From contig QPMI01000271.1 in assembly GCA_004431415.1 (NCBI GenBank), positions 45,659-109,658 of the forward strand: a DNA stretch of 64,000 nucleotides, in the 5' to 3' direction. The position numbers and the translations under genes were made by a program. How positions within the stretch are numbered: the first letter of the stretch is position 1; each line of letters starts with the position of its first letter. This document shows, in pieces, positions 1-64,000 of this stretch. Below the pieces are notes generated by a model. That model was not told where the DNA came from and did no database searches. It saw only the letters and a list, made by a program, of their open reading frames with translations. This DNA comes from Cyanophora paradoxa CCMP329. Its lineage: Eukaryota; Plantae; Glaucophyta.

Positions 1-1380
1 AGCTAGGTGCTCGGTGGTGCGCGCTCGGATTCGCTGTACCCTGTTTTTGGACTTGGCTAATCGTTTTTTTAGGGGTCTAGCAGACTCTTACGCTAAATTT
101 AAAGGGCCACTGACTTGCCGTGCGCGTCAGTTGGGTCCGGGGAAGGGAATTTAACCTCGAGCTCGGCGAATCCAAATTATTAAAGATGTACATGTAGATC
201 TAGATCTAGAGAGCAGATCTAGATTCTAGAGACTTCCGAAGTTCGAGCCGGAAAAGGAACAAAGCCGCTGAGCCTCGGAGCTTGAGGAAAAAACTTGAAA
301 TCGAGGCCATGCCAGGCGAGCTGTCTTCGAGGCCTACGCGAGCTCGAGCTCGAGGCTAGGCCAGAGGTAGGTCGCGATCGATCGCGTCGCGGGCCCCGCG
401 GCGCGACCCGCGGCCGGCGCCCGGCGGGCGGGGGATGGTCATAGCTCGAGCTCATGCATGCGCATATGATCACAAATCGAACCTTATATGCCTGCACGTG
501 CACTTGACTCGGGGAGGCGCGCGGCCGCGGCTTGCAATTGCAATTGCCTAGAGGCTGGCCTCCGCGCGCGCGCGATCTGCATGCGCATGCGCGGGCAAAG
601 CGCGCGCGATCTGCATGCGCGCGGTTGGAGCGGCTGTGGCGTGCGCGGCTGGCGCGCGCGGCTAGCGACATGTACAGCTGCAGCAGACTGCCAAGCGCTG
701 AGAGCGCTATCCGATCATCGGATCGCGAGCTGTGCGGGCCGGGAGTGAGCTCGAGAACTTCGGAAAGCGGCCGGGCGGGGCCGGCGGCGTGGGGGGAGGA
801 AGTAGCAGGGGGGGTCCGTAAAAAGACTTTCCTCAGGGTAAGTTCGCACTCTCCAATGTGATTGGCTAGCGCGCGCGGCGTCCTCCCACGCGACCGCGCT
901 CGCGCCCGGCCTAGCTCTCGCAGAACGGAATGTCGGGCATGATGCGCGCAACGACCTCGAACTGGTCTGACCCGTACATCTGCTCCCTGTGCGTCGCTGG
1001 ACCCATTTTTGTCCCGGGTGTTGGTGCCTGTTCCTGGATCACCCTTTGGTCGGACGGGACCGGGAGACATGGTTTCGGGATCCCCTTGTGATGGGCTTTC
1101 AGGATATACCGCGCGGCCCGGGTTTTGCGGAGGTCGGGGAAATGGGATTTGGGGTAGGGTTAACGTTGGGCCCGAGGGACAGGGACAGGCCTAGGGGAAC
1201 TTCGGAAGTGATTTTCCCTTCCCCAATCAAAGTATCCGATGATCATAGTATGCCATGCATATGATGATCATCGGATCATGATCATGCACACTAGTACTAG
1301 TACTAGCTATAGTACTATGGACCGGATGACTCAGTGATATGATCGATATCCGATGATCGATATCAGAGCCCCGAGGCTCA

Positions 1381-2195
1381 CACTGCGGTACGGCGTTGTA
1401 TGGGCCCATAGTCCTGGAAGCAACTCCACGATCGCGACCGCTACCGTAAAACACTTAAGTAATGCGGGCACTTAAGTAATGCGGTCCCGAAATAATGCGT
1501 TTTCCGCTGACAAAACGCATTAATTTGGGGGCGCATTAATATCGAAGCGCTAAGCCGCCGCTAAGAGAACTGCGGTATGTACCCCCCTAACGCTGCCAGA
1601 AGGCTTCAAAACGCATTAATTCGGGGGCGCATAATTAACCGTACTGGGGGTCCGGGTCCAAAAACGCATTACTTACCGGCGCATTACTTAAGTGTTTTAC
1701 GGTAGCTCTACGATCGCCACAGCCATGCATTGCACGCTGCTATGACGCTCGATTGCAAGCATGTAGAGCTTTTACTAGCCATTGAATTAAGCTTGCGGAT
1801 TCGGTCGGCCCTTGAGTCACGTTCCAAAAAACGCCGGGGTACTGGGCAACTTTCAAAAAGTTTTTTTGCTCAAACGGCCAGTGCAAAAGTTTTTTAGAAG
1901 GAAGTCGGGCGCGTTAGTTAGAAAACGCCCGCCGCGGCGGCTACGATCTATCTAGCCGGTCATCTATCGTTTGGGTCAATTTGCTCCCAATCGGTTCAAT
2001 TTTGAGCGAGCAAGATCGATCGGCGCTTTTTCCAGAACCTAAGGCAAAACGGGGGGGTACGGCGCAAAGTCAAGTCCAGAACCTTATCGAAAAAAACTGC
2101 AAGTATGTAACTTTGACTTACCATTTAGCCATTGTTAAACCTCCGTTGGAGCTTTCTTCAAGCACTATGGGCCCATACAAACGCGTACCGCAGTG
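1381..2195. mobile_element. Non-autonomous CACTA/EnSpm-superfamily (CACTG-ended) DNA transposon
   Basis: Left end CACTGCGGTACGGCGTTGTATGGGCCCATAGT (1381) and right end ACTATGGGCCCATACAAACGCGTACCGCAGTG (to 2195) form an imperfect TIR of ~40-50 bp. A 3-bp TSD TCA lies at 1378-1380 and 2196-2198. No transposase ORF. Confidence 0.85.
1444..1702. mobile_element. MITE of Tc1/mariner-pogo type nested in the CACTG element
   Basis: Perfect 23-bp TIR CCGTAAAACACTTAAGTAATGCG / CGCATTACTTAAGTGTTTTACGG, flanked by TA at 1442-1443 and 1703-1704. Internal TAATGCG/CGCATTA repeats. Confidence 0.85.
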
Positions 2196-2216
2196 TCATG
2201 ATCATGCCATGATGAT

Positions 2217-2751
2217 CAGTGTTTGTGAAAGTTTACTCCCCGCCGGCACCCTGAAAGCTTTCATGAAAGCTTTCTGAAAGCTTTCTGAAAGGATTGCTCC
2301 CATACAAGGAAACCTTGCCCAGCGAAACCGGAAATATTCTGTTTCAAGCAAGCGTCCAGACACAAGTCTATGCTTTCCAATGTCATCTCCAACTGCAATC
2401 TTAAAGCCCGCATGGCCGGCGCCCTGTTGTGCTCCTGAGCTCCTTTCAGCCAAGTTTCAGTGGAAGAGGGGGTACAGCTCCGGAGGCGGCCACCTTCCCC
2501 AGCGGCCCCCGCCCTTCCACAACGTCATGCAACCGTTTGCCCCGTGTGGCATTATGCTTTGTTGCACTCTAGCTTGCTCAAATCCGTCGTTTTCCGCTAG
2601 AAACTCCGTCGGAAGGCCTGCTGTAGGGTACCCCCCCGTTGCAACGAAACTGAAAGCTTTCACCTGCGTTTTTGGGCATGAAAGCTTTCAGAAAGCTTTC
2701 TAGAAAGCTTTCACAGTGAAAGCTTGCGCAATGAAAGTATATCAAACACTG
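2217..2751. mobile_element. Non-autonomous hAT-type element
   Basis: TIR CAGTGTTTG...CAAACACTG with an 8-bp TSD ATGATGAT (2209-2216 and 2752-2759). Clusters of the palindrome GAAAGCTTTC lie near both ends (2253-2290, 2652-2725). Confidence 0.85.
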
Positions 2752-3067
2752 ATGATGATCATCGGATCAGCGGCTAGCTCACAGCACGCCGGTCCAACAG
2801 GGGCCGCGCCGGTGGATTGAATTAATTTTGACCAATCACGCAAATCACTCGACTCCGAGTCGAGTTTTTGACTCGGACTTTTTGACTCGACTTGCCGTAG
2901 TTCGCAAATTCTGACTCAACGTCGTGGGTACGGGCGAGTCTTCGTTCGCGCTCCCAGGTGAGAGCGAGAGCTCGGGTACGCCTAGCGCATTCGAACGCGG
3001 GAGGAGCGCGCAGGGCCGGCGGAGCCCGTAGCGCGATGGGCGACAGCCATACGCCGCCTACGAATCC

Positions 3068-3733
3068 TTATGCACGATCCCTATGGCTGAAGAAGCAGCG
3101 GACGAAGCCTGCGAATGCAGTAAGGCATCCCAAACGCAATGATCCCCATGAAGCCCACGTGCCAGCCACGCCGCACCCAGCACCGTCGAACAGAGGTAGG
3201 CATAAGTGCTCATTGCGCGCTTTAGCGCCCCAAACGCCTGAAAGCCTGGCAGAGACTTCGGCATCAAACAAAACGCCGGCGTTCTTCACCGAGTTGTCAA
3301 TCGACTCGGCGAACGTTGCGCCTAGCATGGTCCCGTTCCCGGCGGGATTGTAGCGGCGCGGGACTTGCTTGCCGCCTAGGGATGGCACTATGCATCCGCT
3401 ATCCGGATGGCCGGCGAGAGCCTCCGCACGAAAGAGCCCGCGGGCGGCCGCGGTGCTTGCTGGCGGGAACCGCTGCATAGCGACGTTGGCGCCACGCAGC
3501 CGGCGCGACACAGCCTGCGTCGCCTCGACAGTAGGCTGAATGCCGGGCGCTGGCGTGTAGTAGGCGTCTGGTGGCAGCTGCGGAGGCGGCGCTGGCTGCT
3601 GCAGCTGCTGCATCCATGCCCACGGGTTGCCCGCATCGTGGAAAGGAAGCTCCGGCAGCTGGAACACGTACTGGTGTGCTACGGGCGGCGCGAGGATCCC
3701 GGTCGGCAAGTCGGCGCCGCGGAAGGCGAGCAT
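3068..3733 (-). CDS. Hypothetical protein (221-aa ORF with a P/Q-rich N-terminal part)
   Basis: ORF with mixed, protein-like composition next to the transposon nest; no recognisable motif. Confidence 0.3.
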   Translation of the reverse strand: MLAFRGADLPTGILAPPVAHQYVFQLPELPFHDAGNPWAWMQQLQQPAPPPQLPPDAYYTPAPGIQPTVEATQAVSRRLRGANVAMQRFPPASTAAARGLFRAEALAGHPDSGCIVPSLGGKQVPRRYNPAGNGTMLGATFAESIDNSVKNAGVLFDAEVSARLSGVWGAKARNEHLCLPLFDGAGCGVAGTWASWGSLRLGCLTAFAGFVRCFFSHRDRA

Positions 3734-4172
3734 CCTGACGGGTATGCTAGCTAGCGCAGACGGCAGCGCCGAGCGATCTCGATCTGGTATACATATACAA
3801 GATCTTGAGAGCTATTTCCGCAAGTATACATTGCTTTTTATCAGTGCATATATTTGCTGTATAATATGCAGCCGCCGGCGCGGCCCCAGTCGGACCGGCG
3901 TGCTGTGCTATAGCGGCCACGGGCATGGCAGCCGCGCTGAGCTCGCAGCGCTAGCGCTACGCTAGCTGCAGCGCTATATATATAGCTAGCTGCACTGCAC
4001 CTGCATCTTGATACTGGTATATCTGCGACATCAACGTCGATCGCGACGTCGACGTCGACCGGGGGATCGGAATTGCAGCGAAATTCGGGGAAGCTTAACT
4101 AGTAAGCCTTGAAGGGCCCTAAAAGGGGGTCCGGGGGGGTACGTAGACGTGCCGTGCCTTCGCCGACTCGCG

Positions 4173-5725
4173 ATGCAGCGGGCGGCGGCGGGAGCGTGCG
4201 CGAGGGCTGCAGCCGAGCACGCTGACGACGCTTATCGCGCCGCGGAGCGGCGCTACCGTCGCCAGGTGCGCGTCGTCACGCGCAAGAAGAAGGGAAGGAT
4301 GCGCACGATCGTCGGTGCGATGCGGACTGCTGCACTGCGCCTCGGGGTCGATGCGGCGCGCTGAGCACGAGGGGCGCAGAGGCGCTGCCTGACGACGCAG
4401 AAGCGTTTGCAGCGCTGCTGGACCCGCGAGAGGTGTCGCCGCGGCTGCACGAGGCGGAGGCGAGCTTCGAGGGAGACGACGGAGTACTGCGCCGGATTCG
4501 TCTCGTTACCGTCCCCGAGCGGCCGGGCCTCATCCTGCTGCCCGGCGTGCTCACGGCGCGGGAGCAGCTGGCGTGGGCGCGGAGGGCGCTGGAGGAGTTT
4601 ATCCAGCCGCCGAATGTGACGAGTCTGAACGCGCAGCACGGTTGGCAGCGAGACCTCTGGCGCCGCGCCTGCGCTGAGGCCCCCGCCCCGCCCCCGCCAG
4701 GCGCGCGCCCTCCCCGCCCCCGCCCGTCCCCGCTGAGCGCCGCCGTGCGCAGACGCCGGGGAGGAGGAGGAGGTGGAGGAGGAGGAGGCCGCCCCCGCGG
4801 AGGGGCAGGCGAAGGAGGAGGCCTCGGGGGAGGGGCGGAGGGGAGACGGGGCCGGGGGCGGGGGCGGGGCGGGGCCGAGCGCGCGGGAGCTGCTGGGGAA
4901 GCTGCGGTGGGCGACGCTGGGGTACCAGTACCAGTGGACGCAGCGGGTCTACGAGGAGGGGCGGCGCGAGGCGTTCCCGCCCTCCCTCGCCGCCCTCGCG
5001 GCGCGCCTCGCCGCCGCCGCCGGCTTCCCCGCCTTCGCCGCCGAGGTCCCCCTGCACCCCGCTCACGGTGCTTTCCCGCCTCTGACCCCTCCGGCGCTCC
5101 AGGCCGCCATCGTCAACTTCTACGCCCTGGGTGCGGCCGGCGGGGGCGGGGGCGGTGCGGGGCTGAGGGGCGGGGCAGACTCGGCGATCGGGGGCCACGT
5201 GGACGACGCGGAGGCCGACGAGCGCTCCCCCATCGTCTCCCTCTCCCTCGGCGCCCCGTCCGCCCCGCCCCCGCGCGCCCCGGGCCGGGCCGGGGGGCCG
5301 AGGGTGGGGCGGGCGGGGCCAGGGCGGTGTTCCTGCTCGGGGGCGCGACGCGGGCCGTGGAGCCCCTGCCCCTGCTCCTCCGCTCGGGGGACGCCCTCCT
5401 CCTCGCCCCCCCGGCCCGCTCCTGCTACCACGGTGCCCCCCACCCGCCCCGCCCCGCCCCGCCGGCTCGCCGCGGGCCCGACGTCGACGGGGCGGACGGA
5501 CGGGCAGGGGTGCCGCGGGTGCTGGCGGGGGCGCTGGGTGGAGAGCTGGCGGGGGAGGGCGGGGCGGAGGGCCCCCTGCTCGCCTTCCTCGCCGCCCACC
5601 GCCTCAACATCAACGTCCGCCAGGTCCTGCCCCCGGGCACCCCCGCCTACCCGGGGCCCGCCCGGCCCCCGACCGCCCCCGGGGCCCCCGCCCCCGCTGC
5701 CCCCGCCTGCTCCCCGCCCTCGTAG
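4173..5725 (+). CDS. ALKBH1: AlkB-family Fe(II)/2OG dioxygenase, ALKBH1-like (multi-exon)
   Basis: Exon peptides PPNVTSL, KLRWATLGYQYQW, AAIVNFY, IGGHVDDAE (HxD), PIVSLSLG, LRSGD, CYHGVPRV and RLNINVRQV. Confidence 0.9.
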
Positions 5726-5840
5726 CCCCCCGCCGCCCCTCTCCGCCCTCCCTCTGGAACGCACGCGGGGGCGCTGTACAGCGGAGAGCAGAGGATGGCG
5801 GGGGCGAGGGGCGGGGCGGGGCGGGCGGGGCAGGGCGGGG

Positions 5841-7173
5841 CTAGGCGTAGAGCTCCTCCTGGAGGAGGACGGCGTTGACCGCCGCGAGGATCGCCTCCCT
5901 GCCGGCGCCCGCCCCTCGGCGCCCGCCCCCGCGCGGGCGCGGCGCCGCCCTCGCACCGGCTGTTGATGTCCTCCGCCGAGAGCCCCAGCACCGCCTCCGT
6001 GATCTGCACGCCCGTCAGCCTCGCTTGGCCCCGCCCTCACCCCCCGCCCCACGCACCTGTGTCCCCACCCGCGCCACGAACCGCAGCGGCACGCGGGACC
6101 CCCCTCCGGCCCTCTCCTCCGGCACCGCCCGCCGCGCCGGGGCCAGGGCCGGGGCGGGGGGCGGAAGCGCGGCGTGCGGGGCGGCGCCGTTGGAGGGCGG
6201 GTGGCGGCGGCCGGCCGGCGCCTCGCCGATGATGACCTTGGGCTCGAAGCCCTGCGGGGCGCCTCGGGGCGGGCGGGGGAAGGGCCGGGGGCGCGTGTGG
6301 ACCTCGACGGCGAGGGCGCCGATGAGAGCGCCGTAGTTGACGCGGTTGCCGGCGAGGGCGGCGCGCCCGATGAGCGCGTCCAGCCGCGCTGCGTTCTTCA
6401 CCTCGAAGTTTGCCCGCCGCAGCGCCTGCCGCACGTCCTGCTCCCGCACGGCCCCTGCCCCGCCCCGCTCGCCCCGCGCGGCGCCTCCAACGGGGGGCGG
6501 GCGGACCCGTGTCGGCGGGGTCGAGGGCGCGGAAGATGCCCCGCAGGTGGTCGAATCGCGAGCCCGGGCGGACCGCGGCGGGGCCGGGGCCGGCGTGCGC
6601 GGCGGGGATCCCCATCTCGTGCTTGAAGGCGTCGATCGCGTCCTCCTCGCCCGCCTGCCGCCCGCCCCGCCCCGCCGCCGGCGGCGGCGGGATCTGCCAC
6701 GCGCGTCGGCGAGGCGGAGGTGACCAAGCGCAGAGACCGGGGGGGCGTGTGCTAGGGCGCGTTTGGACGCGCTGGGCGCGGGCGCACCTGGTTCATGTCC
6801 GGCAGAGGGATCGCGTCCGCGGGGACGGCGATCGGGTCCCGCACCTCCCGCGCGAACGGCGACGGCATCAGCTTGTGCGGCACGATGCTGCGCCCGTCGC
6901 CGCCGCCCGTCAGATTCGGAGGACCGCTATCTGCAGGTAGCGCGGGGGGCAGCGCCCGGGAGCCGCGAGCGGGAAGGCTATCATCTTCAGCGAGCCCGAG
7001 GACCGCCAGCTATAGCTAGGGCAAGAGGGCAGCGCCCGGGGGCCGCTAACGAGGATACAAGCAACGGAAGCGAACGCCGAGAGCGGCGTGACACGGAAGA
7101 CGTGGCGGGGCACGGGACGGCGTTTCTTTTGCGCATGCAATCCCTCGCTCCCCTATCGCTCACCGCTTTCCAT
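5841..7173 (-). CDS. Hypothetical protein with a degenerate EF-hand-like pair (multi-exon; start uncertain)
   Basis: Spliced peptide LRGIFRALDPADT-GAVREQDVRQALRR...RVNYGALI; ends ...LLQEELYA* (stop at 5841-5843). Confidence 0.5.
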
Positions 7174-7849
7174 GCTGCGACAACAAAGACGTGAGCTCAA
7201 TAGAGCTTGCGGTTTTAACATCTCGACGCACCGCCTGGCTCTGCTGCTGTGGGTCCGACTTCGCAAGCGCCCACGGAGGAGACAGCTTCGACGCGTCGCC
7301 TAAAGGATACTCTGCGCCGAGCTCGATCAGAGGAGTAGTTGGAACTGGGCCGACACCCGCGACGACGCAAATAGCCGGCTCGCGCAGCTGTTGTCGCACC
7401 TCGCGCCGCTGCGCTACCTACTTTAAGAGCCATATTGTGATAGTGCTGGTGCTGCGCTGGTTCGCCTCGCCACAAGATCGGACCGGAGCCGAAACTGACG
7501 GGCAATGCACGTACGCGTGTACCCAGCCCTCAAATTTGATCGTCAAGCTGAAGTCTTAATCTTAAGCTTCTCGAAGTCTCTATAGATCGATATCGATATC
7601 TAGATCTAGATGTCGATCGCGATCCGGCCTCGTCGCAAGCTTGCGCTGCGCCCAGCTGCAGGCGCTTCCATAACACTCAGCCGGTGTATTGGCTTTCGCT
7701 CCCCGAATTTAAATCCTCAGAGTCCTTGAACCAACTGCAAGCCATCGATATCCGCCGGCGCGGCGGCCCGGCACCCACTCGCGCACGTACGCGTGCACTG
7801 GGGCAACCGAACTGGAGGTCGACGCAGCGCGAGGGCTAGCGAGCGGGGC

Positions 7850-9777
7850 CTAGACCTTGAAGGAGAGGCCCATCTCGCGGTAGCGGCGGGGGTCGTCGAG
7901 CCAGTCCTCCCTGACGGCGACGTGGAGGAAGAGGTGGACGGGGCGCCCGAGGTCCCGCGAGAGCTCCTGCCGCGCCCGGCTCCCGATCTGCTTGATCATC
8001 GACCCGTTCTTGCCCAGCACGATCGACCGCTGCGTCGCCCGCGCCACGTAGATCACCTGCGCCCCGCTCAGCGCCTTCGGGGGCGGCGGGGCGGGGGCCG
8101 GGGCGGGCCTGGTGGATGACGGCGGATCCGTCGGGGCGGTTGACCCAGCGCTCGCTCTCCACCGTGCTCTCGTAGGGGAGCTCCTCGTGCAGCAGGTGGT
8201 ACAGCTGCTCCCGCGTCACCTGCACCCCCCGCCCCGCTCGCCTCCCGCGCGCCCGGGGCGGCCGGCGGGCGGGTCGGGCGTGCCTCGGCGGCGAGGAGGC
8301 GCTCGGGGAGGTCGGAGAGCTGCTCGGGGGGGAACAGGAACGGTCCCTCGGGCACCCGCTGCCCCAGGAACTCCAGCAGCCGCTTGCATCCCGCCCCTGC
8401 CCCCCGCCCCGTGCGTCAGGCGGTGGCGGGGCGGGGGCGGGGCCGGGGGTACCGGTGACGGCGGAGACGTGGAAGGCGTCGGTGAACATGTGCCCCTCGG
8501 GGTCCAGCGCCTCCCGGATCGCCGCCACCGCCTCCCGCCGCGCCCTGCGCCCCGTCGCCCCCGCCGCCATGCAGCGCGCCCGGGGCGGCGCGGGGCGGGG
8601 CGGGGCGGACTGGTCGGTGGGGAGGAGGTCGGTCTTGTTGACGCAGAGGACGGCGCGGCGGCCCGAGGCGCGCAGCCGCTCCGCGATCTGCCGCACCGTC
8701 TCCGCCGACTCCGCCTGCCGCCGCTCCTCCCGCGCCTCCCGCCCGCCCCCGCCCCGCCGCCCGCCGCGCTTCCCCTGTGAGGCGCCGCGGCCCGCGGAGG
8801 CCCCCGCCGCCGCCGCTGCCGGCTCGTCGAAGGAGAGCGGGGGCAGCTCCTCGTCGGCGGGGGCGGCCTCGGGGGAGGCCTGGCCGTCGGGGCCGCCGCG
8901 CTCGTCGGCGAGGGCCCCGCAGAAGGCCTGCGCGTCCACCAGGAAGAGCACCACCTGCGCACCCTCAGCACGCGACGCCGGCGCAGGGCGCGGCGGGGCG
9001 GGGGCGTGCCTCGGCCTCGTCGGCTGCGGACCAGGCGGCGGAGACCATGGCGCGCTCGAGGCGCTTGTTGTCGTCGTGGATGAAGATGCCCGGCGTGTCC
9101 ATGAAGACCAGCTGGCTCGCCCGCACCGCCTCCCCGTCCGCGTCCCGCCCGATCTCCTCCCCGACCATGCAGATCCCCAGGATCCGCCGCCGCGTGGTCT
9201 GCACCTTGGGCGACACGATTGACACCTGCGCGGGGGCGGCCAGTCACCCGGAGCACCGGCCGGCGGCGGCGCACGAGCTGCGCGCCTTGGCGCCCACAAG
9301 GCGGTTGATCAGGGTTGACTTCCCGGCGTTGGTGGCGCCCACGACGGCGATGAAGCCGCTGCGCGTCGGCGCCGCCCGCTCCTCCTCTGTGGGGAGGAGA
9401 TCCACCTCGGGCATGGAAAGAACTTGCCCGCCCTTCCGCCCTGGCACGTTGCCCCGCGGCTGGCTCAAGAACTTCGCGGTCTCCTCGTCATCCTCCTCCT
9501 CATTGCGCTTCGCGTGCGCGGTCGCCCCGCTTGCGACGCCGGGAGCTACGCTGTAGCTGGGCGCGATCGGCGCGCAAGCGAACGTTCTAGGCAGAATCCC
9601 AAAGAATTGCTTTCCGCTTGCGATGCCGCCACCGACCCGCAGCTGCTTTCTTGGAAGAATCTTGAAGGGATGCGTACGTGCGGTCGCGGGCAGAGCAGGA
9701 GACCAGTCGTTTCCAGGGCTTAGCTGCTGCGTGCATCTCGACCCCGATGCCGCTGGGAGGCCCGTGGCGACGAACAT
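7850..9777 (-). CDS. era: Era GTPase, organelle-targeted (multi-exon)
   Basis: G1 GATNAGKST, VSIVSPKVQTTR, G3 DTPG, G4 NKTD, REQLYHLLHEELPY and the KH-domain segment IVLGKNGSMIKQIG...HLFLHVAVREDW. Long N-terminal extension starting MFVA. Confidence 0.92.
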
Positions 9778-9950
9778 CGGAAAAAAAGAGAGGGGGTACA
9801 GAAGAGCAAGGCGGCAGTGCGGCGCCGGCGCGGCTGTGGCCGCTTGCTTTAGCGCTAGCTATCCCGGAAGTCGGGCCGGAGGAAGTTGAGCCGGTCGAAG
9901 GCGAGGCGGAGTTTGAACGATCGAGCGCGTCTAGCTAGAGCCTCGGAGCG

Positions 9951-12230
9951 ATGCAGGGCTTTGTATTCGTGCTCGTCACCAGCCTGGCGTGGCTGGCCCT
10001 GCTGTCCCTCGCGCGACGAGTCGTCCCGCCGGTGCGTCCTGAACTCGGAGGGATCGGCGCGCGCGCGCGCGCGCCTGCCGTTCGCTCTGACTTCGCTGCG
10101 CAGAACTCCAGAAGATTCAGCATACACTTTCCGTGGCATATATCGTGGACGACCTCGCGGTACGCCGCCGCGTGCTCTCCGGCGAGCGCTTCGCACACCG
10201 ACGCGCCGCAGGTTCAACACGCTGATCTGGAACATCGGGAGGAGGAGAAAAGCGCAGCTGATGCTGTACGTGACGTTGAGTTGCATAACGTGCACATTGA
10301 TAACACTGCATAACGTGCGTGCAGCTGGTACCGCGCCGGCACACCCCTCGCGGTGAGCTGCATGCTCATCGGGATGTACCTGCTCTTCCGGAACGCGTCG
10401 GATTGGCTCCGCGGCGGCCCGTCAGGGGCGGATGGCGGACAGCGATCGCCCGGCGTTGCACTCGTGCGCGGCTCGCCGTGCGGGCTCGGGGCTGGCGCGT
10501 GCAACGCGGCCCGTGACGCGGGCGGCGCAGGTGCCGCTGATCCCCGGACTGACGATGCCGTTGAGCCACCTCGTGTACCTGTGGGGCGCGCTGCTCTTCA
10601 GGTCGCGCCCTCCCGCCCAGGCCGGCCCCTCGCCCGCCCCTCACGCGCCGCTCGCTCCGGGCAGCGCGGGGGTGCACGAGGCGGGGCACGCGCTGTGCGC
10701 GGCGGCGCACGGGGTGCGGACGACGGAGGCCGGCGCGTACGTCTCCTTCATGGCCCCGCTTGCCTTCGTCCGCCTCGACGGCGTCGACTCCCAGCACGTC
10801 GCCGCCCAGGTGCCCCCTAGCCCCCGCCCCGCCCCGCCCCGCCCCCGCCACCCCAGCGCCGCCCCCGCCGCCCCTGACCGGTCGGCCGCAGCTGCGCATC
10901 TACTGCGCCGGCTCGTTTCACAACATTGTGACGGTGCGACGGGCGGGGCGCGCGGGGGCGGCGGGCGGCGACGGGGCCGGCAGGCGCTGGGGCGTGGCTC
11001 GGCGTGCTGCTGCTGCCGCTGCTGCTGTGGCCGCTGTACGCGGCGGCGGGGCCGGGCCCCGTGGTGCTCGGGGTAGACCCGGCGTCGGCCCTGGGGCCGC
11101 ACCTGCGCCCCGGCGACCTCCTCACGGGCCTGAACGACTGCCCCGTCGCCTCCCTCGACGACTGGCGCGCCTGCATCCTCCACGCCGCCGCCGCTGCCCC
11201 CAGCTTCTGCCTGCCCCCCGCCTCCCTCGCTGCAGGTCACCCCCTCCCCCCGCGCCGCCGCCCCGCCCGGCGGCGCCTCACGCCTGCCGCAGCCGCCTCC
11301 AGGGGCGGCGACTGCTGCGGGGCCGGCTACGACGGACCCCTGCAGTGCTTCCGCGCCCTCTCGCCCCCGCCGGCGAGCGGGCGGGCCGGGGCGGGGCACG
11401 GGCGGGCGCTCCTCGCCGCTGCCCCGACGGGCCTCTGCCTCCGGGGGCCGAGTTTCGCGAGAGCGACCCTGCGACGGCGCCGGCGGCATCCCCGCCCCGT
11501 GCCCCAACGCCGGTGCGGGGCCCCGGGGCGGGCGTGCGGGGCGGGGCGGGCGAGGGGTGACGGGGCGCAGGGACGTGCGGGGAGGCGCAGGTGCCGGAGG
11601 GGCAGCTGCTCGCCGTGCTCTCCGTGCTGCCGCGCGGCGGGCCCCGCGGAGACGCCGCCGGCAACGCGACGGGCCGAGGGCCGCCCCCGACGCCCCCTCC
11701 GTGTCGCCTTCGCCGGCTCCCCCGCCCAGCTCCTCGCCGCCGGTGCGCGAGGCGCCCCGCACGCGCCGCCCGTCGCGGGGCCGAGGGCGGGGGCGGGGCA
11801 GTGGACGCGGCGCATCGGGTGGCGCGGCTGGGCCTGCTGGCGGCCTTCGACCTCCCCGGCCACCTCGAGCGCCTCCTCCGCTACCTCTTCTCCGTCTCCC
11901 TCGGTCCGCCCCCCCGCCCCCGCCCCCGCCCGCCCGCCGCGGGAGCCTCTGACGGGCGGTGCAGCGCTGGCGGTGCTGAACATGGTGCCGTGCCCGGGGC
12001 TGGACGGGGCCCCCGTGGCGAAGCTTCTCGCCGAGATGCTCGCCCTCCACGCCCCGCTCGCCCTCTTCGCCCCCGCCAGCTCCGCCCGCGCCCTCATCGA
12101 CCTCGGCGCCAACCTCGATGGGCCCGTCGCCGTCTCTCCCCTCGCAAGGGCCGCTTCCCGCGCGTGCAACGCCTTCGGCGCGGCCCTGCTCCTCCTCAAT
12201 GCCCTCGCCGTGTTCTTCGCCCGCCGCTGA
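9951..12230 (+). CDS. MBTPS2: Site-2 intramembrane zinc metalloprotease (M50, MBTPS2-like; multi-exon)
   Basis: VPLIPG, HEAGH (HExxH), LRIYCAGSFHN, a Cys-rich/PDZ-like insert and VLNMVPCPGLDG (NxxPxxxLDG). Confidence 0.88.
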
Positions 12231-12613
12231 CCCGCCCCCCGCCCCTTCCGCCCACTTTCGTCGAACGTACTCGCATTCCTCGGAGCGAGCGCTGGGCAGG
12301 AGCCCGAGGGGTACGGGGCTCAGCGGCTGGATGGGGCGCCGGGCAGGAGAGGGGCCTGGCGAGCAAATTGGCCCTGAGGGAGGGTAGAGAAGACAGGACC
12401 TGGGTCGGGCCGGGAGGCGCGTCGGGGGGGCGGGGCGCGGGACTCGGGAGAGACTGCGACAGGAGAAAGGCAGCGCTGGGATCTGGGATCAGAGGAGAGC
12501 GGCTGGACCTGAGAAGCCGGAGCGGAGAGGAATGGGTCTGGGAGAGGAAGGCAGAGGACCGAAGAGGCCCCCCCAGGGCAGGCAGGCCAGAAAAGAGTTG
12601 ACACGCGTGCCGG

Positions 12614-13127
12614 TCAATCTTCGTCGCTTGCTTCGCCGCCCAGGGGCGCACGTGCCTTCGGTCCTTTCTTCTTGGATAACCTCGCCAATCTGCTCCGCTC
12701 TTCTTCTTTCAGGCGCTGGATCTGCGGGCGTAGCACCGCCCGTCAACGGGCGGAAAGCGATCAAGACGCAGCACGCACGCGTTCGATGCTCTCACTTAGC
12801 TTGTCGCTGCGAGTATGCCGAAGAAGCTGCAGGTTGCGCTGCATTAGGCTAGCCTGCGCCTCTGCTTTCTTTTGCTTCTCCGCCGCGACCAGGGCCAAAA
12901 CGCCGACGGATGGCTTCGCAGCTGGGGCGGCTGCCGCACGCTTGGCTCCTTTCTTGAGCTTAGCTATGCTGCTATCCGCACCCGATTTCGAGCCTGCGCG
13001 CTACGCACGGTTCGCGAAGGTTCAGCGCGTACGCGATCGTGCAAGTATCATGCAGGCCGCGCACCTTCACGATGGCCTTCTTCGCCTCGAGCCCCGCGAG
13101 CTGCTTCTTAACGAGCCTCGAAGACAT
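12614..13127 (-). CDS. Small basic Lys-rich protein (3 exons), unknown function
   Basis: MSSRLVKKQLAGLEAKKAIVK|GSKSGADSS...RNLQLLRHT..ESIER|IQRLKEEE...ASDED* joins in frame through two GT-AG introns. Confidence 0.55.
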
Positions 13128-13412
13128 CGCACTGCGCTATATTGCAGCGCTAGATTGGGGGGTAGGGGAGACCGAATACTCCGGCACTGATACTCCAATC
13201 TACCCCTATACCTAGGTTTGCAGTTGTTCAACTCCAGGTAGAATAGTTTGTGTAGCAAATTCCAGGCGTCGTGGGGCGCGTCCTGTGAGCAAACAACTCA
13301 TAAAAGGGGGTCTGCCAATCGGCTGAGCTGGTCGGGCACGGCCATTTTGGACTTTTGTGCTGCTGCGGAAGTCGCGTCGCGAAACCACGGTGCGGACGCG
13401 ATCTAGCGCCAC

Positions 13413-14318
13413 TTAAACGCGAACTATGCTGTTCCAGCTACGCGTGAGCGTGGTCTGGCGGCCGTCCGCCGCAACTTTGGGAACCTGACCGCGGCGGGCA
13501 GGATCCGGACCAAGACCTTCACAACGCTCCAGCATCATTCCGACAAGCTTCCGGTATCACTCGAAGGCGGTGAGAATGACCGTGCTTGCCCTAGAGCGCG
13601 ACAAGCGCCGCCCCCGCGCTCAGTTGGGCGTCCACAACTCCGCCCCTCGCGCCGTACTGGCGCCGTAGCTAGCGCCCCCGCAAGTTGTAGTGAAGCTCTT
13701 GGAGGGATCTATCGGCTCGCCTCATCGAGCGCGCCTTTTAATTTGTCCGCAGGGGACTGCCCTACAACCCCGGAGCGAGCCCCGTGTCCGCGTACTCGCG
13801 GTGCTCTGCCTGGCCGCCTCTGCCCGTGCTCTTGTGGCCCGTGGATGCCCGCCTCTAGCAATGACATATTACGTACGCGGTGAGTACCGTAGCCGGCCCC
13901 TGCTGCGCTTCCAGCCTGGGAGGCAGGCGAGGCGCCATCTTGATCTCCGTTGCCCGCTGCGCTCGAGCCCTGTCAGCAAGTTTCTCGACCATATTACTGT
14001 ATTACCTTGTGGCGGGCTGAAGATGAGCTCGTATCGGATGCCTTCCGCATCAGTCGCTAGCTGGTCCCACGCGATGTACTGGTTGGGCTGCAGGACGACG
14101 CTACGACTGTCCACAACGGCGCCGCCGTTCTTGAAGTCCTTCGCTACCATCCTAACGATGTTCTGGCCGGCCCGGCCTTCGGGAAGTTGCTGCGCTAGCG
14201 CCCTGGCGCCGCCTGCAAACAGCGATGGCAACGAACATGGGATTGGCCCACCTCCGCTGCTGAAGAAGACTATGGACGGAGTTGTTACGCTAGCGGGATC
14301 CCCCGGCTCGGCCTCCAT
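13413..14318 (-). CDS. Hypothetical protein (3' exon structure uncertain)
   Basis: 149-aa first ORF (MEAEPGDPASVTTPSIVFF...) with globular composition, head-to-head with the METTL6-like gene. Confidence 0.4.
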
Positions 14319-14409
14319 GCTCGGAACGACTTCAAAAACGGATGCGCGCCGAAACGACTAATGCGGGTATAAGGTAGTTTGGAGTTAGTTGCCTCGGATA
14401 ACCGAACTG

Positions 14410-15943
14410 ATGGCGACCGGCGGCGGGGCAAGCGGCGGTGATTTAGCGAGCAGCGGCGATGCAGCGAGCAGCTCGGCTGCTGCGGGGAGCATGGAGTATA
14501 AACCCTACGCAGGCTACAACGACGGCAAAAGCGACGTGCCTCCGCACATGCGCGAGCGATACGAGCGGGAGGCGCGCAAGAACTGGTAAGCGGACGCTTA
14601 GAGCAAGCGCAGCTAGCGTTCTTGATAGCGAGCTGCGCTTTGCCGGCGCGCGCCGCTGATCGTGCACTTGCTGGAATTCAATTTAGAGCTAAGCGCACCG
14701 GCGCCGCGCAGGGACATCTTCTACATGCACAACAAAACCAAGTGCCTTTCTTGGCTTTTCAATCATTCGCCGTGAGCCGATCGCCGCTGCAGCTTCTTTA
14801 AGGACCGGAATTGGCTGGGAAGAGAGTTTCCGGAACTCTCTGGGGCGTACGAGGTGCGCTTTCAGTTCCAAGCACGTGCGCAAGCTGCTCTAATGCCTCT
14901 CTGTAGGAAACAGGCGAGTTTGCGGGGGTCTCGGCTATAGCGGAGGTCGGGTGCGGCGTCGGCAACGCGGTGAGAGCGCCGGGCCCGTGGCCGTAGCCAA
15001 AGCCACCGATGCGGGAGCTGGCGCAGCTGTTCCCGATCCTGCGAGCGAACCCCTCCATCCGAGCGTACGCGGTGGACTTTGCGCCGCGCGCGGTGGAGTT
15101 CGTCAAGGTGCGGACGCCCGCGCTCGCCGCGGGCCTCGCGCGGGGCCGACGGGCGAGCACGCAGCAACACCCCGAGTACGACGAGGCGCGCGTTATGGCC
15201 GGCGTCTGCGACATCACCAGCGAGCCCCTCACGGCCACCATGCCCCGGGAGTCAATCGAGTGCGCCCTCCCCGGCGCCCCGGCTCCGTGGCGCTCACGGG
15301 GCCCGACGGCCAGCCGCGTGCTGCTCTGCTTCGTCCTGTCGGCGATTGCGCCGGAGAAGATGCCGGCCGCCATCGCCAACGTCCGAGCGGCACGCTCCCT
15401 CGCGCCCCCCGCTCCCCGGCCCCCGCTCGAGCCGCCGCGTAGGTCCTGCGGGACGGCGGCGTCGTCCTCTTCCGCGACTACGCCGGTGCCGTCCCCCTCG
15501 GCCCGCGCTCCGCGTTCCGCTCGCGGGGGCCGACGGCGGAACGGGGCGGGGGGCGGGCGTAGACGGGGACCTGGCGCAGGAGCGGCTGCACGCGCAGAAG
15601 GGCCGGCGGCTCGCCCCGGGCTTCTACGTCAAGGCCGACGGCACCCGCTGCTTCTACTTCACCCGCGGTTTCCCCGCCCCAGCCCCGCCCCGGACCCGCC
15701 CGCACCTCACGCCGGTTGCGCCGGCCCGCGGCAGAGCGGCTGATTGAGCTCTTCGAGGCGGAGGGCTTCGACTGCGCGACCTGCGACTACCACCGCCGCA
15801 CCATCGTCAACCGCGCGCGTGACCTCCACATGAACCGGATCTGGATTCAGGCGCGCTTCGTCCGAGCCCCCAAGACCGCTGCGCCGGCGTCGGCGCCGGC
15901 GCCAGACGTAGCAGACCCTCATGCAGTTGCAAGCGCTGGCTAG
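14410..15943 (+). CDS. METTL6: tRNA N3-methylcytidine methyltransferase (METTL6/METTL2/Trm140 family; multi-exon)
   Basis: ARKNW|DIFY, FFKDRNWLGREFPEL, EVGCGVGN, AVDFAPRAV, FVLSAI, VLFRDY, FYVKADGTRCFYF and RIWIQARF. Confidence 0.9.
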
Positions 15944-16237
15944 GACCGAGTGGCAGCTGCGCCGGGAGCCAGCAGTTAGCTATGGCTTACCTAGCCGCGC
16001 GCTGCCAGGCTGACTCTGTGATCGGATGCAACTGGGCTGCAGTTGCGCCAGCGAGATGACGAGTTTCAGGGAGCATGTAATGGTGTTGGAGAAGTCGCCG
16101 GAGCGGTTGATGCCGCCCAGGGTGGCCAGCCAGGGGTACGCGAACGCCCGCGACTGAAAAAAAGCCAAACAAGGAAGGCTGGCCCGCGCACAGCAGCTAG
16201 CCCGCCAAGCAGCTCTTGAAAGCTCGAGCTCCTAGCC

Positions 16238-17456
16238 ATGTCGTCAGCATACAGAAAGCCGTTTTTGGTCCCAGACGGGTTCCAGCAGCTGCTCAAAGAT
16301 TTCGCCCGTGAAGTCATCAGGCACCAGCCCGACAACATATACGGTTTCGGCGCAAAGTACTTCGATGGTGCCAGGCCCCGTCGCGCCATCGCCTGGCCGC
16401 GGCCTCACGGCCGCGCCGCAGACCTCATCGAGCAGCGGCGGAGGCAGGCGGTCGCAGGTGATGCGCCGCCGCAGTATTCACAGACGGTGGACGTGCGGAA
16501 CATGTCCCAGGAGGAATTGGAGCAGTTCTTCATGCAGCTATTCAGGGAAGCCGATGTCGATGGGAACGGCGTGCTCGACGCAAAGGAGTTCAAGCAGGTT
16601 CGTAGCTATAGCTGCGTTTGGCTGTCCTCAGCTCCACCGCACCGCCTTGGGGTCTAGCTGTGGCGCGATATCTTCGCGCCCCCATCCCTGACCGGCCGGC
16701 GGCGCAGATCATGAAGACGGCGGATCTGGGGCTCAGTAACAAGCAGATCCTGGAGATCATGGTAGAAGCGGACGAGAACGACGACGGGAAGATCGACTAC
16801 CAGGAGTTCGTCCCCGTGGCCGTGCAGGTAGTCTCGGCCATGTACGCCAAAGCGGAGGCGATGATGGTGCGCCGCCCCGCACGCGCCCCATCTGCCCCGC
16901 GCCGGCGGCAGGCGAGCGAGCGGCGCGGCGCAGGAACAAGCGAACAGGCAGCAGGCGGCGACGGCGGCGGCGGAGGATGTGTTGCTGCACGGGATGACCC
17001 GCGAGGAGGTGGAGAACATGCTCGAGACGCTCTTCCGGGCGGCGGACAGCGACGGCAGCGGCAAGCTCTCGCGGAGGGAGTTCCGGGAGTGCCTGAAGCA
17101 CACCGACCTGGGCCTCACGCGCAAGGAGATCAACGGTTCGGGGGGCTGCTGCGGGGGCGGGTGCGGGGGCGGGGGCCGACGGGCGGGCAGCGATCATGGT
17201 GGAGGTGGACGTGGACCACGACGGGCTCGTCTCCTACGAGGAGTTCCGGCCCCTCTGCTTCTCCATCCTCGTCGAGCGGCCCGCCCCGCCCCCGCCCCGA
17301 CCCCGCCCCCGCCCGCCCCCGCCGAGGCCCCCGCAGCTTCAAGACGCAGGTGCTCGAGATGCAGCAGAGCGGCACCGAGCTCGACGAGTTCCTCCTCGAG
17401 ACCTTCGCCGCCGGCGACCCCGAGGGGACGTGCGTGCCCGCCCCCGCCCCCTCCCC

Positions 17457-17503
<47 letters not shown>

Positions 17504-18251
17504 GCTCCGGCCGACGCCACGGTGGCAGGGGCTTCCTGAGCTACGCGGAAGTGCGGGACCTGCTGCGGGGGGCGGACCTCGGCCTCACCAGGATGCAAAT
17601 CTACTCCATCATGTCCGCCGCAGAGCAGGTGCCCCCGCCCGCCCGCCCCGGCCCGGTGGCGCGGCGGCGCGCGTGCGACGGTCGGGGGCGGGGGGCAGGA
17701 CGCGGACGGGCTGATCAACTACCGGGTGTTCGTGCCGACGGCGGCGTCGATGATCTCGAAGATGCTCGCGATCTCGCACGCCGGCCACCGCGCCGTCGCC
17801 ATCGCCAACCTCGCCGCCCTCGAGGACGCCGAGCTCATGCGCGGCGTCCGCCCCGCCCCGCCCCGCCCCGACCCCGCTGCCTCCGACGCTGCCGGGGCAG
17901 ATCGACCAGGGGACCTTCGAGAACGCCCTCATGGCCGAGTTCGCTGCCTCCGACCCCGACGGCTCCGGGTCCGCCCCATCCGCCCCCCGCGCCCGCCCGC
18001 CGCCCGCCGCCGGCGCTGAAGCGAGGGCCGGCAGGACGGTGACGCGGGGGGAGTTCAAGGGGGCGCTGGAGAGCGGGGCGGTGCAGCTCTCGGGGAAGGA
18101 GGTGAACACGCTGCTGTCGGCGGTGGACGTGGACGCGGCGGGGCGCATCAACTACACCGAGTTCGTCTCCTACGCCTACGGCATCCTCGTCCACATGGCC
18201 CGCGAGGCCCGCCTCGAGGAGCGCATCGCCCAGGAGGCCGCCATGCAATGA
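16238..18251 (+). CDS. RIIa (dimerisation/docking) domain plus multiple EF-hands, radial spoke protein RSP7-like (multi-exon)
   Basis: N-terminal VPDGFQQLLKDFAREVIRHQPDNIYGFGAKYF, then EF-hands DVDGNGVLDAKE, DENDDGKIDYQE, DSDGSGKLSRRE, DVDHDGLVSYEE and others. Confidence 0.8.
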
Positions 18252-18607
18252 CCCCCCGCCCCCGCCCGCCCCTTCCCCGCCGCCCCCGCGGCGCCACGCC
18301 CTCAGACCCGCCCTCACCGTCCCCTCTCGCCGTTATGCTCTTTCTTGACCCCTGTCCGCTGTCCCCCCGCTGTTCCCCGTCCCAGTACTGTAAAGACTGC
18401 AACCGCCGCGAGCCACCGTGGTGCTCGGTGCCTGTGCGCGAAAGAAGGCTGTGCAGCTGTAGATCTGCGGGGCCGGCGGCTACGTGCCGGTCTCCGAGTA
18501 GAGTCTCGCTCGATCGCGAACGAGAGCGCAGCTACCGCGTAGATAGCACGCGAGGTCACCCAAGACGAGATCAGACGCTCTACCCCCACCACGTCAGTTC
18601 CCCCAAA

Positions 18608-20402
18608 ATGTTCGTCGCCGGCATTCCCGTGTTCCCGGCAGCCTCGTCGTCGATTGAGACAAAGTCGGCCGTGTCCCCGCAGCGGCCTGTGGTCTCAGGT
18701 GCGGGTAGCTAGGTCGCGCGCGCGCATAATAATGACAGCGACCGGCGCCGCCGGCGCGCGCGCGACCTCGCACGCGCTGACACGTTACATTTCGGCGCTG
18801 TCGCAGGCTCCTCGCAGCCGACCCGGAGCTTCATGGGCACGCCTGTCTCGGCCGGCCGCCAGTTCGGCGTCAGCAAGCTGCGCCCCAGCAGCGCTTCCGA
18901 GCAGGAGACTAGGTTCAGCGTCGAGGCATCCACCGGCAAACGCAGTGTGCCCGGCCGCGGCGATGTCAGGCTGCGCGCGGTGCTGAGCGCGCCGTTCCGT
19001 GCCCAGACATCCCCAAGGTCGGACGTGAGGCGAAGGCCGAAGACCTCCTCGCCACGGTCGACACGTTCATCTTCGACTGCGACGGTGCGGGCGCCCGGAG
19101 CGCGGCGGCGCCCGCCGGGGCCGACGGAGCGGTCAGGTGTCGTGTGGAAGGGCGACGAGGCCGTCGAGGGCGCCGCCAAGACCATCGAGTTCCTCAAGTC
19201 GAAGGCGCGCGGTCGCCCCCGCCCCCGCCGCTCGCCCCGCTCGGGCGTGCGCGAGCCTGACGTTCCGGGGCAGGGGAAGCGTGTGATCTTCGTGACGAAC
19301 AACTCGACCAAGTCGCGCAAGGGCTACCTCAAGAAGTTCGTCGACCTCGGCCTCCCCGTCGAGGCCGTGCGCTCCGCCCGCCCCCGCGCCCCCGCGCCGG
19401 AGGCGGCGGCGGCCGACGGTGCGGCGCAGGAGCAAATCTTCAGCAGCAGCTTCGCGGCGGCGGGCTACCTGGAGAGCATCAAGTTCAAGAAGACAGGCAA
19501 GAAGGTCTACGTCGTCGGCGAGACCGTGCGCCGCCGCCCCGCGCCACGCGCCGGCGCCGCGCGGGGGCCGAGGGCGGGTGCGCAGGGTATCGAGGAGGAG
19601 CTCGCCCTCGCCGGCATCCCCTACATCGGCGGCCCCGTGCGCCCCGCCCCGCACCGGCCCGCGCCCGTCTGCCTCGGGGCGCGCGCGACGGGGCGGGGCA
19701 GTCGGACGGGGAGCAGAAGGTGCAGCTGAAGGAGGGGGAGCTGATGGGGGTGGACGAGAGCGTGGGGGCGGTCGTCGTCGGCTTCGACCGCTACTTCAAC
19801 TACTACAAGATCCAGTACGCCGTCCAGTGCCTCCGCGAGCTCCCCTCCTGCCTCTTCATCGCCACCAACCAGGCGCCCCCCGCCCCGCCCCGCACCCCCC
19901 GCCCCGCCCCGCCGAGCTGACGGCGTGGCGGGCAGGACGCGGTGACGCACCTGACGTCGGCCCAGGAGTGGGCGGGGGCCGGCTCGATGGTGGGCGCCAT
20001 CAAGGCCTCCTCGGGGGTCGACCCCGTCCTCGTCGGCAAGCCCGCCCCCTTCATGCTCAACTGGATGTGCGAGCGGTGCGCCGCCGCCGCCCGACACGCA
20101 GCCGGCGCTGCGGGCGCGTGGCGAGGGGGCGGGCCAGGTTCGGGATCAAGCCGGAGCAGATCTGCATGGTGGGGGACCGGCTGGACACGGACATCCTGTT
20201 CGGGCTGGACGGTGGCCTGCGCACCATGCTCGTCCTCACCGGCGTCACCTCCGAGCAGTACCTCCTCTCCCCCGAGAACAAGGTCGTCCCCGACTACTAC
20301 GCCGGTCCGCCCCCGCCCCCCCGCCCCCGCGCCCCGCCCCCTCACCGCCCCCCAGACTCGATCTTCGCCCTCACCGGCGCCACCGCCGCCGTCCCCGCAT
20401 GA
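18608..20402 (+). CDS. PGLP1: Phosphoglycolate phosphatase, HAD class IIA, plastid-targeted (multi-exon)
   Basis: FIFDCDG, FVTNNSTKSR, VVGFDRYFNYYK, FIATN, VGKP and MVGDRLDTDILFG. Ser-rich N-terminus MFVAGIPVF. Confidence 0.93.
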
Positions 20403-20531
20403 CTGCCCCCCGCGACCGCCCCGCCCCCCGCCGCCTGTACCAGTACCCCTCTTTCAATACGGCTCCCACAGCAGCTGCGCCGGGGGGCGGGCGAGGGCGG
20501 CGGGGCGCGGGGGTGGGGGCGTCTGCATCGG

Positions 20532-21384
20532 CTACATGGGGAAGCCGCCCCCGCGGGTGTCCTCGTCGGCGTCGGCGCCGCGCCCCTCGGCGGCCTCCGT
20601 CTCGCGCGCCTCCGCCAGGTGCTTCTGCACCGCCGCCTGGATCCCGTCCAGGAAGCCTGCGCCGCAAGGCGCTCGCGGCGCGCCGCGGCGGCGGGGACGG
20701 GGGCGGGCACCGAAGTCGGGGGCGCCGGGAGCGAGCTGCTGGGGCGCAAGGCCGGCCTCGGCGTGCATGGCGCTAAGCTCCCCCTCCAAGCTCTGGTGAA
20801 TGTCGTACAGCTGCGCCCGCCTCCGTCACGCCGGCCGCCCCGGCCCGCGCACGCGACACGGCCCGCAGCACGCGCGCCTTCTTGAGCTCCAGCTGCGAGT
20901 AGCCCACGTAGTAGGGGATGCCCCCCGGGCCATCCTGTGCTCTGGCGTCAGCACAGCCGCGGCGCGCGGCGGCGCCGCGAGGGTACCTCGATGCAGGGCG
21001 GGCCGGACGGCCCCTCCTCCCTGCTGTCGACGTCGATCGCGTCGTCGTTACCGTCGACGCTGTAGCGCGACGGGCTCGGCGGCAGGTTCTGCAGCTGCCG
21101 CGAGGTTCAGGCGAGAGCGCAGCAGGGGGCGGGCGAGTCTGACCTGCTCGAGCTGCTTCTTCGCCTTCTCCTGCACGCTCTTGGGATCCCGCGCCATGAA
21201 ATCGTACTTGACCTGCAGCTCAGCGAACCTCTTCTCGAGCCGGCGCTGCATCGGGTCCTGCGCGCCCCCCGTCAGGCGCCGGAGCAGCGGGCGGCGCATA
21301 ATTCGCCCTAGCTGCCGCCACGAGCTCTACATCGTGTGCTTGCCACGCGCCTTGAGGAGGTCGTCGTCTTTCTCTTGCCCGCAT
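20532..21384 (-). CDS. Hypothetical protein (multi-exon; start uncertain)
   Basis: Exon peptides DPMQRRLEKRFAELQVKYDFM, GWPGGIPYYVGY and GFLDGIQAAVQKHL; ends GGGFPM*. Confidence 0.45.
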
Positions 21385-21590
21385 CGCACGCGCTGGACCG
21401 CAAGGCCCGACGGCGCGTGTACGCAAGGCGGCCTTCGGACCGCGCTCACTGGAAGCCCCACATGTACAGGAACGAACGCCATTGTGAACGATGCGCTCAG
21501 GGGGCTCCGAACGAGCCTGCCTCAATCTTGCGAGCGAGGTACCCCCCGAGGAAACCTTGTACCTTCGACCGGGCGCAGCGCGCTTGCACC

Positions 21591-22615
21591 ATGCCCCGTT
21601 CAGCTTTCAGCGTCTTGGTTTGCCCCGTATCGCCAGCCCGCTTTAGTCCAGAAGCGTGGCTGGCAATACCGGAGAGCTCAAGCTTTTGCCCCCGTCCCGC
21701 GGCCGTCCGCGCCATTCGGCCGCGAAGGGAACGCTCCTTCGCATTCTACGCAACAGCCGACGACTCCGGCAGTCTGTCGCCTGCGACCACCTTCGAGACG
21801 GGATGTACGTACGGCCGGCGCAGCGCCGCGCCGCCTGATCGGTGACGCGCAGCGCTGGTATGGTACAAGGATAAGTGGGGCGATCAGTTGGCGGGTGTCG
21901 TCATGTCCAGGAACTCAAAAAATGCGGTCGAGGTGAAGCCACTCGAGGTGGGCCGGCGCCGGCTGCGGCGCTGCGGCTGCGCGGCCTCGCGGAGCGGCCG
22001 GCAAGCCCGGGACGCGCAGGGGAAAAGCGAGCGGAGCGTGTGGGTGGATGAGGGGGCGCTACAGCCGTGGGAGGCTACGGGGGAGCGGGTTCGGGACGAG
22101 GACGTGGAGTGGCGGGCGCGGGCCTTTCGCCCGTACGAGGCCGGGGCGGTCTCGGAGGAGGAGCGGGAGCGGGCGCTGGCGGAGTACGAGCGGCTGAAGG
22201 GTGGCGTGCTGCGGGACGCGGCGCTGCTCGCCCTCGCCGGGACCGCCGCCGCCGGCGCCCTCGGCGGGCCCCGCCAGGCCCTCCCCTACCTGGTGGGAGG
22301 CCTGGCGGGCCTCATGTACCTTTGGGCCGGTCGGCAGACCCCGCCCGCCCGCCCCGCCGCCCCCCGGCCCGCCTCACCCGCCGCACGCCGGCCGCAGTGG
22401 CGCGCAAGGCAGAGCAGGTTGCGGAGGGGAAGCCGGCGCTGCTCCCGATCCCGCTCCTCGTCGCGGCGCCGTTCGCCGCGCTGCTCGCCCTCGCCCGGCA
22501 GTCGGGGCTCGAGGGGCCGGCGCTGCTCGAGAGCCTCGCCCCCGCCCTCCTCGGCTTCTTCGCCCACAAGCTGCCCCTGTTCCTCCGCGTCACCGCCGAC
22601 GCCGGCCGCAAGTAG
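21591..22615 (+). CDS. CGL160/Atp1(UncI)-like membrane protein, probably plastid-targeted
   Basis: EYERLK, hydrophobic helices with YLVGGLAGLMYL, PLLV, and C-terminal LLGFFAHK (compare GFFTYK of the CGL160/Atp1 family). Confidence 0.6.
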
Positions 22616-22806
22616 GCCCCGCCCCGGGGCTTCCGAATTTCCGTGAGCGCTGCTCCCCTGGACTCGGGGGGCACGTGCACTGTACATGTACGTATACGTA
22701 TACATTACTTCGTTACGGCGAGGATTCAGATTCGCTATTCTATCGAGGGGCCGGGAGCCGGGGCCGAGAGTTGGACCGGGGGGCGCCCCACACGGGCTCG
22801 GTGCGC

Positions 22807-25800
22807 CTAGGCCGTGCCCTTGGACTTGGTCTTGTAGCGGAACTCTGGGCGGGGGCGGGCGGGGGGTCGGGGGGGCGGCGGGGGCCGGGGGCGGGGCGGG
22901 GCGCACCGATCTTGAGGAGGAAGCGGAGGAGGACCTGGGCGACGTCGTACACGATGAACTCGTCGTACAGCAGCGCCGTCCTCCCCTTCACCTGCCCCCC
23001 CGCCCCCGCCCCCTCGTCCCCGCCCCGCCCCGCCGGCCCCGGCCCCGGCAAGGCGGGGCGCGCGCACCTTGCTCTCGATGCCCTTGCCGCAGGGGACGCG
23101 GACCTTGCGGGGGCCCCAGGCGCGCTCGCCGGCGGGGTCGGGGGTCGTCTCGCCGGCCCCGTGCACGCTGTGGAAGCCGCGGGCCGGGCGCTTGATGCTC
23201 GGGTCGGCCTCCGTGAGCTCCTGGCAGCGGCCCAGGGCCACCTCGCTGAGCAGCACGAGCCCGACGTTGTTCTGCTCCGAGGGGTAGCAGTAGTTGGCGG
23301 ACTTGCTGGACATGTTGGCGAAGTAGATGCCCTTGCCGAACATGTAGCCGGTGACGGGGGCCTCGGGGGGCGCGATGCGGAGGCCCTGTGAGAGGATCCC
23401 CGGGTAGTTCGCCTTGCGCGACCCGTGCCAGAGCAGCGCGTGATTTTCTATCTCCTGCGACGCCTCGAAACGCGCCTGCTCCCCCTGCGACCCCAGCCCC
23501 CGTCACCTCGCGCCGGGCGGCGGGGCGGCTGGGAGGGCGCGCCTCGCGGGCGACGGTGAAGGCGTCGAGGAGCACCAGCTCGTACTTGCTGTGCGTCGCT
23601 GCGCCGGCCGCGTCGGCCGCGCCCCGGGGGCCGCGGGGGAGCGGGGGCGGGCGGGGCGGGGCGGGGACCGGCGTGGGTGTTGGTGAGGTAGTGCTGGAGG
23701 AGGTCCCAGTCGGGCCCGCCGCGCTCGAGGGGCACCAGCTCCGTCTTCAGCGCGCCGTAGTACGCGTCCAGCACGTTCACCCCGGCCGCCGGCGCCGCCG
23801 CCGTCTCTCGCCCCGAGAAGATGAGGCGCTGGGCGATCTCGATGTCCTTCAGCGCGTCCAGCAGCTCCCGCTTGGCTTGGAGCGCCTCGGGGCTTCCGAT
23901 GGCCGGCAGCTGGCCCCGCTGCGGCGCCGCGTGGGGCACCAGGTTGTAGAAGTAGTTCGAGCGGTCCCGCAGCAACACCTCCACCGCCTCCAGCCCCCGC
24001 CGCGCCCCCGCCTCCCCGGCCCCAGCCTGCCGGCGGGGTCGGGGCGTGGGGCGGCATGGCGGGGGCGGGGGCGGGGTGCGGGGCAGGGAACCTGGGCTGG
24101 GCTGTCGCGCTCGGCCAGGAGGGCCTGGATCTCGCCCAGCACGCGGTACGCCGCCTCAATCGTCGCCCCCTTCAGCTTCCCTGCCCCCGCCACGCCCCGC
24201 CTCGGCGCGGGCGGCGCCGCCCGCCCGGGGGAGGCCGGTGTGCGCACCCAGCGGCAGCTTCTTGGTGTCGAGCTCGAGCTCCACCATCGTCTGCGTGAGC
24301 TGCGCGCCACGCTCAGGCCTCCCCGCACGCCCCCCGGCCCTACGTGCCGGCCCCGCGCGCACCATGGAGGTGTCGAAGATGAGGCGCATGAGGTCCTGCA
24401 CGCGGGGGTCGAGGCGCGAGGGCGTCTCCGGCGCGCCGGCTGCGGTGGCGCCCGGGCCGGCCTCGTCGCCGCCCCCGAGGTCGACCTCGATGTAGTTGTA
24501 GTGCCCCGCCCGCTTCACGAAGGAGGCCCGCGCCTGCCCGCCCCGCCCCTCGCCCCGCGCCCCGCCGGCAAGGCTGCGGGGCGGGCGCACGGCCCACTCG
24601 TTCTTGGTCTTGTCGAAGAAGGTGCGCTCGAACTCGGCGACGGCCTCCTCCGCGCCGGCGAACTCCACCACGCTCGTGCCCCCGACGCCCCCGCGCCGCC
24701 CCTCCCGCCGCACCTCCTCCCCGATCCGCCCCTGCGCCCCGCCCCCGCTCGGCCCAGCGCCGCCCATTGCGGGGCGGCCGGAGCGCACCCACTTCTTGAA
24801 GACGTACCTGCGGGACGGGCGGGGTCGGCGTGGGCGCCGAGTGGAGGCGCGGGGGCGCGTGGGAGGGCACCAGGTGGGGAGCTTGTCGTGCTTGATGAGC
24901 TGGAGGGTGTAGAAGCTGTTCTGGCCCGTCGTTCCCGCCACGTCCGCCTTGACCAGCGTCGCCGAAAAGAGGTCCTTCCCGCGCTCGAACCTGCCCCCGC
25001 GTCGGCCCCGCGGCGCAGCGCGCGAAGGCCGCGCGGGGCGGGGCAGGGCGGGACTGACACGTGGCCGATGTCGACGAGGCCGGAGTCGTCGTCGACGACG
25101 CCGCGGCCCTTGCGGACGAAGCGGCGGCGGCCCTCCTCCTCGCCCTCCCGGCCCCTCGCCCGCTGCCGCTCCTCCACGGGCTTGTCCGCCGCGGGGCCCG
25201 ACACGGTGAAGGGCGCCCGCTCCACCAGCGCCCCCGCCTCGACGATCGCCTGCGCCAGCTCGGGGCGGCGGGGCGCGGGGCCGGGGCGCGGGGCGGCGCA
25301 CGTCCAGCCACGCCTCCTTGACGAGGGGGACCTGCGGGGTGTGAGGCGGGGCCGGCGGGGGCGGGGGCGGGGCGCGCACATCGTACTTCGCCGCCGTCTT
25401 CACCTGCGACGGCTGCGCCCCGCCCGCCTCGTACTCGTTCCTGCCCCCGCCCCCTCGCCCCCTCGCCCCTGGGGCCGGGGCCGGGGGCCGGGGGCGGGGC
25501 GAGGGGGCACCCGACGAGGAGGTAGTCGACGCGGGGCCCGACGCTCTCGCGCACCGTCGCCCCCACCAGCGCCGCCTGCGCGCCCCCTCAGCACCGACCC
25601 CAGGCGCCCCGCCAGCGCCCCGCCCCGCGCACGACGCTCTGCAGCGCCGCCTTGTCCCGTGCCAGGCCCGTGGGCGACCACGCGAAGACCCGCCCCGCCA
25701 GCACGCCCTGGCCCCGCGTCACGCGGCCCGCGGCGACGCGCCAGGCAGCGCGCACCCGCAGGGACGAGGAGGAGGAGGAGGTGGAGGGGGCGGGGCCTGC

Positions 25801-27513
25801 CCCGGGGGCGGCGTGCTTGAGCGGGGAGGCGAGCTTGGCCGGCTTGAGGCGCTCCTTGGGGGCCAGCTTCCGCACCTGCCGCCCCGCCTCGCCGGGCGGC
25901 CCCGGGGCGCGCGGGGCGGGGCGGGGCGGGCCTTGTCGAAGACGGGGTCGCCCTCCTCCTCCTCCGCGCCGTCCGCCTCCTCCTCCTCCGTCGCCTCCTC
26001 CTCCTCTTCCTCCCGCTTCTTGCGGCCCCGCCTCGCCCGCTTCGCCTTCCGCCGCCGCCCCCCGCCCCCTGCGCCCCCGTCAGCGCGCCCGGGGGCGCTC
26101 CGGGGAGGGTGGGCGGGCCGGGGGGAATGGTGTAGTCGGTGCGCTCCATCTCGTTGCCCACCCAGGTGCAGGAGGTCCTGGTGACGTCTTAGTTCACCAG
26201 GCTGCTGCTTTATGCGCGCACACCACTCGGAGACGTTGCCGCGGCAGCGGTAGGCGCCGGCCTCGTAGACGACCTTACTCTCCTTGCAGACGGGGCACGG
26301 GGGGATGCGACCGAAGACGAGGCCGTCCGCCACGAGGCCGATCAGCGCGCTCTCCGTGTTCCCCTCCCCCTGCCCGTTCGCCCGGCAGATCGCCTTCAGC
26401 TGCTCCTTCCTCAGCTCCCCGCTCTTGACGAGGCCGCCGAGCGCGTCCTTCACGCCCCAGAGCGCCTTCGCGACCTTCTCGGCCTCCGACTCCTGCCTGC
26501 CCGCCCCCGCGCTCTTCGCCACCGCCGCCACCGCCGCCTTCGGAGCCTCCTGTTGATGAGCACCATCCTTCTCTTCTTTCTTGCCGCCCCGCCCCCGCTT
26601 CCGCTTCTGCTGGCGGACGGTCAGCGTTCGGACTGGGCGGGTCAACCCCCCGCATTGCACCTGTGTCTCCACCGGGGCGCTCTCGGTGGGCGCCGCAGCT
26701 GCAGCGTCGCCAGCTCCGCCCGCGGCTCCGTCCCCCGTTTCCGCTGCGCGGGGTCCGCATCAGCCGGCGGCGCTCGTCAGGCCACATCAAGAGGGCGCCA
26801 TGCTCACGGTCGGCACCGCACGCGTACTTGATAAGCCGCTGCTGATCCTGCAGGCGGCTCGCTCAAGCCAACTCGCGCGTCTTGGATCCCTGCAGCGAGT
26901 CGGGGGGCATGCCGCACCTCCCAGCGGAGGTCTGAGAAGCCCACAATCTGCGTCGCGTCTGACCCTATCTTCGCTGCGATCGCATTCTTCTGTTTGGCCT
27001 GCGCAGAGCGAGCGAGCGACGGGTGTCAAGCGCAACGCCCGCCGATGGTGAGGGAGAGCGCTAGCGCATGCGCACCTTCGTGAAAGCGCATCTGACGTGA
27101 TGCCAATCTGCAGGGAGAAGGTCAGGCGATGGAGCGCTAACTACGCCTAAGCGCCGCTCGAAATAAGGGTCAAGAAATAAGTCCACTTTTTTGGGTGCCA
27201 TCTGCAGGAAGAAGGTCAAGCGCATGACCAAGCCGCCCCGGCACAGTGCGAACCAAAGAACGGCGAATCTTCCTCGAAGCCAAGACGGAGCGTCTGCAGG
27301 CGCGCGCCGCGGTCCGTCAGGCGCTGAAGCTCTTGTGCGCGTAGGACCACGCGCGTACGCACGGGCGCGCTCACCTTATCGCCGATGAGGTTTTTGCAAG
27401 TCTTGCAAGCTGCTCGCCCGGACTTCGCGTATCTGCACCAGCTCTGCTTCAGCGAGTCCGACCTCGCCGGCTACGCATGCGGCGCACTCTGCATGAATCG
27501 CATGGAGGCCCAT
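22807..27513 (-). CDS. PARP1: Poly(ADP-ribose) polymerase, PARP1-like (zf-PARP, PADR1, BRCT, WGR, regulatory and catalytic domains; many exons)
   Basis: EYAKSGRAACKTCK...WHHVRC...GFSDLRWEDQ (zf-PARP); ADGLVFGRIPPCPVC...YRCRGNVSEW (PADR1); FKKW|GRIG (WGR); LWHGSR, GYMFGKGIYFA and LYDEFIVY (H-Y-E triad). Confidence 0.95.
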
Positions 27514-27829
27514 CGTGCACGCGCACGCCGCGCCAAAGTTACGCCGAGGTTCGCACGCCGCGCCGCGTGCGCGCCGAGCTCGAGGTTCGCGCCTCGCCTC
27601 TTTCGCGACTACCCCCCGCCCCCCGCCCCCCCCCCCCCCCCCCCCCCCCCGCAAATTCCTCCCCACCTGCGCAGCGGGTCAAAGAAGCGCCGCGCGGCGT
27701 CGGCTCTACATCTCAGCAACGCGCAGCAATGAAGCGCAGCAGATAGGTAGGCACAGTACTGCGGTATCGTGCATCATGCGCAGCCATGCGCGGCTGCAGG
27801 TCTCACAGCAATTGCAACGGAGCGGGCGC

Positions 27830-30217
27830 CTAGAGAGGGCGGGGAGCGGAGCTGGGGGCGGGGCGGGGCGGGGCGGGGCGGGTGCGGGCGGGGCCGGGCT
27901 CGGGGTCGGACTCGCTGAAGCCGAGCTGGCGGAGGACGCGTGCGAGGTAGCGGTCGGGCTGGATGCCGGCCCCCTTCATCTCCTCGAAGGCGGCGCGCGC
28001 CCCCGCGATGTCGTCCCCCCGGCAGTAGCCCGAGAGCAGCGACGTGTACGTCTGCACGTCCGGCGGCACCCCCGCCCGCTCCATCTCCGCCATCACCCGC
28101 CGCGCCTCCGCCATCTCCCCCGCCCGCGAGTGCGCCTGCCGCCGCCCGCGTGAGCGCTCGAGCGAGGCTGCCCGGCGGCGGCGGGGTGGCGTGCGGCGAA
28201 CTTTGACAAGGGCGCTGTAGGTTACGCGGTCGAATGCTATGTTGTGGGATTTCATGCGCTCCATGGCCGCCCGAGCCGCCCGCGCGTCCCCCGCCGCCCC
28301 GTGCGCCGCAACCAGAGTGTTGTACGCCACCACGCCGGCCCCCTGCCTCCCCTGCGCCCCCGTCGGCCCGCGCCCGGGTGCGGGGGCGGGGGCGGGGGCG
28401 GGGGCGGGGGCACCTCGAGCTCGTCGAGGAGGGCCTCCGCCTCCGCCAGCCGCGCCGCCCGGCAGTACGCCTGGCCCCGCCTCAGCCGCGCCCACGCCCG
28501 CGCGGCGGCCGTGGCGGGGCGGCGCGCCTTCATCATGCACGCGTACAGGAACTGCGCGTCCTCCCACTCCGCCCCCTCGAGCTTCGGCTGCCGCCCCGTC
28601 GCGTCGCGCGGAACGCCCGAAGCGGGGCGGGCGCACCAAGGCCGACTCGAAGACCTCGTGCGCCCGCGCGATGTCGCCCGTCTGCGCCCGCCCCCGTGAG
28701 CGGGCGGGGCCAGGGGCGGGGCGGGAGCGGGGGCGGCGCCTCGGCGTAGCCGTTGATGAGGGCGGCGAAGACGTGGGAGTCGGGGGGGACGCCGACGGAG
28801 CCCTCCATCTCCTCCTGCCCCGCCCCGCCCCCGCCTCAGCGGGTTAGAGACGGGGGCGGGGGCGGGAGGCGGGCGGGCGCCTTCATGGCGCGGGCCTCGG
28901 CCATGCGGCCCTCCCGCGCGAGGGCCCCCACCAGCGTCTGCCCCCCCGCCCCGCGTCGGCTCGGCCACCCCGGGGGCGCCCCGTGCAGGGCGGGCGGCGC
29001 ACGGCGTAGATGACTTCGTTGGGGGCGATGCCGGCGGCGCGCATCTCGGCGAGGGCCTGCTGGGCCCACTCGAGGCGGCCGCTGCGGCAGCGTCCCTTGA
29101 TAACGGTGGAGAAGGTGACTACGTCGGGCGCCAGGCCCTTCCCCGCGAGCGACGCGAACTCCGCCTCCGCCTCCTCCCCCATCCCCGACTCGTAGAGGGC
29201 GTTGATGGCCGCGTTCTCGCAGCGGATCTCCGCCGGCAGGCCCGCCGCCGCCATGCTCGCCAGCACCCGCCGCAGGTCCCCCACGCCCACCGCCGACGGG
29301 CCCCGCCGCCGCGCCGCCGCCCGCGCGATGCTGCGGATCACCGTGCTGAAGCTGCATTCCAAGAATTTAGTGGCGGCAGATTAGCTGCACGACGTGGAGA
29401 TTGTGTAATCTCGACTCCGCAACGTTCACAGATAAAACCCTCTATAGGAAATAGTTCCATGACATTCCCAATCAATTAAAGGACCAAAATTGTTTTCACC
29501 TGTACGTGTCCGGCCGCACCGGCCGCGCCCCGCTGACCATCTCGTCCAGGATCAGCAGGGCCCGCGGCAGCTCGTTCCCCCTGCACAGCCTGCGCCCAGC
29601 GCCCCGTCGCTCAAAGCAGGAAGGGCGGGCCGCAGAGTACACGAGGGCACCCGTCGAGGAGCGTGTTGTCTGCGGGGAGGCGTCAGCTCCAGGGGAGCGG
29701 TGGCTCGCGGGGAGCTCACAGTGGTACTCGTTCGCGATGCCCCGCTGCGTAGCCGACTCCAGGATGGAGAACGCCCCCTCGAAGTCCTTCACGCGAACAG
29801 CTTTTTCGATCTCCTCCCGCGTCACCATACTCCAGTGGCGCGTGTCGTGTTCGCGGCGCTCATGGTGAAACTTCGCCCCATCCGCCTCGGCATCGTTCCG
29901 CCTCCGCGCCCGCGGCCGCCTCTCGTACCGATCGCCGGCTGACGCGTACGCCTGAGCCCAACAGAGAGGCAGCGGAGACCTTGTGCAGCGGAGCTACCTG
30001 GAGCTTGGCCCTCGAAGCGCGTGCGTGGTCGATTCTCAAATCGCCTGCTCCCACGCTCCGATCGAGGCTCGTTCGTACGCGAGGCCCGGTCGTGCTCTGC
30101 TACCGGGGCACGGGCTGTCGACTTCGCTGCCTCTGGTTGCAGAGCTGATCGGTACATGCGAGCGCCGAGGAAGGCGCTCGCGATCCTGGGCGTGCTGGGC
30201 ACCGCGAAAGCGCACAT
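27830..30217 (-). CDS. Pentatricopeptide-repeat (P-type PPR) protein, probably plastid-targeted (multi-exon)
   Basis: Tandem 35-aa repeats such as PDVVTFSTVIKGRCRSGRLEWAQQALAEMRAAGIA and PDVQTYTSLLSGYCRGDDIAGARAAFEEMKGAGIQ; N-terminus MCAFAVP. Confidence 0.9.
29352..29499 (-). other. AT-rich GT-AG intron of the PPR gene, mostly a decayed rpoC/rpoC1 fragment (NUPT-like)
   Basis: The minus strand reads ENNFGPLIDWECH..YRGF, then after a 1-nt shift ICERCGVEITQSPRR. Removing the segment restores the PPR motif PDTYS-FSTVI. Confidence 0.8.
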
Positions 30218-30407
30218 CTCGGTCCAGCGACTCTGGCACTCGCGGTCACTATGAGCACACCGGCGGCCTAGCAGCTGCTCGGGCTCGGTCTGGGTTCGCG
30301 CCGTGGGCCGCCGATATCGATTTCTATCGTCCGCTTCTGGAAATCACGTACTCCGGGTCGCCGGGGTCGGCCACCACAGCGGCCATTTCCAGCAGTCGCA
30401 CGCAGTG

Positions 30408-31979
30408 ATGGCAGACATAGAAGACGGCACGGACCTTTACGAGCTGTTTGGAGTGAAGCACGATGCGACCAAGGAAGTCATCGTCAAGGCATATCGAAAG
30501 ACAGCGCTTAAGTACCACCCAGGTGCGCCCCGCATTAGCTAGAGCGCTTTTGCGTTGTAAAGGCGTGCCGGGCGAGGCCGGAGGGTCCGCGGCCTGCTCA
30601 CGCGAGCGCTCCCGCGGCCATTTCTTACGTATGCCGCGTTCTGCAGATAAGAATCCGGACAACCCGAAGGCGCATGAGATCTTCGCGAAATTCACCAAGG
30701 CGTACGAAACCTTGCTCGACCCCGAGAGGAGGAAGGCATACGACGATGCTCAGCGGGTGCGGGCGTGCGAGGATCCCGCAGTAGGATCTTCTTAATGCGC
30801 CCGCCGGCCAGGCAAAGCGCCAGAGGAAGGAGCGCATGGAGGCGATGGATACGAAGCGCAAGGACATGAAGAACAGTGCGCACCCGCTCCTCGCCCACTT
30901 GCCCCGCCGCCGACGGCCTGCGGCGCAGAGCTCGAGGAGCGGGAGAACGCGTGGAAGCGCAGGCATCAGGACGCCGAGGAGGAGGCCCGCCGCGTGCAGA
31001 TGGAGGTGCCCCCCGCGGCGGCGCCCGTGGGGGGGCGGCGGCTGAGGGCGCGGCAGGTGGAGAAGCTGCGGAACGAGGGCCTGAAGCGGAGGAAGCAGAT
31101 GGACGACGAGGCCGCCTCGAAGATCTGGGAGGCTACTGCTGCGGCGGCCGGCTCCTACGTCCCGGCCCACGAGCAGGGCTCCGAGGGGGACGTGAAGATC
31201 ACGTGGAGCTACGCGCGGGCTCCGTACACGGAGGAGCAGCTGCGGGCGGTGCTGGGCGTGTTTGGGGCGATCGAGGGGGTGGTGGTCGGCCGCAAGAGCA
31301 GCAGCGCCGTCGTCTCCTTCGCCAGCGCCGACGACGCGGTGCGGGCGCCCCCCGCGGCCCCGCCCCGCCCCGTCCGCCGCCCCCGCGAGCGCCCCGCGCA
31401 GGCCCGGGCCATCGCCCACTACGCCAGGGACGGCCTCGAGTTCAAGGCTGCCTGGGTCCGGGACCGCAACCGGCCCGGCGCACCGGCTGCGGGGCCGAGC
31501 GCGCGGCAGCCGGCGCCCGTCTCGAGAGGCTACGCCGCGTTCGCGGCGGGGGACAGGGCCCCATCGGACGTGCCGAACCCCTTCTCCGACACCCTGGTGC
31601 GCCCCGCGCCTGACCGGACCCGGGGGCCGCTGACGGGCCGGGGGGGGCGGGACAGCACACGCCAGGGGAAGTGCGGGCGCAGACGAGCCACGCCGAATAC
31701 GAAATGCTCGTTTTGCAGCGCATGAGGCAAGCCGCCCAGGCCCAGAAGGCCAGGGCCGCAGCCGCCCCCGCCCCCGCCCCCCCCGCCTCGCCTCCCCCGG
31801 CCCCCCCTTCCGACCCGAACCCCGCGGAGGACAAGGAGGCAGAGAGTGGCCCGTCACGAGAGCCCTCTCTTTCGCCGCCCCCGCCCCCTGTCGACGTCCT
31901 CATCGTCGATAGCGGGGGCGTCATTGAGGGCGTGGAACATCGTCAGAAGGGGCACAGGCCCCGCTCCAACGGCAGCTAG
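30408..31979 (+). CDS. DNAJC17: J-domain protein DNAJC17/Cwc23-like (J domain, coiled coil, RRM-like region; multi-exon)
   Basis: DLYELFGV...AYRKTALKYHP|DKNPDNP (HPD), LLDPERRKAYD, VKITWS...LRAVLGVFGAI...AVVSF and YEMLVLQRMRQAA. Confidence 0.85.
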
Positions 31980-32210
31980 GCCCCAGGTTAGCGGATCGAG
32001 CTCTGTCGATGCGCCTAGAGCCACATCAAAGAGTCACTCTATGCGCGTGCAAGAAGCGGGCGAGGTCACAGACATCGCAGCGGGGCCGGCTCGCCGCTGC
32101 AGCGGACCCGGTTCGGCGGTACCGGTGGGAGAGCGACGGAAACGGCAGGGGTTCATTTAAGAGAGAGAGAAGCTACATATGGGGCCTATGCTATGCGGGG
32201 ACGGTCACGC

Positions 32211-33484
32211 TCAACGGATGTAGTTGCAGACCAGCCAGAAGAGGATGTAAGTGAGCACGCCAACAACAGCCTGTCGTCGCTGGTCAGGCGCGCGCGAGGC
32301 AGGAGGGGCGGTACGCAATGCAGGACAGGGGTCCGCACCTGGATGGCGAGGCCGAAGGTGGGGAACCCGATCTTGGGCAGGCCCGTGCCGAGCGCCCAGC
32401 CGACGGCCGCGGCGAGCATCGAGAAGGGGATCGAGCGGATCCACTTCTTGTTCTTCTGGTAATGGTACGCAATGCAGCAAAGCAGGCCAAGCGGCAGGTA
32501 GGCGCCCACAGAGACGGGCGAGATGAGAGAGAAGACGCCGAGCATGCCGAAGATAACACCAGTGGTCACCATCGTCTGCTTCACGGGCCTGCGAGGAGAA
32601 GCGGGCGGTATCGGTTACTGCTTCATTCGCTCAAAACCAAAAAGGGCCGCACTGGTCGAGCAGCTCGCTCGGCCTGTAAGCCTCCTTGATCTCCTTCCAG
32701 GTCGGGAAGCCGGTCGGGAGCTGAATGTTTGGCGGGAGGGTCGGCTTGCCGCGCGGGCCAAGACCAAGACGCTGCAGGTTGATCTTAGGCATCTCCTTCT
32801 TCCTTTCCGTGAGCCGCTTGAGCAGAATCGCGTTCTCCGCCTTAGCGATCTGCTTCTCCATGTCCTCGTCCCCCTTGTACCTGCGAACGCGCCATGCCTC
32901 AGGCCACAGATCCGTTGCTCACACTTGTTTCGAGGGACCGTAGGGAAAGGCTCTGCGTGCTGGCGGGGAGGCTGGGCAGCTGCGGGCAGCGCACTTCTCC
33001 TTCATCTCCTTGATCGCGTTGTCGACCTCCTCGAATTTCGCGGTCTCGCTCACGCCAAGGAAGCGGTAGGGGTTGAAAGAGCCATCGGAGGCGCCCGCGG
33101 CAGAGTTCGCCTCCACGAACATGCCACGGCCCTGTTGGCGGCGCAAGGATATTTAGGCTGGCTGCCACGCCGGGGGCACGAGACTTGCCAGAAACATGCG
33201 CGCACCGTCTGGATGCTGCCGCAGTTGCTAGAGCGGAATTGTACCGAGCGACCGAACTGAGTGACGGCGAGCTGGTGCTGCCGCGAAGACCGCTGCGTGG
33301 CACGGAACCCAGAGTACAGGGGGATCGCATCCGCACGGGCGGAGCTGATTTCGAACATCCGCCTGGGCGTCGAGGGCTCGCCGCGCACGCCCGGGATAAG
33401 GGCGCATGTGCGCGAGGGGCCAGCAACGACGGTCGCAGGCGTGCCCGCCACAGCGGAGCCCGGGAGGCTGGAGATGTACGCCAT
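32211..33484 (-). CDS. CPP1: CPP1-like (chaperone-like protein of POR1, DUF3353), plastid-targeted (multi-exon)
   Basis: J-like NPYRFLGVSETAKFEEV without HPD, AILLKRLTERK, and three to four C-terminal transmembrane segments ending FWLVCNYIR*. Transit-like start MAYISSLP. Confidence 0.75.
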
Positions 33485-34026
33485 TGTTGCGGCCCGATTC
33501 TCGGTCCGTGAACAGGATACCCCCCTTAACCTTGGCTCAAGTTGGCTGTGTTGGCACTGTTGGCAGCTCTTCTCCGCGGCTCGATCCAGGGGCAAGAGGG
33601 TGAAAAGTGAAAATGAAGCGAGGTGTTAGCTCGCCACACCTGCACGGACTTCCTGGACCCCGTGAGGAGCCAGAGGACCTGTTGCCGCTCAAAGAGGTGC
33701 GCCAGCTGCGGTTGCCGTTCAGATCGGCCCTGCGTAGTTGACCACGCGCAAGGCGTACGTCTCTCTTCTGCGCCTGATCTTGCCCCGCGCAGGCTGAGAG
33801 CGACCCCGCGCCAGCGCCGCAGCCACCACCGCGTAAACAACCGCCGCCGCTGCATATTCAGTGCAACGCTGATGCTATGCGCATAGCTCACCCGAGTCCG
33901 CTGCGGCGTGTCAAGAGCTACGACCATGCGTACGGGGCCACCCAGCGTACGCGGAACCGAAGCGAATCCTTGCGCGTGCATCTGCTGCGGCGGGTCGCCT
34001 CCCCTGCACAGGTGCTCATCTCGTAT

Positions 34027-36200
34027 ATGGATTCATCTGTTTCGCGCGTTGAGCGTGCGCAGGAGCTTTCGGCAATGCTGGCGGGGCTGCCGAGCCTGCC
34101 GCGGCCGCGGCGGAAGCAGTCGTTCGTGAACCTCGTGCGCCCACTTCTTCCGCGCCTGGCGTTGCCGCAACGGGTCGGCACCAGGTGATGGCGGGCGAGT
34201 CGCTCGATTTTCCGGAGAACGCGATGCAAGCGACGGAGGAGGACGTGGCGAGCGTTGCCGGCTCCGAGGGCGAGGGCCCCGCCGCCTCCGAGTCCGACAT
34301 GGAGCTCATCTGGCAGGAGCGCGGTGCGCCGCGAGGGCCCGGGGCGCGCAGGGTCGCCCCTCTCAGGGTCGCCCGCGGCCCCCGCGCAGTGGCCCGGGAC
34401 CAGGCGCGCCCGGCGGCCGGCCAGATGCGCCTCATCACCTGGGAGGCCCGTCCGCCGCGCCCACCTTTCCAGCGCTGCCGCCCCGCGAGGCCCGCCGCAG
34501 GACGAGAGGGCCCGCGCGGCAGCGGCTTCTTCGGGGGCGGTGTCCGCGCCGCCAGCGCCGTCGGCGCCCCGGGGCTCGCCCCTGCGGCGAGGGCGGAGGA
34601 GCGCGAGGAGACGCGGGCGCTGGAAGCGGTGGCGGCGCGGGAGGAGGCGGCGGGGGTGCACGGGCAGCGGGCGGTTGCGGAGAAGGCGGGGCCGGGGCGG
34701 GGGCCGGGGAACGGGCCCCGCGTCGTGGTCTCCCGCCTCGTCCTCCGCTCTGCCATCTACTTCGGTGCCGTCCCCGCCCGCCCCCGGCCCCGCCCGCGCG
34801 CACATGCTCCTGCACGGGCCCACGGGTGCGGGGCCGGGGCAGTGTACGAGATGGTGGGCCGGCGGGTCGGCAAGGACCAGGGCCGCTACGTCAAGGCACG
34901 CGCCCCCGCCCGCCCGCCCGCGCGCCGCGGGGCCGGGGCCGAGGCGGGGCGCGGCGGCGGGGGCAGCTCTTGGCGGAGTGGGGCGTGGACGAGGTGCTGC
35001 GGCCCTCCTCCTTCAGCACCACCCGCAAGGCCCTCGAGTACCTCGTCCGCGCCCCGCCCCGCCCGCGCCCCGCCCGGCAGCCGGGACGCGGGGGCGGCAG
35101 CTGCCGGGCCTGGCCTCCCTCGTCTGCACCCGCCTCTACACCCGCTACGTGCGGCCCCGCCTCGCCGCTCCCCCCTGCCCCCGCCCAGCCGCCTCCGAGC
35201 GGGTGCGGCGGCAGGAGGCGGCGCTGATGGGCACCAAAGCGCGCCGCGAGGCCGCACCGCTCTGGTTCTCCGTGCGCCCCCGCCCCAGCCTGCGCCGCGG
35301 CGCGGGCGCCGCCGAGGGCGCCGGCGGCAGGCGGCGTACCGGGCGGTGCGGCTGCTGCTGGTTTACCGCTGCTTCCAGCCGGTGGGGAGCCGCCCTACTA
35401 CCTCGCCACCGCCGCCGGCCTCGGCTTCTCCTTCTTCGACGGGCGCGGCGCCAAGGACATCCTCCGGCCCCGCCGCTGGCCCCGCTACTTCACCCCGCTC
35501 CAGGCCCGCCCCGGCCCCCGCGCGCCCGCCCCCCGGCCGGGGCGCCTCGGGGGCGAGCGAGCGCTGCGCGCAGGGGCTGGCGACGCTGGTGCGCAGCGTC
35601 GCCTACGCCCTCATCTTCCTCCTCCCGTGGTCCCCGCCCCGCCCCGCCCCTCTCCCCCCGGCCGCTGCGCCCCTCACCCGCCCCAGGTCCTGCATCCCCT
35701 TCTTCCGCTCCTGGTGGCGCCGCCGCAACGCGCGCCCGCCCCTGCCCCGGCCCCCGCCCCAGGCCGCCGCGGGGCTGACGGGGCGCCGGCGGCAGGTGTG
35801 CCGCTTCTCGTTCATCACGCTCTTCGCGCTGCTGGGCGCCCTCCGCCGCCTCGCCGCCGCCGCCCTGCCCCCGCCGCCCCCGCCGGCCGCCTCCGCCGCG
35901 CGCCCTTCGGAGCGGAGGGCCTCGCCGCCATCCGCTCCGCCGCCGCCGCCCTCTCCTCCGCCGCTTGAGCTGCTGAGCCCCGGGGGCCCGGATAGACGTA
36001 CCCGGCGCGGCGGAGCATCACGGCATCCCCATCGGATGTACAGTACCAGTACCACTGCTTCGTTTGGCTCGCACCTGAGCGCTAGTTTTAGAGTTTCCTC
36101 CTTTCAGAAACCGTCTAAAGTAGCCGCTGAGCAGTCCCGTTGCGGGAGTGTACGATTAAGGGCATCAGGCAGGCCCGTGCGCTCACGTTCGTTGCGTTGA
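34027..36200 (+). CDS. Hypothetical membrane protein (multi-exon; both ends uncertain)
   Basis: Exon peptides LLAEWGVDEVLRP, LATLVRSVAYALIFLLPW and FSFITLFALLGAL separated by typical short introns. Confidence 0.45.
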
Positions 36201-39200
36201 GTGCTATGCGCATGCTGCCTGTAGTTTGGTCGCTCTGCTTTCCTTTCTTCTTCTCGCTGTTTTTCTGAATCGAACACGTCGTCGAGCTGAGGTTGCGCAG
36301 GCGGCGGCAGCGGGCGCGCGTGGCTAGGAGGGCGGGGCGGGGGCGGAGCGGGCTTCGAGGGCCTCCCTGCGGGCGCGCTCGAGCTCGCGGGCGTGCAGCA
36401 GGCGCCCGATCGCCTTCGCCCCCGTCTCCGCCGTCTCCTGCCGCCGCCTCAGCGCGGTGCCGGGGCCGGGGCCGGGGCCGGGGCCGGGGGGCGCCTGCAT
36501 CTCGGCGAGGCGCTCGTCGGGGAGGGCCCGCAGCGCCGCGTCCTCGTACGCCAGCAGCCGCCGCAGCTCGGCTGGCGGCGGCTCAGCGGGGAGGAGGGGG
36601 CGGGGCGGGGCGGGTTAGGGGCGGCACTCTCGCGCTCGGCGGAGGCGCGGAGGGCGGCGGAGAGGCGCTCGACCTCGGCGGACTGCACGCTCTGCCCGGG
36701 CACCAGCTTCCGCATCAGCGCCGCCACCTCGTCCCGCTCCGCCTCCACCTGCGCCCCGCCCCTCCCGGTCAGCGCCGGGCGGGCGCGCGGGGAGGGCGGG
36801 GGGCGCGCCTCGGCGGCCCGGCGCTCGAGGGCCTCGATGCGGCCCTCCGCGGCGATCGCCCGCGCCCGCCACGCCTCCCTGCCGCCCCCATCGCCCCCAC
36901 GCCCGCCGCCCCGCGCGCCGCGCCCGCCCACCGCTCCGAGTCGGTCTGCCCGAGGCGCGCCTCCCGCTCGCGCAGCTGCGCGGGGGTCGGGGGCGCGGCG
37001 GCCGGGGCGGGGCGGGGGCGGGCCTGGGCCTCGCGGGCGCGCAGGCGGCCCTCCTTCTCGTCCATCGCCTCCGTCAGCTTGGCCTTCTCGGCCTGGAGGC
37101 GCGCCACCAGGCCCCACGTCGACTCCAGCACCGCCAGCTGCTCCCGCTCCGCCGCCACCTGCGCCTCCAGCGCCGCCGCCTGCTCGCCGGGGCCCCGGGG
37201 GGCGGCGGGGGCGATGGCCGGCGAGGGGGGCCCCGCTTGCGGACGACCTCCGTCCAGCTGCGGCCCGGCGTCCCCGCGCCGGCAGCGGCCGCCGCGGCGC
37301 CCGGTGGCGACTTCGCCTTCCGCGGCGGCGTCCGCGGCGCCCCCGCCGCCTCGCCGCCCCCGCCCCGGCCCCCGCGCCCCGCGGGGAGCCCTTCGGCCGC
37401 GCCGCCGCCGCCGCCGGGGCAGCGCGGGGGCGGAGACGGGCGGCTCCGCCCCCGCCGCCGACGCGGAGCCGGCGGCGGGCGGTGCTGCGGCGGGCCCCCA
37501 GCGGCGGCGTCCGGCGTTGGGGCGGTCGGCGCGTCGGCCGAGGGGCGGCCTGGGAGGGGGGTGCGGGGGCGGCCTCGGGGAGGCGGGGGCGCGGTGGGCG
37601 GGCCGGCATGGGGCCGGAAGGGGAGGTCGGCGCGAGCTCGCGGAGGAGGCGGGCGCGGGCCTGCGCGGGTGAGGGCGGGAGGGGCGGAGGGGTGCGGTGC
37701 GGGGCGCACGCGGGAGGCGTGCTCGCCGGCGGCGGCGGCAAGGCGGCGCCAGAGGGCCTCGGCGAGGGCCGCGAGGAGGAGGGCCCGCCCGTGGCCCGCC
37801 ACGCTCGCAACCTGCACCAGGAAGGCCTCCGGGGGGCCAGCGCGCCCCCGGCCCCCCCGCCCCCAGCTCCACGCACGGCACCACCAGGCACTCCTGCCGC
37901 CCCGTCGGCCCCGCCCCGCCCCGGGCCGCCCCGGGAGAGGGCGGACCATCTGGCGGAGGAAGGCGGCGCTGCAGCGGGCGTAGGCGAGGGAGGCGCGGCG
38001 CCACGGCTCCAGCGCCGCCCGCCCCCGCCGCCCCGCCGCGACCCGCTCGCACAGGGCCCGCGTGGCCGCCAGGGCCCCGCCCCGCGGCACCGACCCCGCG
38101 CTCCCCTGCAGCAGCGCCGCCGCCTGCGCGCCCGCCGCCTCCCGCGCCGCCGCCGCTGCCGCCACGCTCGCCGCCGCCGCGCGCGGCCCGCCGCTGGGCT
38201 GCGCGAGGGCCGAGGCGGCGGCGGCAGCGGCGGCGGCAGCGCAGTCGCAGAGGAGGGCGCGGGCGGTGAGGGAGCGGGCTGGGCGGGGCCCCGAGGGTGA
38301 GCCCGGCGACGTGCTCGGCGCAGAGCGCCCCCGCCTCTGCGGGGCTCGCCGCCGCCGCGAGAAGGCGCTCGGCGCGGAGCAAGGGGGCGGGGAGGGGCGC
38401 GGGGGCGAGCCCGGCGGCGGGCTCGGCGGCGGCGAGCTGCTGGTCGAGCACGGCGCGGTCGCGCCGCACGCGCCCGAGCTCCGCCGCCGCGCACCGCAGC
38501 ACGCCCGCACGCTCAGCCCCGCCCCCGTCACCGCCGCCCCCAGCTCCCACTCCCCACGAACGGCGCGTACGGCAGCGGGCCCGGCGGCGCCAGCAGCGCC
38601 CCGCCCGCTGCAGCGCCGCGAGCCGCCGCGCGGCGGCGGGCCGTCGCCGGCGACGAGCCAGGAGGCGGGCTTGGGGCGAGGCGGCCGCCGCGGGCGTGGA
38701 GGGCGGGCCCGAGGGCGCAGGCGCCCCAGGCCTCGGCGGCGGCGAGGCGGGGCCCCGGCGGGCGGCGGGGAGCTGCTGGAGGGCCTCCCGCCCGACGCGC
38801 ACGGCCGCCTCGTCGCGCGCGGCGGCGGCCTCGTCGTCGGCGCGGGGGCGGGGAGGGCCCCCGGGGCGGCCCCTTGGCGAGGAGGAAGGCGGCGTATGCG
38901 CCGAGGCTCTCCAGCGCCGGCCCCGCGGCCCGTGCGGCGTGCTCCCGCAGCGCCTCGGCGTCCACCGCCCCCGCGGGGTCCGGCAGCGCCCCCTGCGGCA
39001 CCCGCACGAAGAGGCCCCCGCCCGCCCGCGCCATCAGCTCCGGCGGCCCCGACGCCGCGTTACGCGCCCCGCGCAGCTCCACGTGCGCCACCAGCGCGCA
39101 CTCCGCTGGCGCGTTTGTCGCCCCGAGGCTGCGGGCCGAGAGGAGCACCGCCGACGCCGCGTGCTCCGCCGGATACAGCGACGCCATCCCGCCCTCCGTC

Positions 39201-39843
39201 CCCGACGCCCGCGCCGCCGCCGCCTGAACTGCCGACAGCGCCGAGGAATCCAGTCGCCTGCGGGCGCCGAGCCTCAGAGACGGGGCCGGCGGGCCGAGCG
39301 CTCGGGGCACCATTCAAAAAGGAGGTGGCCCTGGGGGAATAGGATGTAGGGGCAGGCGGTGTCCGGGTGCTTCCAGACGACCCACAGGCGCGCGCAGACC
39401 ACGCGGCCCGGCGGCGGGGCGACCGCGGGGTCCGGCAGGGCGCGCGAGACGTCGAGCAGGAGCTCGACGTCGTCGGCCGAGCCCTTCGACCGCATGACGG
39501 GCGCCTCCGCCGTGTTAGCAACGCGTACGCCGCCGTCGCCTTCCGCATCGTACGTCACCACCTCCGCGCGAAACGAGCCCATCGAGAACAGCGTCCCGAG
39601 CGTAGCTGGCGAGCACTTGGCGCCGTCCTCGGCGGCGATCGGGACGCCATTCTCTATCAATGGCGCTAGCAGGTCGATGACGGCGGGCTTCAGCGACGGC
39701 AGCGCGTCCTTGGCGGCGCGTTTCACCGCCTCGAGCTCGACAGTGAAGAGCTTGCGGCGCTCCTCACCCGGTAGCGCTGCCAGGTACGCGCCGAAGCGCT
39801 CGGCCTCGTCGGCCGGCGCCGGCGCGCTCGATGGGCGCGGCAT
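36104..39843 (-). CDS. Hypothetical Ala-rich protein with C-terminal coiled coil (boundaries uncertain; could be two genes)
   Basis: Globular first exon (MPRPSSAP...ARLWVVWKHPD) and late exons EQAAALEAQVAAEREQL...LTEAMDEKEGRL. Confidence 0.45.
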
Positions 39844-40598
39844 TGAACGAAGCCCGGTAGCCCCCGCCGATGTCTTCCCCGCTGCCCGGGTACAGTCTGT
39901 CAGTTCGGCGCAGCTCCTCGACACGCTCGCATCGAATCGCACCGCAGCTTTCTACGAATTCTACGATGGACACGTTCAAGAGTGCGCACCGCCGCTCCGA
40001 CCGAGGCTCTCCCGCTCCGCTCCGGCCGAGCTCTCCCGCTCGCCATTGCCATTGCCGGCGCGCTCAAATAGTCATTTCTCAGCGGTCGCGCGTCTTTGGG
40101 CCCGCGCTCAGCGGTTCAAACGGCGCGCGCGCGCGCTGTTCCAGCCGCGGCCGCGCTGTTCCACCCGCCGCTGTTCATGCCCGCCCCGCGTCGAAGTCGC
40201 TGACCATCGCTCAATCGTTTTGTTGTCAGACATGCTCGGCAATCGCGATGAGGAGGTGCGCTCCCGCCAAATTGATATTAAAATTCGACGACTGACGCGT
40301 ACGTCGACTGTTCCCCCTGCCCGTCACGCGCAGGCGAAGCACGAGGTGCCCACGAGCTCGCCGCCGTACTCTAAAATTAGCAGCGCGCGCTCCACCTAAG
40401 GAAACAAGTCTCGCGCGCGCGCGCGCCTATCGATATCGGAGAGGCGGCGCGCGCGCGGCCTCTTAGTTCGCCTTCGTTCCAGGCTGCGGCCTCGAAGGAG
40501 CGCACCAGCGGCAACAAGGACACCGCCGGCGAGCAGCTCAAGGGTGAGTTCGATTCTACCCGAGCGCTTGTCTGAGAATGATCGCAGGTCTCGCCGGC

Positions 40599-40870
40599 AT
40601 GTCCAAGGAGCAGCAGCACGAGCGCATGGCGGCCCAAGCCGACCGGCGCGCAGACGGTGCTCAGTGCCAGCCCCCGCCAGCCGCTGAGTGCCTATTTTCA
40701 TTCCCGAAACAGAGCAAGGCCAATCGATGTGGCAGAGCACCAAGGATTCTGCTTCGGGTGCGCATCACGCACACCCTCGTTCGGTCGCTGATTGTGGACT
40801 ATGCGCAGGGATGGTGGACCGCGCAGGGGAGATGCTCGGGATGAAGGATCGGGACACCAAGCAGGGCTAA
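40599..40870 (+). CDS. Small (~55-aa) hydrophilic LEA/hydrophilin-like protein, 3 coding exons
   Basis: MSKEQQHERMAAQADRRADE|QGQSMWQSTKDSASG|MVDRAGEMLGMKDRDTKQG* joins in frame through two GT-AG introns. A probable 5'-UTR intron lies at ~40543-40587. Confidence 0.65.
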
Positions 40871-41021
40871 ATTCACAGCTCCCGCAACATCGGGAGGCCG
40901 ACGCCGCCCGCAGCTCTGATGGCCCTGGGTCTGAGGCCAAGCCGTCACAGTCCGCGAATTTTGTCGCTAAATAAAAGCGAACGTAAATTGCACAGGAAGT
41001 CCAGGGGGGCGATAGGGGGGG

Positions 41022-42949
41022 TTACGCGCGGGCGTGGGCCCGTATCTGGTTGTAGAGCCTGAGGACCTTGATCTTGTCCTCCGCGGCGCCGCCGGGGGCG
41101 GGGAGGAAGCGCTGCATCTTCTCCCGGAGCTCCTCGCGGTGCTGCCGGAGGAGCCGCAGCTGCTCCGCCTTCTGCTGCGTCCGCTGCAGCGCCGCGAACG
41201 TCTGCCCCGCCGTTAGCTGGCGCGGCGCGGCTCGGGGCGGCGCGGGGCGGGGCGGGCGCCTGCTCGTTGAGCGCGGCCCGCTCGGCGACGGGGAGCTCGC
41301 TCGCGAGCTGGCTCCTCCCCAGCAGCCGCTGGTACTCGCTGCGCGCCGCTCGCGGGGCGCGGGGCCGGGGCGGCGGGGCGGGCGGACGCTTCGGAGGCGG
41401 CGAGCTCGTCGGCGGCGAGGTCGATGGCGGCCTGCAGGAAGCCCTCGGGGTCCACCAGCGCCTCCTCCCGCGCCGCCGCCGCCGCCCCGATCGCCGCCGC
41501 CTCGCTGCCCCCGCCCGACGACCCCGCTTCCTCGGCCCCTGCGCCGCCCCCCGTCAGCGCCGGCCCGATCGCTTTCCAGAGGGGAGCGCACAGGCTCGCG
41601 GCCGGTCCGCGAGGCCGCGCTGCACGTTGGCGGGGAGCGAGTGCGAGGGGCCGCCCTGCGGGCCGCCCCGTCGGCGCCGCCCAGGCGCGAGCGGCGCGGC
41701 CTCGCAGACCTTGCCGGCGGGGACGTAGGGCGGGTCCACGCCGTCGTTGGCCGCGCGGAGGGAGCCCTGGAGGCCGCCGGCGAGGGGGTACAGCGTCTCC
41801 GCCGACGTCCGGGCGGCCACCTCGTCGGCGAAGTCGGTGGGCAGTTTCCTGCGCCGTGTGTCGGGCCCGCCCGCCCCGCCCGCCAGCGCGCCCCGCACCT
41901 CCGGACGCTCGCCGGCCTCTGGTAGCGGCTGCAGGCGCCGTTGCTCCCCAGCACCTTCCCCGTCGCAATCTCGTATCGCCTCCTCGCACGCGCCAGCTGC
42001 GCGGGGGGTCGGCCGGGTCGCCGGGGGGCGGGGGCGGGGCGGGGCGGGCCCTGGCGCGGGGCGCGGAGGCGGAGCGGGAGGCGTCGGGGGAGGCGCCAGC
42101 GACCTCCTCGAGGCGTGTGACGAGCTCCTCGTTCACGCTCAGCAGCGTCTTCACCGCCTCGTCCGCCTGCGCCGCCCCCTCGCCCCCTCGCCCCGCGCCC
42201 CCGCGCCCCGGCGCCCCGGCGCCCCGCCCCGCGCCGACCTTGGAGCGGGCCTCCTCGGCGGCGATGCGGCGGGCGCGCTCCTCCTGCTCGGCGCGGCGCG
42301 CGGAGGCGACGTCGCTGCCGCCGCGGCCGCGGGCGGCGGCGAGCTCCTCCTGGCAGGCGGCGAGGGCGAGCTCGGCGTCGCGCAGCTTGGCGGCCCACTC
42401 GCGCTGCAGCTCCTCGGCGCGCCGCCCCGCCTCGCGCTGCAGCTCCTCGACCCGCCCGAAGGCCGCCTTCTTCTCCGCCTCGGCGCCCTGGTAGGAGCGC
42501 AGCTCGGCCCGCAGGTTCTCCACCGTCCGCAGCATCTCCGCATTGTCCCGCCGCAGCACCTCCTCCCGGATCGCAGCGTCCCGCGCCTCCTTCACCCGCT
42601 GCCCCTCCCGCTCCTTCATCTGCCGCTCCACCCCCTCCACCCGCTTCTTCTCCTCCTCCAGCCGCAGGCGCAACTCCTTGTTGTCCCCCTCCAGCCGCCG
42701 GATCTTCTCCTGCAGCGAGCGGATCGCCGAGGCCGCTGCCCGCGAGTTCGCCATGATGTCCGTCGTGCCGTTCAGCGTGAACGAGATCCCCGCCCGCGGG
42801 CTCCCGTGACGCACGGACACCCCCAGAATTCTCGACTCCTCCAGCTGCGGGATGGGCTCTGGGGCCCGGGCAGGCGATGCTTCGGCGCGCGGCTCCGGTG
42901 CGGTTGGCGCAACGCTTAGGTTGAGGGACGCATCCTGCCAGAGCTGCAT
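41022..42949 (-). CDS. CEP57/translokin-like centrosomal coiled-coil protein (start uncertain)
   Basis: NSRAAASAIRSLQEKIRRLE resembles the CEP57 centrosome-localisation motif as I recall it; a long coiled coil follows. Confidence 0.55.
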
Positions 42950-43388
42950 TCAAGCCATAGCTAAGCATCTGCTGCCCGGGTGCGCACCTGCTGGGCTCGC
43001 AGAGTCTTGGAAAGCTCGGACAGGCGATTGTACGCGACCGAGAGCTGATCCGCACCCGTAGACACTGTTGCCGCCTGCATCGCCCCATTAGAAGCACATC
43101 GCCGCTGAGTTAGCTAGCCAACGCGCACCGGCGGTTCTTTCCGACCCTCCAAAATCGAGAGCAGCAGGCTAGCCGCGCGCTGCCCGTCTACCGCCATTCG
43201 CGAGAGCGCCTCAAGCGTTTGAGAGCTCTGTCCGCTGTCGCTGGCGCGGAGGTGCGTTGAAATTTGAAGGCCTCTTCAACCGCCAGAGCCCGCGGAAGTG
43301 TTCTACCCCCCCTGAGCGCCAGCAGCCAGCTGCTTGCAGGCTGAGCAGCCGAACTAATCGCCGCGGCTGATATTGCGGCCTCCTCGTG

Positions 43389-44923
43389 ATGGAGGCGAGC
43401 GGGGGCTTCATCACGAGCCTCGCGGGGGACGAGTCCGCGGCACTTCGCCCGAGCTTCTTCGAGCTCATCGCCCAGGACCGCCTCCTCCCCCCGCTGGCAC
43501 CGGCGCTCAAGTACGTGCTCTCGGTGAGTGCAAGCCCGTGCGCCTGCCCCGATGCAAGCTCGCCGCGCTCAAGCTTAGAGCGGCGCAGTTGCTGGCGCAA
43601 CGTGATCCGCGCTTCGTGCGCTGGGCCGACCGGAGCGAGGAGATTTTCACAGTAGCAATGGCGGCACTAGAATGGAGCTTTCTGCGGAGGCACGGTACGC
43701 GCGCGCGCGCGCTCCGATTCCTTGCAGCCGAGGTCATACGAGCGTGCTTGACTGCGCCTCCCTGCAGACTCTTCTTTCGAGGAGAACTTCTACGGGCTTT
43801 GCAGAGCGCGGCTGCCGTCTTCTTCGGCCCTTCGGAGGCAGGCGCCACGCCAGGAGCGCGGCAGCCTTGGCGGGCAGCTGGAGAAAGCGGGGCGATCAAC
43901 GGACGGGCTGAGGGATCGAGACCGCCTCCTCTCGCTCTTCTTCCTGGTGAGATCGGTGGCGTTCAGGTGCCCGCGCGGCTAAACCAACGTCAGGTCGGTA
44001 TGCCGTACCTGCGGACGAAGGCGGACGAGTGGTTCGCCTCGCAAGCGGGGCCCGTAACGCCCTTCGGCCGCCTTCCAGCCGCCCCGCCTGAGCAGAGTCC
44101 TCCCCAAAGATCGGTGCGCGCGGGCTCGCGAGAGTGCGCCCCGGAATGAGACACAGGGGTGCGCAGGAGGGGACGGCGTGGGAGCGCGGGCGGCGGCGCC
44201 TGCTGGAGTGGGCTGTGAAGGTGTACCCGTACGCGAACGCGGGGGTGGAGGCGTCGGTGTTCGCGTACCAGGCGCTCTACCTGCTGGGCCTCACCCCGCA
44301 CTTCACCCCCTGGCTCCGCATCCAGCGCCTCGTCATCCGCCGCAGCACGCCGCGCGACGCCGGCGGCGCCTCCGGGGGGGCGGGGGCGGGGGCGGCGGGG
44401 CGCGGGGAGGAGGCGGGGCGGGCGGGGCGCTCGCTGGGGGACGTGGTGTACCGGATGCTGGACGGCACGCGCTACGCCCTCATCGCCGCCGTCTTCCTCT
44501 TCAAGTTCCTCGAGTGGCCCGCCCCGCCCCGCCCCGCCCCGCCCCGCCCCGCCCCGCCCCGCCCCGAGCCCGCCCCCAACAGGTACTACTCGGTGGAGCC
44601 GCAGGGGGCCGGGGGCTTGCCGGCAGTGCCGCCCCCAGGGCCGCCGCGGCGGGCGCTGGGAGGGATCCCGGTTCCGCGGGACAAGCGGGTGTGCCCGCTG
44701 TGCCGGCGGCCGCGGACGAACGCGGCGGTGGCGCCCTCGGGGATCGCCTTCTGCTACCCGTGCCTCTTCGCCTACGTCCGCGAGCACCGCCGCTGCCCCG
44801 TCACCTTCCTCCCCGCCTCCCTCGACCAGGCACCCCGCCCCGCCCCCCCGGACCGCCTCCGCCCCCGCTCACCCCTCCGCCCCGCAGCTCCGCCGCATCT
44901 ACGACAACGCACCGCCCTCCTGA
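43389..44923 (+). CDS. PEX12: Peroxin PEX12 (multi-exon)
   Basis: RPSFFELIAQDRL...PALKY, SFEENFYGL, MPYLRTK, FLFKFLEW and the C-terminal RING CPLC...SGIAFCYPC...CPVT. Confidence 0.92.
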
Positions 44924-45395
44924 GCTTCGAATTCTGAGCCTCGGCTTTGGAGGGCTGCGAGGCCGCGGCCGCCGTCTTTGCGTTCACGCCCACAAGCACT
45001 GCTCCCGGCCGCGGCACGTGCGCTGCGCTGTGCATTGGGCCGTCTCGCGCGAATTGCGTTCCTATGCCTCGTCCGAAGTCGACTTTCGCTTATGTGCAAC
45101 ATTGTTTTTTTTTAATTCGAATAGCACCATGCCATGATGCATATGGCTTAACTCAATGAGCTTGCCAAGTTGAAGCTCGAGCTCGAGATGCCGCGCGCGC
45201 CAGCGCGTGTTCGAATTCAGTGCACGTGCGCGGTACCGGTCATGATCAGTGTGTCACACTGCAGCTGTGACAGTCACTGAGTGCACGTGTGCGTATGCAG
45301 CGTGCATGCGCACTGATCATGACGCACGGCGCGCGCAGCTAGCGACGCAGCGATATCGATTTCCCGCGGAGAATCCGCCAGGATTCCGCCGGACC

Positions 45396-46940
45396 ATGCC
45401 AGTAATCCGCCAGGTTCCTCGAGGAAAAGCCGCGGAACCTGTACTTCGAGAAACATGCAGGCTGCAGACAGAACGTCTACGAGCTAGACGGATCTCAACT
45501 TTGGGGCTCCAGTTCGTGGGATTGGACCACGAGGGGCGCCCAGCCCGCCATCCACCGCCGGAGCAGCTTCGGTCGGCCGAGCACGGAAAGGCCCCCTTGA
45601 GGGAGGGAGTACGCCCTCCCCGGCAACTTGCGTTCGGAGGATACCGGATTAGCGTTCAAAACAAAGATGCCGTGCTCAGGGCATACCTCGAGCTCCATAG
45701 CCAGGAGTCCCCACGCGGTAGCGACGCCTTGCTCTAGTAAATTGCTATTTAGCAACATTCCCGAGCGTCCCCGCAAATTGCACGGCACACCGATCGGCAC
45801 TCGGGAGCAGCTGCCCGCCAGCGCGCAGACTGCTGTGCCTCGCGTAGCTGTAGTAAGAGGCGCGTCTGCTGCCGTCAGCGCGAATGAGCTAGCTGAGCTC
45901 GCGGAACATGAGGCACGGCTGCGGTTGGAGAAGCGGGCCGAGGAGTTAGCTGTGGTGCGTGGACGTTTCCCACCGCTTTCCCATACCGTGCAACCAACCG
46001 CCTCTGCAGTTCCAAGAGCGCATCACGGGGCGTTTGAAGTCACACCGGCGGCAGCAAAAGCAAGAAGCATTCGTGGCGGCGCTTGCGGTCGAAACTGTAT
46101 GCCATGCGGCCTCGGTTGCTCTATACTTTCCGCTAAATCGAATCGCAGGAAGCGATCAGAACAGCAGCGCGGGAGGGACTACCGCTGTCGTTCAACGCTT
46201 TCCCGGAGGACCTCGGCCCTAGCCCCTACGCCCGTGCGCTACGCCCTCTTCGCGCAGCTTCGTTCTCTTACTGAGAGTTGTCTTCCCAGAGGTTTTCGAG
46301 GCCGCGCCTCGCCCGTCCGAGAAAGTGCGGGAGCGCGACGTCCGAGGAACGCAGAAGGCGTACGCACAGGAATCGAGGGACGCCGTCATCCTGGCCCGCG
46401 AGCAGGCCGCGGAACGGGAGCGTCAGCACAGGTCTTTCCTCCTGACGCTTTGTTCAAAGTATCTGTTCTGACTCCTGAGCGCAGGGAGGCTGTGATGGCT
46501 GCCCGGGCAGCAGAGGCGGAGGCCGCAGCGAAGGCAGCTGAAGCGCAGAGAAGGGTCATGGAGGAGCTCGCCGCACAGGCGGCGGCATCCCGAACATCGC
46601 AGCCCGCCCGGAACCCGCAGGCGGAGCACCAGAGGTCGGCCCCCCACAGAAACCTCGCGCCACGCGCAAGACTTCTGCTCACAGGACGTGCTTCAGGTTT
46701 CAGCAGGCTCTGAAAGCGAGCGTCATCGACAAGGTTCCGTTGAATTTTGCTCTGTATAGCACGCCGTCTAATAGACTCCACGCTCACTTCGTTTCCCAGG
46801 TGCACAGAGCGTCCGAAGAGCTCCCGTCTCTATGCTTGTGCGGGTCAAGCCTCGAGCGGGGAGCCTGTGCGATCAACTGCCCCTATTACGGAGCGCCCAA
46901 CGCTTTCCTGGCCGACATGTCGCAATACCTTCGCGCATAA
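45396..46940 (+). CDS. CCDC15-like centriolar protein (multi-exon; start uncertain)
   Basis: C-terminal LPSLCLCG...CAINCPYY.AP.AF resembles the Cys-rich CCDC15 tail as I recall it; upstream coiled-coil exons include LQFQERITGRLK. Confidence 0.5.
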
Positions 46941-47424
46941 ACGTAGAACAAGCATTCGCAACGGCTGAGCCTGCCTTCGGCTAACGCCCACCTCCGAAGC
47001 TCATGATCATGATCAAATGTAAAAAGTAGTAGTCAATTTCGCGCTGTCGCAGTTCGCGCCAAAGCGGCGGCAGCTGCCGCTGCAGGGGGATTCTAAGCGC
47101 CGGCAGCTGCAGTGGCGCGCGAGGGTGCTGGGATGGGTCGTGGCCGGCGGGCCAATTCGCAACAGTTCCTGTGAGTCGACGCAGGCTCACAGCGCCGCTC
47201 CCATGTACTTGCGCATGCGCATGTGCAATTTAACCAGCTAGTGGGCGCATCGCGGGTTCAGGTCGATGTTTTGTACAGGCGCCAGCAAAGAAAACCGGCC
47301 CGACCCTTACCTCAGTTCGTCGCCCGCACGCGACGACGATCACAGTGTTTAACGTGTCGCAGACGAACTTCGACGTGTTGTTCAGTCGGCGGAGGCGCGC
47401 CGCCGGCAGCAGGCCGCCGCCGAG

Positions 47425-50006
47425 ATGGACGAACTCGGAGCCAGAGAGCTGCAGCGTTCGAGGAGAGATCCGCCGCGCGTGTATTCATCGCCATCGAAGA
47501 ATCGTCCTGCGCCCGCACCCTTGATCGGTTCCCAAGCGGACGTCGGCCGCCTCAACATCGAGGCATTCCTGTCCCGCGTCCTCGCCGCATCCTCTGCTGG
47601 CCGTGCAGCGCAGACTGCACAGTCGCCAGCGGCGGGGCCCCGACAGTCTGAGCCCCAGCAGCAACCCCAGGGCCATGCTTCGCGCCCGCGCCCCATCCAG
47701 TCTCCCGAATTCTCGGCTGGAGGTCTCACCGAAACGGAGGTTTCCCTCCTGAAAGCGACGGCCCCGGAGCTGAGCCCTATACACCCCGTGCGCCTCCCTT
47801 TCACATCACAGGCGATCAACTCGGGCTCGGCGGCCGCCGGTGCGGTCGCCGTCGCGGCTGCGGCGGCCGCAGCTGCGGCGGCGGTCGCGAACCCGCTCTC
47901 CGACGCGCTGCCTGCGCCCACGCCTGCGCGGACTATGGACACAGAGATCGCCCTTCTGCGCCAGATCCTGGCGTCGCAGACGCCCCGCCAGGCGCCCGCG
48001 CCGCCCCAGGTCCCGCCCAGCTCCCCCGCGCCCCCTGGCTGCCTGGGGGGCTCACCCCTCGCAGAGCTCGCTCTCGCACGCGCCGGAGTCGTCCCCGATA
48101 GCACAGCGGCAGACGACCCCACCGCGCCGGCCGCCTCCCGCCACGCCGCCGACAGCCTCGCCGGCGGCGAGCCTGCCGCCGCCGTACCCGTCGGCCACGC
48201 CGCACTTGAGGGAGCGCCCGCGGACGGGGGAGGTCCCCGGGGAGGTGGCGCGGGCGGGCGGGGCTGCCCCGTTGGCGACTCCGGGGCCGAGCGGGGCCGA
48301 GTTGGAGGCTCTGCGGGAGCGCACGCGGCTCGCGGAGACGGGCCGGGACTCCCTGCAGCGCGCCCTCCGCGTGCTCCAGGCCCGCCCCGCACAGCACCGC
48401 CCCGCCTGCCGGCGCTGGGCTCAGGGGCGCGCAGCAAGACCGGGACTCGCTGCGGCGCGAGCGGGACGAGGCGATTGAGGGGCGCCGCGCCGCCGAGGCC
48501 GCCAGCGAGCAGGTGCGGCGCCTCGGGAGCTCGAGAGGGCGCTGCGGGGGCCTAGGCCGCGCGGCAGGCGCGGAGGCAGGCGGCGGAGCGGGACGGGGAG
48601 CTGGCGGCCCTGCGCGAGGCCCTCGCCGCCACCCACGCCGACCTCCGCCGCGGTGCCGCCGCGCGCCCCGCGCCGCCCCGCCCCGCCCGGCCCCGGGCGA
48701 GGCGGGGCGCAGCGGGCGAGGCGCGGGAGGCGGGCGAGCGGGAGGCGCGCGGGCGGGAGGCGCAGCTCGACGAGCTGCGCGCGCAGCTCCAGGCGCGGCC
48801 CGCAGGCGCCCCGCCCCGCCGCCTCGCTGACGCCCCCCGCAGGCGTCGCGCGAGGCGCTGGCGAAGGAGGCGGCGGCGAGAGCGGCCGCAGAGGTGCCGC
48901 CCCGGCCTGCGTGGGCCGCCCTCCCCGGCTCCACCCGGCGTCGCGCAGCGCAAGGCGCGGGAGCACGAGGAGGCGGCGCGGGAGCGGGAAGGCGCGCGGG
49001 GCGCCCCGGGGCGCGGCTCGCGCGGGGTCACGGGGGCGCAGAGGCGCGGCGGCGGGAGGCGGCGGGGGCGGGGCGGAGGCGGAGAAGCTGCGGGGGAGCT
49101 GCGGAAGCGGCGGGCGCAGATCGAGGAGCTGACGGCGGCGCAGGAGGAGGTGCCGCCCCGGCAGAGGCGCCCCGCGTGCCGGCCGGGCTCGCTGAGGGGG
49201 GCAGCTGGGGGAGGAGTACGCGGGGGCACTGGAGCGGCTGCGGAGCGCCGACGCGGCGACGGGGCGGCGCTGCGCGAGCGCGAGGCGGCCGAGGCCCTCG
49301 CCGCCGCCCGCGCCCGCGAGCTCTCCTCCCTCCGCTCCCAGGCCGGCCCCCCGCCCCGCGCCGCCCGCCCCGCGCGAGCTGCGCGCAGCTCGCGGCGTGC
49401 GCGGCGGAGATCGCGGCGCTGGCGAAGCTCGTCGCCTCGGGGATCCGGGTGCGCGCGCCGCCGGGACGCCGCGGGGCCGGCGGGGCGGGCTGGGACGAGG
49501 CGGGGGCGCAGGGGAGCACCTCGACGCGAGTGTCCTCCTCTCCGACGCCAGCATGCTCCTCCTCCGCTGTCCGCCGCCCCGCCCCGGCCCCCGCCCCCGC
49601 CCCGCCCCGGCCCCCGCCCCCGAGCCCACGCCGCGCCCCCCGGCCCCCGCAGCGGAGAGCGGACGGCCCTCGGAGCGGGGTCTGGACCCGCGCCGGGCCC
49701 CGCACCACGACGGCGACGACGTCTCACCCCGCGCCCGGCGCACCGTCCTCGCCACCCCAGAGGCGCAGCCGCCCCCCGAGATGCAGGCGCGCCAGCCCGG
49801 GGCACCCGGGGCGGGGCCCCCGGTGCGCGCTGAGGCGCCCCGCAGGAGATCCAGCGGGACCTGAGCTCCATCCGGGAGGACATCCGCACGGCGCGCCCCC
49901 GCAGCTGCCCCCGCCTGCGCGCCCCGCGCGCGGGGCCCCGCGCCGGCATCGACGCACCCCGCAGGTGTACGCCTCGAAGCTGGGCGAGGACTGCAACGTC
50001 CAGTAG
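47425..50006 (+). CDS. CEP85-like coiled-coil protein (multi-exon)
   Basis: Low-complexity N-terminus, long Ala/Glu/Arg coiled coil, and C-terminus DLSSIREDIRT|VYASKLGEDCNVQ* resembling the CEP85/CEP85L tail as I recall it. Confidence 0.5.
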
Positions 50007-50863
50007 ACCCGCAGCTTACAGCCGTCCATTCGTTCGGATATGCGCGCGCATCGATAGGACGCGTGGGGGCGGACTAGTGCTAGCGCTCGCTGCGGACTAC
50101 GCGCAAATATACGCATGCGCAAGAGCTCAGCTGCTGCATATGCGCTGCGGACTAGCGCTGCGGAGGGTGCTGGGGAGCCCTTGAGGCTGGGGAGGGACAT
50201 CGACGCTCAACGCATGGGAAGCCCGTCCTCCCGCCCCCGCGCCCGCGCCCGCGCCGCGGCGCCCCGGCCGTGCCGGGGCGGCGCGCCTTCATCATGCGCG
50301 CGGCGAGCCTCGGAGGGTCCCGCGGCCGATTGCCGCCGCGGCCTGGCCATGGCGAGTCGACGTCGATCCTTCTGCGTCGACGTCGTAGCGGCGCCGGCGG
50401 GCCGCCGGCTTGCTACTTAAAAGTTGCTACCAGCGCTAGCTAGCTCGGATTTCCTCCGGATCTCGAGTTGCCTCTACCCCCATCGAGATCTCGAGAAAAA
50501 CGAGCAATGCGCGAGCGCTAGCGCTGAAAACCTGATCGACGAACTGCAAGGTCCACCACGCAACGCCGCGTCCACCAGAGGCCGCAAAGCAAAGAGCAAA
50601 GAGCGTGTCTTAAGCAGCAGCCGCAGCAAATAACCGACCGCATTCGCGATCCGCACGAGGGCGCTTTCGACACGAGTCGGAGCGGGACACCAATTTTTGC
50701 AACAACTGACGACGCAAGATTCTGCTGGAGAGCTGTGACATCAGAGCAGCGTCCAGCAGCGAGGAGAGAGCCAGCGCCAGCGCAGTGAGACATGACTTTC
50801 TAGGTTCGTTTCGAATGACGTCCCTCTCCCGCCTTCTGTGCCAGAGGGCCATCCTCTGCCTAG

Positions 50864-50930
50864 TTCTTGAGCTAGATGAGCGTCCTACGACGACGTATGC
50901 TTCTTGAGCTAGATGAGCGTCCTACGACGA
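50864..50930. repeat. 30-bp perfect direct duplication with a 7-bp spacer
   Basis: TTCTTGAGCTAGATGAGCGTCCTACGACGA at 50864-50893 and 50901-50930. Confidence 0.95.
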
Positions 50931-51024
50931 TGAGGACGAGACCGCATCGAGTTCCACAGGGGCAGCAGCTGCGACCCAGCCGAAACCAGGTGGACCCCTT
51001 GGAGTAGCAGCTGCGAGTGGGACC

Positions 51025-54000
51025 ATGCGCAGCGCTTCAGCCGCGCATACATCAGATGGAGCTCGGTGCGTCGTGTCTTCGTCCCTGGAGATCACAATCT
51101 TTCTTTTCTTGAGCATTATAGGATCGCCGCGCGGCAATGCGGCTCTCAAACAGCAATTTCATGCCATCGTGTTTCTGAATCTCCTTCGCGGTCTTGACGC
51201 GCCTCGCAGGACTAGTTCGGGGTCGGGGGCGGGACCCTCGGGCGTGTCAGCGCAACCGGGAGCAACGGCGGTGCCTGGAGCTATCCTCGTTCAGTTCCCA
51301 ACGGGCATAAGCGGCCCCGGAAGAGGAGTTCCTGGGCCGTCGGCAGCGGCGCCGGCCAACCAGACGTCACCGGCGGGAGGGCAGGGGCCCGGTTCGCTCC
51401 TGGGGCCGGCGAGGGTGGCGCACCCCGGGGCGGCGGCCTCTCCCTCGTCTCCGGCAGCGGGCCAGTCGCACGGGCAGCCTGTCGGCCACAGGGCGACGCC
51501 GTCGGGCGCCCAGGCGGGGGCGGCCCACGGGGGCCAGCCCCCCGCCGGCGGGCAGGCGGCCGCGACCTCGCCGTCGATGCAGCCGCAGGCGGCGGCGCAG
51601 CTGTCGCCGCAGGGGCTCCATCCGAGCGCCCCGCAGGGCGCCAAGCAGCGCTCGCCGGCGCTCCAGCCCGCGATGCACGCCGCCGGCGCCCCGATGCCGG
51701 CGCCGAGCGGGCGGCTGCCGCCGCAGCCGCCGCGGCAGGTCTCGCCGCAAGTCTCGCCGCGCATGACGGCCTCGTCCTTCGCCGTCCCAGCCGCGCCCAG
51801 CACCTCCGCCGTCGCCCGCGGTGCGCGCCGCCCGCCCGCCCCGGGGCCTCGGCGGTGGCGTGACGGGGCGGGCGGCAGCGCGGGCGGTGGAGCGGGGGAG
51901 CCCGTCGCTGGACTCGCCGGAGAGCGCGGTGGAGGACATGGAGGAGGAGCTCGTGCGGCGTCCCCCGCCGCCGCCCCCGCCGCCGCCCCGCGGGCTCACG
52001 CAGGGCGCGCAGCTCATCCCCAAGATCGAGCCCTCGGAGGGCCCCGCCCCGGGCTCCCTCAGGTCCCGCCCCCGCACCCGAGCCTGCCGCCCCGTCGCCA
52101 GCGCCGACGCGGCGGGCGGCAGCGAGCGGGAGGTTGAGGGACACGCCCCCGGGGGCCCCGCGCACGCCTCTCCCGCCCCGCGCCAGCCCGGCGGCAAGTC
52201 GGCCCTCGCAGTGGTCACCGGGACCGTGATCTCCTCCTCCCCGGTCTCCTTCCCGGGGGCGGCGAGCAGCCCGTCGACGCCCGTCGGCTCCCCGCTGGGC
52301 CCGAGCGCGCTCGAGTCGAGCGAGAGCAGCCCGGCGGGGGAGGGCCGCACCGACAAGCGCCGCCGCGACTCCCACAACGAGTTCGAGCGCCGCCGCCGCG
52401 ACCAGATCAACTCCAAGGCGCGCCCCGCCGCGCCGCCGCGCGCCGCCCGGGGGGTGGCTGAGGGTGGGACGGGGCAGCTGGCGGAGCTGAAGCACCTGGT
52501 GCCGTCCCTCTCGAACCTCGTCTCCAACAAGGCCACCGTCCTCTCCAAGGCCATCGACTACATCGCCCAGGCCCGCCCCCGCCCCCCGCACCCGCCCCCG
52601 CCCCCCGCCGAGGCGGCGCGCCGGGGGGCAGCTCTCGAACGAGAACACGCGGGCGAACTACCACATCCACCAGCTCTCAGCGGAGAACTCGAAGGCGATC
52701 GACGTGATCAACCAGCTCAACGACGAGAACTCCGAGCTCCGCGCCCAGATCGACACCCTCCGCGTCAACCTCTCCCAGCAGGCCCGTTCCCGCACCCCGC
52801 GCCCCGCCCCCCGCCCCGCACCCCTCACCGCCCGCGCAGCAGCAGAAGCACTCCGCGGCGGCGGCAGCGGCGGCGGTGGGGACGGCGGCGGCGGCGGGGG
52901 AGGGGCGGGAGGGGGGCGGGGGCGGGAAGCGTGCGCGGCGGGATGCGGGGGAGCAGCGGTCGTGCGTGCCGGACGAGGTCCTCAAGCAGTTCGTCGCGTC
53001 GACGCTGGCCCTCACCACGCGTTCCCTCGTCGTGTGCGACGCGACGCACCCCTCCTTCCCCATCATCTACGCCTCCCTCGGCTTCCAGCGTCCGCCCCGC
53101 CCCGCCCCGCCCCGCCCCGCCCGCCTCGCCGACGCTGGGGCCGCAGTGATGACGGGGTACGCGCAAGAGGAGGTGCTGGGGCGCAACTGCAACTTCCTGC
53201 AGGGGCGCAACACCTCGCCCCTGACCCGCAACGTCGTCCGCAACGCGCTGCGGGACAAGCAGGAGGTGCTCGTGGAGATCCTCAACTACAAGAAGGACGG
53301 CACGCCCTTCTGGAACCTCCTCTTCATCACGTGCGCCGCCCCCGCCGCCGGGGCTGGCGGGGGCCTGAGGCGGAGGGGCAGGCCGGTGCTGGACAGCTTC
53401 GGGCAGGCGATCTACTACATGGGCCTCCAGTTCGACATCACGGAGACCAAGTGCGTCTCCAAGGAGCAGCCGGCCCGCCTCGCCGAGTACCAGCACAACC
53501 CGTGCCCCCGCCCCGCCCCGCCCCCGCCCGCTCGAGCCTGAGCTTGCGCGGCGCAGGCGCGTGGAGACGGTGCCCGGGGAGGCGTCGGTGCTGTACGTGC
53601 CGAACGAGACGCTGAAGCACCTGATCGCAAGCGCGCTGCGGCTCATCATGCGCAACATCGCCATCACCGACCCCAAGCAGTCCGGCAACCCCATCATCTA
53701 CTGCACCCCGGGCCTCTGCCAGGCCCGCCCCCCGCCCCGCCCCGCCCCGCCCCTCGCGCCCCCGCCGAGGCGGGCGCAGATGACGGGGTACAGCAAGGAG
53801 GAGATCCTGGGGCGGAACGGCGGCTTCCTGCAGGGGCCGGGCTCGGACCCCGTCACGCGCTCGCAGATCGGCAAGGCGCTCCGCGAGTGCCGCGAGTGCC
53901 TCGCCGAGATGCTCAACTACAAGAAGGACGGCACGCCCTTCTGGAACCTCATGTTCATCACGTGCGCGCGGGCCGCGGCGGGCTGGTGGCTGGGGCCGGG

Positions 54001-54165
54001 GGCGAGGGGGCGGGGCCGGGGCGCAGGCCGGTGCTGGACACGTACGGGAAGCCGATGCTCTTCATCGGCGTCGAGTACGACATCACCGCCGTCCGCCCCG
54101 CCCCGCCCCGCCCCGCCCCCGCCCCCGGCCCGCCCCCGCTCACCCTCGCCACCCCGCAGAGGTAG
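51025..54165 (+). CDS. bHLH-leucine zipper-LOV-LOV protein; putative blue-light-sensing transcription factor (start codon uncertain)
   Basis: bHLH RRRDSHNEFERRRRDQINSK|LAELKHLVP...NKATVLSKAIDYI, then a ~7-heptad zipper. LOV1: PIIYASLGF..MTGY..EVLGRNCNFLQG...NYKKDGTPFWN...GLQFD. LOV2: PIIY..MTGY..EILGRNGGFLQG...NYKKDGTPFWN...GVEYD. Exons from the bHLH to the stop join in frame using GT/GC-AG introns. Confidence 0.88.
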
Positions 54166-55222
54166 CCCCCGCCCCGCCGCGGCCGGCGCCACGCTACCAG
54201 CCGGCGGCGCCCTCGTCCTGAAACCCAACTTTCCCGCTTTTGGAGTCGCCCCGGGGCCCGCTGCCCTGCATGCTTGAGAGAGACTTTTTCCCCACCAGAG
54301 GTCGGTCACTGAGACACGGAGTTTCAAAACGAATAGTTTTCAAGCTGCATAGTTTGCGTGTGATCGCATAGTGGAGGATGTCCCCTGATTTCTTGTTCGT
54401 TCACTTGTACGTACCACTTCAGTCTACTTTAAAAGTTTCGCGCAGTCCCTAGTTCGTACAGTCCCGATTCGGGAAGCGCAGTCCTTAGTTTAGCCTTGAT
54501 GCAGTGTCTCGGTGAGCCCGTGTGTACTTCGTGTATAGCACCCACTCGATCCCGGCTTGCCAAGTTGACAGAATTCGATGAGAGAATTTCAAGCAGTTTT
54601 CTTGCCCAGCCCCCCCCCCCCCCCCCCGCCCGCCCCCCGCCCCCTTCCGCTGCGCATGCCTCTCCCTGCATGGAGGCGGCCCATATGTGACTCCCCATTC
54701 CCTGCGGAACTCATGATCACTGCGCATATGAATGCATGTCACACGGGGAACAGTACCAGTCCCTGATCATGAGTCACACTGAGCCCCAGATCTAGACCTC
54801 TTGGACTCCGGGAACCAGAACTCGGAACTTCGGAACTGTACCCGCGGGCCCGGGGCGGATCCGGACTCGGGAGACCCACTGGCATGGCATGGGCCACTAG
54901 TACTGGCCGGGCCATGGGCAACAACCGTGAACAACATCAAGGAGTTTCACATGTACATCATGGCATCGCCCACCGTTTCAAACTGAACGGAGTTTGCGTC
55001 ACGCCCCGCCCATTGTTAACTTCTTCCGCCAATGAAATTAGCCCAGCGCAAACTTGAGCTCGAACTTGGCCTCGTACACAGTGGCGTACACACGCGGCCA
55101 CAACGGTCACAGTAACGGTCAGCAGGCCGGCTTGCTAGTCAGCTTCCCTCGGCTAGGCCGGACTAGCTAGCTTCCCGCCATCGCGCACGCCCGAGCGCGA
55201 GCATTCCTGCACGCCGCCGTGC

Positions 55223-57056
55223 ATGAAGCAGTCAAAGCGAAAGGAACCCAGCCTCTGGGATGACGGCTTCGACGAGGCCCGACGTCGGCACCGCTGGCAC
55301 GGCAAGCGACCCGACAGCAGCAGCTCGTGGGCCGGCAAGGGCAACATGAAGCGTGTCAACAAGATCACTCAGCAGGCGCGCAAGGCGAAGGAGCTCAGAC
55401 ACCCAGCTGTGTCCAGAACTCAGCGTCGTTCGCCCGAAGCCCTTCCATTTCCCGCGCCCAGGTGAAACGATTTTGGCGCGAGTCGAGGGCGAGTTCCCAA
55501 CACAGACGAAGGCGAAGCGCGGCGACTTCAACTACTCCGTCAACGGCGTCATCCTTCGGCGCTTCGTGCGCCCGGAGGACTCCGATGTGAAGGACTGCGG
55601 GCTCGGCAGCGTGATCATCAAGGCAGACGGGGAGCAGGCAGCCGTGGCCATCGCAAACCACCTCATCTACTACTCGAACGTGACGGTCCGCCCGCCGCGC
55701 CCGCGCCCCGTTCCAGCGTCCGATGCCCGTGCGCGCAGGTTCACGCACCCGCGAAGGTGGTGGCCGCGGACGAGTACAAAGCCCTCAACCACGCCGATCC
55801 CCACATCTACGTCTGTAAGCAAATCATGACGTTCCCGGGCGACGGCTCCTTCCAGTTCGACGTCGCCCTCGCCTTCAACGCGAGGCTCAAGCGAGTGGCG
55901 AAGAAGAAGATGGCGTGCTTCCTCCGGCCGCTGTCGAGGCCGGAGGAGCGCGTGGAGGCGATTGGCTACCTTCAGGACGCCGCCGCGAACGCCCTCAAGC
56001 GCCGGAAGACCGGGACGCAGCTTGTCAACGTCAAGATCCCGGTGGCCGGGCCGGCAATGTTGGTCTGCGGCTCTTATGACTCGTTCGAAGTTCTTTTTCC
56101 TATCCTCTAACGGTGCGCATCGCAGGAGAACATCGTGGCGCAGGTCGCGCACGTCGCCACGCCCATCGACCCGAAGACGGGCCAGCCGATCCCGGTTGAC
56201 AAGCTGCCGGCGGCGAATCGCTTCGTTATCGAGCTTCCGGACCGCGAGACCGCTGCTGGTGGAAGCCGCTTCCTTTTTCCCGCTCGCTGTTCTTTTTCCG
56301 ACCTCTTTGCAGCTGTTCTCGGTCCCTCCGGCGTGGCGCAAGCGTCCAAGCGCGTCTGCAAGCGGGACGCGGACGGGAAGGCGATCCGGAAGCACAGCGA
56401 GATGCAGACCGTCACCGTCGAGAAGGCGTACGGCGGCTTAATCGTGCCGCGCCACACGGGCTCCCATGACGTCGTCCAGTTCGACGAGCGTGCGCCCGGC
56501 CCGCCCTCGCCGCGCCGCTCGCTTACGAAGCTCTGCTCCTTGGGCGCGGCAGGTCCCGGTCGGATCGTGGCCACGAAGCGCTCGGGCAGGAAAGGTGGGC
56601 ACGTCACGCTCGAGCTTCCGAGCTACGAGTACGGCCCCGACGGCGAGCGCATCGCCAGCCTCGCGGGGCCCCTCGCGGCTGTCCCCGTGAAGCGCCCGCG
56701 CCGGTGCCGCGCCGGCGCCAACACCGTCGCCAAGGCGCCGCCTGTCCCCGAAGCAGCCCCTTCAGAACCTGCCGCCGCCGCCCTGCCGGCCCCCGCCGCC
56801 GCCGCCCTGCCGGCCCCCGCCGTCGCCGCCCCGCCGGCCCCCGCCGCCGCCGCCCTGCCGGCCGCCGCCGCCGCCGCCCCGCCCGCCCCCGCCCCGCCGG
56901 TCGCCGCCCTGTCGGCCCCTGCTGCTGCTGCCCCACCGGCCGCTGCCGCCCTACCTGCCCCCGCCGCATCCGCCTCGGTCCCCAAGTGCGCCCCCTCCCC
57001 CTCGCCCCCCGCTCGGCTACTTGCTCGCCTAATCCTGCAGCAGGAAGGATCGCTAA
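55223..57056 (+). CDS. Orphan multi-exon protein with an Ala/Pro tandem-repeat tail
   Basis: Successive exon ORFs (MKQSKRK.., GETILARVEG.., VVAADEYK.., ENIVAQVAHV.., PGRIVATKR..) separated by short GT-AG introns; no motif recognised. Confidence 0.6.
56771..56970 (+). repeat. Coding 24-bp minisatellite (AAAALPAP-like units)
   Basis: GCCGCCGCCGCCCTGCCGGCCCCC repeated several times with variants. Confidence 0.8.
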
Positions 57057-57595
57057 GTTAATTACCACTATTAAGTTACCTCTCAGAGTCTCCGACGGTG
57101 ATCATGCCATGCCATGATGATGAGCATCGGATCATGATCATGAGCATATAAGCCGGGCGGGCCTCAGGCCCTGAGGCCTGCCGCAGTGCCTCTGGGCGGC
57201 TCGGCGAGGCTGACCATGAGCCGCAGGGCCTCAGGGCCTCGCGAAGCCACTGCCAGCCTGGCCGCAGGCTGACTCGGTCGCAGTGCCACCGTGGCACGGT
57301 GGCTTTTGAGCCTCAGATGGTGCGCGTGCATCATCACTGAGTCATGGCATGCCTTAGTGGTCGACGGGAGGGGCCCGGGGACCGGGTGTTTCAAGATTGG
57401 GGCTTTACTCGTCACTGCTAGCTGGGTTCACTGTTCGACGGTTCACCAAGTGAACTCGAACTTTTCTTTCTCCCTTGAACGCCCCAACTACATGGCGATT
57501 TGTCGTTCACCGTTGTTTCTCATCACGACAGCTGCCTCGGAGGCGAAGCGACGGGTTTACAATCGAGGGGGGTGCGGGGTCGGCGGGGCGGCCCG

Positions 57596-60500
57596 TCAGT
57601 CGTCCCCGTCCTCGTCGTCCTCCACCACGGCCCGGCGCCTCCTCGGCGCGCCCTGCCCCAGCCCCGCGGCGCCCGTCAGCGCGCCGGCCTCTGCCGCCCG
57701 CCCCGCCCCTGCGCACCGCCGCCTTCTCCGCGGAGGGCGAGGCGGAGAGCCGCTCGTCGGCCCCCGAGCCCTCCTCGTCGCTCTCGCCGCCCCCGCGCCG
57801 CTGCAGCCGCCGCTTCCTCCCGCCGCCTGTTTCCCGCCGCGCGGCCGCCGCCGGGGAGGCGGCCGCCGGCTCGCTGCCCTCCGCATCGGCCTCGGCCGCC
57901 GCCCCGGGCTCGCTCTCGCTCTCGGAGGACTCGAGGGGCGGGCGCGCCGCCGCATGGGGGCCCCCGCCCGCCCCCGGCCCCGCGCCGGTGCCTCCGCCTC
58001 GCTCTCGCTCGATGCCGCCTCCCGCTGGCGCCCGCGCTTCCCTCCCCGCCCGCTCGCCGCGCCGGCTTCCTCCGGCGCCGCCTTGCCGGGCGGCGCGCCC
58101 TGCGGCACGTACTCGGGCTCCTCGTCCTCCTCGTCCCCCTCGCCGCCGGCCTCCTCCTGCGGGGCCCCGTCGCGCCAGAGGGGGCGGGGGGCGGGGGGCG
58201 GGGGCCGCACCGGGGGCGGGGCGGGGCCGGCGGCCTCGTCCTCCTCGGGCGGGGGCAGGGCGTCGACGCCGAGGAGCTCGAGGAGGCGCCCGATGTCGCC
58301 CCGCGTCATCCCCGCCGGCACCTGCCACCACGCCGCACCCTCCGCTGCCGCCGGCGTCGGGAGGCGGGGGGCGGGGGGCGGGGCGGGGGGCGGGGCGGGG
58401 ACCGGCGCGGGGCGGGAGGAGGGCGGCGAGGCGCATGAGGCGGGTGACGGTGCGGGCCTCGGCGAAGGCGAACTCCTCCTCCGCCCCGCAGATCAGCGCG
58501 AAGTCGTGCCCCGCCCCCGCCCCCGCCCCGCCCCCCGACCCCCTCCGCCCGCCGCAGCTTCCCCGCCAGCCAGCGCAGCGCCCGCCGGCCCCACGCCCCC
58601 TGCGCCAGTGTCCTTGCCGCCCCCCGGATCGTCTCCTCGTTCGCCCGCAGCGTCCCCGCTGGCCCCCGCCGTCAGCTCCCGCATGCCACGCCGCGCGCCC
58701 CGGGTCACCTGGGTCGGGCCGCGCCGCAGGTGCCCGCGGCGCCGGCGCCGGCGCGGACTGGCGCTGGGAGGGGGCCGAGGCGCGGCCGGCGGCGGTGCGG
58801 CGCCTGGAGGGGGCCGAGGCGCGGCCGGCGTCGCTCTCGCTGCCGCTCTCCGAGCTGCTGCTCGAGCTGCTGCTCGAGCTGCTCCCGCTCGCCTTCTCCC
58901 GCCCCGCCGGGCCCGCCGTCTGCCGCGGGGCTCGCGCCGGGGGCAGGGCGGGCGGGGTGGGGGGGCGGGGCGCGGACGGTGGGGCGGGGCCGGGCGACGG
59001 CGGGGGCGGGCTTGGGCTTGAGGTAGGCGAGCTTGAGGGCGCGGAGCTTGTTGGCGACCTGCAGCTCGCTGCGCCCCTCGAGCAGCGCGGCGATGCACGC
59101 CAGCACGCTCTCCCCGCCCCGGTACCTGCCCCCCGTCACGCCCGCCCCCCGAGCACCCCGAGCACCCCGCGCGCCGGCGCCGCGCACTCTTCGAAGAGCT
59201 CCTTGAGACGCTCGACCTCATCCGCCGTCCAGCGGCGCGCGCGGCCCTCCTCGGCCCCCTTGGCCGCCCTCCGCCGCTTCTTGCCCTTGCCCTCCGGGGC
59301 GCCCTCGGCGTCGGGGGCTCCGGCGGGGAGCCCGCCCTCCACCCACTCCTCCTCCTCCCGCCCTTCGTCGCCCCCCGCACCGCCCGGGGCCTCCTCCTCC
59401 TCGTCGGCCCCCGCGGGGGCGTCGGGGCGGCGCTCGGCGGGGGCGGGCGGCGCCTCGGCCTCGTTCATCTCGACGATCGCCGCGTTCTCGTTCTTCGAGC
59501 GGGGGAACATGATCTGGGGAGGGGCGTGGGCGACGCAGGGGCGGGGGCGGGGGCGGCGGGGCGGGGCGTGGCGGGACCTCGCAGAAGAGGAGCTTGTTGC
59601 GGCGCGTGGCGGCCACGAGGTGCCGCACCGTCCGCCGGCAGAAGTCCGCCAGCTCCTGCGCCCCCGTCGACACCACGCAGGCGGCGGGGCCGGGGCGGGG
59701 CGGCGGGGCGGGGCGCACGGCGAAGGCGGGGTCGGCGGCGACGAGGGGGTCGCGGAGGATGCGGGCGTAGGTGCGCAGCAGGGAGAGCTGCCAGAGGGCC
59801 GGCTCGAGGGAGAGGTCGCGGGCGATGCGCGTGAACATCGCGACGAGCGCGTGGTTCACGCCGGGCCCGTTCTTCGCGTAGTTCCCCAGCAGCGCCCCGT
59901 AGTTCCGCACCAGCTGCCGAGGCGTCACGCCGGGGCGGCGCTGCGAGGCATGCGCGGGGCGGGGGGGCGGGGGGGCGGACGCGGTTGTCGGCGAAGGCGT
60001 GGAGGAGCTTGAGGAAGGTCACCTCCGCCTCGCGGTAGGCCGCGCCCTGCGCCGCCATCACGCCCCGGCGACCGCGCGCCCCGCCCCCCGCACCGACGCC
60101 GCCGCCTCCTCCTCGCCCTCCTCGTCCTCCCACACCTCGTACTCCTCGTACTCCCCGTCCCCCGCACCCTCCTCCCCCGCCCCCGCCTCTCCGCGAGCAG
60201 CCTCTCCCGTCGCAGCCTCCGCCGTCGAGGGATCGCCATCCGCCGGCCCCTCGAAGCCCTCCCCCCCGCCGGCCGCAGCGTCAGCCTCCGCATCGCCGCC
60301 CGCCTCCTTGCCGCCGGCCGCCTCCCGCGCCTCGGGGCCAGCCTCCGGGGGGCTCGCCGGCTCCTCGCGGCCCGCCGGCCCGTTCTCCTCGTCCCCGCCG
60401 GCCGCCCGAGCGCTCCTGGCGGGAGACGGGGCAGCGGCCTCGGCGGCGGCGGAGGGGGCGGCTCCTTGCGGGTCGGCCGACGCCTCCTCGTCGCTCTCGT

Positions 60501-63004
60501 CCGCCGCCGCGCGCCGCAGGCGGCCCTTCCGCCCCTGCGACGCCCCCGCCTGCCCCTCCCCTCCGCTCTGCTCCCCTCCCGCCTCCTCCTCGCCTCCGTC
60601 GGGCGCCGCCGTCTCCCCCGCCGGGGGCCCCTCGGCGTTCGCCGCAGCGGCGGCCTCGCCGTCGGGGCCGGGGGCGGCGTCGGGGGCGGCGGGGCGGCGG
60701 CGGCGGACGAGGCGGCGGCGGCGGCGGAGGGTGATGCGGCCGGTCTCGGTGGAGAGGCGGGAGATGCAGCGGATGGCGACGTGCACGGTCTCGACGAGGT
60801 CGGCGAGGTAGCGGCGCGTCTGCTTCGACGGGTCGAAGAGCTTCGGCAGCGACGCGATGAGGTCGAACTGCTCCGCCTGCGCGCCCCCGCCTCGGCAACG
60901 CGGCGGGGCGGGGCGGGGCGCGGGGGCGGGCCTCGTAAAAGAGGTTGGAGATGATGGCCTGGGCGTGCCGCTGCTGCTCCCGCACGCCCGAGCGCCAGAG
61001 CGCGTCCAGCGCGTGCACCAGCTCCTTCAGCGCCCCCACAGCCGCCCCCAGCGCCACCCACTTCTTCTCGTCGTTGTACGCCCGCACCCACCTGCACGGC
61101 ATCAGCACCCTCCCGCCTCGCCGCCGTCCCGCCGGCGCACTTCATGACGAGTTGGACGCTGGGGTAGTCAAGGGCCGTGGCGACGGGGCCGGCAGTCATC
61201 TGCGCCGCGTCGGCGGGGCCGGGGCGGCGGGGGCGGGAGGGCGGGGCGGGCCTTGGAGGGCGGGGAGGAGCGGGCGTGGAAGCCAACGAAGGTGGCGAGG
61301 AGCGTGAAGTAGCGGATCTGGCGCCCCGTCAGCCCGAGGAGCGCGGCGCCGCACGGCGGCCGCCCGGCGCGCCTTGTCCCCGTCCGTGAGGGTCGCCGAC
61401 TCGCGCTCGAGGTCCTCCTTCAGGCCGCCCTGCAGCACTGCGGCAGGGCTCGCGGCGGGGCGCGGGGCCGGGGCGGGGCGGGGCGGGGGCACCGTTGAAG
61501 GCGCCGGAGGCGAGGAAGGAGGCGGCGAAGGCGGCGAGGGCGCCCGTCGCCTGCACGTCCGAGACCACCGCCTGCGCCGCCAGCGACACCACGTCCGCCG
61601 CCCGCCCCTTCGCCCGCGGCCGCCGCGCCGCCCGCCGCCGCGCCGGTAGCGTCTTCTCCGGCCCCGACAGCGCCGTCCGCCCCAGCACATGCCGCGACCC
61701 GTCCTGGGAGCCGTCGGCCGCCGCCGGGGCGGGGCGCGGGGCGCGGGGCGGGCGGACCCAGTGCTGGATGGCGATGGTGCCACCGAAGCGGGAGTGGCGG
61801 GCGGAGGCGGAGGTCTTGCTGGCGCGAGCCCGCGCCTCCTCGATCTCCAGCATCAGCGCCAGGTCCTTGCCGCTCGGCGCCCCCGGCTGCGCCCCGCTCG
61901 AGCCGGCGGCGGGCCGCCCGGGGTGGGGCGCGCACGGGGCGAGGCCTCGGGGGGCCGGCGGCTGCTCGCCGGGGCGGGCGGGGGCGGGCGGTGCGGCGGC
62001 GGCGAGCTTCGCGCGGGCCTCGACGAGCATCTCGGGGGTGCAGTACTTGTACAGCAGGTCGAAGATCTCGAGCAGGAGGAAGCCCCACGCCCTGCGCCGT
62101 CCTCTCGGACCCCCGCCGGACGGCGCCGGGCGAGGGGCCCCCGCACCGGTAGCTCTCGCTCTCCGTGTTCTGCGCCAGCACGAGCAGCGCCTCGAGCACC
62201 TGGGTGCGGTGCATGACCTGCCGCGGGCCGTGAGCGGGGCCGTGGCCCCGCAGGCGGCGCCGCTCGCCTGCACGATCTGGTTGTGCAGCTCCGGCTCGGG
62301 CTGGTTGTCCCGCGCCGGCGAGAGCACGTTCCGGAAGAGCACGAGGAGCAGCTCCACGAAGTTGAAGTCCTCCTCCGTCCGCTCGCTGCGCCCCGCTCGG
62401 AACGCGCCCAGCGGCGCACGCGCGCGCTCGCCGCGGCGCACTTCTCGTCCTTCGCGAAAGGGACGGCCAGCAGCTCCGCGAACATCCCCAGCGCGTCGTC
62501 CTTCACGAATGCGCGCCTGTGCTCCCGTAGGATCTCCGCGAACTCCAGATCGTCCGTGACCTCCGCCGGCATCGTGAGGAAGGTCACCAGCTTGCCTGCG
62601 GACCGGGCGGCGCTCGGTTTTCAAAAAAGCGCGCCAGCATCGAGTGCGCCGCGCACATGCGTTGTACACGATCTTGTCGTCATCGTGGTAGTTCGCTATG
62701 AGGGGAATGAGGTCGTTCTGCAGGATCTTCCATCGGCCGAGCAGCTTCTTGGTCTCGTTGGTCATCGGGTTGTCCCGCCGAATGAAGTGCATGAGGTCCT
62801 GCAGGCACGCTGCGGGGCCCAAGTCGTAAGCGCACACAGCAGAAGCGCGTGCCAAGCAAATGGGAGAACCCGGGGGCGCGGCCAGCACGCTCGAACCCCC
62901 GACGCACCAACACAGTGCTCGCCCTTACGGTACTGCCTCCCCTGCTCGGTGTCGACGCCCGTGCCAATCCCTCGCCACGTCTCTAGCAGCATGTCCTCGT
63001 CCAT
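57596..63004 (-). CDS. TIMELESS: TIMELESS/Tof1/Swi1-family protein (many exons)
   Basis: YRKGEHCV|ACLQDLMHFIRRD...LGRWKILQNDLIP, KLVTFLTMP, LLVLFRNVL, LLLEIF, SARHSRFGG, LLGNYAKN...VNH...MFTRIA...LWQLSL and Myb-like RRWTADE. Confidence 0.92.
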
Positions 63005-63188
63005 GGCGCCCGGCTCCTTCGCGCGCCGAAGCTGGCGCCTCTCTTTCAAATTGGAGGGAGGAACTTCAAGACGGGTATGCAGGCGAGAGGGGGGAAAGAG
63101 TTAGCCCTTGAATCCCAACATCAAATTGCTAACTGATTCCCCCCCCAATACCGGGGGTACAGCTCGGGAGGGGGTACACAGAGCAAAA

Positions 63189-64000
<812 letters not shown>

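Follow-up and report, generated by a model that had tools for sequence, protein, structure and literature searches.

An rpoC/rpoC1 fragment with the 5′ splice site of a spliced intron in a nuclear PPR gene of Cyanophora paradoxa

Results

The PPR gene and its transcript

The DNA analysed here is a single stretch of 64,000 nt, referred to as the window, with a G+C content of 0.71. A PPR gene is transcribed from its minus strand, and the extent of the transcript, 27946–30334, is represented by one RNA-type contig per run (X15 record 10 and X17 record 13; all RNA and DNA run data were used in the form of assembled contigs). About ten short GT..AG segments within that extent are skipped by the RNA-type contigs. 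The identification of the host gene as a PPR gene, which had been made from the sequence alone, was confirmed by Pfam searches in which the exons were submitted singly rather than as a joined, spliced model. The exon that will be referred to as the downstream exon (29003–29351, minus strand) contains PPR repeats, matching PPR_2 with an E value of 8.5e-16 and PPR_1 with an E value of 4.9e-12. The upstream exon (29500–29588, minus strand) ends in ...LPRALLILDEMVSGARPVRPDTY. When the 116 aa of the downstream exon were used as the query of a word search, no PPR orthologues were found within the length range of that search, longer kin lying outside its scope.

Between these two exons lies a spliceosomal intron, at 29352–29499 on the minus strand, which is absent from the RNA and present in the DNA. 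It is a GT..AG intron of 148 nt, with the terminal dinucleotides of the U2-type class and a G+C content of 0.42, it begins with the bases GTGAAA and ends with TGCAG, and it lies in phase 2, splitting a Ser codon AG/C. RNA-type contigs from two studies (X15 and X17) pass directly from 29351 to 29500, leaving out exactly 148 bases. The joint reads CT..AC on the plus strand, equivalent to GT..AG on the gene strand, and its three ambiguous letters are those of a CAG repeat. No RNA-type contig covers any position inside 29352–29499, and the RNA-type depth in the bin 29412–29545 is the amount expected from its 46 exon bases alone. These observations bear out the sequence-only reading, in which a 148-bp intron with a GT donor and a TGCAG end had been placed at the coordinates now seen both in the sequence and at the RNA joint, and a TACAG/CTTC junction had been anticipated that was found exactly in the contigs of X15 and X17.

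Excision of the intron yields ...RPVRPDTY / S / FSTVIR..., with the frame kept, so that the restoration of PDTYS-FSTVIR proposed at the outset is observed as an in-frame joint. Translation into a retained intron would run TAC AGG TGA, an immediate stop, and splicing is therefore needed for the production of a full-length PPR protein.

The genomic form was examined in DNA runs made in different years. A contig from a 2019 run (X1 record 4, covering 28492–31000) and one from a 2024 run (X3 record 19, covering 28419–31000) are both colinear through 29352–29499, with 0 differences. A skip of that segment was looked for in the DNA contigs, and none was found to have it; there is thus no insert-free DNA form among them. 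Sampled words of the region were all present in 14 of 14 DNA runs, and among the runs checked the locus was found only in those labelled as the same organism. The DNA-run depth over 29412–29545 is that of one contig, the same as in the flanks. Taken together, the skip in RNA, the colinearity in DNA and the depth of one contig indicate that the intron is genuine, spliced and present once, and that it is no artefact of assembly.

The intron differs markedly from those around it. The other introns of the PPR gene (n=8) are 49–66 nt in length, with G+C contents of 0.64–0.91, and those of the neighbouring gene (n=3) are 53–124 nt, with G+C contents of 0.67–0.81. It is apparent that an intron of 148 nt and G+C content 0.42 is both AT-rich and unusually long by comparison with the 49–66 nt and 0.64–0.91 of its companions, as had been claimed, and that it is embedded in an expressed gene that is otherwise intron-rich and GC-rich. 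No organelle-like coding signal was present in the other AT-rich islands of the window, at 7504–7635, 13174–13270, 45042–45190, 54312–54469 and 57042–57138.

Homology of the intron to rpoC/rpoC1

The sequence FGPxxDWECxCG...RGxxCERCGVExT characterizes the N-terminal zinc-binding region of the β′/γ subunit of bacterial-type RNA polymerase, encoded by rpoC/rpoC1. The first 111 nt of the intron (29389–29499, minus strand; G+C content 0.40) match C-E-(K/R)-I-F-G-P-x-K-D-W-E-C-H-C-G...R-G-x-x-C-E-R-C-G-V-E-V-T-x-S-x-V-R-R of that subunit, the match being found by nhmmer, tblastn and phmmer against PDB. It falls into two blocks that lie one frame apart. Block A (29459–29497, minus strand) reads ENNFGPLIDWECH and block B (29389–29439, minus strand) reads GFICERCGVEITQSPRR. 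Translation from 29497 gives ENNFGPLIDWECHGTISYRGFYL, followed by a stop, and translation from 29475 gives ...GFICERCGVEITQSPRRAANL..., which reproduces both of the reading frames originally quoted and the frameshift between them.

The homology was assessed against a panel of 120 rpoC/rpoC1 loci from bacterial genomes and 120 from metagenomes, the latter including two AT-rich plastid contigs of the red type (L165 and L223), in which the genes run rpoB-rpoC1-rpoC2-rps2-tsf. A DNA profile built from 238 rpoC/rpoC1 sequences had a sole match by nhmmer, to 29499–29397, with an E value of 2.5e-12 and 42.7 bits (128 kb searched). When panel N-termini were compared with the window by tblastn, 120 of 120 matched 29497–29459 together with 29442–29389, colinearly and one frame apart, with a sum E value of 3e-6; the second-best place in the window had an E value of 0.02. 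Local alignment of DNA gave a score of 61, the maximum for shuffled sequences being 24.4 +/- 2.3. In a phmmer search of PDB with the second piece, 71 of 73 matches were to RNA polymerase γ/β′, at residues ~68–99, with cyanobacterial γ subunits on top. The 23-aa first block had no match in Pfam or PDB, being too short a query.

The homology is secure, since the nhmmer E value is still significant once corrected for a genome of 100 Mb and for the scan as a whole. On these alignments, 29389–29499 is identified as a fragment of the N-terminal zinc-binding region of rpoC/rpoC1, the origin first suggested for it. That the likeness is instead one of chance, or that the locus is a chimera of assembly, can be given almost no credence: significance after either of those corrections opposes the former, and the latter would have to account for independent short-read DNA contigs in 14 runs that contain the insert with both of its flanks, as well as for an RNA joint that is exact.

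Decay and copy number of the fragment

Relative to working genes, the copy in the intron is missing the second zinc Cys codon and approximately 8 further nt and has one extra T, so that three indels are seen in all (approximately 4 and 8 nt absent, and the +1 T that shifts the frame). It has neither an intact frame nor all four of the zinc-binding Cys residues. Substitutions at sites invariant in the panel amount to approximately 1 per ~37 when the two conserved blocks are counted by eye on the alignments. An automatic count gave 7 mismatches and 3 gaps at 47 panel-invariant columns, a number that is inflated because gaps were misplaced between the two blocks. By these measures the segment is classed as a moderately decayed pseudogene fragment, as inserted DNA should be.

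No second copy of the intron sequence was found in the window, and, as the depth is that of one contig, any further copy in the genome must be less than 95 % alike. No run contigs at least 95 % alike on 29412–29499 were found besides the nuclear contig itself. This, together with the three indels, argues that the insertion is not very recent. If the donor were the present plastid gene, that gene would have to be more than 5 % divergent from the nuclear copy, since no plastid contig matches at 95 %. The intron was also considered as an introner or other transposon-derived intron, and this was rejected: such elements are multi-copy with terminal repeats, whereas the intron is single copy and a search for terminal inverted repeats found none.

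The splice sites and the 3′ tail

The GT splice donor (29498–29499, minus strand) consists of bases 2–3 of an rpoC1 Cys codon (TGT) situated just before E-(K/R)-I-F-G-P, that is, the C of FCE(K/R)IFGP. The homology to rpoC1 begins at intron base +1: position 2 of the nhmmer profile aligns with 29499, and the pairwise DNA alignments with rpoC sequences begin at GTGAA. The 5′ splice site itself is, consequently, rpoC1 DNA.

The remaining 37 nt of the intron, at its 3′ end (29352–29388, minus strand; G+C content 0.49), include a GC-rich run, CTGCCGCCAC, two branch-like motifs and the terminal CAG. The branch-like CTAAT of the sequence-only reading is present at 29380–29384, 29 nt from the AG, and a second motif, CTAAA, is situated at 29366–29370, 15 nt from the AG. 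Other local introns have CTSAS motifs 16–22 nt from the AG, and CTAAA is for that reason the likelier of the two to serve as the branch site. An internal GTGCAG, at 29385–29390, might act as an alternative acceptor. Neither the window nor the 240 rpoC loci contained an informative match to the tail, and the 3′ splice site may be of other than rpoC1 origin. A reading of the tail as ...AAPVTHIWY with a deletion was tried and was not significant. A scan of the intron against Rfam yielded no family and one sub-threshold chance match.

As had been pointed out beforehand, the upstream exon and the intron both end in CAG (29500–29502 and 29352–29354, respectively, on the minus strand). These form a direct repeat at the junctions of the kind found in the break-repair model of intron gain, although the repeat constitutes weak evidence for that model, since it is only 3 nt long and is in part what the need for a functional AG would impose by selection.

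Discussion

The source of the fragment

Cyanophora's own plastid is a plausible donor, in which case the intron segment would be a NUPT. In photosynthetic algae rpoC1 is encoded by the plastid, and the two blocks have A/T at approximately 78 % of their third codon positions, as would be expected of an AT-rich plastid gene. The genome of Cyanophora paradoxa, of ~100 Mb, has a G+C content of 67.6 % and 9.2 short introns per gene (PMC6704402), and the NUPT hits reported in it number in the hundreds (PMC5570036).

The panel itself does not single out a plastid. Signature residues (YRG, xIC, T-Q/E/K-S) fit the plastid RpoC1 of L165 and AT-rich RpoC of the Clostridia type about equally, and AT-rich rpoC sequences of the Clostridia type, with ...YRGKVCERCGVEITKSKVRR, and of the Margulisbacteria type, together with Prochlorococcus sequences, match as well as the single plastid type in the panel or slightly better. 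None of the 240 loci, whether bacterial, cyanobacterial or of the red plastid type, is an evident donor; the pattern G-F-I-C-E-R-C-G-V-E-I-T-Q had zero matches in metagenomes, and a word search with the 41-aa translated piece returned no candidates. It might be proposed that what was captured at a break was free bacterial DNA, whether of an AT-rich Firmicute, of a cyanobacterium or of some other associate of the culture. The top local DNA scores are indeed non-plastid (61 for L155, L191 and L212, and 59 for the Prochlorococcus locus L018), the VEIT-K/Q-S motif is present in RpoC of the Clostridia type, and W-E-C-H-C-G occurs outside cyanobacteria and plastids too. The ranking within the panel says little, however, since the panel is without the organism's own plastid, and differences in score among its members are within noise at ~100 nt. 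Organelle DNA is, moreover, by far the commonest filler of nuclear breaks (PMC3443670, PMC5570036), and a bacterial donor is regarded here as unlikely.

A further proposal is that the piece was copied, by segmental or templated repair, from an older NUPT elsewhere in the nucleus and not directly from the plastid. The indels and the frameshift could then pre-date its arrival in the PPR gene. Such a source appears quite improbable in view of the depth of one contig, which leaves no genomic copy at least 95 % alike, and of the window, in which there is none.

A new intron or an altered one

The reading considered most likely, and probably correct, is that captured plastid DNA created the intron in a single step. 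A short plastid fragment from the 5′ part of rpoC1, encoding the zinc-binding N-terminus, would have been captured in a coding exon of the nuclear PPR gene, at a break between ...TACAG and CTTC..., most likely while a double-strand break was being repaired by end joining. The insert would have happened to start with GT, from the TGT Cys codon, and to end in CAG, with or without a 3-base target duplication, downstream of A-rich branch-like motifs. With that start, those motifs and that end, the spliceosome could remove exactly the 148 inserted nt and restore the PPR frame, amounting to the birth of an intron in one step. Neutral decay would have followed (the three indels, the frameshift and at least one change at an invariant site), leaving a sequence that is still far richer in AT than the resident introns. 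It is plausible that the event was a gain, at a site that previously had no intron, and the repair of a break would be its mechanism.

Another history in which the rpoC1 fragment was inserted into, or mostly replaced, an intron that already existed must also be weighed. The 37-nt tail would in that case be what remains of the old intron, and it is the tail that speaks for this possibility, in being without rpoC homology and in having a GC-rich run, branch-like motifs and an AG. NUPTs of other organisms, furthermore, are usually situated in introns (PMC12730881, PMC12863932). Nevertheless, replacement is judged rather unlikely. Because the 5′ splice site is rpoC1 DNA, homologous from base +1, and because no older 5′ splice site or GC-rich remnant of an old intron lies 5′ of the fragment, creation of the intron is favoured over replacement. 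The tail, at a G+C content of 0.49, is also below all of the resident introns (0.64–0.91), and it would take a coincidence for an insertion to delete an old donor and at once provide a new GT in that phase.

Comparison with known intron gains and organelle insertions

The nearest precedents involve mitochondrial DNA. Bigelowiella natans has introns that stem from it (PMC3443670 and PMC4757882, citing Curtis & Archibald 2010), and those, like the intron described here, are GT-AG introns in nuclear protein-coding genes that contain a recognizable organelle fragment and have been read as captures at breaks. They differ in that the donor was mitochondrial and was matched to the organism's own organelle genome; here the donor is of the rpoC1 type, plastid or bacterial, and was matched to sequences from other organisms. 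The other case cited in both of those papers is Daphnia (Li et al. 2009), in which, by the summary in PMC3443670, new introns are flanked by short direct repeats and one has homology to mitochondrial 16S rRNA. A break-repair model, short repeats at the junctions (CAG/CAG in the present case) and organelle filler are features common to the gains summarized there and to the rpoC1 intron. The Daphnia gains are polymorphic in populations, with intron-less alleles known, whereas the rpoC1 intron was found in 14 of 14 DNA runs.

As a short, decayed and non-functional copy of plastid-type sequence in a nuclear chromosome, the fragment resembles ordinary NUPTs, which have been described as entering existing introns, exons (as exon patches) or regulatory regions (PMC12863932, PMC12730881, PMC5570036). 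It is unlike known NUPTs in that it supplies the 5′ splice site and three quarters of an intron. The birth of introns is not among the effects of NUPTs given in a 2026 review, and a spliceosomal intron made from plastid DNA was not found described in the literature consulted, the coverage of which is incomplete, so that absence from it is not proof. Introners share with the rpoC1 intron the precise splicing-out of inserted DNA, and in their case one of the splice sites can come from duplication of the target site (PMC9860276, PMC3609843). They are families of mobile elements present in many copies, frequently with terminal inverted repeats (PMC9860276, PMC3609843), unlike the rpoC1 intron, which is present once, is without such repeats and has as its source a housekeeping gene of organelle type.

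Significance

The origin of new spliceosomal introns is a long-standing question. To our knowledge, very few such introns have an identifiable source, and gains for which a donor can be identified are uncommon. The capture of organelle DNA at breaks has been proposed as one route of gain, a proposal resting on a handful of mitochondrial examples. The rpoC1 intron belongs to the rare exceptions, its starting material being identifiable. What it adds is a donor gene of plastid type, a 5′ splice site that is traced to a specific codon, and removal from the transcript that is shown by two RNA studies.

It can be suggested, as a speculation that is more doubtful than the one-step origin of this particular intron, that the capture of plastid fragments at breaks in the nuclear genome, perhaps at the excision sites of transposons that duplicate 3 bp, constitutes a recurrent and traceable route of intron birth here. 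Were that so, breaks at such excision sites would explain the CAG...CAG flanks of the intron. If its origin from the organism's own plastid and its absence in relatives prove true, and if further introns of this kind hold, Cyanophora paradoxa would offer a natural system in which to learn how frequently random organelle DNA is 'splice-ready'.

W-E-C-H-C-G motif and comparison loci

The W-E-C-H-C-G motif of the RNA polymerase β′/γ subunit is often regarded as cyanobacterial or plastid in character. Among the rpoC/rpoC1 loci obtained from bacterial genomes (L001–L120), it was also found in many Clostridia (Acutalibacteraceae, Oscillospiraceae), as well as in Actinomycetota, Margulisbacteria/WOR-1 and Chthonomonadaceae. 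The motif alone cannot be used to assign a fragment to a plastid.

Two metagenome contigs in the comparison panel, L165 (1–10020) and L223, have G+C contents of 0.29–0.30 and carry the tightly packed gene order rpoB-rpoC1-rpoC2-rps2-tsf-trnR(tct). These are plastid genome fragments of the red-lineage type. Their RpoC1 proteins contain N-W-E-C-H in place of the D-W-E-C-H found in the others.

Base composition, a probable repeat and possible non-canonical introns

The first 4 kb of the window (1–4000) has a G+C content of 0.56–0.57, well below that of the remainder (0.63–0.83), and contains numerous islands with values <0.46.

Within the PPR gene, two short, very GC-rich stretches of the CCGCCC/GGGGCG type are situated at 28814–28880 and 29300–29326. 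Dozens of unrelated DNA contigs, many with loose ends, match these stretches, at which contig depth rises from ~27 to 331 in run X1 and from ~57 to 1386 in run X3. They look like a dispersed GC-rich low-complexity repeat, part intronic and part coding.

Two skips in the PPR gene supported by RNA contigs, 28468–28524 and 28814–28879, have non-GT/AG ends as printed (CG..CG and CC..CG, respectively), with 3–5 ambiguous letters. These may be GT-AG introns once shifted, or else GC-rich non-canonical introns.

The neighbouring gene with a DnaJ-like motif

A neighbouring gene with a DnaJ-like motif (...HEIFAKFTKAYETLLDPERRKAYDD) and three GT-AG introns of 124, 55 and 53 nt is located on the plus strand at 30351–30929. 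Only ~17 nt separate the start of its RNA contig from position 30334, where the contig of the PPR transcript ends. This head-to-head arrangement, with nearly no spacer, suggests that the two genes share a bidirectional promoter region.

What the first reader, a model, noticed from the sequence alone, without database searches (positions are those of the whole stretch)
51025..54165. bHLH-ZIP-LOV-LOV: candidate single-chain blue-light-controlled E-box transcription factor
Seen: hand splicing joins a P/Q/S-rich N-terminus, a Myc/Max/USF-type bHLH (basic region with H-E-R), a ~7-heptad zipper and two LOV domains in one frame. The zipper-to-LOV1 junction is a phase-0 GC-AG intron at ~52781-52838. 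LOV1 keeps the adduct-forming Cys (GRNCNFLQG), both Asn of NYKKDG/FWN and the signalling Gln (GLQ). Established: H-E-R bHLHs bind CACGTG. The well-known LOV transcription factors are aureochrome (bZIP-LOV), White Collar-1 (LOV-PAS-GATA) and EL222 (LOV-HTH), while clock-type bHLH-PAS proteins carry non-LOV PAS domains. Inference: this is an independently assembled aureochrome analogue in a probable glaucophyte, and a possible optogenetic scaffold. I cannot exclude that the architecture already appears in a transcriptome survey.
Basis: partly seen in the sequence, partly recalled or inferred. Interest (0 to 1): 0.92.

Follow-up and report, generated by a model that had tools for sequence, protein, structure and literature searches.

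The report
Glaucophyte bHLH-zipper blue-light transcription factor
This is a real, transcribed gene of the alga Cyanophora paradoxa that joins an E-box-type DNA-binding module to two LOV flavin domains, only one of which looks light-reactive; it belongs to a glaucophyte-wide family that sequence databases already list but for which I found no study.

Summary
Confirmed. Fourteen exons (51025-54165) encode 761 aa, identical to C. paradoxa model tig00001154_g7305.t1: bHLH (His-Glu-Arg, nearest solved relative USF2), seven-heptad zipper, two LOV domains. RNA contigs support 12 of 13 introns; the zipper-to-LOV1 intron (52782-52839) is not shown, but an intron-free Gloeochaete transcript carries the whole architecture in one frame. 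Orthologues are 83-94% identical per domain (zipper 63-84%).

Corrections: LOV2 lacks the adduct cysteine and usually the signalling glutamine (Gly, Glu); LOV1 lacks one phosphate-binding arginine. The architecture is not unseen: glaucophyte homologues are in GenBank as 'putative LOV domain-containing protein'. They form three paralogue classes with different LOV pairs and zipper lengths. I found none outside glaucophytes and no paper describing them; the paper that probably deposited them was unavailable. The scan noted paralogues on other pieces of this genome.

Best reading (0.6): a dimeric CACGTG-binding factor tuned by blue light through LOV1, working like an aureochrome but not one. Main rival (0.25): the light-blind partner of photoactive paralogues. 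No photochemistry or DNA binding has been shown.

The parts
50504..51024 (+). Transcribed 5' leader (about 520 nt) with seven upstream ATGs and a 38-nt tandem duplication
   Evidence: RNA-like contigs begin at 50504-50559 and run into exon 1; uATG list; strand inferred from GT-AG orientation
51025..52357 (+). Low-complexity A/P/S/G-rich N-terminus, residues 1-337, exons 1-5; introns 51066-51209, 51821-51878, 51953-52012, 52063-52122; not conserved in orthologues; presumed activation or regulatory region
   Evidence: Joints in three runs; composition; alignment
52358..52634 (+). bHLH, residues 338-389, with H343 (52373), E347 (52385), R351 (52397); GC-AG introns 52418-52477 and 52571-52631
   Evidence: Pfam HLH; best PDB relatives USF2, USF1, MITF, SREBP, Max; introns spliced
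52562..52772 (+). Leucine zipper, residues 386-435, seven heptads with three a-position Asn; 21 residues longer than in paralogue classes B and C
52782..52839 (+). Phase-0 GC-AG intron joining zipper exon to LOV1 exon; acceptor followed by further CAG triplets
   Evidence: Frame check and identity with P0001; not displayed as an RNA joint; orthologue transcript continuous
52840..52974 (+). Flexible linker (29-48 aa in orthologues) with a conserved basic patch KRARR/KRPR at 52927-52941, a possible nuclear localisation signal
   Evidence: NLS is inference
52975..53445 (+). A'alpha helix plus LOV1, residues 484-604: C536 (53188), N568, N578, Q599 kept; Arg after Cys replaced by Asn; extra Arg549; introns 53090-53146 and 53331-53381
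   Evidence: closest PDB sequence Chlamydomonas phototropin LOV1, E 7e-31
53446..53605 (+). LOV1-LOV2 linker (39 aa from the end of LOV1 to the second A'alpha), no J-alpha helix predicted; intron 53502-53556
53606..54090 (+). A'alpha helix plus LOV2, residues 640-760: G692 (53819) for the adduct Cys, E755 (54073) for the signalling Gln, both phosphate-binding Arg replaced by Gly; introns 53723-53779 (GC-AG) and 53962-54026
   Evidence: LOV fold, Z 20.3 to 1n9l
54160..54596 (+). Last exon: one codon, stop at 54163-54165, and 3' UTR to about 54596; intron 54091-54159

Best explanation
A nuclear bHLH-zipper transcription factor with a built-in blue-light sensor. Shown: one gene, one frame, the domain order, the residues, and strong conservation in three glaucophyte genera. 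Inferred: (1) it dimerises through helix-loop-helix plus the seven-heptad zipper, as a homodimer or with a paralogue; (2) the His-Glu-Arg basic region binds CACGTG; (3) LOV1 binds a flavin and forms the Cys536-C4a adduct in blue light, with Arg549 probably replacing the lost phosphate-binding Arg; (4) as neither LOV has a J-alpha helix and the chain ends two residues after LOV2, the signal leaves through the A'alpha helices and beta-sheet, re-arranging a LOV1-LOV2 pair in which the Cys-less LOV2 is the fixed partner; (5) this changes DNA affinity, partner choice or activation, by degree rather than on/off, as in aureochromes.
For: Model identical to P0001; splicing; intron-free orthologue transcript with HLH and two PAS_9; identity to orthologues bHLH 88-94%, LOV1 84-85%, LOV2 86-87% while third-position GC differs 98% vs 50%; LOV1 Cys, both Asn and Gln invariant in all four class A proteins; fold closer to LOV (Z about 20) than to BMAL1/HIF PAS-B (Z about 13); tandem model pLDDT 83.5, pTM 0.78 with an A'alpha helix before each LOV; USF2 is the best solved relative over bHLH and zipper, E 2e-12. 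Aureochrome precedent for C-terminal LOV acting through A'alpha: PMC4937327.
Against: No biochemical data. LOV1 departs from consensus at the phosphate/ribityl end (Arg451->Asn/Ser, Asn425->Phe/Met, Val463->Arg in oat LOV2 numbering; 468 of 504 other LOV domains keep Arg451), so flavin binding may be weak. The zipper-LOV linker is variable in length and sequence (29-48 aa), so there is no rigid lever. A long zipper may dimerise without light. No CACGTG in this gene's own promoter. The full-length AlphaFold model failed (pLDDT 45).
Confidence: 0.6

Rival explanations
1. Light-blind common partner. Class A has turned both LOVs into dimerisation or small-ligand modules and serves as the constant partner (like Max, ARNT or aureochrome 2) of the photoactive paralogues B and C.
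For: Class A is the only class with a non-canonical LOV1 motif and a Cys-less LOV2. Class B has Lys/Arg at a zipper a position, which by established coiled-coil rules disfavours homodimers. PtAUREO2 cannot bind flavin (PMC4937327).
Against: Cys, both Asn and Gln of LOV1 are invariant across three genera, which is hard to explain without photochemistry; Arg549 is well placed to compensate (i-4 from Arg553, inference). The class A zipper is 21 residues longer than those of B and C, and its Ile/Asn pattern suits a homodimer.
Confidence: 0.25
2. Two-input sensor. LOV1 reads light by the adduct, while LOV2 binds flavin and signals through the neutral semiquinone, reading light or cell redox state. 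This can coexist with the best explanation.
For: LOV2 keeps both Asn, Gln454 and Asn449 and is as conserved as LOV1. An engineered Cys-less LOV with an acidic residue at the Gln site (AsLOV2 C450A:Q513D) photoreduces rapidly and still moves its helices (PMC9098866); natural Cys-less LOVs respond to reduction (PMC4682037). The same Gly+Glu pair occurs in bacterial sensor kinases and phosphatases (19 of 24 Gly domains), which the tree keeps apart from glaucophyte LOV2 (p-AU 0.011).
Against: LOV2 has lost both phosphate-binding Arg and Phe434; one Gloeochaete paralogue keeps Gln, so Glu is not required; the ligand of the bacterial Gly+Glu domains is unknown to me and may not be a flavin; the 19 domains come from 6 related proteins, so they are about one event.
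Confidence: 0.15
3. Two neighbouring genes (a bHLH-ZIP and a double LOV) joined by hand splicing or by the gene predictor.
For: No Cyanophora RNA contig shown spans the zipper-LOV1 junction.
Against: Contigs break at a GGC-rich repeat just downstream; no stop or 3' UTR lies between; transcript-derived orthologues from two other genera have all domains in one frame.
Confidence: 0.02

Closest known systems
Aureochromes (bZIP-LOV of stramenopiles, e.g. PtAUREO1a)
   Same: N-terminal low-complexity region, then basic DNA-binding dimer module, then C-terminal A'alpha-LOV; several paralogues, including degenerate ones
   Different: bHLH-ZIP instead of bZIP; predicted CACGTG rather than TGACGT; two LOVs; no J-alpha; primary-plastid lineage
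USF/MITF/Max bHLH-ZIP factors
   Same: His-Glu-Arg basic region, HLH followed directly by a zipper; USF2 aligns over 94 residues
   Different: Those factors carry no sensor domain
bHLH-PAS factors (CLOCK, BMAL1, ARNT, HIF; diatom RITMO1)
   Same: bHLH followed by PAS-fold domains, two in tandem as in the animal proteins
   Different: A zipper lies between; the PAS domains are LOV-type by sequence and fold; bHLH is closer to USF than to BMAL1/CLOCK
Phototropins
   Same: Tandem LOV1-LOV2; next-best sequence hits after the glaucophyte family
   Different: No kinase; glaucophyte LOVs group together, apart from phototropin LOV1 and LOV2; glaucophytes lack phototropin (PMC4532919)
Database entries 'putative LOV domain-containing protein' of Glaucocystis, Gloeochaete, Cyanoptyche and Cyanophora
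   Same: The same family; AML78262.1, AML78280.1 and AML78281.1 are orthologues of this gene
   Different: Unnamed and, as far as I could find, untested; the three-class structure and the LOV2 degeneration are not stated in these records
White Collar-1 and EL222
   Same: LOV and DNA-binding domain in one chain (own knowledge)
   Different: LOV is N-terminal to a GATA finger or an HTH

Membership tests
Aureochrome | bZIP DNA-binding domain | tested here: not met
   Pfam gives HLH, no bZIP on P0001
Aureochrome | Single C-terminal LOV with A'alpha and J-alpha | tested here: not met
   Two LOVs; A'alpha present, chain ends 2 residues after LOV2
Aureochrome | LOV descends from the aureochrome LOV clade | not tested
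   No identified aureochrome among the tree rows
Group B bHLH-ZIP (USF/Max/MITF) | His5-Glu9-Arg13 basic region | tested here: met
   H343, E347, R351; same in all 10 family members with a basic region
Group B bHLH-ZIP (USF/Max/MITF) | Zipper continuing helix 2 | tested here: met
   Heptad table
Group B bHLH-ZIP (USF/Max/MITF) | Binds CACGTG as a dimer | not testable with these tools
   Inferred from residues
Canonical LOV photoreceptor, LOV1 | Adduct Cys, two Asn, signalling Gln | tested here: met
   C536, N568, N578, Q599
Canonical LOV photoreceptor, LOV1 | Arg pair binding the FMN phosphate | tested here: inconclusive
   First Arg lost, second kept, a new Arg one turn before it
Canonical LOV photoreceptor, LOV1 | Flavin binding and photocycle | not testable with these tools
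   Needs purified protein
Canonical LOV photoreceptor, LOV2 | Adduct Cys and signalling Gln | tested here: not met
   Gly/Ala at the Cys site in 4 of 4; Glu at the Gln site in 3 of 4
Animal/diatom bHLH-PAS | bHLH directly followed by non-LOV PAS | tested here: not met
   Zipper between; LOV-type fold Z about 20 vs about 13
Phototropin | C-terminal Ser/Thr kinase | tested here: not met
   No kinase; stop at 54163-54165 followed by 3' UTR

The most novel reading that the evidence does not exclude
Glaucophytes run a Myc/Max- or CLOCK/BMAL-like network of three bHLH-ZIP-LOV-LOV paralogues that pair through their zippers, each bringing a different sensor set (adduct + adduct, adduct + degenerate PAS, adduct + semiquinone-type LOV). 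This gene would be a natural light-plus-redox integrator, and the network a main blue-light or clock input in a primary-plastid lineage that has no phototropin.
Probability: 0.15. Interest if true: 0.92.

Novelty: new variant of a known kind. Interest (0 to 1): 0.72.

Why it matters
Glaucophytes lack phototropins (PMC4532919), and two recent reviews of algal photoreceptors do not mention an HLH-LOV protein (PMC12558739, PMC13436692). A 2021 survey called LOV plus DNA-binding domain an innovation apparently restricted to secondary-plastid algae, while itself reporting a possible green-algal LOV-WRKY (PMC8017926). This family is a genome- and transcript-backed case in a primary-plastid lineage and names concrete candidates for its blue-light sensing. 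It would be a further independent fusion of LOV to a DNA-binding domain and a natural light-gated E-box binder, of use for optogenetics. LOV2 naturally carries a Cys-less, acid-for-Gln pocket like one engineered in the laboratory.

Tried and rejected
Metagenome contig scan with the class A alignment: no relative. Region searches with class A and class B bHLH: glaucophyte hits only; these searches are word-based and length-limited, so absence elsewhere is not proven. A bHLH profile over the 264 proteins held at that point hit only family members. ESM Atlas: nearest clusters are aureochrome-like, diatom bHLH-PAS and phototropin, none with this architecture. Full-length fold failed for want of alignment depth. 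Foldseek and VIA-align match single LOVs well but no solved tandem arrangement. No Rfam hit around the gene; no Pfam hit in seven flanking raw ORFs. Autoregulation by a canonical E-box rejected for this gene: no CACGTG between 45290 and 53327. The 'goes back 580' joint is not a circular RNA: LOV1 and LOV2 share 39 identical bases, and piece lengths fit normal splicing. Literature: no hit for bHLH-LOV, HLH-LOV and variants; the 2016 LOV survey that I recall as the source of the AML accessions (Glantz et al.) is not held, so I could not see whether it lists this architecture; it may well do. The careful tree did not finish; quick trees are quoted.

Full report
Observation. The region 51025-54165 is a GC-rich eukaryotic gene with short introns. 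A local frame check over 14 exons gives 761 codons with one stop, and the product is identical to P0001, the EukProt Cyanophora paradoxa model tig00001154_g7305.t1. The organism is thus a glaucophyte. Method note: I did not send my own joined model to any search. Window searches used stop-free stretches by reference; the joined chain was built only inside scripts to check frame and coordinates; later searches and folds used the database's own protein ids, P0001 among them.

Transcription. Three runs from three studies show joints that match introns 1-6 and 9 exactly, while a fourth, DNA-like run is continuous across introns. Introns 8 and 10-13 follow from the lengths of contig pieces. Intron 7 (52782-52839), the one that joins zipper to LOV1, is not displayed: one contig ends at the exon end, one has 3 and one 44 unlisted letters after it, and a GGC-rich repeat follows. 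The single chain is supported instead by orthologues: a 2724-nt Gloeochaete contig encodes HLH and two PAS_9 domains in one intron-free frame, as does the Glaucocystis protein. Four of the 13 introns are GC-AG.

Anatomy. Residues 1-337 are A/P/S/G-rich and not conserved. The bHLH (Pfam E 5e-14) has His5, Glu9 and Arg13, which by established knowledge mark CACGTG binders; its best solved relatives are USF2, USF1, MITF, SREBP and Max, ahead of BMAL1 and CLOCK. Helix 2 runs into seven heptads with Ile/Asn alternating at a and Leu/Ala at d, the same in all four class A proteins. After a variable linker come two copies of an A'alpha helix plus LOV, 52% identical to each other, with one intron at the same codon position in both and a second two bases apart. 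AlphaFold models the tandem at pLDDT 83.5 and pTM 0.78 from 14 sequences; the pTM suggests a defined LOV1-LOV2 packing, but I could not inspect coordinates. There is no J-alpha helix after either LOV.

Flavin pocket (oat phototropin LOV2 numbering, from my own knowledge, mapped through a profile). LOV1 keeps Asn449, Cys450, Gln454, Arg467, Asn482, Asn492 and Gln513, but has Asn/Ser at 451, Arg at 463 and Phe/Met at 425. Among 504 other LOV domains fetched, 468 keep Arg451 and 15 have a basic residue at 463. The loss at 451 and gain at 463 are shared by class A LOV1 and LOV2 and may be compensatory (inference). LOV2 has Gly/Ala450, Gly451, Gly467, a small residue at 434 and Glu513 (Gln in one Gloeochaete paralogue). 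It cannot form the adduct, yet it is 86-87% identical between genera, so it is under selection for something.

Family. Searches returned glaucophyte proteins with HLH plus PAS_9, in three classes. A (this gene; Cyanophora, Glaucocystis, two in Gloeochaete). B (both LOVs with the canonical motif; the same three genera, the Cyanophora entries being partial). C (canonical LOV1 plus a degenerate PAS; four genera including Cyanoptyche). B and C zippers are 21 residues shorter, and B has Lys/Arg at one a position. In quick trees all 19 glaucophyte LOVs form one group apart from phototropin LOV1 and LOV2 (SH-aLRT 94 and 82), which fits a lineage-specific duplication but is only moderately supported; class C second domains were left out as long branches, seven further long rows were dropped from the second tree, and no aureochrome was identified among the rows. 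No member outside glaucophytes was found.

A side result: bacterial multi-PAS histidine kinases and SpoIIE phosphatases carry LOV-like domains with the same Gly450 + Glu513 pair (19 of 24 Gly450 domains, 6 proteins). The data reject their grouping with glaucophyte LOV2 (p-AU 0.011), so the pair probably arose twice. A Cys-less LOV with Asp at 513 photoreduces readily and still signals (PMC9098866), while charged residues at this site are rare in natural Gln-less LOVs.

Mechanism. Most likely (0.6) a dimeric E-box factor whose output is tuned by a Cys adduct in LOV1, relayed through A'alpha and the LOV1-LOV2 interface. In aureochromes the light effect on DNA affinity is reported as about 2-fold or 10-fold, depending on the study (PMC4937327), so a graded effect is expected. 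Rivals: light-blind partner of classes B and C (0.25); additional semiquinone or redox input through LOV2 (0.15, compatible with the first); mis-joined genes (0.02). None of the photochemical or DNA-binding steps is shown.

Novelty. It works like an aureochrome but is not one. The sequences have been public under generic names, with HLH and PAS_9 recognisable by Pfam, so the architecture is catalogued, not unseen. I found no paper that names or tests it, but the probable depositing survey could not be read, and one preprint lists 'HTH and HLH' among LOV effectors without detail. Verdict: real, conserved, uncharacterised; new variant of a known kind; interest 0.72. Earlier notes of this scan on paralogues and on the LOV asymmetry agree, but are not counted as evidence.

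Noticed in passing
window 50804-50930: Two RNA-like runs (X1, X5) have 109 other letters in place of these 125, while X15 and X16 match the window, which here holds a 38-nt tandem duplication: a strain or allele difference in the 5' leader. The frame upstream of ATG 51025 is open back to 50917 and looks protein-like, so the start may differ between strains.
   Followed up: partly
window 50504-51024: Seven upstream ATGs, giving uORFs of 3-43 codons in the transcribed leader; possible translational control.
   Followed up: no
window 52837-52845: Three CAG in a row at the acceptor of intron 7; two RNA contigs end at or 3 nt after the upstream exon, which would fit alternative acceptors changing the Gln run.
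   Followed up: partly
P0129, P0170, P0174, P0180, P0203, P0255; L002 5001-7052: Bacterial sensor kinases and SpoIIE phosphatases with repeated Cys-less LOV-like domains carrying Gly at the Cys site and Glu at the Gln site; ligand unknown to me; L002 neighbours (Por secretion tail) suggest Bacteroidota.
   Followed up: partly
P0008, P0128, P0009/P0268 (class B paralogues): Two canonical LOV motifs and a basic residue at a zipper a position: probably the best photoreceptor and optogenetic candidates of the family, and likely heterodimer-formers.
   Followed up: partly
window 45015-45289: Three CACGTG within 275 nt, two as GTGCACGTG; overall count in the window (14) is within chance.
   Followed up: no
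window 53281-53319 and 53912-53950: 39 identical bases between LOV1 and LOV2 exons, explicable by identical residues plus 98% third-position GC; causes a false backward joint in contigs.
   Followed up: yes
window 50200-50459: A separate transcribed contig ends about 45 nt before this gene's leader begins; neighbour gene not identified.
   Followed up: no
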